Source: the human T2T-CHM13v2.0 reference genome, Homo sapiens. Taken from it: a DNA stretch of 64,000 bases. This document shows positions 1-64,000 of this stretch, piece after piece. Numbering within the stretch: the first letter of the stretch is position 1; every line of letters starts with the position of its first letter. The notes beneath the pieces were generated by a model. It saw nothing but the letters and a program-made list of their open reading frames with translations. It made no database searches and was not told the origin of the DNA. The position numbers were made by a program, and so were the translations under genes. The stretch lies in the NCBI RefSeq assembly GCF_009914755.1, contig NC_060939.1. One strand, given 5' to 3'.

Positions 1-396
1 GTGAGGACAGCCCTTTGTTACATGGAGAAGACAAGTCTAGATACATACCTTCCTCAGCCACACACATACCCACCATACATATGAAATACACAGACATGGT
101 ACATTATTATTACTTTACAATCAACTAATCTCCAGTATTTATGGTGTGATTATAAAATAAATAAAAAAATGTAAAACAACAGTTATTTCAACTTTGTAAA
201 TTTGCATGAGCAGAGCAGCTAAGAACAAATAATCCTGAAAATGTATCACATCTAAGTGACAGTGTTTTATATATTGGCAAATAGTAGTCCAAAGTATAAT
301 TACAGAGTCTAAAATATAATTACAGAGCTTCTGAGACATTATGCTTTATGAAAATTGATCATTTAAGAACATAGGTTTGCCCGAATTGAGGACGGT

Positions 397-585
397 ATCT
401 TACATTCTCAAAGAAATTCATGGGATAAATATTTTAATATATATTTTTGGTGTGTACCGGATCTTACATTCTCAAAGAAATTCATGTGATTAATATTTTA
501 ATACATATTTTTGGAGGGTACTGTAGCTTACATTCTCAAATAAATTCATATAATAAATATTTTAATAAAGATTTTTGGTGTGTTC
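397..585. repeat. Tandem repeat, 3 diverged copies of a 64-bp unit
   Basis: Unit (a)tcttacattctcaaagaaattcat...atatttttggtgtgt starts at 397, 461 and 525 (period 64). Confidence 0.9.
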
Positions 586-809
586 ATTACATGTCAGGCA
601 CAATCTGATGCACTATAAGCTTTTCGGATTCCATCAGTGTTTACGCTATCCAAGGTGAAAATAATGAAAACCCTGGGTAAAATGTTCTGTTATAAATATA
701 TACAGAGAGAAACTGTCGTAAGGGTATGATCAATGGAACCCTGAACCTCTACAAGCATTGCAGAAGATATGGAATTTGCATCAATACTTAAATATGCTGT
801 AGCTCTGTC

Positions 810-1360
810 CGTTCGTTTATTCATTTACTCATTTAATAAGTATGTATGAAATGCCTATTATGTGCCCGGCACTGATTTGGTTCTAGGAGTACAGCAATGA
901 ATGACCCAGGATAAGTCCATGCCCTCCTACTGCTCACAGGGAAGTTGAATTCCAACGAGGGCAACTAAACTGGACTTGGTTAGTCTGAGAAGGCCACCAG
1001 GAGGAAGTGACGTCTGAAGCATCCCACAACGTGAAGGACAAGGAGCAGCCGAGCAGGTGAAAAGTGGGAAGGTTCTGAGAGTGAGGGTTGTCCTTAAAAG
1101 AGTATTCTCAAGTGAGGGAATAGGCGATGTGAAGGCCAGGAGGTGAGAGGAAGCAAGGGCTACTCTAAAAACTGGGAGAAGTTCAGTCTCTCTGAAGTGA
1201 GGGTGAGATGGAGAGAAGGCCAGGTCATGTAGAACCAAGTTAAAGATCTGAATATATCTTTCATGGCAATCAGAAACTATGACCACGCTTTAGATAAGCA
1301 AGGGGTGATCAAATTGTCATTTCATAAAAATTACTTTATTGTAGTCTAGAAGAGTACTCT
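810..1360 (-). mobile_element. LINE L2 3' fragment
   Basis: ttcatttactcatttaataagtatgtatgaaatgcctattatgtgcccggcactg is the reverse complement of the L2 3' end; continues as purine-rich degraded L2. Confidence 0.7.
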
Positions 1361-1525
1361 CCAAACATTTTCATCACACACTCCCATCAGTAAACATTTT
1401 TGAACCCATCTCAAATACAAGAATATTTCTTTCTTTACTTATAAACATTATACTGGTTCTGTTGTGCTAATATATTAAGTTTATTTTTAAACAATACACA
1501 AAATTAATATGCAAAAGAATGAGCT

Positions 1526-2332
1526 CTTTGTCAGATGGGTAGATTGCAAAAATTTTCTCCCATTCTATAGGTTGCCTGTTCACTCGGATGACAGTTTCTT
1601 TTGCTGTGCAGAAGCTGTTTAGTTTAATTGGATCCCATTTGTCAATTTTGGCTTTTGTTGCCATTGTTTTTGGTGTTTTAGTCATGAAGTCTTTGCCCAT
1701 GCCTATGTCTTGAATGGTATTGCCTAAGTTTTCTTCTAGGGTTTTTAAGGTTTTAGGTCTTACATTTAAGTCTTTAATGCATCTTGAGTTAATTTTTGTA
1801 TAAGGTGTAAGGAAGGGATCTAGTTTCAGCTTTCTGCATATGGCTAGCCAGTTTTCCCAACACCATTTATTAAATAGGGAATCATTTCCCCATTGCTAGT
1901 TTTTGTCAGGTTTGTCGAAGATCAGATGGTTGTAGATGTGTGGTGTTATTTCCGAGGCCTCTGTTCTGTTCCATTAGTCTATATATCTGTTTTGGTACCA
2001 GTACCATGCTGTTTTGGTGCTGGAAACCATCATTCTCAGCAAACTAACATAGGAACAGACAAACAAACCCCATATGTTCTCACTCATAAATGGGAGTTGA
2101 ACAATGAGAACACATGGACACAGGGAGGGGAACATCACACACCGGGGCCTGTCAGGGGTGGGGGTTTAGGGGAGGGATAGCATTAGTAGAAATACCTAAT
2201 GTAGATGATAGGTTGATGGGTGCAGCAAACCACCACAGCACGTGTGTAACTATGTAACAAACCTGCACATTCTGCACATGTATCCCAAAACTTAAAGTAT
2301 AATAAGAAAAAAATAATTTTAAACATTTTAAA
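1526..2332 (+). mobile_element. 5'-inverted (twin-primed) L1PA7/8-like insertion
   Basis: 1526-2017 is minus-strand ORF2 ([11 protein letters not shown]...KIDKWD); 2018-2332 is plus-strand 3' end and A tail; TSD aaaagaatgagct at 1513-1525 and 2333-2345. Confidence 0.92.
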
Positions 2333-2489
2333 AAAAGAATGAGCTAATTTTGAAATGTGTCTTAGAAATTTTAAAACAGAATTTCATTTTTTAAACCCAC
2401 TGATGCCTTCAATTTCAAATTGTAGATGTTTGTTTTTACATAGAAGATGGTTGGTTTTGGTACGTCCTGCTGCTCATCATTGCATCATT

Positions 2490-2760
2490 TTTATCACATA
2501 TCATTTCAGTGAGGCCTTCCCTGACCATCTCATTTAAAATTATAAACCCTTCCCTGTCATTCCCCATCTCTCTTCCCTGCTTTATTTTTCTCCTATTACT
2601 TTTGAGTGCCCTATGTGATTTACTTATTTAGCTTATTATGTCTCTTTCCCCTCTTCCCCATGAGACCAGAGACCTGTCATTTTGTCCACTGTCATATGCC
2701 CTGGGCCTGGAATACTGCTTGGCCTGTAGTAGGTGCTCAAGAAATATTTGTTGCATGAAT
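2490..2760 (+). mobile_element. LINE L2 3' end
   Basis: gaggccttccctgacc...gcctgtagtaggtgctcaagaaatatttgttgcatgaat, typical L2a terminus. Confidence 0.75.
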
Positions 2761-5700
2761 AGGGTGAAGGTCGTTATCGCAATTGTGGATATTAACTCAT
2801 ATTTCCAATAATCATATTGATAATTTTGAGCCTTTTTGCCTGAATTTGTATTCAACTTGTGTGAACTATGATGCCTTCAATTAGGAATAAGAGGAATGCT
2901 TGCCTGTGCTTGCATTGCTCATGTATCTTCATACCACAGTTTTCCTTTTAAAACCAGAGGGTCAGGTTGTGAGGGTTAGCTTAGCTAGAACTAGATAGTG
3001 TTATCTGGAAGCCTAACTGGGTAAGTGCAAACCATTATATGCTGGGAGAGGCTGAGTGCAAATGTGGGCAGGAGGGCCCCCCTGCCCTGTGGAGGCCACA
3101 GTTTGCTCTGTCTCCCTCTTGAGCTGGGATGCACAGCCCAAGAGGGAGGTTGGTCTGAGTGAGGTTGTTAGTGTCAAACCATATATTAAAGTATTAATAA
3201 AGATTGATTTCCATTAATTTTTAGATACGAATCAATGTAAGTAGAATTCCTACTGTGTTCTCTCACTTCAGTGGCCCACTGAGTGCTTTCAAGAGAACCA
3301 GGAGAGAGATTGCATCGAGGGCCTGGCTGAGGGCAGCAGAAGGGTAAGGACTGATCAGCTTCACCTGAGGAAGTCTGGGTGGGCAGTCTTCCAGGCATTC
3401 CAATTTGAAGGGTTCAACCCTTATTGGGAAGTATTTTTCTGCTATGCTTATTGTTTTTAAAAGTTCAAATAGGCCACACCCTTCATCTATTACACCACTA
3501 CTTTGCCAATGTGTAAAACAAGTCACTGACATGTGACAATGAACATTTTTAGGATTGTCTGTTGTTAACCATCTCTGCTTAGCAGAGAACAAGTAGACTG
3601 AAGCTTACAATTATATGTATAGAGATTTGCCCATGGTGAGAATTACTACAATTTAGAATGTGTTTCTAATAGTTCCCATTCCTATACTGTGGTCTATGAG
3701 GAATGATATAGGTGGGCTCTTACTTGGCACAACATTTCTTTGGGTTCGTTCACAATCTGAGCTCAGGAGAAACTGATTTTGTCTTAATAAAAATTCTATG
3801 GAGACCATGGCCTTGATTCACTTCAACTGCTGGAAGTACAATCGATATTCTGAAATAGGCAGGTAAAGCATTTCCTATTTTAAAATTGCTTGTATTATCT
3901 TCCTTTTTATTTTTAAAACACATATTTTTGTTGGGAAGCAGATACTTTGCCACTCATTCCAGGTAAACGGTGAATAGTTGATTGTATCTGCCTAATTCCA
4001 GCTGATGAAGACCATGCTCAACAGAAAGAATGGTGCTAGAAATAAGTAGTTTTAAACTTGTGACTTGGCAGCACTATCTACTTCTGAAGGAGGTGGGCCA
4101 TTTGTAGTTTACCCACCGCATAGATTTTGTACAAAAGCCTGAGTTAACTGGTCCCACATTTATTGAAATGGTCTTCTAACATCTCTTACAGATTGATACC
4201 ACCTCCACGAACAGCCTTGCTGTTGGTCCTGTAATCCAGCTACACAGGGATAGTTTTAATGAGTTGTTAAAGTCCCTTGTCGCCTTGAGACCCAATTATT
4301 CAAACTCAGGGACTGTAATCTAATTGAATCATTTCAATAAGAAATTATGATTTTCATCTAAGTTTTAATGTAATGCACTCCAGTGGATTACACTGAGGTT
4401 ATTCCAGCATGCTTTCAACTTTTGCAATAAAGACATCTCTATAGTCACAAAGCAGGGCCAAATCCTCATATGTAGCTAAGTTCTTTCAAAGTGGAGGGCA
4501 CTCTTTTACCTAGTCTCTTTCTGAGTGTGCTTCTATGCCATGTTTGCCCAGTTCATGTACATATGTGCATGAAACAGGACCAGTACACTGAGCTTTTTAT
4601 GAAGTGGTATGTTGCATACGTGCTGAGTGATCTGGACTGTGCGGAGCTAAAGCATTCATTTGGCCATCTTGGCAATCAATACTGACCACCTCGACTGTAT
4701 GCTTCAGTCTGGAGTCTGCATTAATTACAAGGGTGACCACAGTGAAGAATCAACTGTATCAGGATTCTATTTATATTTTTCAGATGGGCACAATGTCTTG
4801 GTCAACATTTAACATGGACTGTGCTCTGAAAATCTGAGCTATAATATTATAACTCATAAATTCAATGGGCAAGGGAGAGAAACAAATAAAAACTTAAGGG
4901 TCCCAATTTCCATAATAAAGTATACATAAGACTATATTTGTGCTATAATTTTGTGATTTCTAACATTTTTCTTATTGTGGTAGAAGGTACTTCTACAACT
5001 TGGACCGAAATTTCAAAAAGAGAAAAAACATTAATCATATGCTAATTAGCATGTATCATTAAATGTTATAGAGTGAGACAGGAAGCCTTCCTCCTTATAA
5101 ATGGCTCATTCCATTTCTTCTACACTGTCAGATATTTGGCCATTTCTCTCTCTGTCTTCTCTCTGATTCCGTTCTTTGCTGTGCAGACTGCAAAATATAA
5201 TAACTTCTAAGCAGTGTGTAAAACAAAGTGCTCAATTCACTTTATTAAAATATCCAATAATAATTGATTTAAAGGCAATAAAATGTGTTCATTAGAGGGT
5301 TTATATTCAAGAAATATTGAAAGTATACCTAAAACTGTCACTTTTATTGTGAATGAACAGGATAATATAATTTGAAAAGAGTGTGATCATACTAAAGATT
5401 TGTCCTGCAGCATTATCTGATAGCTCGTAAAGTGCTGAAATTTAATATGATGCTTTCAGTCAGTTTAATTGAAATGTAATTGCCACTTTGGGCAGAAGGT
5501 TTAGATCTGATCAATAAAATATTAAAGATTTTGTGCTTTCGCTTGGAACAGCTCCTTTAGTGATGCATCAAGAGGACCCTATATTTTCGGAAATATTTGT
5601 TTGTTGTAGTTCACACAGTGCTCAATATCACTTTCTAATCTGAAAGTTTTAATGTGCTGTGCAGACAAATAGTGGAAATAATAAAGCAATAGTTGATCCA

Positions 5701-6921
5701 TTTAATTACAACACGATGAAAGAAATAACGGTCACCTTCAGATTCATGAGAAAGGCATTAATGTAAAAGAGCAATAAATATTTTGAAATGTCAAACCTCA
5801 GAAAGACAGAGTCCAACTTGAGCTGGGTTGTAAATCAGACTGAGGGAAAGACCTTGAAAAAAAGATGGTTCTTTGGTGTTTTAGAAATAATTACTAATAC
5901 AAAAAGGGTAATGATGAAACTATAAATTACATTAAAAAGGGCCATTAGAGGAGGATTAGTTTATAAAGCTGAGAGGTGGTTCTTAAAATTGTCCTTCTGG
6001 TTATTTCTACTTTTCATTTTATTCAGGAACCCCCTGCTCAATTATCTGATTATTAATAAATTAATTGATCACTACTTTGCAGTTCAAATGCTAAAGTCAA
6101 CTTTCTTCTTTTCAGAGATTCCCATGGGATTTCCATATTACTTATATTTTAGGAAGGAAGAAAGTTGAAGATTTCTTAAGATAGGTGAATAGTAAACTGA
6201 AGAGTAACTTTAAGCTAAGTTATGTCTTTACTAATATGTCTTAAAATTATGATTTCTTTTAGATCACTATGTTCCAAAGATGACTTTGATATTCCTGTGG
6301 CTATAATGCTTTCCAAATGACCTTTGGCATAATTCTTTTTCTAATGATCCCTTATTTCCTGTAGAACTTTTCAATAGCTTCATGTTTGGGAACATATATT
6401 TCTTTACTCACCACTCTCCTATGAGATTCTAAGTTCAATAACATGGTATGTTGTTTTATTTGGTTCATTATATCTCTGAAGTATAAATATGTTTTTTGTT
6501 TACAACCATATCTAGTTAACTGCATAACAAGACTAGTTATCTGTAATGACCTAATCACTCTTTTCTTCTCTATCCACCTCTGTCCCAGATTTCTCTTAAT
6601 TGCCTGAAATCACTATAGTTTTTAATCTTACTACCTTATTGCAATAGATCATTTTATTTTGAAGTAGACACATTTTTTTCCTGTGACCAGTCAAAAAAAT
6701 TGTATTTTTGTGATATTTAGATGCTGGACATGTAAAGGACATTTAGATTATGGACCCTGGGAATACAACAATGTCTAAGAAAAACATTCCTAGCTCCAAG
6801 GAACCTAGTTTCTAGTTGCTGAGAGACAATAAACATACATACATAAAGAAGGCAAATTAAATTCATGACAAATACAGCACTATGAAGGAGATAAAATAGT
6901 TTAATTGGGAGTGGGTGACTG

Positions 6922-6971
6922 GTGTGTGTGTGTGTGTGTGTGTGTTTATGTGTGTTTATGTGTGTGTGTGT
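6922..6971. repeat. (TG)n microsatellite, interrupted
   Basis: Direct reading. Confidence 0.95.
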
Positions 6972-7702
6972 TTGTATACTAGCAGCTTTGGCTCCTTTTC
7001 TGAGGAGGTAGCATTTAATGACAACAGGAGGCAGCCTTGTAAGGATTTTGGAGAAGGCATTCCAGGCAGATGAAATAACAAATGTAAGAATACTAAGACA
7101 GGCATGAGCCTGATTTTAGGGTACATGCAGAATATTAGTGAGGCACTTATGCAGTAACCAAGGTGAATACTGGGAAGAAATGACATCAAAAGGGAGGCAG
7201 GGATGAGATCATGTAGGGTTTTGTAGGCCATAGTGAGAAGTTTTGACTTTATTTAAGTACAATGAGAAGCCATGGGAAGGACTTAAGCAGAGGCAGGCAG
7301 GTAGTAATGGAATGTGTATATGTGTGCCTATTGGGAAAACCAATAGGTTTGCTTGGTCCCTGTTAAGTTACAGATGCCAATTGTGATATATCAAGGAGGC
7401 ATTTGGATATATCAAGTGATATATCAAGGAGGTAGTTGGATCTAGGAGGTTAGAGCTCAAAGAGAGGTCTTAACTTGGAATATAAATTCAGTTTTATTAA
7501 CATATAGATGATACTGGAAAATAGATGGGATTATTTGAGAGATTATAGGTAGAGAAGAGAGAATCAAGGAGAGGGCCTTGGTGATCACTAGAGATCTAGA
7601 TTTAGATCTGACAGAACAGGGGAAGCCAAGAAAAAAGATTGAGAAGGTGTGACCAGTGACAGTGAAAGAAAATTAGGAAAGTGTGGTATTATTGAATGTG
7701 AG

Positions 7703-7882
7703 ATAAAGAAAATGTGGCATATGTACACCATGTAATACTGCTAAGCCATAAAATGGAACAAAATAATGGCCTTTGCAGTGACATAGATGGAGATAGAGGC
7801 CATTATTCTAAGTAAGGTAACTCAGAAATGGAAAACCAATATCATATGTTCTTACTTATAAGTGGGAGATAAGCTATGAGGA
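7703..7882 (+). mobile_element. Internal L1 (L1PB/L1MA-like) fragment with no 3' tail
   Basis: ataaagaaaatgtggcatatgtacaccat...cttataagtgggagataagctatgagga matches the ORF2 end / 3'UTR start. Confidence 0.8.
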
Positions 7883-8010
7883 TAAGAAGATGGTGTTTAA
7901 AGTAGGTCACTGTAGATCACTGAAGACCTGATTCCTTCAGTGGAGTGATAGAAAGGATTTGGTGCATTGAGAAGAGATTGGGGAGATAGAAATTGGAGAC
8001 AGTGAATATA

Positions 8011-8855
<845 letters not shown>

Positions 8856-9478
8856 GAAGGCATTAAACAGACAGCTTTGAGGAGAGAAAAATTTAATTTA
8901 ATAGGCACACAAATTATCATCATCATGTATTAACTTTGTAATCATTTATTAAGATTTGTAATCATAAATAAAGGGAGTCATTAAGTGTGGATACGTGATT
9001 TTCTCCAGCAATGCTCAATGATTTGTTTGCAGACATTGATTAAATAAGTTAATCAGTGTTGATGCATTGCCAGCTTAGTACAAGGAGGGCAAATGGGGCA
9101 AATGGGGCAAGTTAAGGATGTTCACAAGGGTGTGAGTATAGTGACCGTGCAATCTAGGCTGGATTAGGAGGAAATTGAGAAAGTCAGTGGCAAGCTGGAG
9201 AGTGAAATAAGTGGTGGGAACCACTCTCACTAAAGTCATAAAATTATGACAGTATTAGCATAAGTGAACTGAAAGGATATATAATGATAGAAGATGATTT
9301 CCAGAATTTTTTTTCTTCTGGAACATAGAAAGGAACTAAAAAGTATTAGGGCCTTCTGTCCTATGGATATATAATGTGCTTAAACCTATTGATTTTCACA
9401 AATAGTGAAATATATGCAGGTAGGATATATCAGGGAGAAGAGGTGTCAATATAAGCAGCTTATCTGAAGCATGTCCCT

Positions 9479-9891
9479 TGAGATAGTGTGGAGGTCCCTT
9501 CCAAATCTCACGAGATATAATCCCCAGTGTTGGAGGTGGGGCCTGGTGAGAGGCGTTTGGATCACGGAGGCAGATCCCTCATGAATGACTTGGGCCATCT
9601 CCTTGGTGCTAAGTGAGTTCTTGGTCTTAGTCCACATGAGATCTGGTTGTTTTTAAGTGTGTGGCAGCTCCCCACCTCCTCTCTCTTGTTCCTGCTTTCC
9701 CCATATGATGTGCCTGCTCTCACTTTGCCTTCCGTCATGCTTGTAAGCTTCCTGAGGCCTCCCCAGAAGCTGATGCCAGAGCTATGCTTCCTGTACAGCC
9801 TGCAGAACCATGAGCCAATTAAACATATTTTCTTTATAAATTACCCAGTCTCCAGTATTTCTTTATAGCAATGCAAGAACGGCTTAATACA
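9479..9891 (+). mobile_element. MSTA-like MaLR solo LTR
   Basis: TG...CA termini, 3' end ctttatagcaatgcaagaacggcttaataca, 5-bp TSD tccct at 9474-9478 and 9892-9896. Confidence 0.9.
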
Positions 9892-10723
9892 TCCCTCAAC
9901 TCATAGGCCCCTGTAGACCTCAGTTTTATACCTGGAGGACCCTTTTGCTAACAGATGACTGTTGAGGTTGCTAGGAAGGCTCTGTTTATTCATTTCCTCC
10001 ATTCCTACATGGTTGTTGACTGTAAATACCCTGGGGACTTTCACACAGAGTTTTGGAGTAGGTCATGCTGAAGATCTCTGAAACTTCAGTTTCAGCTGTT
10101 AACAGTACGATCTCAGCTGGCAGCACAGAAAGTCTCTTGGATCCAAGGGATTCCAGACAAAAGCAAAGGTAAAATTAGAAAGTGAACCCTAAATATGCAG
10201 ATGGAAAAGGCACATGTTTAAAATTATTGACCAGAGGTATATAATAGAGTGTTTCTTCCCTGAGACCCTATTTTTTGAGCTCACTAGGTTATTTCTTTTT
10301 TCTCACTTACTTCTTAAGTTCAGCCACCCTGGAAAAATAAATGATAAACCACAAATCAATTCAGTTTTAACAACAAAATGACCACCTGGTTCATAGCTTT
10401 GTACTAGGCATCAAGATATAGACCAATAAAAGTTGGTAAGAGATATGAGCCCAACTTGAAGAAGTTTACAGTCTAGTGACCTAACAACTGAATAATTTCC
10501 ACCCCATCACAGTCAATAAATATTGAAAACCCACAGCAACAAATGTGTAAAGGGTACTATTCTTGTTTGCTCCTGGGAGACAACTCATTGTGCAAATTAA
10601 GAATCCAGAGAGTCAGGATAAAGAACCAGAAATATTGTTAAACATTCTGGGAGACTGAACTAGAGCTACAAGGAGCTTGCTGAGCACCGAATGGACAGAG
10701 TCATATTGCCTGTCATTCCTAAC

Positions 10724-10760
10724 CGTGTGTGTGTGTTTGTGTGTATGAGTGCGTGCGTGT
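10724..10760. repeat. (TG)n-type microsatellite
   Basis: Direct reading. Confidence 0.85.
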
Positions 10761-11390
10761 GACTGACTTAAGTTTTGGCTTCATAGAATTAGTCTATTAA
10801 ACACATTATTATGTTTATGATAAGGATATTGTTCATTATATAACCCAGCACCTCATTTGTGTAAACATTTACAATTTCTAGTTGGTTGCATACAAACTAG
10901 TTGGACCTATTCATGAAAATTGGCTCATTCTATCATGTATTCTGAAAATTGTAAGGTGGCTTAACTTTTTTTTCAGTTGGCTGCCAGAAATCTTGGAGCC
11001 AAATTTACGGCCCATCTCTAACAAGCATATAGACTCCATAATATGTTATTGCTAGCTTCCTTTTTAAAAAAGCAGAACACGTTAATCAACACATCATTCA
11101 ATCATTCAATCAATCAATCACCTTCATAAATAGGAGGCTAATGGCTCAAAGTGCTTTGGAATCCCATGGAAGCTGAAACCTGTACACAAGCCTACAAGAC
11201 CTTTCTAAACCGCCTTAGAGCTCTGCTAGCCTAATTCAGAGCTTCGATACCTCCCCAAACTCCTGTATTCAGATTCTCTCCTGTAATAACTTGAGGATTG
11301 TCCAGCTAATGCTGACGTTATTTGTCCTTGCCTTCTCAGAAGCAGGCCTGATTTAGAGTTTGAATTTGTTAGGACTCCACAACTACTTTC

Positions 11391-11542
11391 TTTTTTTTTT
11401 TTTTTTTTTTTTTGAGTATTTTATTTTCTGTTGTATCAATTCAAGATGTACAACATGTTTTGATATAGATATCTATAGTGAAATAATTACTACACGCTAG
11501 CCATTTAACTTATCCATCACTGTTTGCAGTTTATTTTTTTCG
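11391..11542 (-). mobile_element. Short L1MA-like 3' end with T23 tail
   Basis: gtacaacatgttttgatatagatatctatagtgaaataattactac; degraded TSD ccacaactactttct (11377-11391) / ccacactctactttct (11543-11558). Confidence 0.7.
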
Positions 11543-11625
11543 CCACACTCTACTTTCTAAAGGGCATGCTAAACTTCTGGAATTCGTATTTGAAGCTCCT
11601 CATAGGATTTTTTTTTTTTTTTTTT

Positions 11626-11990
11626 GGTGAGCAACAAGGCTGTTTATTTCACCTGGGTGTAGGCAGGCTGAGTCCGAAAAGAGAGTCAGCGCAGGGAGAT
11701 AGGAGTGGGACCGTTTTTTGGGTAGGTAAAGGAAAATTACAGTCAAAGGGGGATTGTTCTCTGGCGGACAGGAATGGGGGTCACAAGGTGCTCAGTAGGG
11801 GAGCTTTTGAGCCAGGATGAGCCAGGAGAAGGAATTTCACAAGATAATGTCATCAGTTAAGGCAGAAACAGGCCATTTTCACTTCTTTTGTGGTGGAATG
11901 TCATCAGTTAAGGCAGGAACCGGCCATCTGGGCATATACGTGCAGGTCACAGGGGATATGATGGCTTAGCTTGGGCTCAGAGGCATGACA
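11626..11990 (-). promoter_or_regulatory. LTR7 U3-R (3' end), polyA signal AATAAA at 11643-11648
   Basis: Starts tgtcatgcctctgagcccaagctaagccatcatatcccc; duplicated ttaactgatgacatt block; ends gttgctcacc then polyA. Confidence 0.93.
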
Positions 11991-13822
11991 TTCCTGTCTT
12001 CATATATTAATAAGAAAAATAAAACAAAATAGTGGTAAAGTGTTGGGACAGCAAAAATTTTTGGGGGTGGTATGGAGAGAATGGGCGATGTTTCTCAGGG
12101 CTGCTTCGAGCAGGATTAGGGGTGGCATGGGAACCTAGAGTGGGAGAGATTAAGCTGAAGGAAGATTCTGTGGTAAGGGGTGATATTGTGGGGTTGTTAG
12201 AAGAAACATTTGTCATGTAGAATTATTGGTGATGGCCTGGATACGGTTTTGTATGAATTGCAAAACTAAACGGAATAAAAGAAGGAGAAAAACAGGTATT
12301 AAAGGACTAGGAATTGGGAGGACCTAGGACATCTAATTAGAGAGTGCCTAAGGAGGTTCAGCATAGCCTTGCCAGCAAAGATTATTTATTTACTTTGAGA
12401 GTTAAGAGTGGCAGTTTGGGGATAGCACCAGGAGATATCAGCTGTGATGGCTTGGAGAAACAGTGTAAACTGGTAGTGTAAACAAGAGCAGGGCATTTAT
12501 GAGTAGTTGAGAACGGTGAATAAGAGTATGACTAGACAGAAAATAGTAGGGATGACAAGTTTTTTGGGGCACAGTCTAGGTTGGTCTAGTGTCTGGGACG
12601 AGACTGGGGCCTAATAAAAAGGAGCATCTATACAGGAGCTTAAATGGGCTGTACCTTGTAGCATTCCAAGGACAGGCCTGAATTCTGAGAATGGCAAGAG
12701 GTAAAAGTATTGTCCAGTCCTTTTTAAGTTGGAGGCTGAACTTGGTGAGGTATGTCTTTAAAAGACCATTAGTCCGTTCTACCTTTCCTGAAGATTGAGG
12801 ACGGTAAGGGATATGAAGGTTCTACTGAATACTAAGAGCCTGATAAACTGCTTGGGTGATTTGACTAGTAAAGGCTGGTCTGTTATCAGACTGTATAGAG
12901 GTGAGAAGGCTAAACCAAGGAATTATGTCTGACAGAAGGGAAGAAATGACCGCGGTGGCCTTCTCAGACCCTGTGGGAAAGGCCTCTACCTATCCAGTGA
13001 AAGTGTCTACCCAGACTAAGAGGTATTTTTGTTTTCTGACTCGGGGCATGTAAGTAAAGTCAATTTGCCAGTCCTGGGCAGGGGCAAATCCTTGAGCTTG
13101 ATGTGTAGGAAAGGTGGAACTGCCATCAATAAACTAAATGTGATCAGGGTGAGGAACAGGGAAGAAGGAAATATGGAGAAATGGGGTGAATGTCAGGTGG
13201 ATCAGAGAGATGCAGTCATGAGGGTCAGGTGTGGTATCCAGAATAATGTGGGAGGCAGATTAAAGTCCGGGCCAGGAACAATGGTAATTGTGGGAGACTC
13301 AACAAAGAGTGAGTACAGCTGAAGGAGCCAGGGAGCAGAGCGTATATGCCTCAGGTGTGAGAAAGAAAATAGATTTTGGAAGTTATGAGAGTTGTAGAAA
13401 GTGAGTTGAGTGTGATTTTGAGGGCCTCTAAAACTATTAGGGCGGCGGCAGCCACTGCACGGAGACATGATGGCCAGCCTAAAACAGTAAGGTCAAGTTG
13501 TTTGGACAAAAAGCCTACAGGACACGATCCTGGTCCTTACATAAAAATTCTGACTGTACAGCCCTGCACTTCAGCTGTGTGTAATGAAAAGGGTTGGGAT
13601 GAGTCAGGGAGAGCTAGGCAGTCTTTAAAGCTGTCTTCAAGGAACGGAAAGAGAATTGGGGAAAGGATTTAGGATCTATGGGATCAGCTAGGTTTCTTTT
13701 TGTGAGTTTATATAATGGTTTTGTTAGGATGGCAAAACCAAGTATCTAAAGTCGAAAGTATCTAACCATGCCTAGGAAGGAAAGGAGTTGTTGTTTTGTA
13801 GAAGGTGCTGGGGTTTGAGAGA

Positions 13823-14146
13823 TCAGTCGGACATGATCAGCAGGGAGAGCACGTGTGTTTTTATGAGAATTATGCTGAGATAGGTAACAGATGAGGAAGA
13901 AATTTGGGCTTGACTGAAGTAATGGGGGCTGTCTGTGAAGCTTTGCGGCAGTACAGCCCAGGTAATTTGCTGAGCCTGATGGGTGTCAGGGTCAGTCCAA
14001 GTGAAAGCAAAGAGAGGCTGGGATGAAGGGTGCAAAGGAATAGTAAAGAAAGCATGTTTGAAATCCAGAACAGAATAATGGATTGTGGAGGGAGGTATTG
14101 AGGATAGGAGAGTATATGGGTTTGGCACCACGGGGTGGATAGGCAA
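13823..14146 (-). pseudogene. HERV-H pol (reverse transcriptase) remnant
   Basis: PVVPNPYTLLSSIPP...SVLDFKHAFFTIPLHP...WAVLPQSFTDSPHYF are gammaretroviral RT motifs; truncated before YXDD. Confidence 0.9.
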
Positions 14147-14526
14147 AACAATTTGATTGATAAGGTGCAGATCCTGAACTAACCTGTAAGCCTTGTATGG
14201 TTTTAGGACAGGTGAAATGGGGGAATTGTAAGGGGAGTTTTTAGGCTATAAAAAGCTATGCTATAGCAGGTGAGTGATAACAGGTTTTAATCCTTTTAAA
14301 GCATGCTGTGGGATGGGATATTGGCATTGAGCGGGGTAAGGGTGATTAGGTTTTAATGAGATGGTAAGGGGTGCATGATCGGTTGCCAAGGAAGGAGTAG
14401 AGGTATCTTATACCTGTGGGCTAAAGTGGGGAGATACAAGGGGAGGATGTGAAGGAGGCTTTGAACTGGGGGAAAAGGAGGCATGTAGCCCAGGAATAGT
14501 CAGGGAAGCAGATAATTTAAAGTGTC

Positions 14527-14751
14527 TCAGCCTAATAAGGGAACTGGGCAGGTGGGGATAACTAAAAAGGAGTGCTTAAAAGAGTATTGTCTAAGTTGGC
14601 ACCAGAGTTGGGGAGTTTTAAGAGGTTTAGAAGCCTGGCCGTCAATACCCACAACAGTTATGGAGGCAAGGGAAACAGGCCTTTGGAAAGAAGGTAATGT
14701 GGAGTGGGTAGCCTCCGTATTGATTAAGAAGGGGATGGACTTACCTTCCAC
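14527..14751 (-). pseudogene. HERV-H protease remnant
   Basis: FLINTEATHSTLP = degenerate aspartic protease FL(I/V)DTGA motif; ends CPVPLLG. Confidence 0.85.
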
Positions 14752-14926
14752 TGTGAGAGTTACCCAGAGTGTCTGTGATGATCCTGTAGGCTTCCGAGGC
14801 GATTGGGCACTGTCAGTCTTCAGCTGCTAAGCCGAGAAGATCTGGGAAGGAGTCAGTCAGAGAGCCTTGGGCCAGAGTTCCAGGGGCTCTGGGAGTGGCT
14901 GCCAGGTAAGTTGAACAGTCCGATTT

Positions 14927-15142
14927 TCAGTGGGGTCCCACACAGATGGGACGCGGCTTAGGAGGAATCCTGGGCTGCGGGCATTTCTTGGCCCAGTGGC
15001 CAGATTTCCGGCACTTGTAGCAAGCTCCTGGGGGAGGAGGTTCTGGAGGAACCCCTGGCAGCTGCGGTTCAGGTGTTTGGAAGTTCTTGTGTGCTGGAGA
15101 TGTGGCTGGGGTTTGTCTCACAGTGGAGGCAAGGAATTGCAA
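14927..15142 (-). pseudogene. HERV-H gag nucleocapsid remnant
   Basis: Zinc knuckle CYKCRKSGHWAKKC (CX2CX4HX4C) plus degenerate second knuckle. Confidence 0.88.
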
Positions 15143-16592
15143 CTCAGAAATATGTTGCTACTTGGTTGCCTTTACTCTATTATTGTACACCTTGAAGGTG
15201 GGGTTAAATAAGTTCCTGTTGTGGGGTTTGAGGGCTGGAACTTAATTTTTGGAGCTTTATTTAATGTCGGGAACAGATTGGGTAATAAAATAAAATGTAT
15301 ATTGAGAATAAGACGGCCTTTTGACCTTTTAGGGTCTAGGGCTGTAAAGCCTCTCAGGGTTGCTGACGAATGAGCCATGAACTGGGCTGGGTTTTTTATA
15401 TTTGATGAAAAAGAGTCTAAACGCTAACTGATTCGGGAGAGGTGGGATAAAGAAAAAGGAGCATTAACCTTGACTATGCCTTTAGCTCCAGCCACCTTTT
15501 TAAGAGTAAATTGCTGGGCAGGTGGGGGAGGGCTAGTCGCGGAACCAAACTGTAAGCCAGGCGGGTGTAGAAGGGGAGGTGATAAAAGGATTATAGGGTG
15601 GAGGATCGGAGGCTGAGGAAGAATCGGGACCTAGCTCTGCCTGGTGAGGAGGGGAGAGGTCAGATGGGTCTGTAGAAAAGGAAGATTAGAAAGACTCAGC
15701 GACGCTTGGGGTTGGGACTGAGGGGACAGGCGGGAGGGAAAGAAGGAAGATTTGGGACGAGTTGCATTGGGAACAGAGACTAGACCTATGTGTAAAAGAA
15801 TGCCTGGACGTCAGGCACCTCAGACCATTTGCCCATTTTACGACAAGAATTATCTAGATCTTGTAGGATGGAAAAATCGAAAGTGTCGTTTTCTGGCTAT
15901 TTAGAGTCATTTTCAAGTTTGTATTGGGGCTAAGCAGTGTTGCAGAAGAAAATAAGATGCTTAGATTTTAGGTCAGGCGAGAGTTGAAGAGGTTTTAAGT
16001 TCTTAGGAACACAGGCTAAGGGAGAAGAAGGAGGAATGGAGGGAGGGTGGAATGTTGCCTATAGCGAAGGAGGCAAGTTTAAAGAAAAGGGCAGAGATAC
16101 GGAGAAGGGGGTGGGGAGCAGCCAAAGCAGGTGTCCCCGCAATTGACTTGCCACTAAGGGAACATGGGTGAATGATCAAGGCAGGCGTCCCGAGGAGATC
16201 AGACACCAATGGAACGTGGGTGAACAATCACAGAGGCGTCCCTGCAGTGATTAAACACCAAGGGAAGGCTGACTTCCCGAGTCCGTGACCGGCGCCAGAG
16301 TTTTGGGTCCACAGATAAAATGTGTCTCCTTTATCTCTACCAGAAAATGAAAGGAACTGAAATGAAGAGAAGGGAGAGACTGAAGTGTGGCAACAAGATT
16401 GAAAGGAGAAAGAGGTTGAGGGATAGTGAGGGAGGCTGGAGAAGAGAGTAAAAAGAGGCCGCTTACTGGATTTAAAATTGGTGAGATATTTCTTGGGCTG
16501 GTTGGTCTGAGGACCAGAGGTCGTAGGTGGATCTTTCTCATGGAACAAAGAGCAGGAGAACAGGGGATTGATCTCCCAAGGGAGGTCCCCCG

Positions 16593-16610
16593 ATCCGAAT
16601 CACGGCACCA
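16593..16610 (-). other. Primer binding site complementary to tRNA-His
   Basis: Minus strand tggtgccgtgattcggat, 2 nt after the U5 end ...catgaaa. Confidence 0.92.
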
Positions 16611-17061
16611 AATTTCATGGGCATCTGTGTGGAGACCACCAAACAGGCTTTGTGTGAGCAACAAGGCTGTTTATTTCACCTGGGTGCAGGTGGGCTGACT
16701 CCGAAAAGAGAGTCAGCCTCTTCATAGGATTTGTCTGTAACATTTGTATGTTTACTTGGGAATATTCTAGGGCCCTCCTTAGAATTACAGTTTTTGACTG
16801 ATTCCATTAGCTTTTTTTTGAGAATAAAAAACTACAAGAGATATACTATTATTAAATGAATACTGGAAATACAAAACAAACTAGAAATAAGAGGAAACCT
16901 TTCCTGATTCTACCACAGAAAGACAATCGCTGCTAATGTCTGATGACTTTCCTCTTTCGTTTTTCATTCATAGACTTTTCTGGTAACGGTTTTTCAATGT
17001 TTCAAGTGTGCTCCAAATACTAATTGCTATGTCACTCTAAAAGTGTCTATTGTGTGATGAA

Positions 17062-17612
<551 letters not shown>

Positions 17613-17692
17613 TATTAATTAACATGGTTTCTATATATTGGAAGGATATTTTTCCTGTAGTTTATATATTCAAAATTTTATTACAAAAGGAT

Positions 17693-19257
17693 CTACAATG
17701 AACTCTAACAAATCAACAACAAAAAAAATCCCACCAAAAAGTGGGCTAAGGACATGAATAGACAATTTTCAAAAGAAGATATACGAATGGCCATAAAACA
17801 TATGAAAACATGTTCAACATCACTAATAATCAGGGAAATGCAAATCAAAACCACAATGAGATACCCCCTTACTCCTGCAACAATGGCCATGATAAAAAAT
17901 AGTAGATGTTGGCGTGTATGCAGTGAACAGGGAACACTTCTACACTGCTAGTCAGAATGTAAACTAGTACAACTACTGTGGAAAACAGTGTGGAGATTCC
18001 TTAAAGAACTAAAAGTAGAACTACCATTTGATCCAGCAGTCCCACTACTGAGTGTCTACCCAGAGGAAAAGAAGTCATTATATGAAAAAAGAGACTTGCA
18101 CACATGTTTATAGCAGCACAATTCACAATTGCAAAAACGTGGAAACAACCCAAATGTCCATCAGTCAAAGAATGTATAAAGAAACTGTGGTATATATCTA
18201 CAAATATATGTATATATATACAAATATATATGTATATTTCTTTATACACTCTTTGATTGATGGACATTTGATTGATGGACATTTGGGTTGTTTATATATA
18301 TACAAATATATATGTGTATATATATACATTTGTGTATATATATACACACATATGTATATATTCATATATACATATGTATATATACAAATATATGTATACA
18401 CTCATATATACATATGTATATATACAAATATATGTATATACATATATAGTGTTTATATCTAGATATATATCTAGATATGTAATATATTCATATGTATATA
18501 GTATATATATCTAGATATATGGTATATATCTATGTATCTATGTAATATATACATATGTGTATATGTGATATATATGTAATACATACATATGTATATGTGT
18601 AAATACATACATATGTATATGTGTAAATACATATGTATATGTGTAAATACATACATATATAGTGTATATATCTATATAGATATATAGATCCATCATCTAT
18701 ATATATATAGATAGATCTGTAGATCTATATATGATGGATCTATATATCTATATAGAAATATACATATAGATAGATCTCTATCTATATATAGATCTATAGC
18801 TATATCTATCTACATATATAGATCTATATATCTATATCTATATCTATATATAGATCTATAGCTATATCTATCTATATCTATATAGAGAGCTATATATATG
18901 ATGGAATACTGCTAAGCCATAAAAAGGAATGAATTAACAGCGTTTGCAGCAACCTGGATGAGATTGGAGACTATTATTCTAAGTGAAGTAACCCAGGAAT
19001 GGAAAACCAAACATCGCATGTTCTCACTCATAAGTGGGAGCTAAGCTATGAGGATGCAAAGGCATAAGAATGACACAATGGATTTTTGAGACTCAAGAGG
19101 AAATGGTGGGAAGGAGGTGAGGGATAAAAGACTACAAATAGGGTGCAGTGTATACTGCTCGGGTGATGGGTGCACCAAAATCTCACAAATCACCACTAAA
19201 GAACTTAGGTAACCAAACACCCCCTGTTCCCCAATAACCTATGGAAATAAAAAAAAA
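17693..19257 (+). mobile_element. 5'-truncated L1PB1-like element with expanded internal AT repeat
   Basis: ORF2 C-terminus ([10 protein letters not shown]...), 3' end ccaataacctatggaaataaaa, TSD ttattacaaaaggat at 17678-17692 and 19258-19272. Confidence 0.92.
18191..18900. repeat. (TA)n-derived complex AT-rich / TAGA-TCTA repeat inside L1PB
   Basis: About 700 bp of tatata/tacata/tagatctata motifs, many self-complementary. Confidence 0.95.
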
Positions 19258-19438
19258 TTATTACAAAAGGATTGTTAAAATATAGAAATACAAAGGAGGT
19301 TAAAAAACAGTCATTATAAGTAGCAATTTGAACACGGAGGTATAGCTACTATTCATATTTTCATATATATCCTTCCAAAAGTATATTTTATACTGTATTT
19401 GGATGTTACATAAAACCCTGGGCATGGCTCTGCTAATA

Positions 19439-19733
19439 CAGTAGTCCCCTCTTATCTGCGGTTTCACTTTTTGCAGTTTCAGTTACCCACAGTACAGTAT
19501 AATAAGTTATTTTGAAAAAAGAAAGAATGCATTCGTATAACTTTTATTACAGTATATTATTATTATTCTATTCTAGTTGTTAATCTCTTATTGGACCTAA
19601 TTTCTGAATTAAATTTTACCATAGGTATGTATGTATAGGAGAAAACAGAATCTACAGAAATGGTACTATCATGGTTTCAGGCATCCGCTGGGGGGTCTTG
19701 GAACATATCCCCAGGGATAGGGAGGGACCACTG
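19439..19733 (+). mobile_element. MER44A-like (TcMar-Tigger) DNA transposon
   Basis: TIRs cagtagtcccctcttatc... / ...gatagggagggaccactg; TA before the 5' end. Confidence 0.85.
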
Positions 19734-20149
19734 CAGATATAATTAACCTGGGTCTACAATTAATGTGATTTATTCTACTGGTGATGGGAAGTGAGTCAGA
19801 GAGGCCACCAGTCACTCTGACATGCATCATTTTAGTTACTGATTTTGGCATGTTAGTGAAATTTGGAAATCAACAAGATTTTGATAAATACCAGTAAACA
19901 AGTTACTTAAAGAATATAACAATAGACAGTAGACATCCTCATTAAAGCTTTTGTGTATATTCTTTTAAAAATTATATACTCAACATGGTAGTCATTTAAG
20001 GCAGATTATGTGCTAAAAATTCCTCTATGAGCTGAGGACATAGTTTACTGATCTCATGGAGGTAATGTAATAATGTATTTTCTAATTCTGGCATTCAGCA
20101 AATATCAGCTTTGCTGTATCATGTTGTAGCATAAGTCAGATTTTAGAAT

Positions 20150-20458
20150 TTATTATTATTTTTTTTTGAGAGAGAGTCTTGCTCTGTTGCCTAGGCTGGC
20201 GTGTAGTGACATGATCATGGCTGACTGCAGCCTCAACCTCCTGTGTTCAAGTAATCCTCCCACCTCAGCCTCCCAAGTAGCTGGGACTACAGGCGTGTGC
20301 TATTATGTTGTGACTGGCTAATTTTTATTTTTAGTTTTTGTAGAGACAAAGTCTTGCCATGTTTTCCAGGGCGACCTTGAACTCCTGGGCTTAAATGATT
20401 TGCCTGCCTTAACCTCCCAAAGTGCTGGGATTACAGGTGTGAGCTCCTGCACATGGCC
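20150..20458 (-). mobile_element. AluJ
   Basis: Reverse-strand Alu with ctgcagcctcaacctcctg...atcctcccacctcagcc. Confidence 0.92.
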
Positions 20459-20689
20459 TTGGAAATGTTTTAATGAACATATAATTTGGTTCATTTTGGA
20501 GGACTATGGCCTGTGTCTGGGCAACAACAACCCAAGGAATTGCTACTCTATGCTTTCTTACTCTTTTGAGGAGTGTGGTAAAATGGAATTCAAGTCCTGG
20601 GACATTGCTTCAACTTTTTACTGGAAAAGTCCACGCAGTTTAGTAAAACACAGATGTGCCATCTATAAAAAGAGATGTACAAAGAGATG

Positions 20690-20856
20690 TGTTTTGGAAT
20701 TTTATAGGCCTGGTTTTAAAACCGGGCTTCATCATTTACTCACTCTGTGAACTTGGGTACATTATGTAGTTCTTTTCGCCTCATGTTTCTCATCTATATG
20801 ACAGTAATAATACCTGTCTTGTAGGATTTTTCGTGATAATCATATAAGATAATGTC
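20690..20856 (+). mobile_element. MIR
   Basis: catttactcactctgtgaacttggg...gcctcatgtttctcatctatatg. Confidence 0.65.
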
Positions 20857-22829
20857 ATTATGAAGTTTGCAGGCATCTGTGGGTATTGCTGCTACTGTTT
20901 TCAGGAAGCAGGAGGACCTCTGGAAGCCCTAGATAGCATGATAAAGCAGTCCAGGAGCTTTGTTACTGTCTTGGCTCTAATGTCACAGACAACTTCTTCA
21001 AAGTTTGGAGTGGAGGCAAGTTGCTTTATGAGGCCATGTGACCTCAATCTGACTAGGGGTCGGGGAGGGATGGGTGGGAATCACTCACCCCTAATGTGAA
21101 CAACAGCAGAAGGCATGGATAAAGTCTAAAAATGGATTGTTTTTAGTATCAGTGTGATTGCAGCTGGGATATTTACTTTTGATAACTGCCAGCAAAGAAT
21201 AAATATATTTAAATGCTTTCACCTCCTCCTTGCCTCACGAGGCTTAATAACTTACTGTTTCTTGTTTATCACTTTATTGACTGAATTAATCAATTTTTTC
21301 CCCATCTCTACCAATGCTCTATTTACAGTGCTGCGAACTGGCACTATTATGGAGTCCAAAAGGCAGCTCTTCTTTTATACAGATTTGGTAAAACAGAAGG
21401 CTACAGCTGAATTCTGAATTTAGAAAAGAAAGAATGTGTACTAGAGAATTAGGATGAGCAATGGAAAATCCTTTTCTCTTCTTATTTTCTTGTGCTGATT
21501 TGATTCAAGACTAAGCCTTAGTTTTCCTATCTCTAAGACAAGAATATTTTCCTACCTTGTTATCGCTGAGGAATGTGGAGAATTTGAATGGTGAAAGATT
21601 TGATCTTAGTAGCAAGAAAAGAATAAATTGCTCACTTAATAAATTGCCAGGCCACTTGGGTACTATTTAGTAGATTACCTTTTCCAGAGCACTAAATGAT
21701 AGTAAATGGTAAATGGCAGTAACTGGAAGAGTTAATGCAGCTTTGATCTCTTGAACTGAGTCTCTGTAGTTTCCTTAGAATGAGATGGAATTATTTCTTT
21801 CCTTTTATCTGAGGCTCGGTAAACCCTTGAAAAAGGAAGACATTATTACTTTTTTCCATCTTGCATGACCATTAGAATAAAAGGGACTTTATAACCCTAC
21901 ACATACACATATACACACTGAAAGTGGCCATTACAAACTCCTTAAAGAATTCTTTTAAAAGTACCATTTGTCATTCGATTAATTAAAAATGCTTACTGAG
22001 TACTGACTACGAGCAAGGGTTTGTGCTGGAGGTGCAAGGGGGCATGTGGAGGAGGAGGCCCTGTCTTTTAGCTACTGGAGAAAATACATTCTCAAGGCTC
22101 TTAATCTCATTCTTTCAAAAGGCCTGACAATGTACCAGTTTGCATCCTAATACCTATTGCTGGAAACACAAATGATGAAGCATGTCAGACCCAGGAGAGA
22201 ATCAGAACCTGGGACAGATAAATCTCAAATTGAGATCCTTCTGACCAGTCAGGAGCTGGTGATGGCTAGAAACAATATAAAGGATATCTGTTTACCTGGT
22301 GACAAACTTGTAACAGTGTTCTCTTGTGTGGTGGGCTGTTCCTAAGGCAAAGTTGAGGCCCAGGGCAAACCCCCCGCTGGGCACTACTGCAGAGTGTGCC
22401 TTAGCTCTTAGCTCTAACCGCTCTGTTACTAGCACTATGCTGGACGCCTCTGCTGTGGCCAAGTGTCAGATTCAGTCTGGGAGGAAAGGATGCATTTCCT
22501 AAAGAAAGCTCATGGGTCTTTCTTAGTGTTTCTAAAAAGAATTTTCCATGGACTCTGTGAGAGATTTCAAGTCAAAGTCATGAACTATCAAGGACTACCA
22601 AATATCAGGGCCTGGCAAGGCAGGCAGGTCAAGGGGGAAAGGAACTTCCCAATTTCAATTGGATTCTGGTAGATAATCTAACTGACTTCCAGAAGGTATG
22701 GGGCACTCTGACTGGCAAACATTGTCTTCTTAATGAGAAAAGTAATATATGCACCTGGTTCAAGAAATGGAAGCCCCAATATACACACAAATACCCACAT
22801 GGTTCAAAAATCTAAAACCTGGTTCTATT

Positions 22830-24050
22830 ACTCAGAGATAACTGCTCTTAACATTTGGTATGTTTTTCTATTTTCTAATTTGGAATTATGTTGTATATTT
22901 AATTTTGCAGCCTGCTTTTACACACTTAGCAGCATACTGAATACATTTTCCCAAGTATTATTCTTTGAAAATATTATTTTAAATTACTACTCAGTTCCCC
23001 TCTTACTGGACATTAAGATTGTTTCCTATTTTTTCTACATCAATATGTCATCAATAATTGTTTTTTATTTGTAAGAACCTTTGCTTATTATTTCATTAGA
23101 TTCTTAAAAATGGTATTACTTGTTTAAAAAGTATTGGTTTTCAAGGCTTTTGCTATATTTTTCCAAATTGTTATCTGGAAATATTTTAGTATTTTACACC
23201 CCACCAACTGCAGGCTTTTAAAAGAACTGTTTGATGACTGACATTGGGCTTAAGTGACCTGGGTCCAGAGAAAAAAATTATACAATTCACTATAACTTTG
23301 AGTTTCTTTATTTTTTAGTAGAGACTTTCCCTTTTCAGAATGAGTTGGACTTCACAACTTTGGGTAGAGGACAGCTTAAATATACAGACTATTGTATATT
23401 TTGTACTTCTACTGTCAGTTGGTTAAAAAGTGATAGATACATAAAATTTTACATATGCATACATACACACATGCACATCTATAGGCAGAAAAATTTTATA
23501 TCTAAAGATAAATTTGTTGTGTTTTTATGAATCTAAGAATAAGATAAAAATACATTCCATACACCCATGCTCATTACTCATGTATATAGTTGCTGATATA
23601 TATGAAAAATCAGTATAAAGTATTGGTGTGATTGTAGATATATCACACCAATATCACACAACAGCATACCTAATATTATATACTAGTATTATCACACCAT
23701 GTATAACATTTTATACCTGATGTCAACTCAATATGTTGAGAATATTTTTCTAATTTCAATGTTTTCATTTAACTAATTTTTAGTGACTTCATAGTACGCT
23801 GCTTGAGAGTATGCCAAAATGTATCCAAATTACCCCCACTGTGAAACATTTAAGCTATTCTCAATTTTAGGCTATTACAAACACCTTTGTATATTATCAT
23901 TCCACACATCTTTAATTATTTTATTAAGTTCCTAGAAGTGTAATTTCTAGATCATGGAGCATGTATAATTTTAATGTATTTGAAAACTATTTAAAGATAA
24001 CCAGAAACAACCAAAAAGGTTGTTCCAAAGTATCTTCATAAGCAATAACA
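22830..24050 (-). mobile_element. Degraded old L1 (L1ME-like) fragments
   Basis: agagataactgctcttaacatttgg; ggacattaagattgtttcc; agttcctagaagtgtaatttctagatc. Confidence 0.5.
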
Positions 24051-24134
24051 GCATTCCATGAGCAATGATAATGTGGGAAATTTGTAATACACAGTTAAAC
24101 TTTTATTTGTTGTTTCATATTCTTATATCTTATC

Positions 24135-24265
24135 TCATTAGTTTTCTATTGCTGCTCTAACAAATTTCCACAAACCCAGGGTCTTAAAACAACACACAGT
24201 TATTATCTCACAGTTTTGTATGTCAGAAGTCTCATGTGGGTCTCACCGGGCCAAAATCAACATTT
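24135..24265 (-). mobile_element. MLT1 LTR fragment
   Basis: attagttttctattgctgctctaacaaatttccacaaac...aaaacaacacac. Confidence 0.7.
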
Positions 24266-25889
24266 TCAGAAATCATTATTCTGCCTACCACATTGTCTTT
24301 ATTCCTCTCATTGCTCCAATCCCTGTGTCTTTTATTATAAACTTCAATATCTCTTTCCTCATTGCTTCCAATGTGGACCCAAATCTAGACATCTTGCTTC
24401 AGACATTAGTATTTAATTCAGGTCTCAGTTCTTAATGTGAGCCTCCCTTGATCATTTACTAAGCAGTATAGTATTTTAAGATGACTGAGATCATTATCTT
24501 ATTTGTTCCTTAAGTTTTAAGCTTCTTCTCTCCAACGGTACATTTTTCATTTCAAAGCCATAGGAACTAGTGCCACTTTCTCTCTGTACTGATAACACAG
24601 GATTAAAATTGTTGAACCAAATGGTCTTCTATTTTTTTCCCTCTCCTCCTAATTTATCACAAGCAGATGTTCTACCAGAAGTTGGGAAAAAAGATTTCTA
24701 GCTGATGGGCAGCACCTCTACCTTGTGGAAGATTCATTGCCCTGCACATTTTGAATCTGCTGACAAGAAACTTGCAGCAGAAGTAATCAGAGTCCTCACA
24801 AGATTGATTTTTGTTCCCTGCTGGCATATGGCATAGAGGGTGGAAAGGCTCTCATCTCTCAAACTAATCTTAACTATTTAGAAGCCATTATTGCTGGATT
24901 ACAAATCATCAGAATACCCCCTTTTTTCTAACAACATTATTTATTAGCAAGACCTTCCAATTAGTCTTGTGTCTTGGCTTGACACTCTTCTTAAAATCAA
25001 CCCTGAAATAAGTTTCGTCTTAAAAGTAATGCAGTTAGCACCATTGCTTTAATTGCACAAGCGTTAAGCCAAATTCCATTTCCAGTTCACATTTAAAAAT
25101 AATTCAGACCAAAATGCAAATTGAATCTCATCTTCAGTTTGTAAGAAATGCTTAAAGTCAACTTGTCATGAAGAAGAAATTGAATCTATTACCTGTACTC
25201 TCCCAGGAAGGAAGATGTGTCGAAAGGAGAATAGTGAGATTTATCTGATGTTTGGCTGATATATGGGTATATAAAATCTTAAGTAATACTGATAATGTCA
25301 CACAATATTGTAACATATATTTTCAGTTGAACATTATAAGACAATAAGGCATAAATGGAAATTAAAGGGAAAAACCTGAATGGTTGTCAGGGAACACTTT
25401 TTCATTCAGAGAATCATAAACATATGGAATGGTGTGTCAGGCAAAGTTTCTGAAATGAGACTATTGGAGTAATTACAAATTGGATTTATATTTCCAGGAC
25501 TGAAGGGCACACAATGGGAAAGAAATTTGAGTCAAATGATTTTTAACCACCTCCCCAAAACACCTCAAGAAAATGTATTTCACAAGTATTATCTAAAACT
25601 ATGAAGCATCAGAAAGACAGAAGCGTTTAATGCTTTTAAAAGGGAGCTATTTCACTGAAAAGAATTAGGTAAGAAAAAAGAAATAAGGAGAAATAATACA
25701 AAGACTGGAAGGGGATGATCCAAGCAGGTGTGAGGGAACACTTAATGGAAAACTATTGAAATGAAGTAGATTTATTAATTCAATTTTACAAGTCCTGATT
25801 AAAGGCTGAAAACTTGGCCAAAGTCACCTTAAAGGCTTTCTGAGATGTGGTGGATGATATTTTTAGCTAGTTACCCTATTTCCTCCATA

Positions 25890-26346
25890 AGTCTTATACC
25901 AAAGAGTCAGTCTTTACTCTTAAATCCAGTCTACCTTGTAACCCCCCATCTTCTGTCTCCTTACTCAGAACAAATATTGCTATGATCAGACCAAAACACT
26001 AGCCATTCATAAACACAGCATATGCTGCTCCCCATGACTGGGATATATTCCCCTTGTCTCCAGGTACTAAATTTCTTCTAATTCCAAATTCACTCCATCT
26101 CAAAACCTTTTCAAATCAGTCCTCTTTGCTACTTAATAAAGTTAGCTGCTTGCATCTCTGTGCTTCTTTTCAGAACTTTGTTTTTCCTCCATTAAGCACC
26201 TATCTCATATGTCCACGGGCTGCATATTTGTCTATCTGTCTCCCTCACTGATTTAGATCAGGGAGTAAGTCTTATTCACAAGGAACCGTGAGCACCTAGC
26301 CTGCTCCCAAATATTTGATAGTTAAATGAATGATTTAATTAATGAA
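25890..26346 (+). mobile_element. L2 3' fragment
   Basis: Pyrimidine-rich L2 body ending aaatatttgatagttaaatgaatg. Confidence 0.5.
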
Positions 26347-27249
26347 TATCTGAACATTTGAGAAAAAAAACCACTCTGGGATACCAGAATGGCCCTAGAA
26401 TTTATAGATAAGTAGGCATAACTTTTAAATTGTTTACATTATTTTATTGTAGTGAAATTACATTGGACTAAATATTGGTTGGAATAATTTTTTGTTATGA
26501 AAACATTTTCATTATTATGACTTTAAAAAATTGTAAAGTGTACTATGTTAATGTAATTTAGTAGAAAAAATTTAGAAACCATTGCTAAATTAATTTGCAA
26601 ACATCAGAAATATGAAAAACAGTATAGTGTATATAGTTATACCCTTTGTTATCTAAGTCTAATCTCTTACAAAAGAAGATAAGACTGAAAAAAAGGGAAA
26701 TGTTAGATCTAATCCATATTAAGTAAGGTTTTAAAAAATTTTGTTTGACCTTATATGCTCATTAGTAAGTATGGAAAAATGAGATTTACTAAGCTAGACA
26801 GAAGACTGGGGAAGGACTGGCATGAGAGTCTGTAGAGCTGCCTGAATTTTCGCTCTCCAACCTCAGGGTGGTACTATCTCAGAAATACTCTCAGAATCCA
26901 ATATCATCTTCAGTAAATGAAATTGTTACACGTGACAAGCAGAATTAAATTTAATTAGGATAAGAGAAGCTCAGTGCTCTTAGGGTAGACTTTTGAAATT
27001 AAAACAAAGAAGAGACGAATATTCTCTTCCCTTGAAAGATGCCTCCCAGAGGTTGCATATATGACTTCTCCTCATATCCCATTGGCTAGAAGCCAGCTTC
27101 ATTAGATTAAAATTAATCTATTAGATTAAAGCTAATTGTAAGACAAGCTAAAACATTTGCTGTTTGAGTAGTGTGTGCCTAAAAATTAAGTATCTTCCTA
27201 CTTCACATAGAACTGATAGTTAAAAACAGGTGGCAGCAAATAAGTACGT

Positions 27250-27690
27250 ATAGCCAAAAAATGGAAACAACCCAAGTGAGCATTAATAAATCAATGGGTA
27301 AACAAACTGTGGCATATACATACGATGGAATATTACTCAGCTATGAGAAAGAATCAAATACTGGTACATGCTACTATGTGGCTAAAAATTATGATAACTG
27401 AAGGAAGCCAAGCACAAAAGGTTACATATTGTATGATTCCATTAATGTGAAATATTCAGAATAGGTAAATCCATAGAGACAGAAAGGAGATTGTTGGTTG
27501 CCAGGAATTGGGAGTGGAGGAAATGGCTAGCAACTGCTTTGTGGCCAAGGGGGTTTACTTTTGGGGTGATGAATGTTGTTTTGTAACTACTTAGAAATTT
27601 TGTTTGCAAAAACCTGAATGTACTAGATGCCATTGAATTATTCACTTTAAAATGATTTATGTTATGTGAACTTCATCTCAAAAAACAAAA
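27250..27690 (+). mobile_element. L1MB-like 3' end
   Basis: gaataggtaaatccatagagacagaaag...ttatgttatgtgaacttcatctcaaaaa. Confidence 0.85.
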
Positions 27691-27863
27691 GCAGAACAAA
27701 ACCAGACAACAGCCTTCAATAATTGGTATTGGTTGATGAGTGTTAAATGCTGCAGGAACGTGAAGGAGAATGAGGAAGACTAAAATATGTTCACAGAGTT
27801 TGAGCAGGAAGAAGTCTTATTTTTACTCCTGGGAAAAGAGTGACTCTTTCTCCAGCTTGTGAG

Positions 27864-27907
27864 TTTTTTTTGGAGAGAGAGAGGATCTTGCTTTGTTGCC
27901 CAGGCTG
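27864..27907 (-). mobile_element. Alu 3'-end fragment
   Basis: ttttttttggaga...ggatcttgctttgttgcccaggctg. Confidence 0.7.
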
Positions 27908-27999
27908 TATTTCTGTTTCTTAAAGGGCAGCTAACCCAATTACTTTCATTTTCTCAGTTTTCACCTTGGTAGTTTTGTAATGCCTCAACATGGCGAGGC

Positions 28000-28507
28000 T
28001 GAACTCTTCTCTGTGCATCTTAAGCTCTGGTAGAAGGCCACTAGAGAGCAGCTGGTGGGAGAAAAGCAGCATCTATTTTGTAATCCTCACACACTTGTGG
28101 CTTATCTGTTGGCTCCACCTTCTTGGGATCATCCTTTAGCTTCTCGACTCCTCGGGCAGGTGTGCATGTATTTAACTACTGAGGAAGGGCCCAATTTCTT
28201 CAGGAAACCTAGGCCATCAAGGTCAGAGGCCATGAGAAGCGACATGGGTTTCAGTCTGTCCTTATAATAAGGTCCAACTCGTGCTTGTGGCTTCTAGCTT
28301 TTTGCTTTCACCACATTAAATCAATTTCCCTTCCCCATGTGCTGCTCTGTGAACTTCAAGCTCCAGTCTCAGACAGGACAACAGCCTTCAGAGACTATTT
28401 CGCTAGCTCACATAATTGCATGAAGTCAAATCCCCGTAATAAATCTATCAATCAGTCTATCTATATTCTAGCCATTCTGCTTTTCTGATTGAGCCTTGAG
28501 TGATATA
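28000..28507 (+). mobile_element. Old ERVL-type LTR (family uncertain)
   Basis: 3' end aaatccccgtaataaatc...ttctgcttttctgattgagccttgagtgatata. Confidence 0.45.
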
Positions 28508-28772
28508 GTACCCATTACTCACTTTCTGACATTAAACTTTTACCTCTTCACAAACTGTCTTCTCACTAAATATTTTATTTTCAATTAATTAGAATTGCAA
28601 CCTGTTCCTTGGCCTTGGCAGAGAAGAGAGTGTTTATTTGAGTTTTCCATGTTCAAAATAAAACCAGATAGAGAACTTACTATAGTTTTTTAATTTAGTT
28701 GAAAAAAATGCCATCATTCATGAATGCATGATCCAGCAATTTCACTCCTAGGTATATACCAGACAGAAATTC

Positions 28773-28815
28773 ATATATATATATATGTATGTGTGTGTGT
28801 GTGTGTGTGTGTGTA
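28773..28815. repeat. (TA)n(TG)n microsatellite
   Basis: Direct reading. Confidence 0.9.
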
Positions 28816-28847
28816 CACATACGTATTCATGGATATATATATATTCA

Positions 28848-29140
28848 TGTTAAAAGGAAAACCTTAGATAAATTAAATTTAACTGAGCTTAATTGAGAAA
28901 AGATGTATTCACAAATTGGACTGCCCCTGAACCAGAATTGGTTCAGAGAGGCTTTGGCCTGCCTCATGGTTGAAGAAGGTTTATGAACAGATAAAGGAAA
29001 GTGACATATAGAAAATGGAAGTGAGGCATGGAAATAGCCGGATGGGTTACAGCTTGGCATTTGCTTTATTTGAACACAGTTTAAATAATTGGCTGCCTTT
29101 CATTGGTTGAAACTCAGTGATTGGCTCAAGAGTAGGTTAC
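28848..29140 (-). mobile_element. MER93-like ERV1 LTR, truncated at the PNO1 retrocopy
   Basis: tgttaaaaggaaaaccttagataaattaaatttaac...gattggctcaagagtaggttac; family and strand from recalled consensus. Confidence 0.65.
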
Positions 29141-29773
29141 CATAGAGAATGTGACATGGACGCGGACAGTTTTGGCTGATGTGAAAGTTCACATCTTTGG
29201 CTCCTTCCAAAACATCAAGATGGCAAGAACTGCCGTTTGCAACCTAATCTTGGGAAATCCTCCTTCCAAGGTTTATGGCAATATACGAGCTGTGGCTAGC
29301 AGATCAGCAGATCGGTTCTGATTTCAAGTCAGAGACTTTTTATCTTGCCTTTGGACTCTGGAGAAAAATACTTTCTTTACGAGTGGTCACAAGAAACCAT
29401 CTGAAGAATTTCAGTCATTTGAAGCCTCCGTCCCTTTTTCTATTCTCAGCTAGAAGCATAAACAAAAAAGGAAGGTTTAAGAGTATTCACACTCAATAGG
29501 TTTTAGGATAATTTAAATATAAAAAATTGATTCTATTATTATACTTACACATTAGGTATAATTTATGATTTCTTTATTTAAAATCACATGTAGCAGATTG
29601 CATCATTTATAATCCTCTCAGAGGGAAACTTCTTGTTTAAACAGCTCTATGTGAATTTATACTTTTATATTTATAAATTTAAAACCATAAAAATTTATAA
29701 ACGTTTCTTCTTTATAAATTGCAATTTAATAGATTATTTCAGAAAAACCTCTTGGAATGATGACCTTCCTTAA

Positions 29774-30087
<314 letters not shown>

Positions 30088-30283
30088 TTGATGTGTGGAA
30101 TATTTGAGAGGTCATAAGCAGTGGTTTTGGTGATACTATACTATATGAATCAGTAAGAGCTCATCTTAGGACCTGTTTTGCAGTTTTAAAAATTAAAGAC
30201 CTACATCATAGGGTTGATGTGAAGAAAGTTTTATTTTTCAAATGAGTATTTAATGAAAGTATACACAACCAGTGTTGGGTATA

Positions 30284-30600
30284 CAGATACTTCTCAACTT
30301 ACGATGGGTTTATGTCCTGATAAGCCCATTGTGAGTTGAAAATAGCAAAAGTTGAACATCATAGCTTAGCCTACCCTAAAAGTTCTCCGAACACTACGTT
30401 AGCCTACAGTTGGGCAAAATTGTCTAATATAAATCCTATTTTATAATAAAGTGTGTTGACTATCTCATATAATTTTTGAAGATGATGCTGAAAGTGAAAA
30501 ACAGAATGGTGGATGGTTGTGTGAGGACTTGAAGTATGGCTTCTACTGAATGAATAATTCTAAGGTTGAAAAATAATAAGTTAGAATCATCATAAGTCTG
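30284..30600 (+). mobile_element. MER47A-like (TcMar-Tigger) element within the retrocopy 3'UTR
   Basis: ta cagatacttctcaacttacgatggg...catagcttagcctacc...gcctacagttgggcaaaat. Confidence 0.8.
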
Positions 30601-30774
30601 TTTCCTCTAAGTAGTAAAGATGAAATGATAAAAGAATGTTTTTCCCACCTAAAAAACTATGTTCTATACATGCAGATTAGCTAGTTTCTGCCTGTTGAAA
30701 TAGTATATGATTATTTTATACATTGTAAAATGGAAGGAACTTACTTTATTAAACGTAACTTTGATACAAAAAAA

Positions 30775-33700
30775 TGTAGAAAACTTCAAATAAACAAACT
30801 GATGATGCATCTTAAAGAATAAGAAAGCAAGTGAAAACCAAACCCAAAATTACCAGGAGAAAAGAAATAATATCAGAACAGAAATAAATAAAATTGAAAT
30901 GAAAAGAAATAATACAAAAGATCAATGAAACTAATGTTAGTTTTTGAAAAAATAAACCAATTGAAAAAACTTTAGCCAGACTAACTAAACTAAAAGGGAG
31001 AAGGCAAATAAATAAAATCAGAGATGAAATAGGAGACATTACAACTAATAGCATAGAAATTCAAAGGATTATTAGAGGCTACTATGAGCAGTTATATGCC
31101 AATAAATTGGAAAACCTAAAAGAAATGGACAAATTCCTAAACACATGTAACCTACCAAGACTGAACCATGAAGAAATCCAAAACCCGGGCAGACCAATAC
31201 CAAGTAATAAGATCAAAGACATAATAAAAAGTCTGTCAGCAAAGAAAAGCCCAAGACCTGACGGCTTCAATGCTAAATTTTACCAAATACATAGGGAATT
31301 CCACTCAAATTATTTCAAAAAGTAGAGGTGGAGGGACTACTAAACTCATTTACCAGGTCAGTATTATCTTGATACCAAAACCAGAAAAATATATCAAAAA
31401 AAGAAAAAAAAAAAAAAGAAAACTACAGGCCAATATCCCTGATGAACATTGATGCAAAAATCCTCAACAAAATACCAGAAAATTGAATTTGACAACACAT
31501 TACAAAGATTATTCATCATGACCAAGTGGGATTTATCCCAAGGATGCAAGAATGGTTCAACATATGCAAATCAATCAATATGATATATCAACAGGATGAA
31601 GAAAAAAACCATATGATCATTTCAATTGATGATTAAAAAGCATTTCATAAAGTTCAACATCCCTTCATGATAAAAACCTCGAAAAACTGGGTATAGAAGG
31701 AACATACCTCAACATAATAAAAGCTATATAAGACAGACACATACATACTATTACACTGAATGGGGAAAAATGGAAAGCTTTTCCTCTAAGATCTGGAACA
31801 AGGCAAGGATGCCCACTTTCACCACTGTTATTTAACATACTGCTGGAAGTCTTAGCTAGGGCAATCAGAAAAGAGAAAAAAATAAAAGCATCCAAATTGG
31901 AAAGGAAGAAGTCTAATTTTCCTTGTTTGCAGATGTTAGGATCTTATATTTGAGAAACCTAAAGACTCTACCAAAAAAAAATTGTTAAAAGTGATAAACA
32001 AATTCAGTAAAGTTTTAGGATACAAAACCAGCATACAAAAATCTGTACTATTTCTGTATACCAACAGCAAACAATCTGAAAAGGAAAAGAGAAAGTAAGA
32101 TAAAATACCTAAGAGTAAACTTAACCAAAGAAGTGAAAGATCTCTACAATGAAAACTGTAAAACATTAATGAAAGAAACTGAAGACAACACAAAAGTGGA
32201 AATATATTTTATGTTCATGGATTGGAAGAATCAATATTGTTTAAATGTCCATATTGTCCAAAATGATCTACAGTTTCAGTGCAATCCCCATAAAAAAAAA
32301 CCAATGACATTCTTCGCAGAAGTAGAAAAAACAATCCTGAAATTTATATGGAATCACTAGAGACCCAGAATAATTAAAACTATACTGAACAAAAAGAAAA
32401 ACAAATTGGAGGAATCATATTATCTAACTTCAAATTATACTACAGAGCTATAGCAACCAAGGCAGTATGGTACTGGCATAAAAACAGATACATAGACCAG
32501 TGGAACAGAATAGAGAACCCAGAAATAAATTCACACATCTACAGTGAACTCATTTTTGACAAGGATGCCAAGAACATACATTGGGTGAAAAGTCAGTCTC
32601 TTCAATAACCAGTATTGTAGAAACCAGGTATCCATATTCAAAAGAATGAAACTAGACCCCTATCTCTCATTTTATACAAAAATCAAATAAAAATGGATTA
32701 AAGACTTAAATCGAAGACCTCAAACTATGAAACTACTACAAGAAAACATTGAGGAAACTCTCCAGGACATTGGCCTGGGCAAAGATTTCTTGAGGAATAT
32801 CCCAGAAGCACAGGTGACCAAAGCACAAATGGACAAATGAGATCACATCTAGTTAAAAAGCTTCTGAACAGCAAAGAAAACAATCAATGAAGTGAGGCGA
32901 CAACTCACAAAGTGAGAGAGAATATTTGTAAACTACTCATCTGACACGGGATTAATAACCAGAATGTATAAGGAGCTCAAACCACACTATAGGTAAAAAT
33001 CTAATAATCTGATTTAAAATCTGATTTAAAAGACTTGAATAGACATTTCTCAAAAGAAGACATACAAATGGCAAAGAGGAATATGAAAAAGTGCTCAATA
33101 TCATTGATAATCAGAGAAATGCAAATCAAAACTACAGTGAGATCTAATCTCACCCAGGTTAAAATGGCTTTCATTCCAAAAGTCAAGCAATAACAAATGT
33201 TGGCAAGGATGTGAAGAAAGGGGGACTCTTATATACTGTTGGTGCAAATGTAAATTAGTAAACCACTATGGAGAACATTTGAAGGTTCTTCAAAAAACTA
33301 AATATATAGTTACCTTACAATCCAGCAATCCTACTCCCAAGTATATACCCAAAGGAAAGGAAATCAGTATACTGAAGAGATATCTGCATTCTTATGTTTA
33401 TTGCAGCACTGTTCCCAATAGCCAAGATTTGGAAGCAACCTAAGTGTCCATCAGCAGATGAACCGATAAAGAAAATGTGCTACATATACACAATAGAGTA
33501 CTATCCAGTCATAAAAAGGAATGAGATTCTGTCATTTGCAACAACATGAATGGAAGTAGAGATGATTATGTTAAGTAAAATAAGCCAAGCAGAGAAAGAC
33601 AAACATTGTATGTTCTCACTTATTTGTGGGATCTAAAAATCAAAACAATTGAACTCATGGAGATAGAGTATAGAAGGATGGTTACTGGAGACTGGGAAGG

Positions 33701-34005
33701 GTAGTGGGGGTTGGTGGGGAGTGTGGATGGTTAATGGGTAAAACAAAAGAAGTAGAAAAAAATGAGTAAGATCTAGTATCTGATAGCACAACAGGGGACT
33801 ATACTCAATAATAATTTAATTCTACATTTAAAATAACTAAAACAATATAACTGGATTTTTTGTAACACAATGGATAGATGCTTGAGGAGATGGACACCCA
33901 ATTTTCCATCATGTTATTATTACATATTGCATGTCTGTACCAAAATATCTCTGTACCTCTTACATGTGTACACCTACTGTGTACCCACAAAATTTTTTTA
34001 ATTAA
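30775..34005 (+). mobile_element. L1MA2/3-like element (ORF2 to 3' end)
   Basis: ORF2 remnants (ENLKEMDKFLNTCNLPRLNHEEIQN; KDLYNENCKTLMKE); 3' end cacctactgtgtacccacaaaa. Confidence 0.92.
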
Positions 34006-34528
34006 AAGGAGATAAATTAAATCCTATTCAGGAGACTTATAGGGTAGGTATGGTTTTATGAACCAGGAGAGCATTTGCTTACCTTTTTAGGGTGAATATT
34101 CTAAGAACCCTTACATTTGGGACTATGTTAGTCATATTTTGCAAGACTGTTTGGGGCCCTGGAGGTAACACAATTATTTCATGTGTGAATTTATCGTGTC
34201 TCCCAGCAAGGTTGTAAGCTTTGGCAAAGGAAAAAATGACATATTTTTTTCTTCCCTTATAGTACCTAAAATAGTGGAATAATACAGTAAATACAGTATA
34301 ACATAGTGTTGACTATGGAGTGTAACACAAATGTAGTAAATGCTCAATACACATTCTACTTGTAGTTTTACTACTGACCACTACGTCTTGTCTTCCCAGA
34401 TCACTTTATCATGTGGAAGAACTGAATCACTTAAAGTAAGACTAAGAATAAAATGTGCAGTAATAAAGTGTACCCACGAAAAGGAATTATTGCTAGAGAT
34501 AATAGAGGTCAACAACATAATTATGAAT

Positions 34529-35003
34529 TGTGTTAGTTTTCATTTGGTTCTGTAACCAATTACCACATACTTAGTGGTTTGAAATAACACAAATTATCTT
34601 GCTTTCTATAAGTCAGAAGTCTGGAAAATGGGTCTTATAGGGCTAAAACCAGAGTGTCATCAGAACCGAGTTCCTTCTAAAGACTCTGAGAGAATTCCTT
34701 CTTTGTCTTTTCCAGCTTTAGAGGCTACCTTCATTTTGTGTCTGGTGGCCACTCCAGCAATGCCACAACTCTTATCTCTGATTCCATCCTCATATCTCCT
34801 ACTGACTCTGACCCTTCTGCCTCCCTCTTGTAAGGCTTCTTGTGACTATATTAGACTCATCTAGTTCAGAATAATATTCCCATTTCAAGATCCTTAACTT
34901 AATCACATATGAGAAGTCCCTGTTGCCACGTAAGGTAACATATTCGTTTGTTTTGAAGATTAGAACATGGACATCTTTGGGGGCCATTATTCTACCTACC
35001 ACA
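34529..35003 (-). mobile_element. MLT1D-like LTR
   Basis: ctgtaaccaattaccacatacttagtggtttgaaataacac...ggacatctttgggggccattattctacctaccaca. Confidence 0.85.
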
Positions 35004-35869
35004 CAAGTCAATATTTGCTTAGAGAGTTTGACATTTTTAATAATAGGAAATGCAAAATGTATGTCTTTTCATTTTGCCACATAAAATCAAAGATATCTGG
35101 ATTAAGTATGTTTGGAAAATCCCACAATGAAATGTGTTTTGATGTTTCAATAGCAGATGTATCACCCAGGGACACTCTCTTTAGAAAACAGCAGGAGCCT
35201 CCTGCCTGCTCTTTCTTCTGGCTTAGAATTCATCTTCTCACCAGCTGCCAGCTTTAAACTACAGTGAGCCTCTCAGTTTACGGTCCTTTCAAGTTAAAAT
35301 CTGTTACACTAGTAGAGAAATTGCAATACTTATGTAAATCAATAATTGCAACGTATATAACACCATAAATTCATAGCATGCCTAGAGAGTTACTAGCTGC
35401 AACATACGTGTTTGGCATGTTTAGCCTGTCAAGCAACCTATACAATGTAACTCATTTGCATACATACCTAGGTATAGCTTCAATTTTGACTCATTTTTAA
35501 TAAAGATATAACAATTCTGGATTAAAAAAATTTAAAAATTATTAAGAAAACTCTGTTCAAATAATCTAAATTATGTTGTAAATATTTTAGGAAGTTCTTT
35601 AGGTCTTCAACATGGTAACATTTCTGAGTAAGACTGCAAGCCTCTTAACAGAGCTTTTGCTCCCCCTCTCTGACTCAGATCTAAATATAAAAGGTGCTAC
35701 TAGAAACTGGAAGTGGGCTCAGTGGTGATGGTTCTAGGTGACCCTAGGCTCTAGAGTTAGAAATTGTATTTTCTCTGTTAATTTTAGCTCCTGTTTCTGT
35801 GTTAGTGTTTAAAGTTAATCATACCTTTGTTTCCTGTCTACATCATCTAGGGCTTGCATGGCAATAGTC

Positions 35870-36170
35870 ATTATTGATTTGTCAAGTAAGTTTTGAGCAC
35901 CTATCTTGGTGGGTCAGTGTGAAAAACTGAAAATACAATGATGAACAAGCCAGGATATGATGTCTACTTCATTAAAACCTAGTCTACTGGGGCCAGAGGA
36001 GGAAGGATGGTCTTGACAATGGTACCAATAACACGTCAATATAAATACAGTTGTGATAAGTGTAGCTGAGAGAAAGTACAGATGAGCATAGATAGCAATA
36101 GATTTAATCCAGTTGGAGGATGAGAGAAGATTGCCACAAGAAAGTACTTTTTGGCTGAGGTGGGACAAAC
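35870..36170 (-). mobile_element. L2 fragment
   Basis: cattattgatttgtcaagtaagttttgagcacctat... Confidence 0.5.
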
Positions 36171-37024
36171 AAACTCTATTTGAGGATATTTTTTTCAACT
36201 AGTCATTTTCTCTTCTAGTACATCTATATGATGAAACTTGACTTGGATCTTCTGGTTTACTTCTTGCACAATCCTATTTTCTGTGGCTTCTGTGCAACAA
36301 AGACATGGTGCCATTCATCATTGTTTCTCCGGGGCCTATACTCATCTTGGCTTTGGAAATGCAGTTAAAGCAGGATCAGATATTTGTATTTTGACAATAT
36401 ACAGGTCTTCTTTATCTATTGAATTCATTCTTCTTGAATGTATTGAGGCTCAATTTAGGAGGTTTGATTTTCAAGTAGGGTTTGTCTGCAGCTCTCTCTC
36501 TAGCCAAGTGACAGATTTCATGGCAGTGCTTTCTGATGTGGGGGCTATTTATCTCTTCCATTTGGAAAACCCATTTCCAGCAAGCAAAGAGGAAGACCAA
36601 GCCAATCTACTTTTATACTTGAATGTGCCTTTACTCCCTTTGTTGTGATTATCTCACTCAAGTTATGAATTAGAACAACTTAGTAACCCTACTCAGCATG
36701 TTTCTCAAGGCTTATTTCAAGTAATTATATGCATCTCCTCATAATCTAAATTGGTAAGCATTTCTCTAGAAAGTGCTGTGATATGTTTTACCATTGTATA
36801 AAAATTTAAACTGACAGATTGATGATTGAATTTGGTGTTTCATGTAAATCTCCAAAGCTACTTTTTGTTATACTTGGATATATCTATGATGTTATAGAAG
36901 AGAAAACTTCATCTTTCATTGTGAGAAGACATTCTACTAACATTGGGAGACTCTGTTATTTCCTTGACACAATCTAGAGCATAATTCAATTCCATGTAGC
37001 CATCCTGTGAGGAGGGACTATGCT

Positions 37025-37243
37025 TACTGATTAAGAGCCTTGGCTGGAAAGTAAGATACTCTGGATCTGAATGTCAGCCCTGCCCATGTCAGCTGTGACC
37101 CTGGCAGAATTTTGCAGCCTCTGATGTTCTGTTTCCTCAAAAGAGATAAACAATTGACCTATGGACTTGTTGTGGTGATTAATTAGGTTACGCATTGCAC
37201 AGTGCCTGATGCTTCGTAAAACACTCGATGCTATTATTATTAG
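37025..37243 (+). mobile_element. MIR
   Basis: attaagagccttggctgg...cagctgtgaccctggc...gcacagtgcctgatgc...ctattattatt. Confidence 0.7.
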
Positions 37244-37999
37244 TACTGAATGTTACACCACATCTTAGATAGTATTGTAGATGCTGGGTCTCACAATTAG
37301 GGAGGTTGTGGTGCTGGAGGAGTGACATATAGTACCAAGCGAATCACAGATCTTGTATGGAGAAGTGGGGAAGAAAAAACTACCTGGGATTAGAAGGTGG
37401 GCAGAGAAAAGTGGATTTAGAAATACTTCTCAGGTCAAGTGACCTTTGAAATAATTCTTGAAGAATAAAAAGTATTTTGCCTGTGGAGCAGAGGGAGAAG
37501 AGCTTTGGAGGCAGAGGAAACATCAAGAGAACGTGGAAAGTATGTTGGTAAGCAGGAAATGACAAGGAGCACAATGGGACTTTTGCATTCAGGACATGCT
37601 GGGGAGGATATGGCCAGGTAAGTTGGGGACAAGTTACACAAACAGTGAAGCCCTTGTTCAGTACTGAAATCCAACCAGATGAAATATTGCTGAGAAGGGA
37701 TTTCAGCTAGTTCAAGCAGCTCAGTGACAGCATATATCACAACGGATAAGTCTATATATTACCATTTGTCAGAGCTATCAAGCTATCAAAATATTCTCAT
37801 TCTTAGCTATGGTAGTTTACATACTTTATTCAGTGTACCAAAGTGCAATTTTTACATGCTTTCTGAGGGTCTTAGAACCATGCATTTTCTCCAAAATATA
37901 CAACCTTCAAACTGAAAGTAATCTCAATATATGCTGCCAAAATCATGTGAAATGAAATCTTATTTTGCCAGCCCTAACAAAATTGTGAAAAAGGTCAGG

Positions 38000-38745
38000 C
38001 TTGTCTTTCATTTTTTCATTCTTTGTCAACTTATCTCAATCTATATACATGCCTGTAAGATATATCCTGAATTTTATCATGTCTCATCACTTCCATAGTT
38101 ATCACTCTAGTCAAAATCGCCATCATCCCTTATTAGGACTATTGGAACAGCCTCCAAGATGGTCTCTCTGTTTTCACTCTTGTTTCTTTATTCTCTATTC
38201 CATAAGCAGACAGAGTGATCCATACAGAACATAAATATAATCATCTTGTTTCTCTGCTCTCCCCCACAGTGGCTTTCCATCCCACTGAAAAGAAAATCCA
38301 AAGTGTTTACCCTGGTCCCTTGCTACCTCTCCAATTTCACTCACTGTTCCCTGGCCACACTGGACTCTGCTCTTACTTCAACATGTAAAAAACATTCCTC
38401 TACCCCCGCCACCCCCAAACAAGGATCTTGAATTTGTTATTCTATTTGCCTTAGATGCTTTTCCCCCAGATACTGGTAAAGCTTGCTCCCTCACCTCATT
38501 GAGCTCTCTCATTGGAGGGACTTTTCCTGATGAACTAAAATAACATTTCCTCCCACCACCAGTTTCACATCCATCGTAACACTTGACCCTTGAAATATTA
38601 CATAATTTTTTTTTATTTTTTTAGCTTCATTATTCCCTGCCAGAATACATATCCCATGAGAGCATGGACTTTGGCTCACTGCTGTATGCATAAGTGGCTA
38701 TGTTCTAGAACATAGTAGATGTTCCTTAAATATTGATTGAATAAA
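38000..38745 (+). mobile_element. L2a 3' region
   Basis: cagtggctttccatcccactgaaaagaaaatccaaag...catagtagatgttccttaaatattgattgaataaat. Confidence 0.75.
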
Positions 38746-39132
38746 TCCTGGTGACTTTCACTTGTTTCTTTTATTTCCCTTACATTTATACCTCACTTAC
38801 CCAACCATCCAACCTTTCACACAGACCCCAGGCATTCTGAGCTGTTTCTTCCTTCTCTTCCCCAAAGTCCCATATCTGTCAGAACTAATTGTGTTTTCTG
38901 GCCAGCCCCTCTGTTCCAGAAAATTTTCCCACTCAAGTATCAAAATATAGCCACTCTGAAGTGAGATATTTAAACTTTTCATGTTGGAAGGCACATGAGC
39001 AACTCATCCTTTATCATATAATTGCTGGTAAATGAAAATGTGTGTTCTCATTCCAAGGAGTATTTGTATTTTAACAGCAAATATTTCCTTAATAATCAGA
39101 ATGTCTAATGAAATTGTGTATTATTTAGCCTA

Positions 39133-39499
39133 TGCTATAGACTGAATGCTTATGTTCCCCCAAATTCATACGTTGAAACCTAGTCCCCAGTGTGATGCCA
39201 ATTGGGAGGTGATGCCTTGGGGAGGTGCTTAAGTCATGAGAGCTCTGCTCTTATGGACGGATTTAGTGCCCTTATAAATAGGCCCTAGAGAGTGGTCTTG
39301 CCCCTTTCACCATGTGAGGATGCAGGGAGCAGGAGCCATCTTTGAACCAGAAAGTGGGCCCTCACCAGATAGCAAATCTGCTTGTGCATTGATCATGAAC
39401 TTCTTAATCTCCAAAACTGTGAGAATTAAAGTTCCATTGTTCATAGACCACCACCCAGTGTATGATATTCTGTTACAGATGTCCAAATGGACTCAGACA
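39133..39499 (+). mobile_element. MSTD/MLT1A-like MaLR LTR
   Basis: tgctatagactgaatgcttatgttcccccaaattcatacgttgaaacc...ccaaatggactcagaca. Confidence 0.85.
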
Positions 39500-40004
39500 A
39501 CCAATCAGTAGAAAAAAAAGGCAACTGTCAAGGAACGACTTTCCCAGAATTTTTCAAATCACATCATGCTGGTGCTCATACTGTGTTTTGTCTTAAGTCC
39601 AAAAAAACTGCTCTAGGGTGAAATTTATATCTGACACACGTTTGGTTCTACTTAGGAGGCATACAAAGGTATTCCTGAGTTAATCAATTTATGAACATAT
39701 ACCTACCTCCACATTAAGAATCAATAATCTTGATACCAGAAATATAATTTTCTCCAGAACTTTATAGTTATTGAAATTTTCTTTGAATTTTTCTGCTTAA
39801 GGGAAATTATAAAATCAAGCAGTTCATAAAAATTCACATTTAGACAAATGAACTGGGAATCTGATTTGCTTACCAAAACTGAAGTAATGTAAAAGAGGGA
39901 AACTTTATTGACACAACAAAAACATCCCAGTATTATTCAACATTTAAACTACTATTATCTTCTAAACGAAAATTCCCATTTCTGTTCTTTCTAAAGAAGT
40001 ACTC

Positions 40005-43000
40005 TAGAACTAAGGAGAAATAGACAAATCCAAAATTATAGTCAGAGATTTCTTTGACCTCTTTCAATAATTGATAGAAGAAGTTGACGGAAAATTACCA
40101 AGGATGTAGAAAACTTGAATAGTGTGAACCAACTTGACCTAGTTGACTTTTATAGAAAACTGACAGCAGCAGAATACACATTATTTTCAAGTGCACGTAA
40201 AGCATTTATCAGGATACATCATATTCTGGCCACAAGTTTGGTTAAGTTTAAAAGGATTAAAATCATACAAAGTTTGTCCTCTGACCAAAATGGAATTATA
40301 TTAAAAATGAGTAACAGAAATATATACAGAAAATCCTCATATCTTTAGATATTACATAACCTACTTCTAAATAACTGAGTCAAAGAAACATTACTAGAGA
40401 AATTAGAATATATTTTGAACTTAGTAAAAAATTATAGCATATCAAAATTTGTGGGGTGTAGCTAATTAGGTATTTACAGGAAAATTTAATACATTAAATG
40501 CTCACATTGAGAAAGAAGAAAAGCCTCAAATCAATGGCCTAAATGTTCACTTTGAGAAACTAGAAAAAGAGCAGTAAATTAAGTAAGCATAAAGAAAAAG
40601 ATAAAAAATATAGGACAATAATCAAGGAATTAGAAAACAAGAGCGAATATCAATGAAAACAAAAACTATTTCTTTGAAAAGATCAATAGAATTGATAAAC
40701 CTCTAGTGGACTTATCAGGAAAACAGAAAATATGCAAATAGTCAATATCAGGAAGGAATAGCATTATGCATTCTTCAGATATAAGTATAATGAGAGTATA
40801 CTATGAATAAGCTTATGTCAATAAATTTAACAACTTAGGGGAAATGGACCAATTCTTTGCAAGGCAAAAACTACCAAAGCTTGCTCCAGAAGAAATTAAC
40901 TACCTGAACAGTCCTTTACCTATTAAAGGAAGTGAATTTGTAGTTAAAATCTTCCCACAAAGAAAACCCAAGTGACCCAAGTGGCTTCACTACAAATTCT
41001 ACCAAACATTTAAAGAAGAAATTGTGCACAAACTCTTCCAAAAATAGAAAAAAAAAAGAAAAGAAACACTTTTCAACTCATTTTTTGAAGCCCGTATTAC
41101 TCTGAGAGCAAACAAGACAGACACTAAAAAAAAACAAAAACTAGAGATTGGTGTTCTATATGAACATAGATGAAAATAAAGTCTTAACTATTAGCAAATA
41201 AAGCCTAGAAATATATAAGAAAGATAATTAATCATGACCAAGTGGAGTTTATCTTAGGAATGTAAAGTTGGTTTAACATTCAAAACTGAATCAATGTAAT
41301 TAACTATATTAACAGATGAGAAAAGAAACCCGTATGATCAGCCCATTGATGCAGATGAAGCATTTACCAAAATTCAAAATCCATTTATGGTAAAGACTTT
41401 CAAGCCTACTAAGAAGTGGGGAACATAGTCTGGCTAAAGGCAATTATGGAAAAAATCTATAACTACCTTTATACTTAATGGTGAAATACTAAATGCTTCC
41501 CCCTAAAATTGAGAACAAAGCAAGGATGACTACTTTCACCACTTTTATTCAATATTTTACTGGAATTCCTCGCCAGCACTTTAATGAAATAAAAAGAAAT
41601 AAACGTCTACAGATTGGAAAGAAAAAAATAAAAGTATTTCTAAATTATCTGTATAGAAATTCTAAAGAATTTATAAAAGAATGGACACACATCTAAATTT
41701 AACAATGTGGCATGATATAAGGTTAAAACGTAAAAATCAATTTTATTTATATAGATCAGCAACAATCAACTGAAAATTGAAAATAAAAGAATGATATAAT
41801 TTAGAATAGCAAACAAAAACATGAAATACCTGAGGATACATTTGACAAAATATTTGCAAGGCATGTACACTGAAAACTACAGAATATTTCTGAGAGAAAT
41901 TAAAAAAACTCAAACAAATAGAGATACCATGATTGTGGATTAGAAGATGCAATATTATTAAGAGATTAATTATCCCCAATTTGATCAACATATTTGGCTT
42001 AATTCTAATCAAGTCTAGCAGACTTTTTCAAAGACAGTACAAGCTGATTCTAAAATTTTCATGTATATGCAGAGGAACTAGAATGGCCAAAACAATTGTG
42101 AAAAAGTAAAGTCCAAAACTTATACTACCTAATTTTAAGGCCTAATATTAAGCCTCAGCATTCCATTCAGGTGGTTTTCCATAAAGGTAGAAATGTAGGT
42201 TAGTGGAATAGAAGTTGATTAATTAATTTTTCAAGGTGGGTGCCAAGACAATTCAATGGGGAAATTATCTCATAAACAAATGGTGATTGAACAGTTGGAT
42301 TCACATGTACCAAAAAAGAGAGAAAAAAGAGAATCTTAATTCTTACCTCAGGCCATATTCACAATTTAACTTCAAGAAGATCATAGACTTAACAAACTAT
42401 AAAAGTCAAAACTATAAAACGGTAAGTGCAAGAATATGGAAAACCTGGAATTCTCATACATTGTTGGTGTAAATGAAAAATGGTACAGCCACTTTGGAAA
42501 ATAGTTTTGCAGTTTCTTAAACAAAAGGTATACTCATCATATGACCCAGAAACTCCATTTCCAGGTATTAACCCAAAAGAAATGAAAACTTATATATACA
42601 TAAATACTTGTACTTGACCATTCATAGCAACTCTTTACAATAGCCTCAAACTGGAAACAACCCAATGTCCATTAATTGGTGCATGCACAAACTATTTTTG
42701 GTATATTCATAAAATGGAATGCCATCCACTATAAAAAGGAATGAACTACTGCTACACACAGTAACATGGATGAGTCTCAAAAGCATTATGCTAAATTAAA
42801 ACAAAAAACCAAAACTATCACCCACAGAAAGCAGATCACTGTTTTCCAGGGGTTAGGGGTAGAGGTTGCAAGAAGAACAGGAATAATGATGGTAATATTC
42901 TAGATCAAGATTATGGTAGTGGTCATATGACTATATACATTTGTCAAAACTCATTGAATTAAAATTGATAAGTTAAAATTGGTAATTTTTGTTGCATGTA

Positions 43001-43030
43001 AATAATACATTTGTAATGCTGACAGAAATA
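40005..43030 (+). mobile_element. Old L1M (L1MD/ME-like), ORF2 to 3' end with an internal deletion near 42420
   Basis: EN-domain remnant (NQLDLVDFYRKL...EYTLFSSA), RT-region motifs, 3'UTR catttgtcaaaactcattgaa. Confidence 0.85.
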
Positions 43031-44051
43031 AGAAATAGAAAAAAAGACAAAAAAAGTCAGTACAAGTCAATATATATACAAGAGACTGGTCAGACTATAA
43101 ATAAATTAAATTAGCTTAGGAAGAGTAGACTGGGAATAAAAGGCAGGATCTCTAGGTTACCAGAAGTATGTTTGAAAGTACCCTTGATTGTTTTCTTTCC
43201 TCATTATCTAACTACTTATTAAACTAGCACCTAGGATACCATAGTGCATCAATAACATTTATTCAATGTTAGATGACAGGTAGGAAAGTTAGGAACTACA
43301 AACTATAGTGAAACTGTCTTTACTCTTGAATGAAAATTCAAAAAATGGAAGAGAGTTTGTTGACATTTTTATCTATCAACTTTTGGCTGTCATCTTCCTG
43401 GTGGTTTGGCTTCTTATGTAAGCAAGTAAACCAATCAAAGTGATTTGTTCCTGCTACCAGTTTAGTTTATATGAACAAACATTTAAATTAGTCGCTGTGG
43501 GCCAGCAAGACACAAGAAAATGGTGGGCTTCATCCTGATGCCGTCACAAGTTTTGTTAAATGTCCAATCTTATCAGGCTTTCTCAAAGCCATAAACTTAA
43601 GCATAGCTGACTCTATTGCTTTTGACAGCATAAAATACATAAATTGAAAGTTCATGAAGAAATATGAACTCTGAGACCTGTTTTATTATTGGGTATTTTT
43701 TATTACTATTAACTTTTTGGTAAATATATCTCTCTTTTTCTTATGTGGTACAAATCAAGAGAAGTATCAAAAATGGTATCTTAAGAGATTTTTAAAATTT
43801 CTTCCTTTTCACTTCATAAAATTGCATTCTTTAAATTTTTTTTTCCTGAAAGTTTCTTTTCTAAAACCTAAGGCCTGCATTCTTAGAATATCACACTAAA
43901 ATTTTAGGTTTAAGATTATTGTCATCAATTGAAATGAAAGAATAAGAGAAAGTTTAGGAGTTTACTCATTATTATATGGAAATTTTTTACACAGATGAAT
44001 ATTTATTGTATAAAGTTAGAATAAAATTCATATATTCCACCAGTAGGCATC

Positions 44052-44490
44052 TGTAGCGGACATCTGTTACTTCTGTCTGCCCAGCAACGATTCCCTCTTC
44101 TTCCAGTAATAGCACACAATTTACTTGGTGTAGCTCCTTCTCCCCCATTGTGTGCATTCTTCATATCAGTCAAGGCTGCCTGCCCTTTACCAGCCAAGGG
44201 GCACAGGATTCAAACTAGGCAAATCTGGTTCTTTTTTTCGCTGGGAATGTTGAGCTTTAAGTGAAATTTCCCAAGGATAAGCTAAGTCTCCTCTAAAATG
44301 GTGTTCTGAAAAGACTCACGGAAGCCATTCTGGTTTCTATTCTTTTAGAAGAAAATATCTTCAGCTTTTCCTTTGGATCTATAAGTTCTTCTACATATCC
44401 TTCTATTGAATTCTTCCTTTCTGCCCAAGTTACCAGTATCAGTGTACTTAATTAATTTACCAGACTGTTGCTTTCAACTGAAGAATGCTA
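44052..44490 (+). mobile_element. LTR33/LTR16-like ERVL LTR
   Basis: tgtagcggacatctgttacttctgtctgcccagc...ctgttgctttcaactgaagaatgc. Confidence 0.6.
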
Positions 44491-45529
44491 AGCTTTAAAA
44501 TCTCATCATTATCTCAAGTGATTTTTTTTTTTCCAAGTGGAAGGTGCATCTAATCCCCTGGCCTGTCAGACCCAGAGTTCTATGTCTCCAAGGACCTTTG
44601 TCTCCACTTCCCGTGAGCAATGTACTCCCACTGGTGCACCCGGATCTCAGCATCACCTGAATCTCCTCTTACTCCAAAATTATTAGTTCAAGTATGTCAC
44701 TTTCTCTGGTGACAGCTTTTCCTCCTCCCAGTTTACTAGTTTAACTACTTCCATAGTCTCCTCTTTCCAGATGCGGAATTTTCCATAATTCTTTTAAGAA
44801 TGAGACCCTGCTCAGCTCCATCTCCCCTGATGCTCATACCTACCATCACAAAGTCCACATCAAATCTAGCTCTAGAATATAGATCTCCAGTCTTATGCTG
44901 GGATCAGCAGAGGATCAGGGAAGGGAATCCGGGAAACTTGGCTGCTCTGTGTACAATCTTCCACTCAAGTTCTTGTGTTTTCAGCCTTACCATGCACAAT
45001 CTTCAAAGACATTTGGTGTTTCAAATCCTGCGGCTTTTCCAAGGGTCCAGAGTAGGAATTGGCTTCTTTTTGGTTCATCTCTTCTTTCCAATTCTTTGAC
45101 CTGGAAATTTAGGTTTCCAGGCCAGCAAGGGCAGTTACTGCTATCTAGTCTACAATGTTTTACCATCTTTATGGTCATAATTTCTCCCTATTTCTTCATT
45201 TTTAAATTCACACTTAAAATATTTTAATTACCATTTAAATGAGATTACAGAAGAGAGCAGAGATAAGTAGGTATATAACTTACGATGTTTACCAGGGCAG
45301 CAGTTCCTTTATAGACTTTCCAAGCTAGGAAACATCTTAATCCCATGTAGTTAACACCTATATTTCCTTCCTCTTGTACTGTCATCTGTATAATGAATAC
45401 ATTTTCTCTCTTGTTCACCATACAGGGTTATTTGAATATCAAAGAAAGTAAAGTATTTGAAGGATTACACAAATTATAAAGTTTTATGCAAATATGGGCT
45501 ATTTGTTAGTAATTATCGTTTCATCCTCC

Positions 45530-46080
45530 AATTTTTATTGAGCATCTAATAATAGTGGCAATGCAACAGTTCATAGCTATTTAGCACCTGCCATCTGCTA
45601 GTTATTTTGCTAAAAGCCAGGATTTTGAGGATGAAGAAGAAGAAATGGTCCTTATTCTTAAATATGTCAAATCTAGGAAAAGAAACAAATATATAACAAA
45701 GACATGTCCTACATTTACTATATTTATTATAAATATTTTCATAGTTTATTACATATATAACATAATAGTACTATAATATATGTTACCTATATGCCAATAG
45801 AGTTTCATAAGCACAGTACCCACAAAAGAAAAAGAAAGTGTCTAGAGTCAGAGAAGGTCTCAGAAAGCTGATAATATATGATCTACATCTTGAAAGATTA
45901 GCAGAAGTATTCAAGGGGAGAAGTGAGTAGCTAGGAAAAAGTTTGTGCAAACACTCAGAGGCATAAAAAATTATGCAGTAGCTGGAAGTTTCACACAACT
46001 ACATTGTAGAGTACGTTTAGGAAAGTGGAAGGACATGAGAATCTAAAAAGTGACTGAGGTGGCCTGTGCTGTGACCTCTA
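45530..46080 (-). mobile_element. L2 fragments
   Basis: tttattgagcatcta; tatttagcacctgccatctgctagttattttgctaaaagccagg. Confidence 0.5.
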
Positions 46081-47723
46081 TGATGTCTGAGACTAGTGAG
46101 AAGCAATCCTGTTTACATTTATAAGAACCTCTAATGAGGAGTTTAGATTCATTTAACATTTAACAACTCTTATAAATTTGCTTCTTACCTGTAGCATGAG
46201 ACTGTCTAAAGCAGTTTAATTTCAACATTTGTTGTTCTATCTTGAGTGGATAGTTGGCCACTGTCCTCTATTAACCACAGTCAAAGAGCAAAAAGAGAAA
46301 CCTCTACATCCCATAATAGTGTTTATAAATTATTACATAGCCCCAACGAATCAATCTTCACCTGAGTTTTTCTGCTCAATACTTCCTAAGTCTTCACTAA
46401 TCTGTTAAGTTCAATGTGAATTATGAGTACTTCTCTCCTCTGAGGCCTCTAAATGCCCCACGTTCCCCTTGGTTGAGAGAATCCAGAACTTGATACAAGC
46501 CCAAGGAAGAGTCTGTTCCTCACATACCAGGGACATTGTTAAATGACAAATCTGGAATTAAACAGATATTTCCAACTCATAATCAACATAATATGAAGAG
46601 TGCTATGAAATGCATTAGTAGGTCTTTGGGCTGCGGTTTCTTCAAGATGCACTAAATGAATTCTTAGGTGTTTACCAGCTTCTACGTACTGGAATGTAAC
46701 ATGTACATTGCTATTTAAAATCTGCAGGTAACTAACAGGTGAATAATTTCATTTCACTAAAATTTAATTATGATGTCTAGAGACCAGTGTTAGCAATATA
46801 TTAAAGCATTTGTATTTTTATAAGGAGAGATTTGATCAAAGCATAAAAGACTTCACCAGAGTATCCTGAGAAGACACAAAACATCAAATGTTAATAATGA
46901 ATGTTGATCTACCATAAGTTTAATGGTTTTCCCTGGAGACCATTTTAATTAGTAGTTCATAGTGTGCAATTTCTTCTAAAATGCATTAGGACTTTGTGAT
47001 TTTAATGACTCCCATCATATCAGGTCACTTCCTCTGAGGCCTTGTAAAGAGCCAGATGTTCTTTTCACTTGTGCTTTTGCAATTGAATTCTATATGACTA
47101 TTCTCTTGCGAGTAAATTCTCTGGAATGGATACAGAACCATCAACATAAACTGCCATAACCTAGGTTTTCTCACTGGCCTATGCTAAATAAATATCCTTT
47201 GGGAATGCTGCTTATAATGTGACATCTCAGGAGAATATTACTTGACAAATTAAAAGGAAAACCTTTTGTTTCACATAAAGGTAGATCACACACGATTGCA
47301 CTAGAATTTTATAGCCATTGTTTACATGACAATTTATTTTAAGCTTATTCGTATATATATGAGTTGTATATACATATGAATTATGTATATAAATTACATA
47401 TATGTGTTTATATACATATATAATTTTATTTCCAAGTGTTTTGCCTGCTGGACAAGATATAGTGATGCTGACAAACACTGTATTTAGTAGTTTCTTTTGT
47501 AGTACCAAGGAAAGACACATTTTAGAATGTATTGATGAATTGGTTATAGTTTTGGTAAAACTCTTGTAGCCAAACCTAAATGATCACAGTGTGTCTATAT
47601 ATCCCCATTTTTAAAAAATTGCTATTTATTTGTCAAAAGGCTTTTGAATTTAATAAAGAATGGCAATAACTGGTATATACATTAATTCAAAATACTTTCC
47701 CATTATATGTAATTGATATTATA

Positions 47724-48104
47724 CTATTAGTTCATTTTCATTCTGCTATAAAGAACTCCCTGAGACTGGGTAATTTATAAAGGAAAGAGGTTTAATTGAC
47801 TCACAGTTCAGCATGGCTGGGGAGGCCTCAGGAAACTTACAATCATGGAGGAAGGCAAAGGGGAAGCAAGGTACCTTCTTCACAAAGTGGCAGGAAGGAG
47901 AAGAGCAAGCAAGAGCAGGGAAAACCACCTTATAAAATCATCAGATCTCATGAGAATTCACTCACTATCACAAGAACAGCATGGGTGAACTGCCCCCATG
48001 ATCCAATCACCTCCCACCTGGTTCCTACCTCAACAGGTGGGGATCATGGGGATTAGAATTCGAGTTGAGATTTGGGTGGGGACACACAAAGCCTAACAAT
48101 ATCA
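47724..48104 (-). mobile_element. THE1D-like MaLR LTR
   Basis: ctgctataaagaactccctgagactgggtaatttataaaggaaagaggtttaattgactcacagttc...gcctaacaatatca. Confidence 0.9.
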
Positions 48105-48869
48105 ACTTGATCATTTCATGTCCAAACTTCATTTCAGTACTATTTTTAAACAACACGCATTTATAGAAATTATTTCTTGCATATCTAAATTCTCATAATA
48201 TTCTGTTGAATTTCTATCAACAAAAGAATAAGGATGCTGTGGCATAGACGAGTTGCCATCCTTTAGAGTAAATCATGAATTATCTTGTGATATTTTTAAT
48301 CCAAATATAAACAACTAATTTTTAAAAACTTGGGGTGGTTGAACTAAATAGTAACACAAGTTTGTATTTAAGAAGACTGAGAGAAATGAAAGACATTGGA
48401 TGACTTAAGAGTCCAGAGTATGGAAGAAATTAAAAAGTTGTTGATAAGTAAGCCTCCTAGCTAATAACCAGAAAGAGCAGTTAGTTGGATTTGACATTAA
48501 AGGATTATAAAACTAAGCTTTATAAAAATGCAGTTCTTAGGCATATCTGGCCTAAGAATGGCTTTACAACAAAATCTCACTTACTACATTTATTTCCAGA
48601 AATTTTTGAATACAGTAACCAAAAAACCCTACCAAAAACCTCAATGCAGAAGCGCTACCCTCTTGAACCACATACTTCACCAAAAATTTAAAATTTAAAT
48701 CATAGATCAGAAAGACAACTTATAAATCATCGAGTCCAATCTTCCCTTCCTTTCATTGCACTTCCCCACACATACACCCAAATGTAATTTACACTTCAGT
48801 AAACTTAGGTGAGGAATTTACAGTTGAGCCTGCAGAGAAACTAAGTGACTTGCTTAAGGAAGACAGAAT

Positions 48870-49105
48870 AGTTTGTGGTTAAGAATATGGCTGATAAGAT
48901 TCAAATCTTGGCTCCATCACTTACTAGCTGTGTGACCTTGAGCAATTCACTCAATTATTTTCATGCCTCAGGTGGCTTGTCTGAAAAATGGGAATAATAG
49001 TAGCACCTAACTCAGATTGTTTTGAGACGCAGGTGAGCAAGTCTGCATAATGCACTTAGCATAGTGCCTGGGGTATAATATGTGCTCAATAAATATTATT
49101 TTAAT
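48870..49105 (+). mobile_element. MIR
   Basis: ttcaaatcttggctccatcacttactagctgtgtgaccttgagcaa...aaaatgggaataatagtagcaccta. Confidence 0.85.
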
Positions 49106-49337
49106 TCTCTCTCTGCAATAAATTACTTGTGTGCTGTTAGGCAACTTACTTTAAACATTTTGTTACATTTATAATGATTTGTATTACACAATTGTTTATT
49201 GTTTATAGTCTGTGTTCCCCACTGGACATAAAATTCCAGGATGGCAGAGACTACATCTATTTTAAACATTAACATATATGGTGGCTGGCACATATTAGGT
49301 GCTCAACAATGTTTCTTGTTATAAAAATAATGTTACT

Positions 49338-49853
<516 letters not shown>

Positions 49854-50049
49854 TTAATTAAATATATGTAAGGCAGAAAAACTAATTCTTCATGTTAAAA
49901 AGTCTATTTTGCAAGGCTATTCTACAGTTGATAATATTGCCTAGCAACAAAATCTAAGGAAGAGATGTACTTTGCTTGGCTTGGATAGCATTATAACAAC
50001 ATTACTAACAATGACAAGAGCAACAGCAACAGCAACAACAACAGACTAG

Positions 50050-50255
50050 GTAGCCCAGATTTTAAAGTAGAGAGATATTTCAAAACCACTTGAATTTTGG
50101 TTTTTCTTGAAAACATAGAAGTTAGGCACAAAAGGCTAACACCCTCACCTGTCAACAACTCAGTGGGAGCTCTGAGATGGCCCCCCTCTTTCTATGGGGT
50201 ACTTGCTCTTCAATTCACACGTGACCCCTGGAGGCATTGGTGTTTGGGACCCCTG
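50050..50255. mobile_element. MER102-like hAT-Charlie fragment
   Basis: caacaactcagtgggagctctgagatggccccc...gtgtttgggacccctg. Confidence 0.55.
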
Positions 50256-50348
50256 ATTTGAGTCTAGGGCTTTTCAGGATTAATGTGATTTTAAGGAATT
50301 CTGGATGTCTTTGTAGTAATCATTTTGATCCACATAAGCAACATCTTT

Positions 50349-50369
50349 TGTGTGTGTGTGTGTGTGTGT
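50349..50369. repeat. (TG)n microsatellite
   Basis: Direct reading. Confidence 0.9.
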
Positions 50370-51863
50370 AGCAGAAAAGACTTTTATTTCTGTTGGCTTT
50401 TTCATCACTCCTCACCTTGTTCTTGTTTTATACAGCATCTGATAGCAAGTGTCAAGAGAAATTTAAAATTATAGCTCATTTACTCTGGTTAAACATAAGG
50501 AAGGAAAAGCAATTACCAGAGTAAAATGATGGAATTAAAGATTCTTCTTGCAACCTAGTTAGGTATTTAGTGTTTGATGAGTGCTGGAAAAGATAAATAC
50601 ATTTTTTTTCAAGGAGGACTGTGTCAATCTGCAATCATGAATAAAAGACTCTGAACATGATTTAGATATCAAACATATGGTTTGCAAACAAAATCAATCT
50701 TTCTCTAGGCAGTAAGAGTTAGTTGACAATATACTGTACCTCTTTTTTGTTACTAAATTGGAAAATGTTTTTTTAGTGGTGAATAAATTTCTTGCACCAA
50801 CAACAGTTTTGTTTTTGGTTTTTTAATATATATATATATATTTTTTTTGCAGAGGAAACATGCTACAAGATAGATGGCGCTTTAGAAGAGACCACACAGA
50901 TGGTCTATAGAAAATCTTACAAATATAATCCCATATAAACAGCGTAAATGCATTCTTCATATGAGGATAAAATGTTAATTAGTTTGGTTTAATTACAGAT
51001 TTGTTACATGCTAAAGTATAAATTTAATGGATTGGTGATTCAATTTGATAGATCATAAAAAATAACTGTGAGCATGTTACTGATTGTTTTGCTGACTAAC
51101 CTAACATGGATGCCCTATGCATCTTTAATTCACCTCTGGTTCAAAATGTGCCTCATTCATAAAGAGCCCATCTAATGATCAAACATACTTAATTCATGCT
51201 AACATGAGAGATGTGGATCAGTCTTTCTTTAAAACAATCATGTAGTCATTGTATTATCTTTCACAATACTTCATAAGAAAGAGTCACAAATTAGTACTGG
51301 TGTCTCTAGCAATATAACATTCAGTAATGTTGCTATAATTTTGTCCTCAAAAATTTTAAGAAATATGATTTTAGGAGTGAGTTGTAGTTATTTTGCATTT
51401 CTGATGAAGGCAGGAAAACAGGGAAGAGATACTAGTCACATCAGCAAAAGACTGAAGAGGAAAACTTTTGAATCAAGAGCATCTTAAGATATTGGAATGA
51501 GTTATTTAAGGAAGCTGTGGGATCTCTTGCTAAGATTCTGAAAGATATTATTGGTGTGGGATGATGAAGTGTCATTTTGTTGCAAGGCTGTAGATTAGAC
51601 CAGACCAGCTTTAGGAATACATTTCATAAATGATTATGCTCCCAAACTTCTTTCTATTTTAATGAGTTTTCATCATTGGCATTCACACTTATCAATGCTA
51701 TCAATTCCTCCTAGCCTGCTCACCTATTGCCAGTTCTAACAAGCGTGCATAATAATTCCACGTCAACAAAGATTGCAACAAAATAAACACCAAATAGAAA
51801 AATGGATAAATTCAGTACTGATATTTATTATTTGTGTTATGTCATTTGGTCATGTCTATTTTC

Positions 51864-51917
51864 TTTTTTTTAATTTAATTTAATTTAATTTTGTTTTACT
51901 TTAAGTTCTGCGATACA
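51864..51917 (-). mobile_element. Orphan L1 3' terminus and tail (left inversion breakpoint)
   Basis: T-rich tail + tactttaagttctgcgataca; 51888-51917 is the exact reverse complement of 53973-54002. Confidence 0.9.
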
Positions 51918-51919
51918 CA

Positions 51920-52870
51920 ATGGCTGAAAATTTTTGCAATCCATCTGACAAAGGTCTAATATCCAGAGTCTACAAGGAGCTTAAACAAATTAACAAGAAA
52001 ACAAACAACCCCATTAAAAAGTGGCCAAAAAACATGAACAGCCACTTCTCAAAAGAAGACATACATGAGACCAAAAAACATATGAGAAGAAGCTCAACAT
52101 CAGTGATTATTAAAGAAATGCAAATTAAAACCACAATGAGACACCATGTCATGCCTGTGGAAATGGCTATTATTAAAAAGTCAGAATACAACAGATGCTG
52201 CAAGGTTGCAGAGAAAAGGAATGCTTTTACACTGTTGGTGGGAGTGTAAATTAGTTCAACCATTGTGGAAGACAGTGTGGCAATTTCTCAAAGACCTAGA
52301 GGCAGAAATACCATTTGACACAGCAATCCCATTACTGGGTATATACCCAAAGGAATATAAATCACTCTATTATAAATATACATGCACATGTATGTTCATT
52401 ACAGCGCTGTTCACAATAGCAAAGACATAGACTCAACTCAAATGCTCATCAATGATAGACTAGATAAAGAAAATGTGGTACATATACACCATGGAATATT
52501 ATGCAGCCATAAAAAGGAATGAGATCATTCCATTTGCAGGGACATGGATGAAGCTGGAAGCCATTATCCTTAGCAAACTAATGCTGGAACAGAAAACCAA
52601 ACACTTCATGTTCTCACTTATAAATGAGAGCTGAATGATGAGAACACATGGACACATTGGGGGAAATAATACACACTGGGGCCTGTAGGATAGGCAGTGT
52701 CAGGGGAGGGAGAGCATCAAGAATAGCTAATGGATGCTGGGCTTAATACCTAGGTGATGGGATGATCTGTGCAGCAAACACCATGGCACATGTTTACCTA
52801 TGTAACAAACTTGCACACCCTGCACATGTACCCCGGAACTTAAAATAAAATAACAACAACCGCAAAAAGA
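51920..52870 (+). mobile_element. L1PA13-15/L1PREC2-like 3' portion
   Basis: ORF2 C-terminus ([17 protein letters not shown]...); 3'UTR gaatagctaatggatgctgggcttaatacctaggtgatgggatgatctgtgcagc. Confidence 0.9.
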
Positions 52871-53299
52871 AAATTACATTAGGAAGAAAATAAGGAAAAC
52901 AGAATTAGGTTTTCTTTTCATGTAATGTTTTACATTACATTAAGGTATAAAATGCTTGTATGCCAAATGATTTAGAGTTCACTGAAATATTATAAATCCT
53001 TTTAACTCATGGTCACTAACAAATAAACATATATCTTTTCATGGCTTAAGGTAGGAATTTTGACAAAATTGAAGGAAGAACATCAGTTCTTCTCAGCCCT
53101 TGCTTTTGAAAACAGTTTTGACCCAATTTTCTCTTATATTTCTTGGTTAACACAAATGAAACACTGTGCTTATTTCTATTTGAGGTGTTGTTACAATTTT
53201 TTGGTCATGGATCTTTAGTTTTCCTCCTTAAAATAACAGAATTTCAGAAAACCATCAGTGACTAACATTCTAATCCAGTTATGGAAATAGGACATGACC

Positions 53300-54004
53300 C
53301 AGAATGGCGATTATTAAAAAATTGAGAAACAATAGATGTGGGCGAGGCTGTGGAGAAATAGGAATGCTTTTACACTGTGGTTGCGAGTGTAAATTAGTTC
53401 AACCACTGTGGAAGACAGTGTGGCAATTTCTCAAGGATATAGAACCAGAAATAACATTTGACCCAGCAATCCCGTTACTGGGTATACACTCAAAGGAATA
53501 TAAATCATTCTGTTATAAAGACACAAGCACATGTATGTTTATTGCAGCACTGTTTACAGTAGCAAAGACTTGGAACCAAATGCCCATCAATGATAGACTG
53601 GATAATGAAAATGCGATACATATACACCATGGAATACTGTGCAGCCATACAAAAAGAATGAGATCATGTCCTTTGCAGGGACATGGATGAAGCTGGAAGC
53701 CATCAATCTCAGCTAACTAACCCAGGAACAGAATACCAGACACTGCATGCTCTCTCTTATAAGTGGGAGTTCAACAATGAGAACACATGGACACAGAGAG
53801 GGGAGCAATACACACAGGGGCCTGTTGGGTGGTTGGGGGTGCAAGGGGAGGGAGAGCATTAGGACAAATAGCTAATGCATCTGGGGCTTAACACCTATAT
53901 GACGGGTTGATGGGTGCAGCAAACCACCATGGCACATGTATACGTATGTAACAAACCTGCACATTCTGCACATGTATCGCAGAACTTAAAGTAAAACAAA
54001 ATAA
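53300..54004 (+). mobile_element. 5'-truncated L1PA8/10-like element
   Basis: MAIIKKLRNNRC...; 3'UTR cattaggacaaatagctaatgcat...gatgggtgcagcaaaccacc. Confidence 0.9.
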
Positions 54005-54044
54005 AAGGATGCCCTCTCTCACCACAAACAAATGAAAAAACATT

Positions 54045-57000
54045 ATTAGTCACTTTGGACAGTATGACCATTTTCACAATATTGATTCTTCCTATCCATG
54101 AGCATGGAATGTTTTTTCATTTGTTTGTGTCCTCTCTGATTTATTTGAGCAGTGGTTTGTAGTTCTCCCTAAAGAGGTACTTCACTTCCCTTATTAGCTG
54201 TATTCCTAGGTATTTTATCCCTTTTGCAGCAATTGTGAATGGAATGGGAGTTCATTCAGGATTTGGCTCTCTGCTAGCCTGTTGTTGGTGTATAGGAATG
54301 CTGGCAATTTTTGCACATTGATTTTGTATCCTGAGACTTTACTGAAGTTGCTTATCAGCTTAAGAAGACTTTGGGCTGAAACAATGGGATTTTCTAGACA
54401 TAGAATCATGTCATCTGTGAACAAAGATAATTTGATTTTCTGTCTTCCTATTTGATAACCTTTGCCAGAACTTTCAATACTGTGGTAAATAGGAGTGGTG
54501 AGAGAGGGCATCCTTGTCTTGCGCCAGTTTTCAAGGGGAATGCTTCTAGCTTTTGCTCATTCAGTATGAAATTGGCTATGGGTTTGTCATATATGGCTCT
54601 TATTATTTTCAGGTATGTTCCATCAATCCTTAGTTTATTGAGAGTTTTTAATATGAAGGGATGTTGAATTTTCTGCATCTACTGAGATAATCACGTGGTC
54701 TTTCTTCTTTTTTAGTTCTGTTTAATGTGATAATTCACATTTATGGATTTGCATATGTTGAACCAATTTTGCATCCTGGGGATGAAGCCAACTTGATCAT
54801 GGTGAATAAGCTTTTTGATGTGCTACTGGATTCAGTTTGCCAGTGTTTTATTGAGGATTTTTGCATCGATGTTCATCGAGGATATTGGTCAGAAGTTTTC
54901 TTTTTGTTGTTGTTGTATCTCTAACAGGTTTTGGTATCAGGATGATGCTGGCCTCATAGAATGAGTTAGGGAGGAGTTCCATCTTTTTTATTTTTTTTGG
55001 AATAGTTTTAGTAGGAAAGGTATCAGTTCTTCATACCTCTGGTGGAATGCAGCTGTGAATCTGTTTGGCCCTGGGCCTTTTTTTCATTGTTAGGTTATTT
55101 ACTGCTGCCTCAATTTCAGAATGAATATTGGTCTATTCAGGGATTCAATTACTTTCTGGTTCAATCTTGGGTGGGTGTATGTCTCCAATAGTTTATCCAT
55201 TTGTTCTAGATTATCTAGTTTATATGTATAGAGGTGTTTGTAGTATTCTGTGATGGTTGTTTGTATTTCTGTGTGGTCAGTGGTAATATCCTCCTTACCA
55301 TTTCTGATAGTGTTTATTTGATTCTTCTCTCTTTTCTTCTTTATTACTCTAACCAGAGGTCTATTTTATTAATTTTTTTCAAAAAACAACCTCCTGGATT
55401 TGTGGATTTTTTGAAGGGTTTTTCGTTTCTCTATCCCCTTCAGTTCAGCTCTGATCTTGGTTATTTCTTGTCTCCTGCTAGCCTTGGGGTTTGTTTGTTC
55501 TTGGTTATCTAGTTCTTTTCATTGAGATGTTAGGTTCTTAACTTGACATCTTCATAGCTTTTTGATGTGGGAAATTAGTGCTATAAATTTCCCTCTTAAC
55601 ACTGCTTTAGCTGCATTCCAGAGATTCTGGTACATTGTCTCTTTGTTCTCATTAGTTTCAAAGAACGTCTTTATTTCTGCCTTAATTTCATTATTTACCC
55701 AAGTGTCAATCAGGAGCAGGTTGTTCAATTCTCATGTAGTTGTGTGGTTTTGAGTGAATTCCTTAATCTTGAGTTCTAATTTGATTATGCTGTGGTTTGA
55801 GAGACTGTTTGTTATAATTTCAGTTCTTTTGTGTTTGCTAAGAAGTGTTTTACTTCCAATTATGTGATCACTTTTACAGTAAATGGCAATGAGAAGAATG
55901 TATATTCTGTTGTTTTTTGGGGAAAAGTTCTGTAGATATCTATCAGGTCCTCTTGATCCAGAGCTGAGTTTAGGTCCTGTATAGCTTTGTTAATTTTCTG
56001 TCTTGATGATCTATCTAATGTTGACAGTGGGGTGTTAAAGTCTCCCACTATTATTGTTTGGGAGTCTAAGTCTTTTTGTGGGCCTCTAAGAACTTTCTTT
56101 ATGAATGTGAGTGCTCCTCTATTGCATGCATACATATTTAAGATAGTTTGCTCTTCTTGTTGAATTGAACCCTTTACCATTATGTAATGCCTTTCTTTGT
56201 CTTTGTTGATCTTTGTTGGTTTAAAGTCTGTTTTGTCAGAAACTAGGATTGCAACCCCTGCTTTTTTCTGTTTTCCATTTTCTTGGTAAATTTTCCTCCA
56301 TCCCCTTATTTTGAGTCTATGTGCGTCTTTGCACGTGCATGGGTCTCCTGAAGACAGCACACCAGTGAGTCTTGGCTCTTTATCCAGCTTGCCATTCTGT
56401 GTCTTTTAATTGGGGTCATTTAGCCCATTTATGTTTAAGGTTAGTATTGTTATGTATGAATTCTTGTCATCATGATGCTTGCTGGTTATTTTGCAGAGTT
56501 ATTTATGTGGTTGCTTCATATTGTCACTTATCTGTGTACTTCAGTGTGTTTTTGTAGTGGCTGGTAAGTTTTTTATTTCCATATTTAGTGCTTCCTTCAG
56601 GAGCTCTTGCAAGGCAGGACAGGTGGTGACACATTCCCTCAGCATTTACTTGTCTGAAAGGGTCTTATGTCTCCTTCACTTATGAAGCTTAGTTTGGCCA
56701 GATATGAAATTCTGGGTTGGAAATTCTTTTTTTTAAGAATGTTGAATTTTGGCCCCCAATCTCTTCTGGCTTGTAGGGTTTCCACTGAGAGGTCCGCTGT
56801 TGGTCTGACAGGATTCCCTTTGTATGTAACCTGGCCTTTCTCTCTGGCTTCCCTTAACATTTTTTTCTTTCGCTTCAACCTTGGAGAATCTGATAATTAT
56901 GTGTCTTTGGGTTGATACTCTCATGAAGTATCTTACTGGGGTTCTCTGCATTTCCTGAATGTGAATGTTCAAATTCAAATTCAGAAAGTTCTCCTGGATG

Positions 57001-59071
57001 ATATCCTGAAGTATGTTTTCTGACTTGGTTCCATTCCTCCCTTCTCATGGAGTATCTTACTGGGGTTCTCTGCATTTCCTGAATTTGAATGTTCAAATTC
57101 AAATCCAGGAAGTTCTCCTGAATGACATCCTGAAGTATGTTTTGTGACTTGGTTCCATTTTCCATCTTTTTCAGGTACCCCAATAAGCTGTAGTTCAGTC
57201 TCTTTACGTAATCCCATATTTCTCAGAGGTTTTGTTCATTTAATTTTATTCTTTTTTCTTTATTCTTGTCTGCCTCTTTTATTTCAGAAAGACAGCCTTC
57301 AAGCTCTGAGATTCTTACCCCAACTTGGTCTATTCTGCTATTGATACTTGTGATTGCATTGTGAAGGTCTTGTGTTGTTTTTTTCAGCTCCATCAGGTAT
57401 TTATGTTCCTCTCTAAATAGGCTATTCTGGCTATCAGCTCCTGTATTATTTTATCATGATTCTTAGCTTCTTCACATTGAGTTACAACTGCTCCTCTAGC
57501 TCAGCAAAGTTTGTTCTTCTGAAGTCTACTTCTGTAGCCTACTTCTGTCAATTCAGCCATATCAGCCTCAGCCCAGTTCTGTGCCCTTGCTGGAGAGGTG
57601 TTGTGGTCATTTGGAGGAGAAGAGGCTTGGGCTTTTAGAGTCTTCAATGTTTTTGCGTTGATTCTTTCTCATCTTCATGGGTTTATCTACCTTTGATTTT
57701 TGAGGTTGCTGACCATTGAATGGGGTTTTTGTAGGGTCTTTTTTGTTGATGTTGATGTTGTTGTTGTTGTTTTCTGTTTGTTTGTTTTTAACAGTCAGGC
57801 CACTCTTCTGCAGGGCTGCTGTGATTTGCTGGGGTTCTGCTCCAGACCCTAGTTGCCTCAGTTTTTCCCATACCTAGAGATATCACCAGTGAAGGCTGCA
57901 AAATGCAGACGACAGCCTGCTCCTTCCTCTGGAAGCTCCATCCCAACACAGTAGTGACTTGCTGCTGGCTCAAATGGTTCTGTAGGAGGTAGCTGGAGAC
58001 CCCTGTTGGGAGGTCTCACCCAGTCAGGAGGAAGAGGATCAGGGACTCAGTTAAAGAAGCAGTCTGGCTGCTTTTTGGTAGAGCAAGTGTGCTGCACTGG
58101 GGGGGGCCCTTCCTTGTCTGAATTGTTTGTATTGTCCAAAGCCAGCAGGCTGGAATGGCTGAATTGACACTAACCTCAGAGATGGCAGCTGCCCCTCCCC
58201 CTGGGAGCTTTGTCCCAGGAAGTGATCAGAGCTCTGTCTGTAGAACCCTAGCTGGAGTGGTTGAATCCCCTGCAGGGAAATCCTGCCCATTGAGGAGGAA
58301 TGAATCAGGGTCCTGCTTAAAGAAGCAGTCTGGCCATGATCTGGCAAGGCTGCTTTGCTGCACTGAGGGGTGCCCTTCCTTGTCCAAAACATTTGTATTC
58401 TCCAAAGCTGGCAGGCTAGAATGACTGAATCTACTAAACTCGAGAGATGGTACCTGTCCCTCCCCCAAGAACTCAGTCCTGACTCAGGCAGACTCTAGCC
58501 TGTTGCCTTTGGCTGGCTAGAATTCCAAGCCAGTGGATCTTAACTTGCGAGGTGCCGTGGAAGTGGAGCCTGCAGAATGAGGCTGCTTGGATCCCTGGAT
58601 TCAGCCCCCTTTCTAGGGATATGTAGGGATGGATCTTGCCGCAGGTCCTGGGGCCAGAGTATGTAAAACTCCTGGGTCTCTGTGTGTGCCTGAGCGGCTG
58701 CTCTTCAGAGACCCCACACAGCTCTGTGTATTGGACCCAAGGCCCTGGTGTCATGGGCTCAAGAGGGGATCTGATGCATAGGTTGCAAAGCTTCATGAGA
58801 GAAGCATGGTTTCCTGGGCAGGGTCGCACAGTCACTCACCACTTCCCTTAAGTGGGGTGGGGGTTCCCTTGGCTCTGTGCTGCTCCTGGATGGGCCATCA
58901 CCCCACCCTGCTTTTTCTTCATTCTTTGTGGGTTGAATTATTTGCCTATTCAGTCCCAATGTAAGAACGTGGATATTTCAGTTAAAGGTGCTGAATTCAC
59001 TTACTCCTTTCATTCCTCTCTGTGAGTGCTGTGGACTGCAGTTGCTTCTAATCAGCCATCTTGCCCCCTCC
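54045..59071 (-). mobile_element. L1PA13-15/L1PREC2-like element, 5'UTR + ORF1 + most of ORF2
   Basis: 5' end gagggggcaagatggctgattagaagcaac; ORF1 remnant (REKGQVTYKGNPVRPTADLSVETLQARRDW); EN remnant (KKAGVAILVSDKTDFKPTKI...IIVGDFNTPLS). Confidence 0.92.
56919..57166. repeat. 124-bp tandem duplication inside L1 ORF1
   Basis: tctcatg(a/g)agtatcttactggggttctctgc starts at 56919 and 57043. Confidence 0.9.
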
Positions 59072-59405
59072 AACATTTTCATTAGATTACTTAATTTTAC
59101 TACTCTGTTGATGAGCAGTAATTGAGTTCCACTTCTACCATTTCTAAAATCCCATTCAGATCTTGTTAAAATTTTTCTAAACATTACTGATGTTTTGTTG
59201 GTGTAGGTATGTATTTGAAAGACTTACAAACATACTTGTTCATTGCATAGTAATCTAAAATTTGTTTTCAATACATAAACCTAAGGAGGTTGTGTCTATA
59301 TTTTTCTAAGATAAAATATCAGATATTTCCAATAATTGGAAGGCTAATAATGATTGAACCCCAGTTCTGTCTCATATGTTAGATATTTCTTGCCTTGTAT
59401 CTCTT

Positions 59406-60920
<1,515 letters not shown>

Positions 60921-60922
60921 TT

Positions 60923-61146
60923 ACACTGTATCTCTGTCCTATGCTTCTGTCTTCCTTTTCTACTTTCAAGGGGTCATGTTATTATCTGAGAGCCATCTGG
61001 TTAACAGAGTTTAATTTCACTATTTTAAGGTCTGTAGCTTTAATTCCATCAACAAAGATTCTTTTACCATGCAATGTAGCATTATTTGCAGGTTCCAGGG
61101 ATTAGGACATTAACATCTTTGGCGGGTCATTATTCTGTCTACCACA
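60923..61146 (-). mobile_element. MLT1 LTR fragment (target of the L1PA insertion)
   Basis: gcaggttccagggattaggacattaacatctttggcgggtcattattctgtctaccaca. Confidence 0.75.
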
Positions 61147-63889
61147 GGATATTTTATCTTAAAATGGTTTAAATTATTGCATAGGACCTTGGCTATTGTA
61201 TTCTACTAAACCTACTTTTCCTTATGTTGGACAGAGGCTCAAGAGGAAGATTAATCAGCTATGAAAAAGATGAAGTAGTAAAGTCCATACTTTCTGTGTA
61301 CCTGAAGGCAACTTTGAATTGTGGTTTTATTGCTTAGAACAGAAAAATAGTTTTTATACATATTTACTTTTGCCGAATATAGACTTCCTGGCCCATACAC
61401 TCCATTTGCTACTGCAGAATAAGATGATTCTAATTCAAAAAGGATAATGTTGGTTTTAAAAAAGTATAAAATAGAAATGACTGTTTTCACAGTACCATAA
61501 ATGTAAGCATTGTTATACTAAAAATATTACTGTTATGAGACCAACTCACGCACTTCCAGCCTTAGATAACACGTAGGCCTTCCAGAGTTTCCAGACAATG
61601 ATGTTTTGAAAAACAATATTGTGGACTGATAAATAACGGCAAATCCTGAAGGAACATCTTTCACTTTGATGGTTGGAATGTCAGGTCTTCCAAAGTTGGA
61701 TAAGGTTCTAGGGTTATCCTGACTGTTGATTAATTGCCAGAAGAGTAACTGGAGCCGGAGAATTCCATTAGGACCCTGACATTTCATATCAGTCATTATT
61801 ATTCTATGATTTAGACATATTTTTGAACATTTCAAACAGCATATTTCCTAGACTAAGGAGTCCTCTCCCCAATCCTGTAGACTAAATCCCTGACTATTGA
61901 CCTAATTATAATATCTTATTAAAACCTAATTATAATATCCCATGTTTAATTCCAAGCAATAAACTTGGACTAAAGGAAACAACTCCAACAATGATGTGGT
62001 GGTTGAGATCATTTGAGTGGCAAGTATACAATAGACTCAGGAATTCAGCCTTTGTCTGAGAATCCCCCAAATAACCAGGGCTTAATAGGAGGTAAGATTC
62101 GTAGAGGCCTGGGGAACTGTGAGTGGGGAGTAGATTTTAGATCTGGGCATCTGCCGTGGAAGTACCCCGATTTTGGGTCTTTAGTCTTTGTACTATTTCA
62201 TTTTCTTCATTATTGTCTTACAATTGTGTACTCTCTAGGAAATTAGTCAGAATGCATAAGAATTATTGAACATTTTATATTCACTTACACATCAGAACCA
62301 CACTTAGATTTCTGTGTAAGGAGAATAGATAGAACTCAGTTAAGAAAAGAGAGTAGGAGAAAAGGAAGGATTCAGGAGAAAGAGCTCACAATAACTGAAA
62401 CTCTAAGATCTCTAATTGTAAACATTCAGGGCACGATGGAACTGCAACTATGAAACTGAACTCATAAACAAACTCTGAGTTATAGAAATGAAGAGCATGA
62501 ACAGTGAATATGAGTAAATGGGAGTCAAATGGGGGAGAGGTCGCTAAGAGCCAGAGGAAATCTTCCCAACCTGATCAAGCAGCTTAAAGTTCAGAGATTT
62601 TCTTCACCCTGACAATAACAACTCTCAGAATGAGAAACACTGCTTTAATTCATAATTTCAATGACACAGGAAGTCATTATTTAAATTTTCTTGTAGGGTC
62701 AAGGATTCAGAGGTTGACTTGAAACTACAAAGCATGTTAAACTCCTTTTGCAGGGTTAAAGCCCTCTATATCTACATATGTTATACCATATATATTGACT
62801 ACACGGATACAATTTGTATGTAATTCCATTCCCAAAAGTCATGGAGGAGGCAATGCATCTTATACTCAATTGCCACCAAAGAGCACAAGAATGAATGCTT
62901 AAGTCCAGACACTGATACATCCCCCTAAATTTTCAAAGCATGGCTTGTGGTTCCAGCCCCCTGACTCCCATTCCCTGTAATGGAAGTCAGGTGGCAAAAC
63001 TCTAACGCAAACTCCTTGGAAATCTAGAAGACGGCATAATGATGTTCTTTGTTTTCACTACGGAAACATTTATATGGGACACAGGTTCAACTGTCCATGA
63101 AATGATGCACTAATCTCCAGAGTTCACAATGTAATTTGGAGTATATTTTCTTCTCCATGTGCATGCAATTGTGAAGGTAATTGCCACCCTGAAGGTAAAG
63201 AATGCCAAGTGTCCCTCACATAACACACAGCTACATTCTGAACTATCTCAGAGCCAGATATTCCCTTTTTGCCTCCAGAAAAAGTCCAGGGAACTAGCTT
63301 GCATCTAAACTTTTTGCATGCAGCCTTTCTGGAGAACACCCAGTCTTTCCTTGACAAGGCTTGTTGGTTTTCATAAACTAGTTTGTTCAATAATCAGTTC
63401 AATTTCTGGCCTGAATAGCATCATTGATTTAACTCAATAAACCAAAAAACAATTCTCTTGCCTCTCAGATTTATAAATTCTACTTGTATGCCACAGATAT
63501 TTAAAATTTAAAAATTAAGCCAGCTTAAGAATAAACAGGGTTAGTTTTAGATATGCTGGGGACTTATCAAATGCAATGTCAAGCTTCATGACTGAGATCA
63601 CAAGTCAGAAAGTCTTCTATTATATTCAGGAAGTAAAATCACTATCTTACTTTGTGGAAAGTACATTTTTAGAAATTAAAATTAAATGTGTAAAAAAGGG
63701 GCTATCTTAATTTTCAATAGCTACACCCATGATCTCACTACTTAATTATAGACAATTCTAATACTAATATTAAACAATTTTTAACTGTATGTGAAATCCA
63801 CTACAATTTAACTGTCCTATACAACCTAGCACTCAGGGACACACAGTTTGATATCTATTTCATGCCTGATTTTTCTCTTCTGAACTTGA

Positions 63890-63995
63890 CAAAGCACTTC
63901 TCAAGGATGTAACAGAAGTATAAGACAAACTTTTCTTCCCTCATAGCACCTGACACAGAGTAGGGTACATTACAGGAGCTCAATAAATGTTTGTG
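63890..63995 (+). mobile_element. L2 3' end
   Basis: catagcacctgacacag...ggagctcaataaatgtttg. Confidence 0.55.
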
Positions 63996-64000
63996 CCTGT

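What the first reader, a model, noticed from the sequence alone, without database searches (positions are those of the whole stretch)
11596..16732. HERV-H copied as an mRNA by L1 machinery, not integrated as a provirus
Seen: the 5' end has only R-U5, the 3' end has only U3-R followed by A18 about 17 nt after AATAAA, and the element is flanked by a 15-bp TSD (ctcctcataggattt / ctcttcataggattt). Integrase would leave two full LTRs and a ~5-bp TSD. The internal region is unspliced (PBS, gag, pro, pol remnants, PPT), so a ~5.1 kb genomic RNA was reverse transcribed to completion. Established: such processed ERV pseudogenes are common for HERV-W and reported but uncommon for HERV-H. Automated annotation would probably call this an ordinary LTR7-HERVH-LTR7.
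Basis: partly seen in the sequence, partly recalled or inferred. Interest (0 to 1): 0.8.

Follow-up and report, generated by a model that had tools for sequence, protein, structure and literature searches.

The report
L1-made retrocopy of HERV-H RNA
This 5.1-kb stretch is a copy of a full-length, unspliced HERV-H retroviral RNA that was pasted into the genome by the LINE-1 machinery rather than by retroviral integration, and it is one of at least several dozen such copies in this genome.

Summary
The element lies on the minus strand. It starts at the first base of R (GCTGACTC, window 16717), with no U3 upstream. It runs through U5, the PBS and gag-pro-pol remnants. It ends U3-R-poly(A), with the tail 17 nt after AATAAA and no U5. 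A 15-bp target-site duplication (14 of 15 identical) flanks it at 11596-11610 and 16718-16732. One correction: the A-run is 18 bases in total, so the reading is A15 plus a 15-bp TSD, or A18 plus a 12-bp TSD.

The same genome holds 56 LTR7 R-poly(A) junctions (reversed-pattern control 0). I examined 29 of them:
- 11, including this one, start at the same R nucleotide.
- One more is an R-only copy.
- Three, probably four, have twin-priming-type 5' inversions.
- Ten are 5' truncated.
- Three are chr9 duplicates of one insertion.

Nine of the 12 copies that start at R nt 1 carry an extra G at the 5' junction, as expected from a reverse-transcribed cap. Two are spliced forms.

The mechanism is known from HERV-W. 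No paper describing HERV-H retrocopies turned up in the held library, and reviews there call HERV-W the sole or only commonly LINE-copied HERV. The orthologous empty site could not be tested. Interest is moderate.

The parts
16718..16732 (-). 5' copy of the target-site duplication (sense AAATCCTATGAAGAG)
   Evidence: (D14). It abuts the first base of R directly.
16653..16717 (-). 5' R, starting GCTGACTC at 16717 (the RNA 5' end); no U3 upstream
   Evidence: (D1). The same start nucleotide is seen in 11 other retrocopies.
16613..16652 (-). U5 (about 41 nt, ...CATGAAA); present only at this end
   Evidence: alignment with complete LTRs and with a 5' LTR followed by a PBS (L007).
16593..16610 (-). 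Primer-binding site TGGTGCCGTGATTCGGAT
   Evidence: Read. The same motif follows the 5' LTRs of L007 and of the chr5 provirus. The tRNA-His assignment is from memory.
16461..16466 (-). Retained leader splice donor (GTAAGC). The spliced retrocopy L047 is joined here.
14927..15157 (-). gag nucleocapsid remnant (zf-CCHC frame)
   Evidence: PF00098, E 1.8e-6.
14527..14826 (-). Protease remnant (RVP frame). A second retained splice donor (AAG|GTAAGT) lies at about 14744.
   Evidence: PF00077, E 6.7e-6. for the donor.
13823..14245 (-). Reverse transcriptase remnant (RVT_1 frame)
   Evidence: PF00078, E 1.4e-8.
12822..12989 (-). Integrase core remnant (weak)
   Evidence: PF00665, E 0.0029, 18.3 bits, below the curated cut-off of 32.6.
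12135..12136 (-). Retained splice acceptor (CTCTCCCACTCTAG|G), used in the spliced retrocopy L042
11991..12002 (-). Purine tract (TGAAGACAGGAA) just upstream of U3
11691..11990 (-). 3' U3 (starts TGTCATGCC). It has a private 7-bp deletion of the TATAAAA box at about 11717/11718.
   Evidence: (91-93% identity to 39 other LTR copies).
11626..11690 (-). 3' R with AATAAA at 11648-11643, ending ...GCTCACC; no U5 follows
11611..11625 (-). Poly(A) tail (15 A; the A-run is 18 if the 3 A of the TSD are counted)
11596..11610 (-). 3' copy of the target-site duplication (sense AAATCCTATGAGGAG)
   Evidence: (D14).

Best explanation
A genomic-length, unspliced transcript of an env-less HERV-H provirus was made elsewhere in the genome. 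It was initiated at the R start of the 5' LTR, capped, and cleaved and polyadenylated in the R of the 3' LTR. LINE-1 ORF2p then used it in trans. The endonuclease nicked the window's + strand at ...GGATTT/GTCTGT, and the T-rich 3' end primed reverse transcription on the poly(A) tail. The cDNA was extended to the 5' end of the RNA, and a staggered second-strand break 15 bp away produced the TSD. The result is a 5092-bp R-U5-gag-pro-pol-U3-R copy plus tail. It has no 5' promoter, so it cannot be transcribed like a provirus, and it has decayed neutrally since.

- **Shown:** the anatomy, the TSD, and the family of sister copies with L1 hallmarks.
- **Inferred:** L1 as the enzyme, germline or early-embryo timing, and an age of roughly 15-35 million years. 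The age comes from about 7% divergence to the nearest relatives and substitution rates recalled from memory.
For: **This locus**
- The ends are R-U5 at the 5' end and U3-R-A(n) at the 3' end, and the tail starts 17 nt after AATAAA.
- The TSD is 14 of 15 identical and sits exactly at both junctions. It is the only such match at that spacing in the window.
- The 5' end lies 30 nt downstream of the TATAAAA of complete LTRs.
- The order gag-pro-pol is colinear.
- The element keeps the introns that spliced sister retrocopies lack, with GTAAGT...CTCTAG intact.
- The whole element matches typical HERV-H copies at 86-93%.

**The class**
- There are 56 R-poly(A) junctions in the genome, against 0 for the reversed pattern.
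- Of the 29 examined, 11 are long copies that start at the same G of GCTGACTC, all with TSDs of 12-17 bp that begin A-rich.
- 8 of those 11 carry an extra G, and so does an R-only copy.
- L046, L048 and L016 carry an inverted 5' segment next to the direct 3' segment. In L046 the two are only 3 nt apart in RNA coordinates.
- Poly(A) addition sites vary among GCTCA, GCTCAC, GCTCACC and GCTCACAG, as expected of mRNA 3' ends.

**Literature**
Against: - The inferred nick site here, 5'-ATTT/GT-3', is only a partial match to the L1 consensus TTTT/AA. The sister copies fit better (TTTT/AA, TTCT/AA, TCTT/AG).
- An extra cap-derived G cannot be shown at this locus, because the base in question is also the last base of the TSD.
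- No empty orthologous or paralogous site was available. The flanks at the insertion point are unique in this genome, and no other primate genome is held.
- No source provirus closer than 92-93% was found.
- For 3 of the 17 loci where I looked for a TSD (L043, L044, L045), none was resolved.
Confidence: 0.95

Rival explanations
1. An ordinary integrase-made HERV-H provirus that later lost its 5' U3 and its 3' U5 by two separate deletions.
For: HERV-H proviruses are numerous and often rearranged. The closest relative on chr2 has a 5' LTR broken next to an Alu.
Against: - Both deletions would have to end exactly at the R boundaries.
- An A tail would have to arise exactly at the polyadenylation site.
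- A 15-bp direct repeat would have to sit exactly at the new ends.
- Eleven other copies begin at the same nucleotide, which deletions cannot explain.
- No short integrase-type duplication next to TG...CA LTR ends is present.
Confidence: 0.01
2. The copy was made by reverse transcription of HERV-H RNA but entered at a pre-existing DNA break or by another reverse transcriptase, that is, endonuclease-independent L1 or non-L1 insertion.
For: The nick site ATTT/GT lacks the A after the nick that the L1 endonuclease consensus has (Kojima 2010 passages).
Against: - A 15-bp TSD, an intact tail and a complete 5' end are typical of endonuclease-dependent target-primed reverse transcription.
- Three of the four bases before the nick are T.
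- The sister copies have canonical sites.
- Retroviral reverse transcription starts at the PBS and does not copy a poly(A) tail (established knowledge).
Confidence: 0.03
3. The retrocopy arose elsewhere and reached this site by segmental (DNA-level) duplication.
For: DNA-level duplicates of such loci exist: three chr9 R-poly(A) loci share one 3' flank, and the chr2 and chr5 proviruses share one 3' flank.
Against: - The right flank has only its self match in the genome.
- The left flank matches elsewhere only over an older repeat that ends more than 50 bp before the TSD.
- No other copy is above 93% identity.
- The TSD sits at this site.
Confidence: 0.01

Closest known systems
HERV-W processed pseudogenes (L1-mediated). 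Pavlicek et al. 2002 was seen only as a reference-list entry; for Grandi et al. 2016 (PMC5016936) I saw the search listing, abstract start and HERV-H passages.
   Same: The architecture is the same: R-U5-internal-U3-R-poly(A), no 5' U3, no 3' U5, long A-rich TSDs, and frequent 5' truncation. The enzyme is L1 acting in trans on a retroviral RNA.
   Different: - The family differs: HERV-H with an LTR7-type LTR and a His-type PBS, rather than HERV-W with LTR17.
- In HERV-W these copies are the majority of the family (recalled). Here at least 56 junctions stand against what I recall as about a thousand HERV-H proviruses.
[quoted passage not shown]
Ordinary mRNA processed pseudogenes and L1 trans-mobilised retrocopies (Kojima 2010, PMC2912911, passages read)
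   Same: A capped poly(A) RNA is the template. [quoted passage not shown]
   Different: The template is an unspliced 5.1-kb retroviral genomic-type RNA, so the copy keeps its introns and carries a complete U3 promoter/enhancer at its 3' end.
Integrase-made HERV-H provirus (LTR7-HERVH-LTR7)
   Same: The internal sequence is the same and colinear at 86-93%, and the LTR sequence is of the same type.
   Different: It has no complete LTR at either end, a poly(A) tail, and a 15-bp rather than a short TSD. It has no promoter at its 5' end.
Spliced HERV-H elements in genomic DNA (Goodchild, Freeman and Mager 1995; recalled only, not seen)
   Same: HERV-H RNA isoforms re-inserted into the genome. The sister loci L042 and L047 are spliced forms.
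   Different: As I recall it, those elements have LTRs and were attributed to retroviral-type retrotransposition. The copies here end R-poly(A) with L1-type TSDs. I could not check the paper.

Membership tests
L1-mediated processed pseudogene / retrocopy | The 5' end coincides with the transcription start of the source RNA (for full-length copies) | tested here: met
   The element starts at GCTGACTC, 30 nt after the first T of TATAAAA in complete LTRs. Eleven other copies start at the same base, 9 of them with an extra G.
L1-mediated processed pseudogene / retrocopy | The 3' end lies at the polyadenylation site and is followed by an A tail | tested here: met
   The A-run of 15-18 bases starts 17 nt after AATAAA, and no U5 follows.
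L1-mediated processed pseudogene / retrocopy | A target-site duplication of about 7-20 bp directly at both junctions | tested here: met
   15 bp, 14 of 15 identical, at 11596-11610 and 16718-16732. It is unique at that spacing in the window.
L1-mediated processed pseudogene / retrocopy | A first-strand nick at an L1 endonuclease-type site (5'-TTTT/AA-3') | tested here: inconclusive
   Here the site is ATTT/GT: 3 of 4 T before the nick and no A after it. The sister copies have TTTT/AA, TTCT/AA, TTTT/AT and TCTT/AG.
L1-mediated processed pseudogene / retrocopy | An empty pre-integration site with a single copy of the TSD in an outgroup or paralogue | not testable with these tools
   No other primate genome is held. 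The flanks are unique at the insertion point, so there is no paralogous empty site.
Integrase-made provirus | Two complete LTRs (U3-R-U5), each bounded by TG...CA | tested here: not met
   Only a repeat of about 65 nt (R) is shared by the two ends (D1). U3 occurs only at the 3' end and U5 only at the 5' end.
Integrase-made provirus | A short (4-6 bp) target-site duplication directly outside the LTR ends | tested here: not met
   The duplication is 15 bp and abuts R and the A tail.
HERV-H (LTR7-type) family | LTR and internal sequence similar to other HERV-H copies, with gammaretrovirus-type gag-pro-pol and a His-type PBS | tested here: met
   U3-R is 91-93% identical to 39 other LTR copies. 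The internal part is 86-93% identical to many proviruses. Pfam gives zf-CCHC, RVP and RVT_1. The names LTR7 and HERV-H and the tRNA-His assignment rest on my recall of the consensus, because no Dfam library was available. The LTR7 subtype was not determined.

The most novel reading that the evidence does not exclude
HERV-H has a sizeable L1-dependent copying route that has not been catalogued. T2T-CHM13 holds at least 56 R-poly(A) junctions. Among the 29 examined, at least 12 start at the capped transcription start, and the set includes unspliced, singly spliced, multiply spliced and R-only forms. This would contradict the review statement that HERV-W is the sole L1-mobilised HERV. It would also provide a dated fossil record of the start site, poly(A) sites and splice isoforms of HERV-H RNAs in the ancestral primate germline or early embryo. 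The copies themselves are real. The probability given is that the class has not been described in print.
Probability: 0.4. Interest if true: 0.55.

Novelty: new member of a known kind. Interest (0 to 1): 0.45.

Why it matters
- **Annotation and expression.** HERV-H/LTR7 is widely studied as a pluripotency-associated transcript and enhancer source. Copies like this one look like proviruses to annotation but have no 5' promoter, so they distort locus-level expression analysis.
- **Dating.** LTR-LTR dating cannot be applied to them, and they affect solo-LTR and provirus counts.
- **A free-standing regulatory module.** Each copy carries a U3-R at its 3' end. Here that stretch overlaps the RefSeq 'enhancer' feature 11612-12140.
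- **A record of past transcription.** As a class the copies show that HERV-H RNA was abundant where L1 was active in the germline or early embryo of ancestral primates. They preserve its start site, poly(A) sites and splice forms.
- **Field view.** They qualify the view that only HERV-W is copied by LINEs.
- **Limit.** The mechanism itself is textbook, so the locus alone is not surprising.

Tried and rejected
- **Paralogous empty site.** The left flank (window 11250-11610) hits 39 other places, but only over an older repeat at query 125-291, which ends before the TSD. The right flank (16718-17100) has only its self match. No empty-site test was therefore possible.
- **Source locus.** The whole-element search (24 of 2595 first-look candidates scored) gave no relative closer than 92-93%. 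The best were chr2:37.39M and chr5:145.14M. Both have a complete 3' LTR with U5 and share one 3' flank, so they are DNA duplicates of one provirus. They belong to the same subclade (shared U5 variant ...CACACAGATGC...) but are not an identifiable source. No tree was built, because too few ordinary LTRs were fetched.
- **Literature on HERV-H processed pseudogenes.** Searches found none. Exact phrases such as 'HERV-H processed pseudogene' and 'HERVH retrocopies' returned 0 papers. Pavlicek 2002 is not held, and older subscription papers are not searchable, so a report may still exist in print.
- **TSDs at three 5'-truncated loci.** For L043, L044 and L045, no TSD or only a low-complexity one was found.
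- **A chr2 copy that looked like another retrocopy.** In one search, chr2:37.39M seemed to have R without U3. I rejected that after reading its ends: it has U5 at the 3' end, and an Alu abuts R at the 5' end.
- **LTR7 subtype and RepeatMasker labelling.** No Dfam library was available, so neither was checked.


Full report
**1. What is at the coordinates**

The element lies on the minus strand. Read in sense orientation, the upstream flank ...GTTACAGAC is followed by AAATCCTATGAAGAG (window 16732-16718). GCTGACTCTCTTTTCGG... follows immediately, starting at 16717. This is the start of R. About 65 nt of R and about 41 nt of U5 (...CATGAAA) lead to TT and TGGTGCCGTGATTCGGAT (16610-16593), which from memory is the His-type primer-binding site of HERV-H.

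At the other end a purine tract (TGAAGACAGGAA) precedes U3, which starts TGTCATGCC at 11990. R follows and ends ...AATAAA CAGCCTTGTTGCTCACC. Then come an A-run, AAATCCTATGAGGAG (11610-11596) and unrelated flank.

The repeat finder finds only two terminal repeats: the R/R pair (69 nt, 91%) and the 15-mer pair (14 of 15 identical, spacing 5122). The A-run is 18 bases in total (window 11608-11625 on the + strand), and three of them also belong to the 15-bp duplication.

**2. Is it more than chance?**

At spacing 5122 the only 15-mer with at least 14 of 15 matches in the 64-kb window is the one at 11596. Over 2000 random spacings between 3 and 9 kb the mean was 0.0225 such hits per window. The duplication also sits exactly at both junctions.

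**3. The ends compared with complete LTRs**

The window's own genome could be searched. The U3-R stretch matches 39 other places at 91-93% (40 of 2893 first-look candidates scored). I aligned nine of them with the window's two ends.
- Six have U3-R-U5. One of these (L007) is a 5' LTR followed by the same PBS.
- The window's 3' end stops, and the A tail begins, exactly where their U5 (ACAAAGCCTGTTTGG...) starts.
- The window's 5' end begins at GCTGAC, 30 nt after the first T of their TATAAAA box.
- Three of the nine (L002, L008, L009) also end R-poly(A).

**4. Internal structure**

Pfam on 22 minus-strand frames gave four matches:

| Domain | Window frame | Result |
|---|---|---|
| zf-CCHC | 14927-15157 | E 1.8e-6 |
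| RVP | 14527-14826 | E 6.7e-6 |
| RVT_1 | 13823-14245 | E 1.4e-8 |
| rve | 12822-12989 | E 0.0029, below cut-off |

The order is gag-pro-pol, and nothing env-like was found. The whole 5092-bp element is colinear with many HERV-H copies at 86-93%. So this is the common env-less form, and it is not a spliced subgenomic RNA.

A direct control comes from two sister retrocopies.
- L042 (chr22:28.2M) joins ...GTGGAAG to GTTCCC.... In the window's element these points are AAG|GTAAGT (about 14744) and CTCTCCCACTCTAG|G (about 12135), a canonical intron that the window's copy retains.
- L047 (chr12:114.0M) is joined at the leader donor, which reads CAG|GTAAGC in the window's copy (about 16466).

**5. 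A class, not a one-off**

An exact pattern for the R end followed by ten A found 26 distinct loci (reversed-pattern control 0). A 35-place pattern with up to 3 mismatches found 56 distinct loci (control 0). A few of these, such as the ones reading ...CACACACACAAAAAA, may not be true tails. Three on chr9 are duplicates of one insertion, because they share the same 3' flank.

I examined 29 of the 56:

| Class | Number | Loci or notes |
|---|---|---|
| Long copies starting at the G of GCTGACTC, with no U3 upstream | 11 | this locus; chr16:68.77M; chr22:28.2M; chr12:114.0M; chr2:199.73M; chr5:12.43M; chr6:81.69M; chr8:89.87M; chr8:116.94M; chr10:110.45M; chr11:81.06M |
| R-only copy of about 67 nt | 1 | chr14:33.49M, with a perfect 13-bp TSD |
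| Inverted 5' segment next to the direct 3' part | 3 | L046, L048, L016; in L046 the two parts are 3 nt apart in RNA coordinates |
| Probable inversion (42-nt inverted piece) | 1 | L045 |
| 5' truncated | 10 | |
| chr9 duplicates, 5' extent unresolved | 3 | |

I looked for TSDs at 17 loci and found them at 14. They are 12-17 bp long and all begin A-rich. At three loci (L043, L044, L045) none was resolved.

In 9 of the 12 copies that start at R nt 1, one extra G lies between the TSD and GCTGAC. At this locus and at chr8:116.94M the base is ambiguous with the TSD. At chr2:199.73M it is absent.

Passages of Kojima 2010 (PMC2912911) give the L1 signatures:
- nicking at TTTT/AA;
- a TSD peak at 14-16 bp;
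- a G from a reverse-transcribed cap.

The tail start also varies among GCTCA, GCTCAC, GCTCACC and GCTCACAG, as expected of mRNA 3' ends.

**6. Mechanism**

The best explanation is L1 target-primed reverse transcription, in trans, of a capped, polyadenylated, unspliced HERV-H RNA.
- The inferred first nick is on the window's + strand at GGATTT/GTCTGT. ATTT/GT is a partial match to the consensus, and this is the weakest point for this locus.
- The sister copies have TTTT/AA, TTCT/AA, TTTT/AT and TCTT/AG.

The rivals are all poorly supported. They are a provirus with two terminal deletions, endonuclease-independent or non-L1 insertion, and arrival by segmental duplication. The flanks are unique, and no copy is closer than 93%.

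**7. Age and source**

The nearest relatives are a provirus present as DNA duplicates on chr2:37.39M and chr5:145.14M. They are 92-93% identical to the element, share its U5 variant, and have full LTRs. With about 7% pairwise divergence and substitution rates recalled from memory, the insertion is at most roughly 15-35 million years old. This is inference only.

The other long retrocopies are 84-90% identical to this one, and some carry a different U3 type. The class therefore has several sources.

**8. What is known**

[quoted passage not shown] Vargiu et al. 2016 did not separate processed pseudogenes from proviruses (PMC4724089, passages).

Nine full-text searches found no description of HERV-H processed pseudogenes. 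The founding paper (Pavlicek 2002) and other older papers are not held, so I cannot say the class is unpublished.

**9. Verdict**

The mechanism is known, so this is a new member of a known kind. The added value is the evidence that it belongs to a class of dozens that appears under-described.

Side observations:
- The 3' U3 of this copy has a private 7-bp deletion of its TATA box (about 11717/11718).
- That U3-R stretch lies inside the RefSeq 'enhancer' feature 11612-12140.

The decisive missing test is the orthologous empty site in other primates.

Noticed in passing
L059 (G000:C14:33486761-33495261), sense position about 7960-8030 of the reverse complement: An R-only HERV-H retrocopy of about 67 nt. 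It has a perfect 13-bp TSD (AAAACTCTGTTCT), one extra G, then R from GCTGAC to GCTCAC, then a poly(A) tail. It looks like a transcript that started at the LTR start site, was polyadenylated in the same R, and was then copied by L1.
   Followed up: partly
L042 (G000:C22:28197417-28206917): A spliced HERV-H retrocopy. It starts at R nt 1 and lacks the stretch that in the window's copy is bounded by AAG|GTAAGT and CTCTAG|G. It has an A tail and a TSD of about 12 bp.
   Followed up: partly
L047 (G000:C12:113990500-114000000): An 818-bp multiply spliced-looking retrocopy. It matches the window element at positions 1-249, 1780-1927 and beyond, and 4719-5090. It has a 17-bp TSD and an extra G. Only the first junction was matched to a canonical donor.
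   Followed up: partly
L027, L030, L031 (G000:C9 at 42.41M, 47.59M and 77.28M): Three R-poly(A) loci with a different, classical-looking LTR7 U3 share the same 3' flank. They are therefore segmental duplicates of one insertion, and locus counts overstate the number of events.
   Followed up: partly
L049/L050 (G000:C2:37.39M) and L062/L063 (G000:C5:145.14M): The two closest relatives of the window's element are proviruses that share the same 3' flanking sequence, which indicates DNA-level duplication between chr2 and chr5. In the chr2 copy an Alu abuts the R start, and the U5-PBS-leader is missing.
   Followed up: partly
window about 11717/11718, within 11612-12140: The orphan 3' U3 has a private 7-bp deletion that removes the TATAAAA box present in all 9 compared LTRs and in both LTRs of the chr5 provirus. 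Even so, the U3-R stretch coincides with the RefSeq 'enhancer' feature.
   Followed up: no
window 11846-11927: A 31-nt direct repeat at a spacing of 51 nt lies inside U3 (AATGTCATCAGTTAAGGCAG...). It is also present in the related LTRs aligned, so it is a feature of this LTR type.
   Followed up: no
window about 11390-11540: A long T-run is followed by an older interspersed repeat, with 39 other genomic matches at 74-98%. It lies just left of the insertion site and ends before the TSD.
   Followed up: no

What the first reader, a model, noticed from the sequence alone, without database searches (positions are those of the whole stretch)
51848..54050. Cryptic ~2.1 kb inversion shown by an inverted TSD pair
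The L1 at 53300-54004 (+) has 5' flank gaaataggacatgacc (53284-53299). Its partner lies on the opposite strand, ggtcatgtctattttc (51848-51863), next to an orphan L1 tail. The orphan 30-mer 51888-51917 is the exact reverse complement of 53973-54002, including the non-consensus tatcgcag. Flipping ~51918-54004 restores that L1 with tail and TSD. It also places the L1 3' piece 51920-52870 colinear with the similar-age minus-strand L1 at 54045-59071, minus ~0.65 kb of ORF2 (estimated with the neighbouring L1 as ruler). Perfect identity of the duplicated pieces inside old L1s suggests a recent event, possibly lineage-specific or polymorphic.
Basis: partly seen in the sequence, partly recalled or inferred. 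Interest (0 to 1): 0.8.

Follow-up and report, generated by a model that had tools for sequence, protein, structure and literature searches.

The report
Small complex inversion splitting two L1s
A 2.1 kb piece of junk-DNA-rich human chromosome 15 was flipped long after two L1 retrotransposons had landed there, in a messy but well-known type of rearrangement that also lost about 0.64 kb and copied a few short snippets, with no gene nearby.

Summary
The 30-mer 51888-51917 is the exact reverse complement of 53973-54002, and this 30-mer occurs nowhere else in CHM13. The target-site duplication (TSD) partner sits exactly beside the orphan tail, but it is imperfect (13 of 16 ungapped).

Un-inverting 51918-54006 restores a normal 0.7 kb L1 (L1-A). 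It also puts the 0.95 kb L1 3' piece (L1-C) colinear with the full-length minus-strand L1 (L1-B, to 59071), minus about 640 bp of ORF2.

Positions 54007-54044 are two inverted copies (19 and 22 nt) of L1-B sequence lying 63 and 450 bp away. Every junction has 2-4 nt of microhomology. This is an inversion-plus-deletion with templated insertions, best explained by serial template switching or polymerase-theta-type repair.

All 68 duplicated nucleotides are identical, against about 9-10 differences expected if the event were as old as L1-A. The event is therefore at most about 0.3-0.5 of L1-A's age.

One T2T-based human inversion catalogue has no call here, so polymorphism is unsupported. Lineage specificity could not be tested because no outgroup genomes were available. 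This is an ordinary, probably neutral member of a known class.

The parts
51848..51863 (-). Distal TSD copy of L1-A, now in inverted orientation relative to its partner
   Evidence: it is the only match with 3 mismatches or fewer to the proximal TSD in the window, and it abuts the orphan tail.
51864..51887 (-). Orphan A-rich tail of L1-A (reads as T-rich on the + strand)
   Evidence: sequence read directly. It lies between the TSD copy and the orphan 30-mer.
51888..51917 (-). Orphan copy of the last 30 nt of L1-A, left in place; this is the inverted duplication at breakpoint 1
   Evidence: exact reverse complement of 53973-54002; the exact 30-mer occurs only at these 2 places in the genome.
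51914..51917 (.). Breakpoint 1 microhomology TACA, shared by the end of the 30-mer and the start of L1-C
   Evidence: 12 of the 13 aligned L1 relatives read TACA at the corresponding position just before L1-C homology begins (L018 reads CACA). Blast homology starts at 51914.
51918..52873 (+). L1-C: the 3' 0.95 kb (end of ORF2, 3' UTR and A-rich tail) of the broken old L1, now inverted
   Evidence: aligns to ruler L026 7065-7992. Best genomic relatives are 85-87% identical.
52874..53283 (.). Non-L1 spacer carried along inside the inverted segment
   Evidence: no L1 ruler aligns here.
53284..53299 (+). Proximal TSD of L1-A
53300..54006 (+). L1-A body: a 5'-truncated 0.7 kb L1 3' end. Its last 30 nt (53973-54002) are the source of the orphan copy.
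   Evidence: aligns to ruler L026 7309-7992. Best relatives are 86-88% identical. Terminal branch 0.073.
54007..54025 (+). Templated insertion W: a 19-nt sense copy of L1-B sequence whose template lies at 54495-54513
   Evidence: I9. The string is also found in other L1s, so a local origin is inferred rather than proven.
54023..54044 (+). Templated insertion X: a 22-nt sense copy of L1-B sequence whose template lies at 54108-54129. It overlaps W by CAC.
   Evidence: I10: 22 of 22 complementary; it carries the L1-B private variant ATGA, seen in 0 of 13 relatives.
54045..54051 (.). Seven nucleotides of ambiguous origin at the last junction (diverged L1-B or filler)
   Evidence: 4 of 7 match the relatives. 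Different rulers start their alignment between 54043 and 54056.
54052..59071 (-). L1-B: the 5' UTR to mid-ORF2 of the same old L1, full length at its 5' end and not inverted. It contains the templates of W and X.
   Evidence: colinear with ruler L026 6424 down to 1801; the 5' end was read directly. Terminal branch of its proximal 0.95 kb is 0.081.

Best explanation
Ancestral state: two L1 insertions lay here in the same (minus) orientation. One was a full-length element (L1-B plus about 640 bp plus L1-C). The other was a 0.7 kb 5'-truncated element (L1-A) with a normal tail and direct TSDs, about 0.4 kb away.

Much later, one complex rearrangement did four things:
1. It inverted the 2.09 kb between a point 30 nt from L1-A's 3' end and a point in ORF2 of the long L1.
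2. It kept a second, inverted copy of those 30 nt.
3. It lost about 640 bp of ORF2.
4. It filled the right junction with 19-nt and 22-nt inverted copies of L1-B sequence taken from 450 and 63 bp away.

Every junction has 2-4 nt of microhomology.

Mechanism: the most likely is serial microhomology-guided template switching of a nascent strand (FoSTeS/MMBIR-like). It would take four switches within about 2.7 kb:
- forward and onto the opposite template at TACA;
- back through 2.09 kb;
- two short hops within L1-B;
- resumption 640 bp downstream of where synthesis should have resumed.

A break-and-join route with polymerase-theta-type templated fill-in gives the same product and cannot be separated from it here. 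My odds are about 55:35.

Shown versus inferred: the final structure, its derived polarity and its youth relative to L1-A are shown. That it was a single event, and the enzymology, are inferred. No function is expected. The locus is a gene desert inside L1 sequence.
For: - L1-A is split. Its body with the proximal TSD is at 53284-54006 (+). Its last 30 nt, tail and distal TSD are at 51848-51917 (-).
- The exact 30-mer is unique to these two places in CHM13, and both copies share its two departures from the common family form.
- The TSD partner is the only match in the window with 3 mismatches or fewer, and it sits exactly at the tail.
- L1-C starts and L1-B ends exactly at the two breakpoints that L1-A defines. 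On a full-length ruler they map to 7065-7992 (+) and 6424-1801 (-), so one flip makes them colinear with 640 bp missing.
- Gap estimates from the other rulers, worked out by hand from the blast coordinates: L002 623, L008 628, L003 about 631, L010 641, L011 630, L016 635, L017 608, L018 634, L025 639, the shared C15 and C13 elements (which are L025 and L026 again, from the coordinates) 643 and 645. There are two outliers: L012 at 535, and the shared C3 element at about 919, which I presumed without checking carries an insertion.
- Terminal branches are C 0.074 and B 0.081. L1-C-type relatives L010-L012 match L1-B at 83-91%, over only 293, 100 and 636 aligned nt. L1-A-type relatives L022 and L024 match it at 79-81% over about 626 nt. 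Three elements are shared between the two top-40 lists.
- Templated insertions are present: 22 of 22 and 19 of 19 nt complementary to nearby L1-B (I9 and I10). X carries an L1-B private variant seen in 0 of 13 relatives.
- Microhomologies are TACA, AA, CAC and about 2 nt (read).
- Timing: 0 differences in 68 duplicated nt, against 9.9 expected if the event were coeval with L1-A, giving P about 5e-5. With a deliberately low branch of 0.045, P is 2e-3.
- Control: the neighbouring L1 at 59406-60907 has a perfect 15-nt direct TSD, so the TSD logic works at this locus.
Against: - No outgroup or second human haplotype could be examined. Polarity and reality rest on internal logic alone.
- The TSD pair is imperfect (13 of 16 ungapped).
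- No convincing TSD pair was found for the L1-B/L1-C element. The best inverted match at the expected spots is about 8 of 12 in A-rich sequence. The second, independent 'inverted TSD' test therefore failed to confirm, although it also does not contradict at about 15% pairwise decay.
- W is identical in several other L1s, so its local origin is only the simplest reading.
- Seven nt at 54045-54051 are unexplained.
- The deletion and the small insertions could be separate, later events.
- The genome searches scored only 40 of about 16,000-17,000 candidates each. 'Best relatives' and the branch lengths are therefore approximate.
- The age bound rests on only 68 nt.
Confidence: 0.8

Rival explanations
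1. Breakage and end joining rather than replication. A staggered break in L1-A's 3' end is filled in to give the 30-nt inverted duplication. Two breaks, or one break with resection, in the long L1 lose 640 bp. The segment is re-ligated in reverse by alternative end joining, and polymerase theta snap-back synthesis adds the 19- and 22-nt patches. The product is the same as in the best explanation; only the route differs.
For: Short microhomologies at all junctions and short templated insertions from within 0.5 kb fit theta-mediated end joining as well as they fit template switching. That attribution comes from my knowledge of the field, not from a call. A staggered break is the classical explanation for an inverted duplication at an inversion breakpoint (recalled).
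Against: It needs three or more independent lesions within 2.7 kb plus two rounds of templated patching. Under a staggered-break model both breakpoints should show duplications, yet breakpoint 2 shows a deletion instead.
Confidence: 0.3
2. Two or more separate events: a simple inversion, with the 640-bp deletion and/or the 38-nt insertion arising earlier or later at the same spot.
For: Nothing in a single haplotype fixes the order of events. Deletions inside old L1s are common.
Against: The deletion edge, the insertion and the inversion junction coincide to the nucleotide. All duplicated pieces are equally undiverged, with 0 differences in 30, 19 and 22 nt.
Confidence: 0.1
3. The rearrangement happened during L1-A's own retrotransposition, either as a twin-priming-like process or as an L1-endonuclease-associated inversion of target DNA.
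For: One breakpoint lies inside L1-A's 3' end. L1 insertion-associated inversions exist; twin priming is cited's reference list and counted there as 1,047 polymorphic cases.
Against: Twin priming gives an inverted 5' L1 segment directly joined to the 3' segment inside direct TSDs. Here the TSDs are inverted and 1.4 kb of other DNA separates the parts. The duplicates show 0 of 68 differences against about 9-10 expected if coeval with L1-A. The X copy carries a variant private to the already-diverged L1-B.
Confidence: 0.03
4. Coincidence. The orphan 30-mer plus tail is an independent, very short L1 insertion, and L1-C is an independent 5'-truncated insertion. There was no inversion.
For: Very short L1 3' fragments with tails exist (recalled). 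The TCGCAG variant is not unique, as the 19-mer occurs at 17 places genome-wide.
Against: The exact 30-mer occurs only at these two places in 3.1 Gb. The orphan has no TSD of its own on its right side and instead carries L1-A's TSD in reverse. L1-C has no 5' TSD and starts exactly at the orphan's end. This reading needs several independent coincidences.
Confidence: 0.03
5. Non-allelic homologous recombination between inverted L1 copies (retrotransposon recombination-mediated inversion), or an assembly artefact.
For: The region is L1-dense, and RRMI is documented between human and chimpanzee (PMC2603318, passages read).
Against: In the reconstructed ancestral state all three L1 pieces are in the same orientation, and the breakpoints map to non-homologous L1 positions (about 30 nt from the 3' end versus ruler 6424/7065). 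There is no inverted homology to recombine and no chimeric elements. An assembler artefact is unlikely for a 2.1 kb segment flanked by only 30 nt of inverted identity in a T2T assembly, but reads were not available to check.
Confidence: 0.03

Closest known systems
'Inv and Del' / complex inversion class of human structural variants (Sudmant et al. 2015, PMC4617611, passage read; Schloissnig et al. 2025, PMC12350158, passages read)
   Same: A kilobase-scale inverted segment with an adjacent deletion and extra breakpoints. In 1000 Genomes only 20% of sequenced inversions were simple and 14% were 'Inv and Del'. In 1,019 long-read genomes, 159 of 733 non-mobile-element inversions had an adjacent deletion, and balanced inversions had a median length of 1,565 bp.
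   Different: Those are polymorphic calls. This one has no polymorphic call in the one catalogue I could read, and it was inferred from a single haplotype through retrotransposon landmarks.
FoSTeS / MMBIR serial template switching (Hastings et al. 2009, PMC2621351, abstract start seen) and short-range template switches in great apes (Walker et al. 2021, PMC7954356, abstract start seen)
   Same: Microhomology at each junction, nearby templates copied in inverted orientation, and duplication, deletion and inversion combined in one product.
   Different: The long copied stretch (2.09 kb) is larger than the short-range switches described by Walker et al. and much smaller than most disease-associated FoSTeS events. 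Replicative origin is inferred, not shown.
Retrotransposon recombination-mediated inversions and TSD-based polarity calling (Lee et al. 2008, PMC2603318, passages read; supplement searched)
   Same: The same logic of using mismatched TSDs of breakpoint-spanning L1 or Alu elements to recognise an inversion and call its ancestral state.
   Different: Their events arise by recombination between inverted homologous elements and give chimeric elements. Here there is no inverted homology at the breakpoints. Their only chr15 locus (hg18 chr15:88.64 Mb) is elsewhere.
L1 twin priming (Ostertag and Kazazian 2001; seen only as a citation, mechanism recalled)
   Same: An L1 with parts in opposite orientation.
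   Different: In twin priming the inverted part is the 5' segment, it is contiguous with the rest, it lies inside direct TSDs, and it is as old as the insertion. None of these holds here.

Membership tests
Post-insertional inversion recognised by a split retrotransposon (TSD logic of Lee et al. 2008) | The two TSD copies of one element lie in opposite orientation, and one of them is separated from the element body | tested here: met
   the proximal TSD is at 53284-53299 (+). The distal copy is at 51848-51863 (-) with the tail and the last 30 nt.
Post-insertional inversion recognised by a split retrotransposon (TSD logic of Lee et al. 2008) | Reversing one segment restores intact elements on both sides | tested here: met
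   after the flip L1-A is whole, and L1-C (ruler 7065-7992) follows L1-B (ruler 1801-6424) on one strand, minus 640 bp.
Post-insertional inversion recognised by a split retrotransposon (TSD logic of Lee et al. 2008) | An outgroup or another haplotype shows the un-inverted state | not testable with these tools
   the held genome has no relatives. The ape T2T tables were not readable, and that study curated only events above 10 kb.
Retrotransposon recombination-mediated inversion (NAHR between inverted L1s) | Inverted homologous repeats at both breakpoints in the ancestral state, giving chimeric elements | tested here: not met
   the breakpoints fall at non-homologous L1 positions, and all pieces share one orientation in the ancestral state. 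Only 4 nt (TACA) are shared at breakpoint 1.
L1 twin-priming inversion | Inverted 5' segment joined directly to the sense 3' segment, within one pair of direct TSDs | tested here: not met
   the displaced part is the 3' tail end, 1.4 kb of other DNA intervenes, and the TSDs are inverted.
L1 twin-priming inversion | The junction is as old as the insertion | tested here: not met
   0 of 68 duplicated nt differ, against 9.9 expected (P about 5e-5).
Inversion with adjacent deletion / complex inversion (structural variant class) | Inverted segment plus loss of adjacent sequence, with more than two breakpoint junctions | tested here: met
   four junctions, about 640 bp missing by rulers, a 30-nt inverted duplication and a 38-nt insertion.
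FoSTeS/MMBIR-type template switching | Microhomology of a few nucleotides at each junction | tested here: met
   TACA, AA, CAC and about 2 nt. The last junction is ambiguous because of 7 unexplained nt.
FoSTeS/MMBIR-type template switching | Inserted segments are templated from nearby sequence | tested here: met
   I9 and I10: 19 of 19 and 22 of 22 nt match templates 450 and 63 bp away. X carries a local private variant. W alone is not locus-specific.
FoSTeS/MMBIR-type template switching | Arises during replication in one event | not testable with these tools
   This is inference from the architecture only.
Staggered-break inversion with inverted duplications at both ends (Drosophila-type model, recalled) | Sequence that is single-copy in the ancestor is duplicated in inverted orientation at both breakpoints | tested here: not met
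   Breakpoint 1 has the 30-nt duplication. Breakpoint 2 has a deletion of about 640 bp instead.

The most novel reading that the evidence does not exclude
The rearrangement is a fixed, human-lineage-specific complex inversion (arising after the split from chimpanzee) made in a single four-switch replication error. L1 landmarks date every junction, which would make it a clean natural example of kilobase-scale germline template switching. It also falls below the 10 kb cut-off of the current curated ape inversion list. With 0 differences in 68 duplicated nt, the median age estimate is about 7-11% of L1-A's age. If L1-A is a few tens of millions of years old (calibration recalled, not computed), that is a few million years.
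Probability: 0.35. Interest if true: 0.35.

Novelty: new member of a known kind. Interest (0 to 1): 0.22.

Why it matters
The event matters little for function. No gene lies within 100 kb on one side, the nearest annotated gene is a lncRNA 84 kb away, and the event sits inside L1 sequence.

Its value is methodological. Retrotransposon TSDs and tails let a small inversion, its polarity, its relative age and its full breakpoint anatomy be read from a single haplotype. Events of this size fall under the 10 kb cut-off of the curated ape inversion list. If it proves human-specific, it would add one well-resolved example to the sparse set of small fixed inversions on the human branch. The ape T2T paper reports that branch as having fivefold fewer inversions than expected (for events above 10 kb).

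Tried and rejected
- Second inverted TSD pair for the L1-B/L1-C element. I searched 52840-52960 against 58900-59500 for direct and inverted words and read both flanks. The longest inverted words were 9 nt and not at the junctions. The best junction-anchored match is about 8 of 12 in A-rich sequence. This is not usable.
- L1 at 59406-60907 as the missing 3' part of L1-B. Its 5' truncation lies only about 100 ruler-bp from L1-B's break. I rejected this because it has its own perfect 15-nt direct TSD, is only 78% identical to L1-C, and lies on the wrong side.
- Paralogous or empty-site copy elsewhere in CHM13. The junction query 51840-51990 found only itself in full length, plus L1 matches to its right half.
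- Catalogues:
  - Giner-Delgado 2019 supplements: no 'chr15' string in the 12 of 18 files searched. Six files were not searched.
  - Lee 2008: its only chr15 locus is at 88.6 Mb.
  - Schloissnig 2025 supplement file 2: it is truncated as stored and holds no inversion sheet.
  - Porubsky 2022 (Cell): not held.
  - Porubsky 2023: no number starting with 3508 in 3 files, and no chr15 call between 30.37 and 42.83 Mb.
  - Ape T2T supplement: unreadable.
  - Moreira-Pinhal 2026: only the outline was read, and its supplements are not held.
- My hg38, hg19 and hg18 coordinates are only rough estimates from chromosome-length differences. Older-build catalogues therefore could not be queried reliably.

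Full report
**Observation.**
- 51888-51917 is the exact reverse complement of 53973-54002. The repeat finder extends the pair to 34 nt at 97% (I7).
- A pattern search of the whole CHM13 assembly, which the tools hold as G000, finds the exact 30-mer only at these two places. Two further places have one mismatch, and 158 in all have two or fewer.
- The common form among those hits differs from ours at two positions, and the orphan copy shares both. The orphan is therefore a copy of this particular L1's end, not of L1 ends in general.
- The shorter 19-mer with the TCGCAG variant occurs 17 times genome-wide. The variant alone is rare but not unique.
- The TSD pair is similar, not identical: 13 of 16 ungapped, or 15 matched columns with two single-base indels, and an exact terminal 9-mer.
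- The partner is the only other match in the window with 3 mismatches or fewer on either strand. Shuffled windows give 0.62 such matches on average. What makes it significant is that it abuts the orphan A-rich tail exactly where a TSD should be.

**Anatomy.** I used L1 copies from elsewhere in the same genome as rulers. Four L1 pieces are present.
- L1-A (53300-54006, +) is a 5'-truncated 0.7 kb 3' end.
- L1-C (51918-52873, +) is a 0.95 kb 3' end with its tail.
- L1-B (54052-59071, -) runs from a complete 5' end to mid-ORF2.
- A fourth L1 (59406-60907, -) has a perfect 15-nt direct TSD. It is an ordinary independent insertion and serves as a local control for the TSD logic.

On the full-length ruler L026:
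- L1-B covers 6424 down to 1801.
- L1-C covers 7065-7992.
- L1-A covers 7309-7992.

L1-C begins and L1-B ends exactly at the two breakpoints that the split of L1-A defines. One flip of 51918-54006 therefore does two independent things. It rejoins L1-A to its tail and distal TSD. It also makes L1-B and L1-C one colinear minus-strand element.

**Size of the missing stretch.** The estimates below were worked out by hand from the blast coordinates.

| Ruler | Missing ORF2 (bp) |
|---|---|
| L026 | 640 |
| L025 | 639 |
| L002 | 623 |
| L008 | 628 |
| L003 | about 631 |
| L010 | 641 |
| L011 | 630 |
| L016 | 635 |
| L017 | 608 |
| L018 | 634 |
| C15 and C13 elements shared (the same elements as L025 and L026) | 643, 645 |
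| L012 (outlier) | 535 |
| C3 element shared (outlier) | about 919 |

I presumed, without checking, that the C3 element carries an insertion.

**Same element?**
- Terminal branch lengths were estimated from pairwise distances only, with no consensus built. They are 0.074 for L1-C and 0.081 for the proximal 0.95 kb of L1-B. Without CpG-containing columns they are 0.070 and 0.077.
- Relatives picked as best matches of L1-C (L010-L012) match L1-B at 83-91%, over only 293, 100 and 636 aligned nt. Relatives picked for L1-A (L022, L024) match L1-B at 79-81% over about 626 nt.
- Three genomic elements appear in the 40 scored hits of both the L1-C and the L1-B searches.
- L1-A's best relatives match L1-C at only 82-83.5%, and L1-C's best relatives match L1-A at 81-84%. 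L1-A therefore belongs to a different lineage.
- A second inverted TSD pair for L1-B/C would have been decisive, but I could not find one. At about 15% pairwise decay this is not surprising, but it stands as a failed confirmation.
- Each genome search scored only 40 of roughly 16,000-17,000 first-look candidates, so 'best relatives' are approximate.

The right breakpoint is not a simple join. Between L1-A's end and L1-B lie two short inverted copies.
- 54007-54025 is 19 nt and is the reverse complement of 54495-54513.
- 54023-54044 is 22 nt and is the reverse complement of 54108-54129 (I9 and I10).

The two pieces overlap by CAC. The 22-nt piece carries a base that is private to L1-B, seen in 0 of 13 aligned relatives, so it was copied from the local, already-diverged element. 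The 19-nt piece is identical in several other L1s, so its local origin is only the simplest reading.

Junction details:
- Breakpoint 1 has 4 nt of microhomology, TACA at 51914-51917. Twelve of the 13 aligned relatives read TACA just before L1-C homology begins; L018 reads CACA.
- The junction from the tail into the 19-mer shares AA.
- The last junction has about 2 nt of overlap, followed by 7 nt (54045-54051) that I cannot assign.

**Mechanism.** The product reads S1-S2 | rc(S3)-rc(S2) | W | X | S5.
- S2 is the 30-mer.
- S3 is the rest of the inverted segment.
- S4 is the lost 640 bp.
- W and X are inverted copies of sequences inside S5.

A single nascent strand could produce this with four microhomology-guided switches:
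1. From the end of S2, jump forward about 2 kb onto the opposite template.
2. Copy back through S3 and S2.
3. Make two short hops within L1-B, moving towards the break.
4. Resume at the start of S5.

This accounts for the duplication, the deletion, the insertion and the inversion together, and it is the FoSTeS/MMBIR pattern. Three breaks joined by alternative end joining, with polymerase-theta-type templated patches, would give the same sequence. I put the two routes at roughly 55:35, with the rest for multi-step histories.

NAHR between inverted L1s is excluded. In the ancestral state all pieces share one orientation, and the breakpoints fall at non-homologous L1 positions.

Twin priming, or any insertion-coupled event, is excluded by geometry and by age (next section).

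**Age.** The duplicated pieces total 68 nt (30 plus the 38-nt union of W and X) and show no differences from their templates.
- L1-A's terminal branch is 0.073, or 0.066 without CpG columns.
- If the event were as old as L1-A, about 9.9 differences would be expected, giving P about 5e-5. With an arbitrarily low branch of 0.045 the expectation is 6.1, giving P about 2e-3.
- The 95% upper bound on the event's age is 0.30-0.49 of L1-A's age, and the median is 0.07-0.11.
- Converting this to years needs an L1 clock that I only recall, so I do not rely on it. The qualitative result is that the event is much younger than the L1s. It could be either human-specific or shared with other apes.

**Population and species status.** No primate genome or second human haplotype is reachable with these tools.
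- Porubsky et al. 2023 (PMC10150506) remapped 41 genomes against T2T-CHM13; its Table S1 has 44 sample columns, includes PAV calls as small as 1.76 kb and lists 14 chr15 inversions. None lies between 30.37 and 42.83 Mb (supplement searched, main text not read). If CHM13 carried a rare allele, most samples should have been called inverted. This weakly argues that the arrangement is the common or fixed one, with the caveat that a complex event may be missed.
- The ape T2T paper curated only inversions above 10 kb (passage read), and its tables were unreadable here.
- The other catalogues I tried were uninformative. They are listed under Tried and rejected.

**Comparison with the known.** This is a member of a familiar class.
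- In the 1000 Genomes map, only 20% of sequenced inversions were simple and 14% were 'Inv and Del' (PMC4617611, passage read).
- In 1,019 long-read genomes, 159 of 733 non-mobile-element inversions had an adjacent deletion, and balanced inversions had a median length of 1,565 bp (PMC12350158, passages read).
- Using TSDs of breakpoint-spanning retrotransposons to call polarity is established (PMC2603318, passages read).
- I found no printed record of this particular event. Those searches were limited, and the supplements that I could not read may hold it.

**Verdict.** This is a real, derived, post-insertional complex inversion. It is mechanistically ordinary and probably neutral. Low interest.

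Noticed in passing
window 51723-51737: A published non-reference polymorphic Alu insertion (chr15-35081737-INS, 328 bp, CHM13 coordinates; PMC12350158 supplement file 2, sheet 18) maps 111 bp left of the left TSD. Fifteen nt of its listed TSD match the window exactly.
   Followed up: partly
window 59391-60922: An independent 5'-truncated minus-strand L1 (59406-60907) with a perfect 15-nt direct TSD (59391-59405 and 60908-60922). Its truncation point lies only about 100 ruler-bp from the break in L1-B, which I judged a coincidence.
   Followed up: yes
window 56919-57159 and 58038-58430: Internal tandem duplications inside L1-B: period 124 nt at 94% identity, and period 266 nt at 76%. They also show as overlapping ruler alignments.
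   Followed up: no
L006 and L007 (G000:C12:41196166-41199246; G000:C8:122278643-122281723): In these two ruler loci an antisense ORF2 piece lies directly upstream of a sense L1 3' piece. This looks like twin-priming-type or nested L1 structures at unrelated loci.
   Followed up: no
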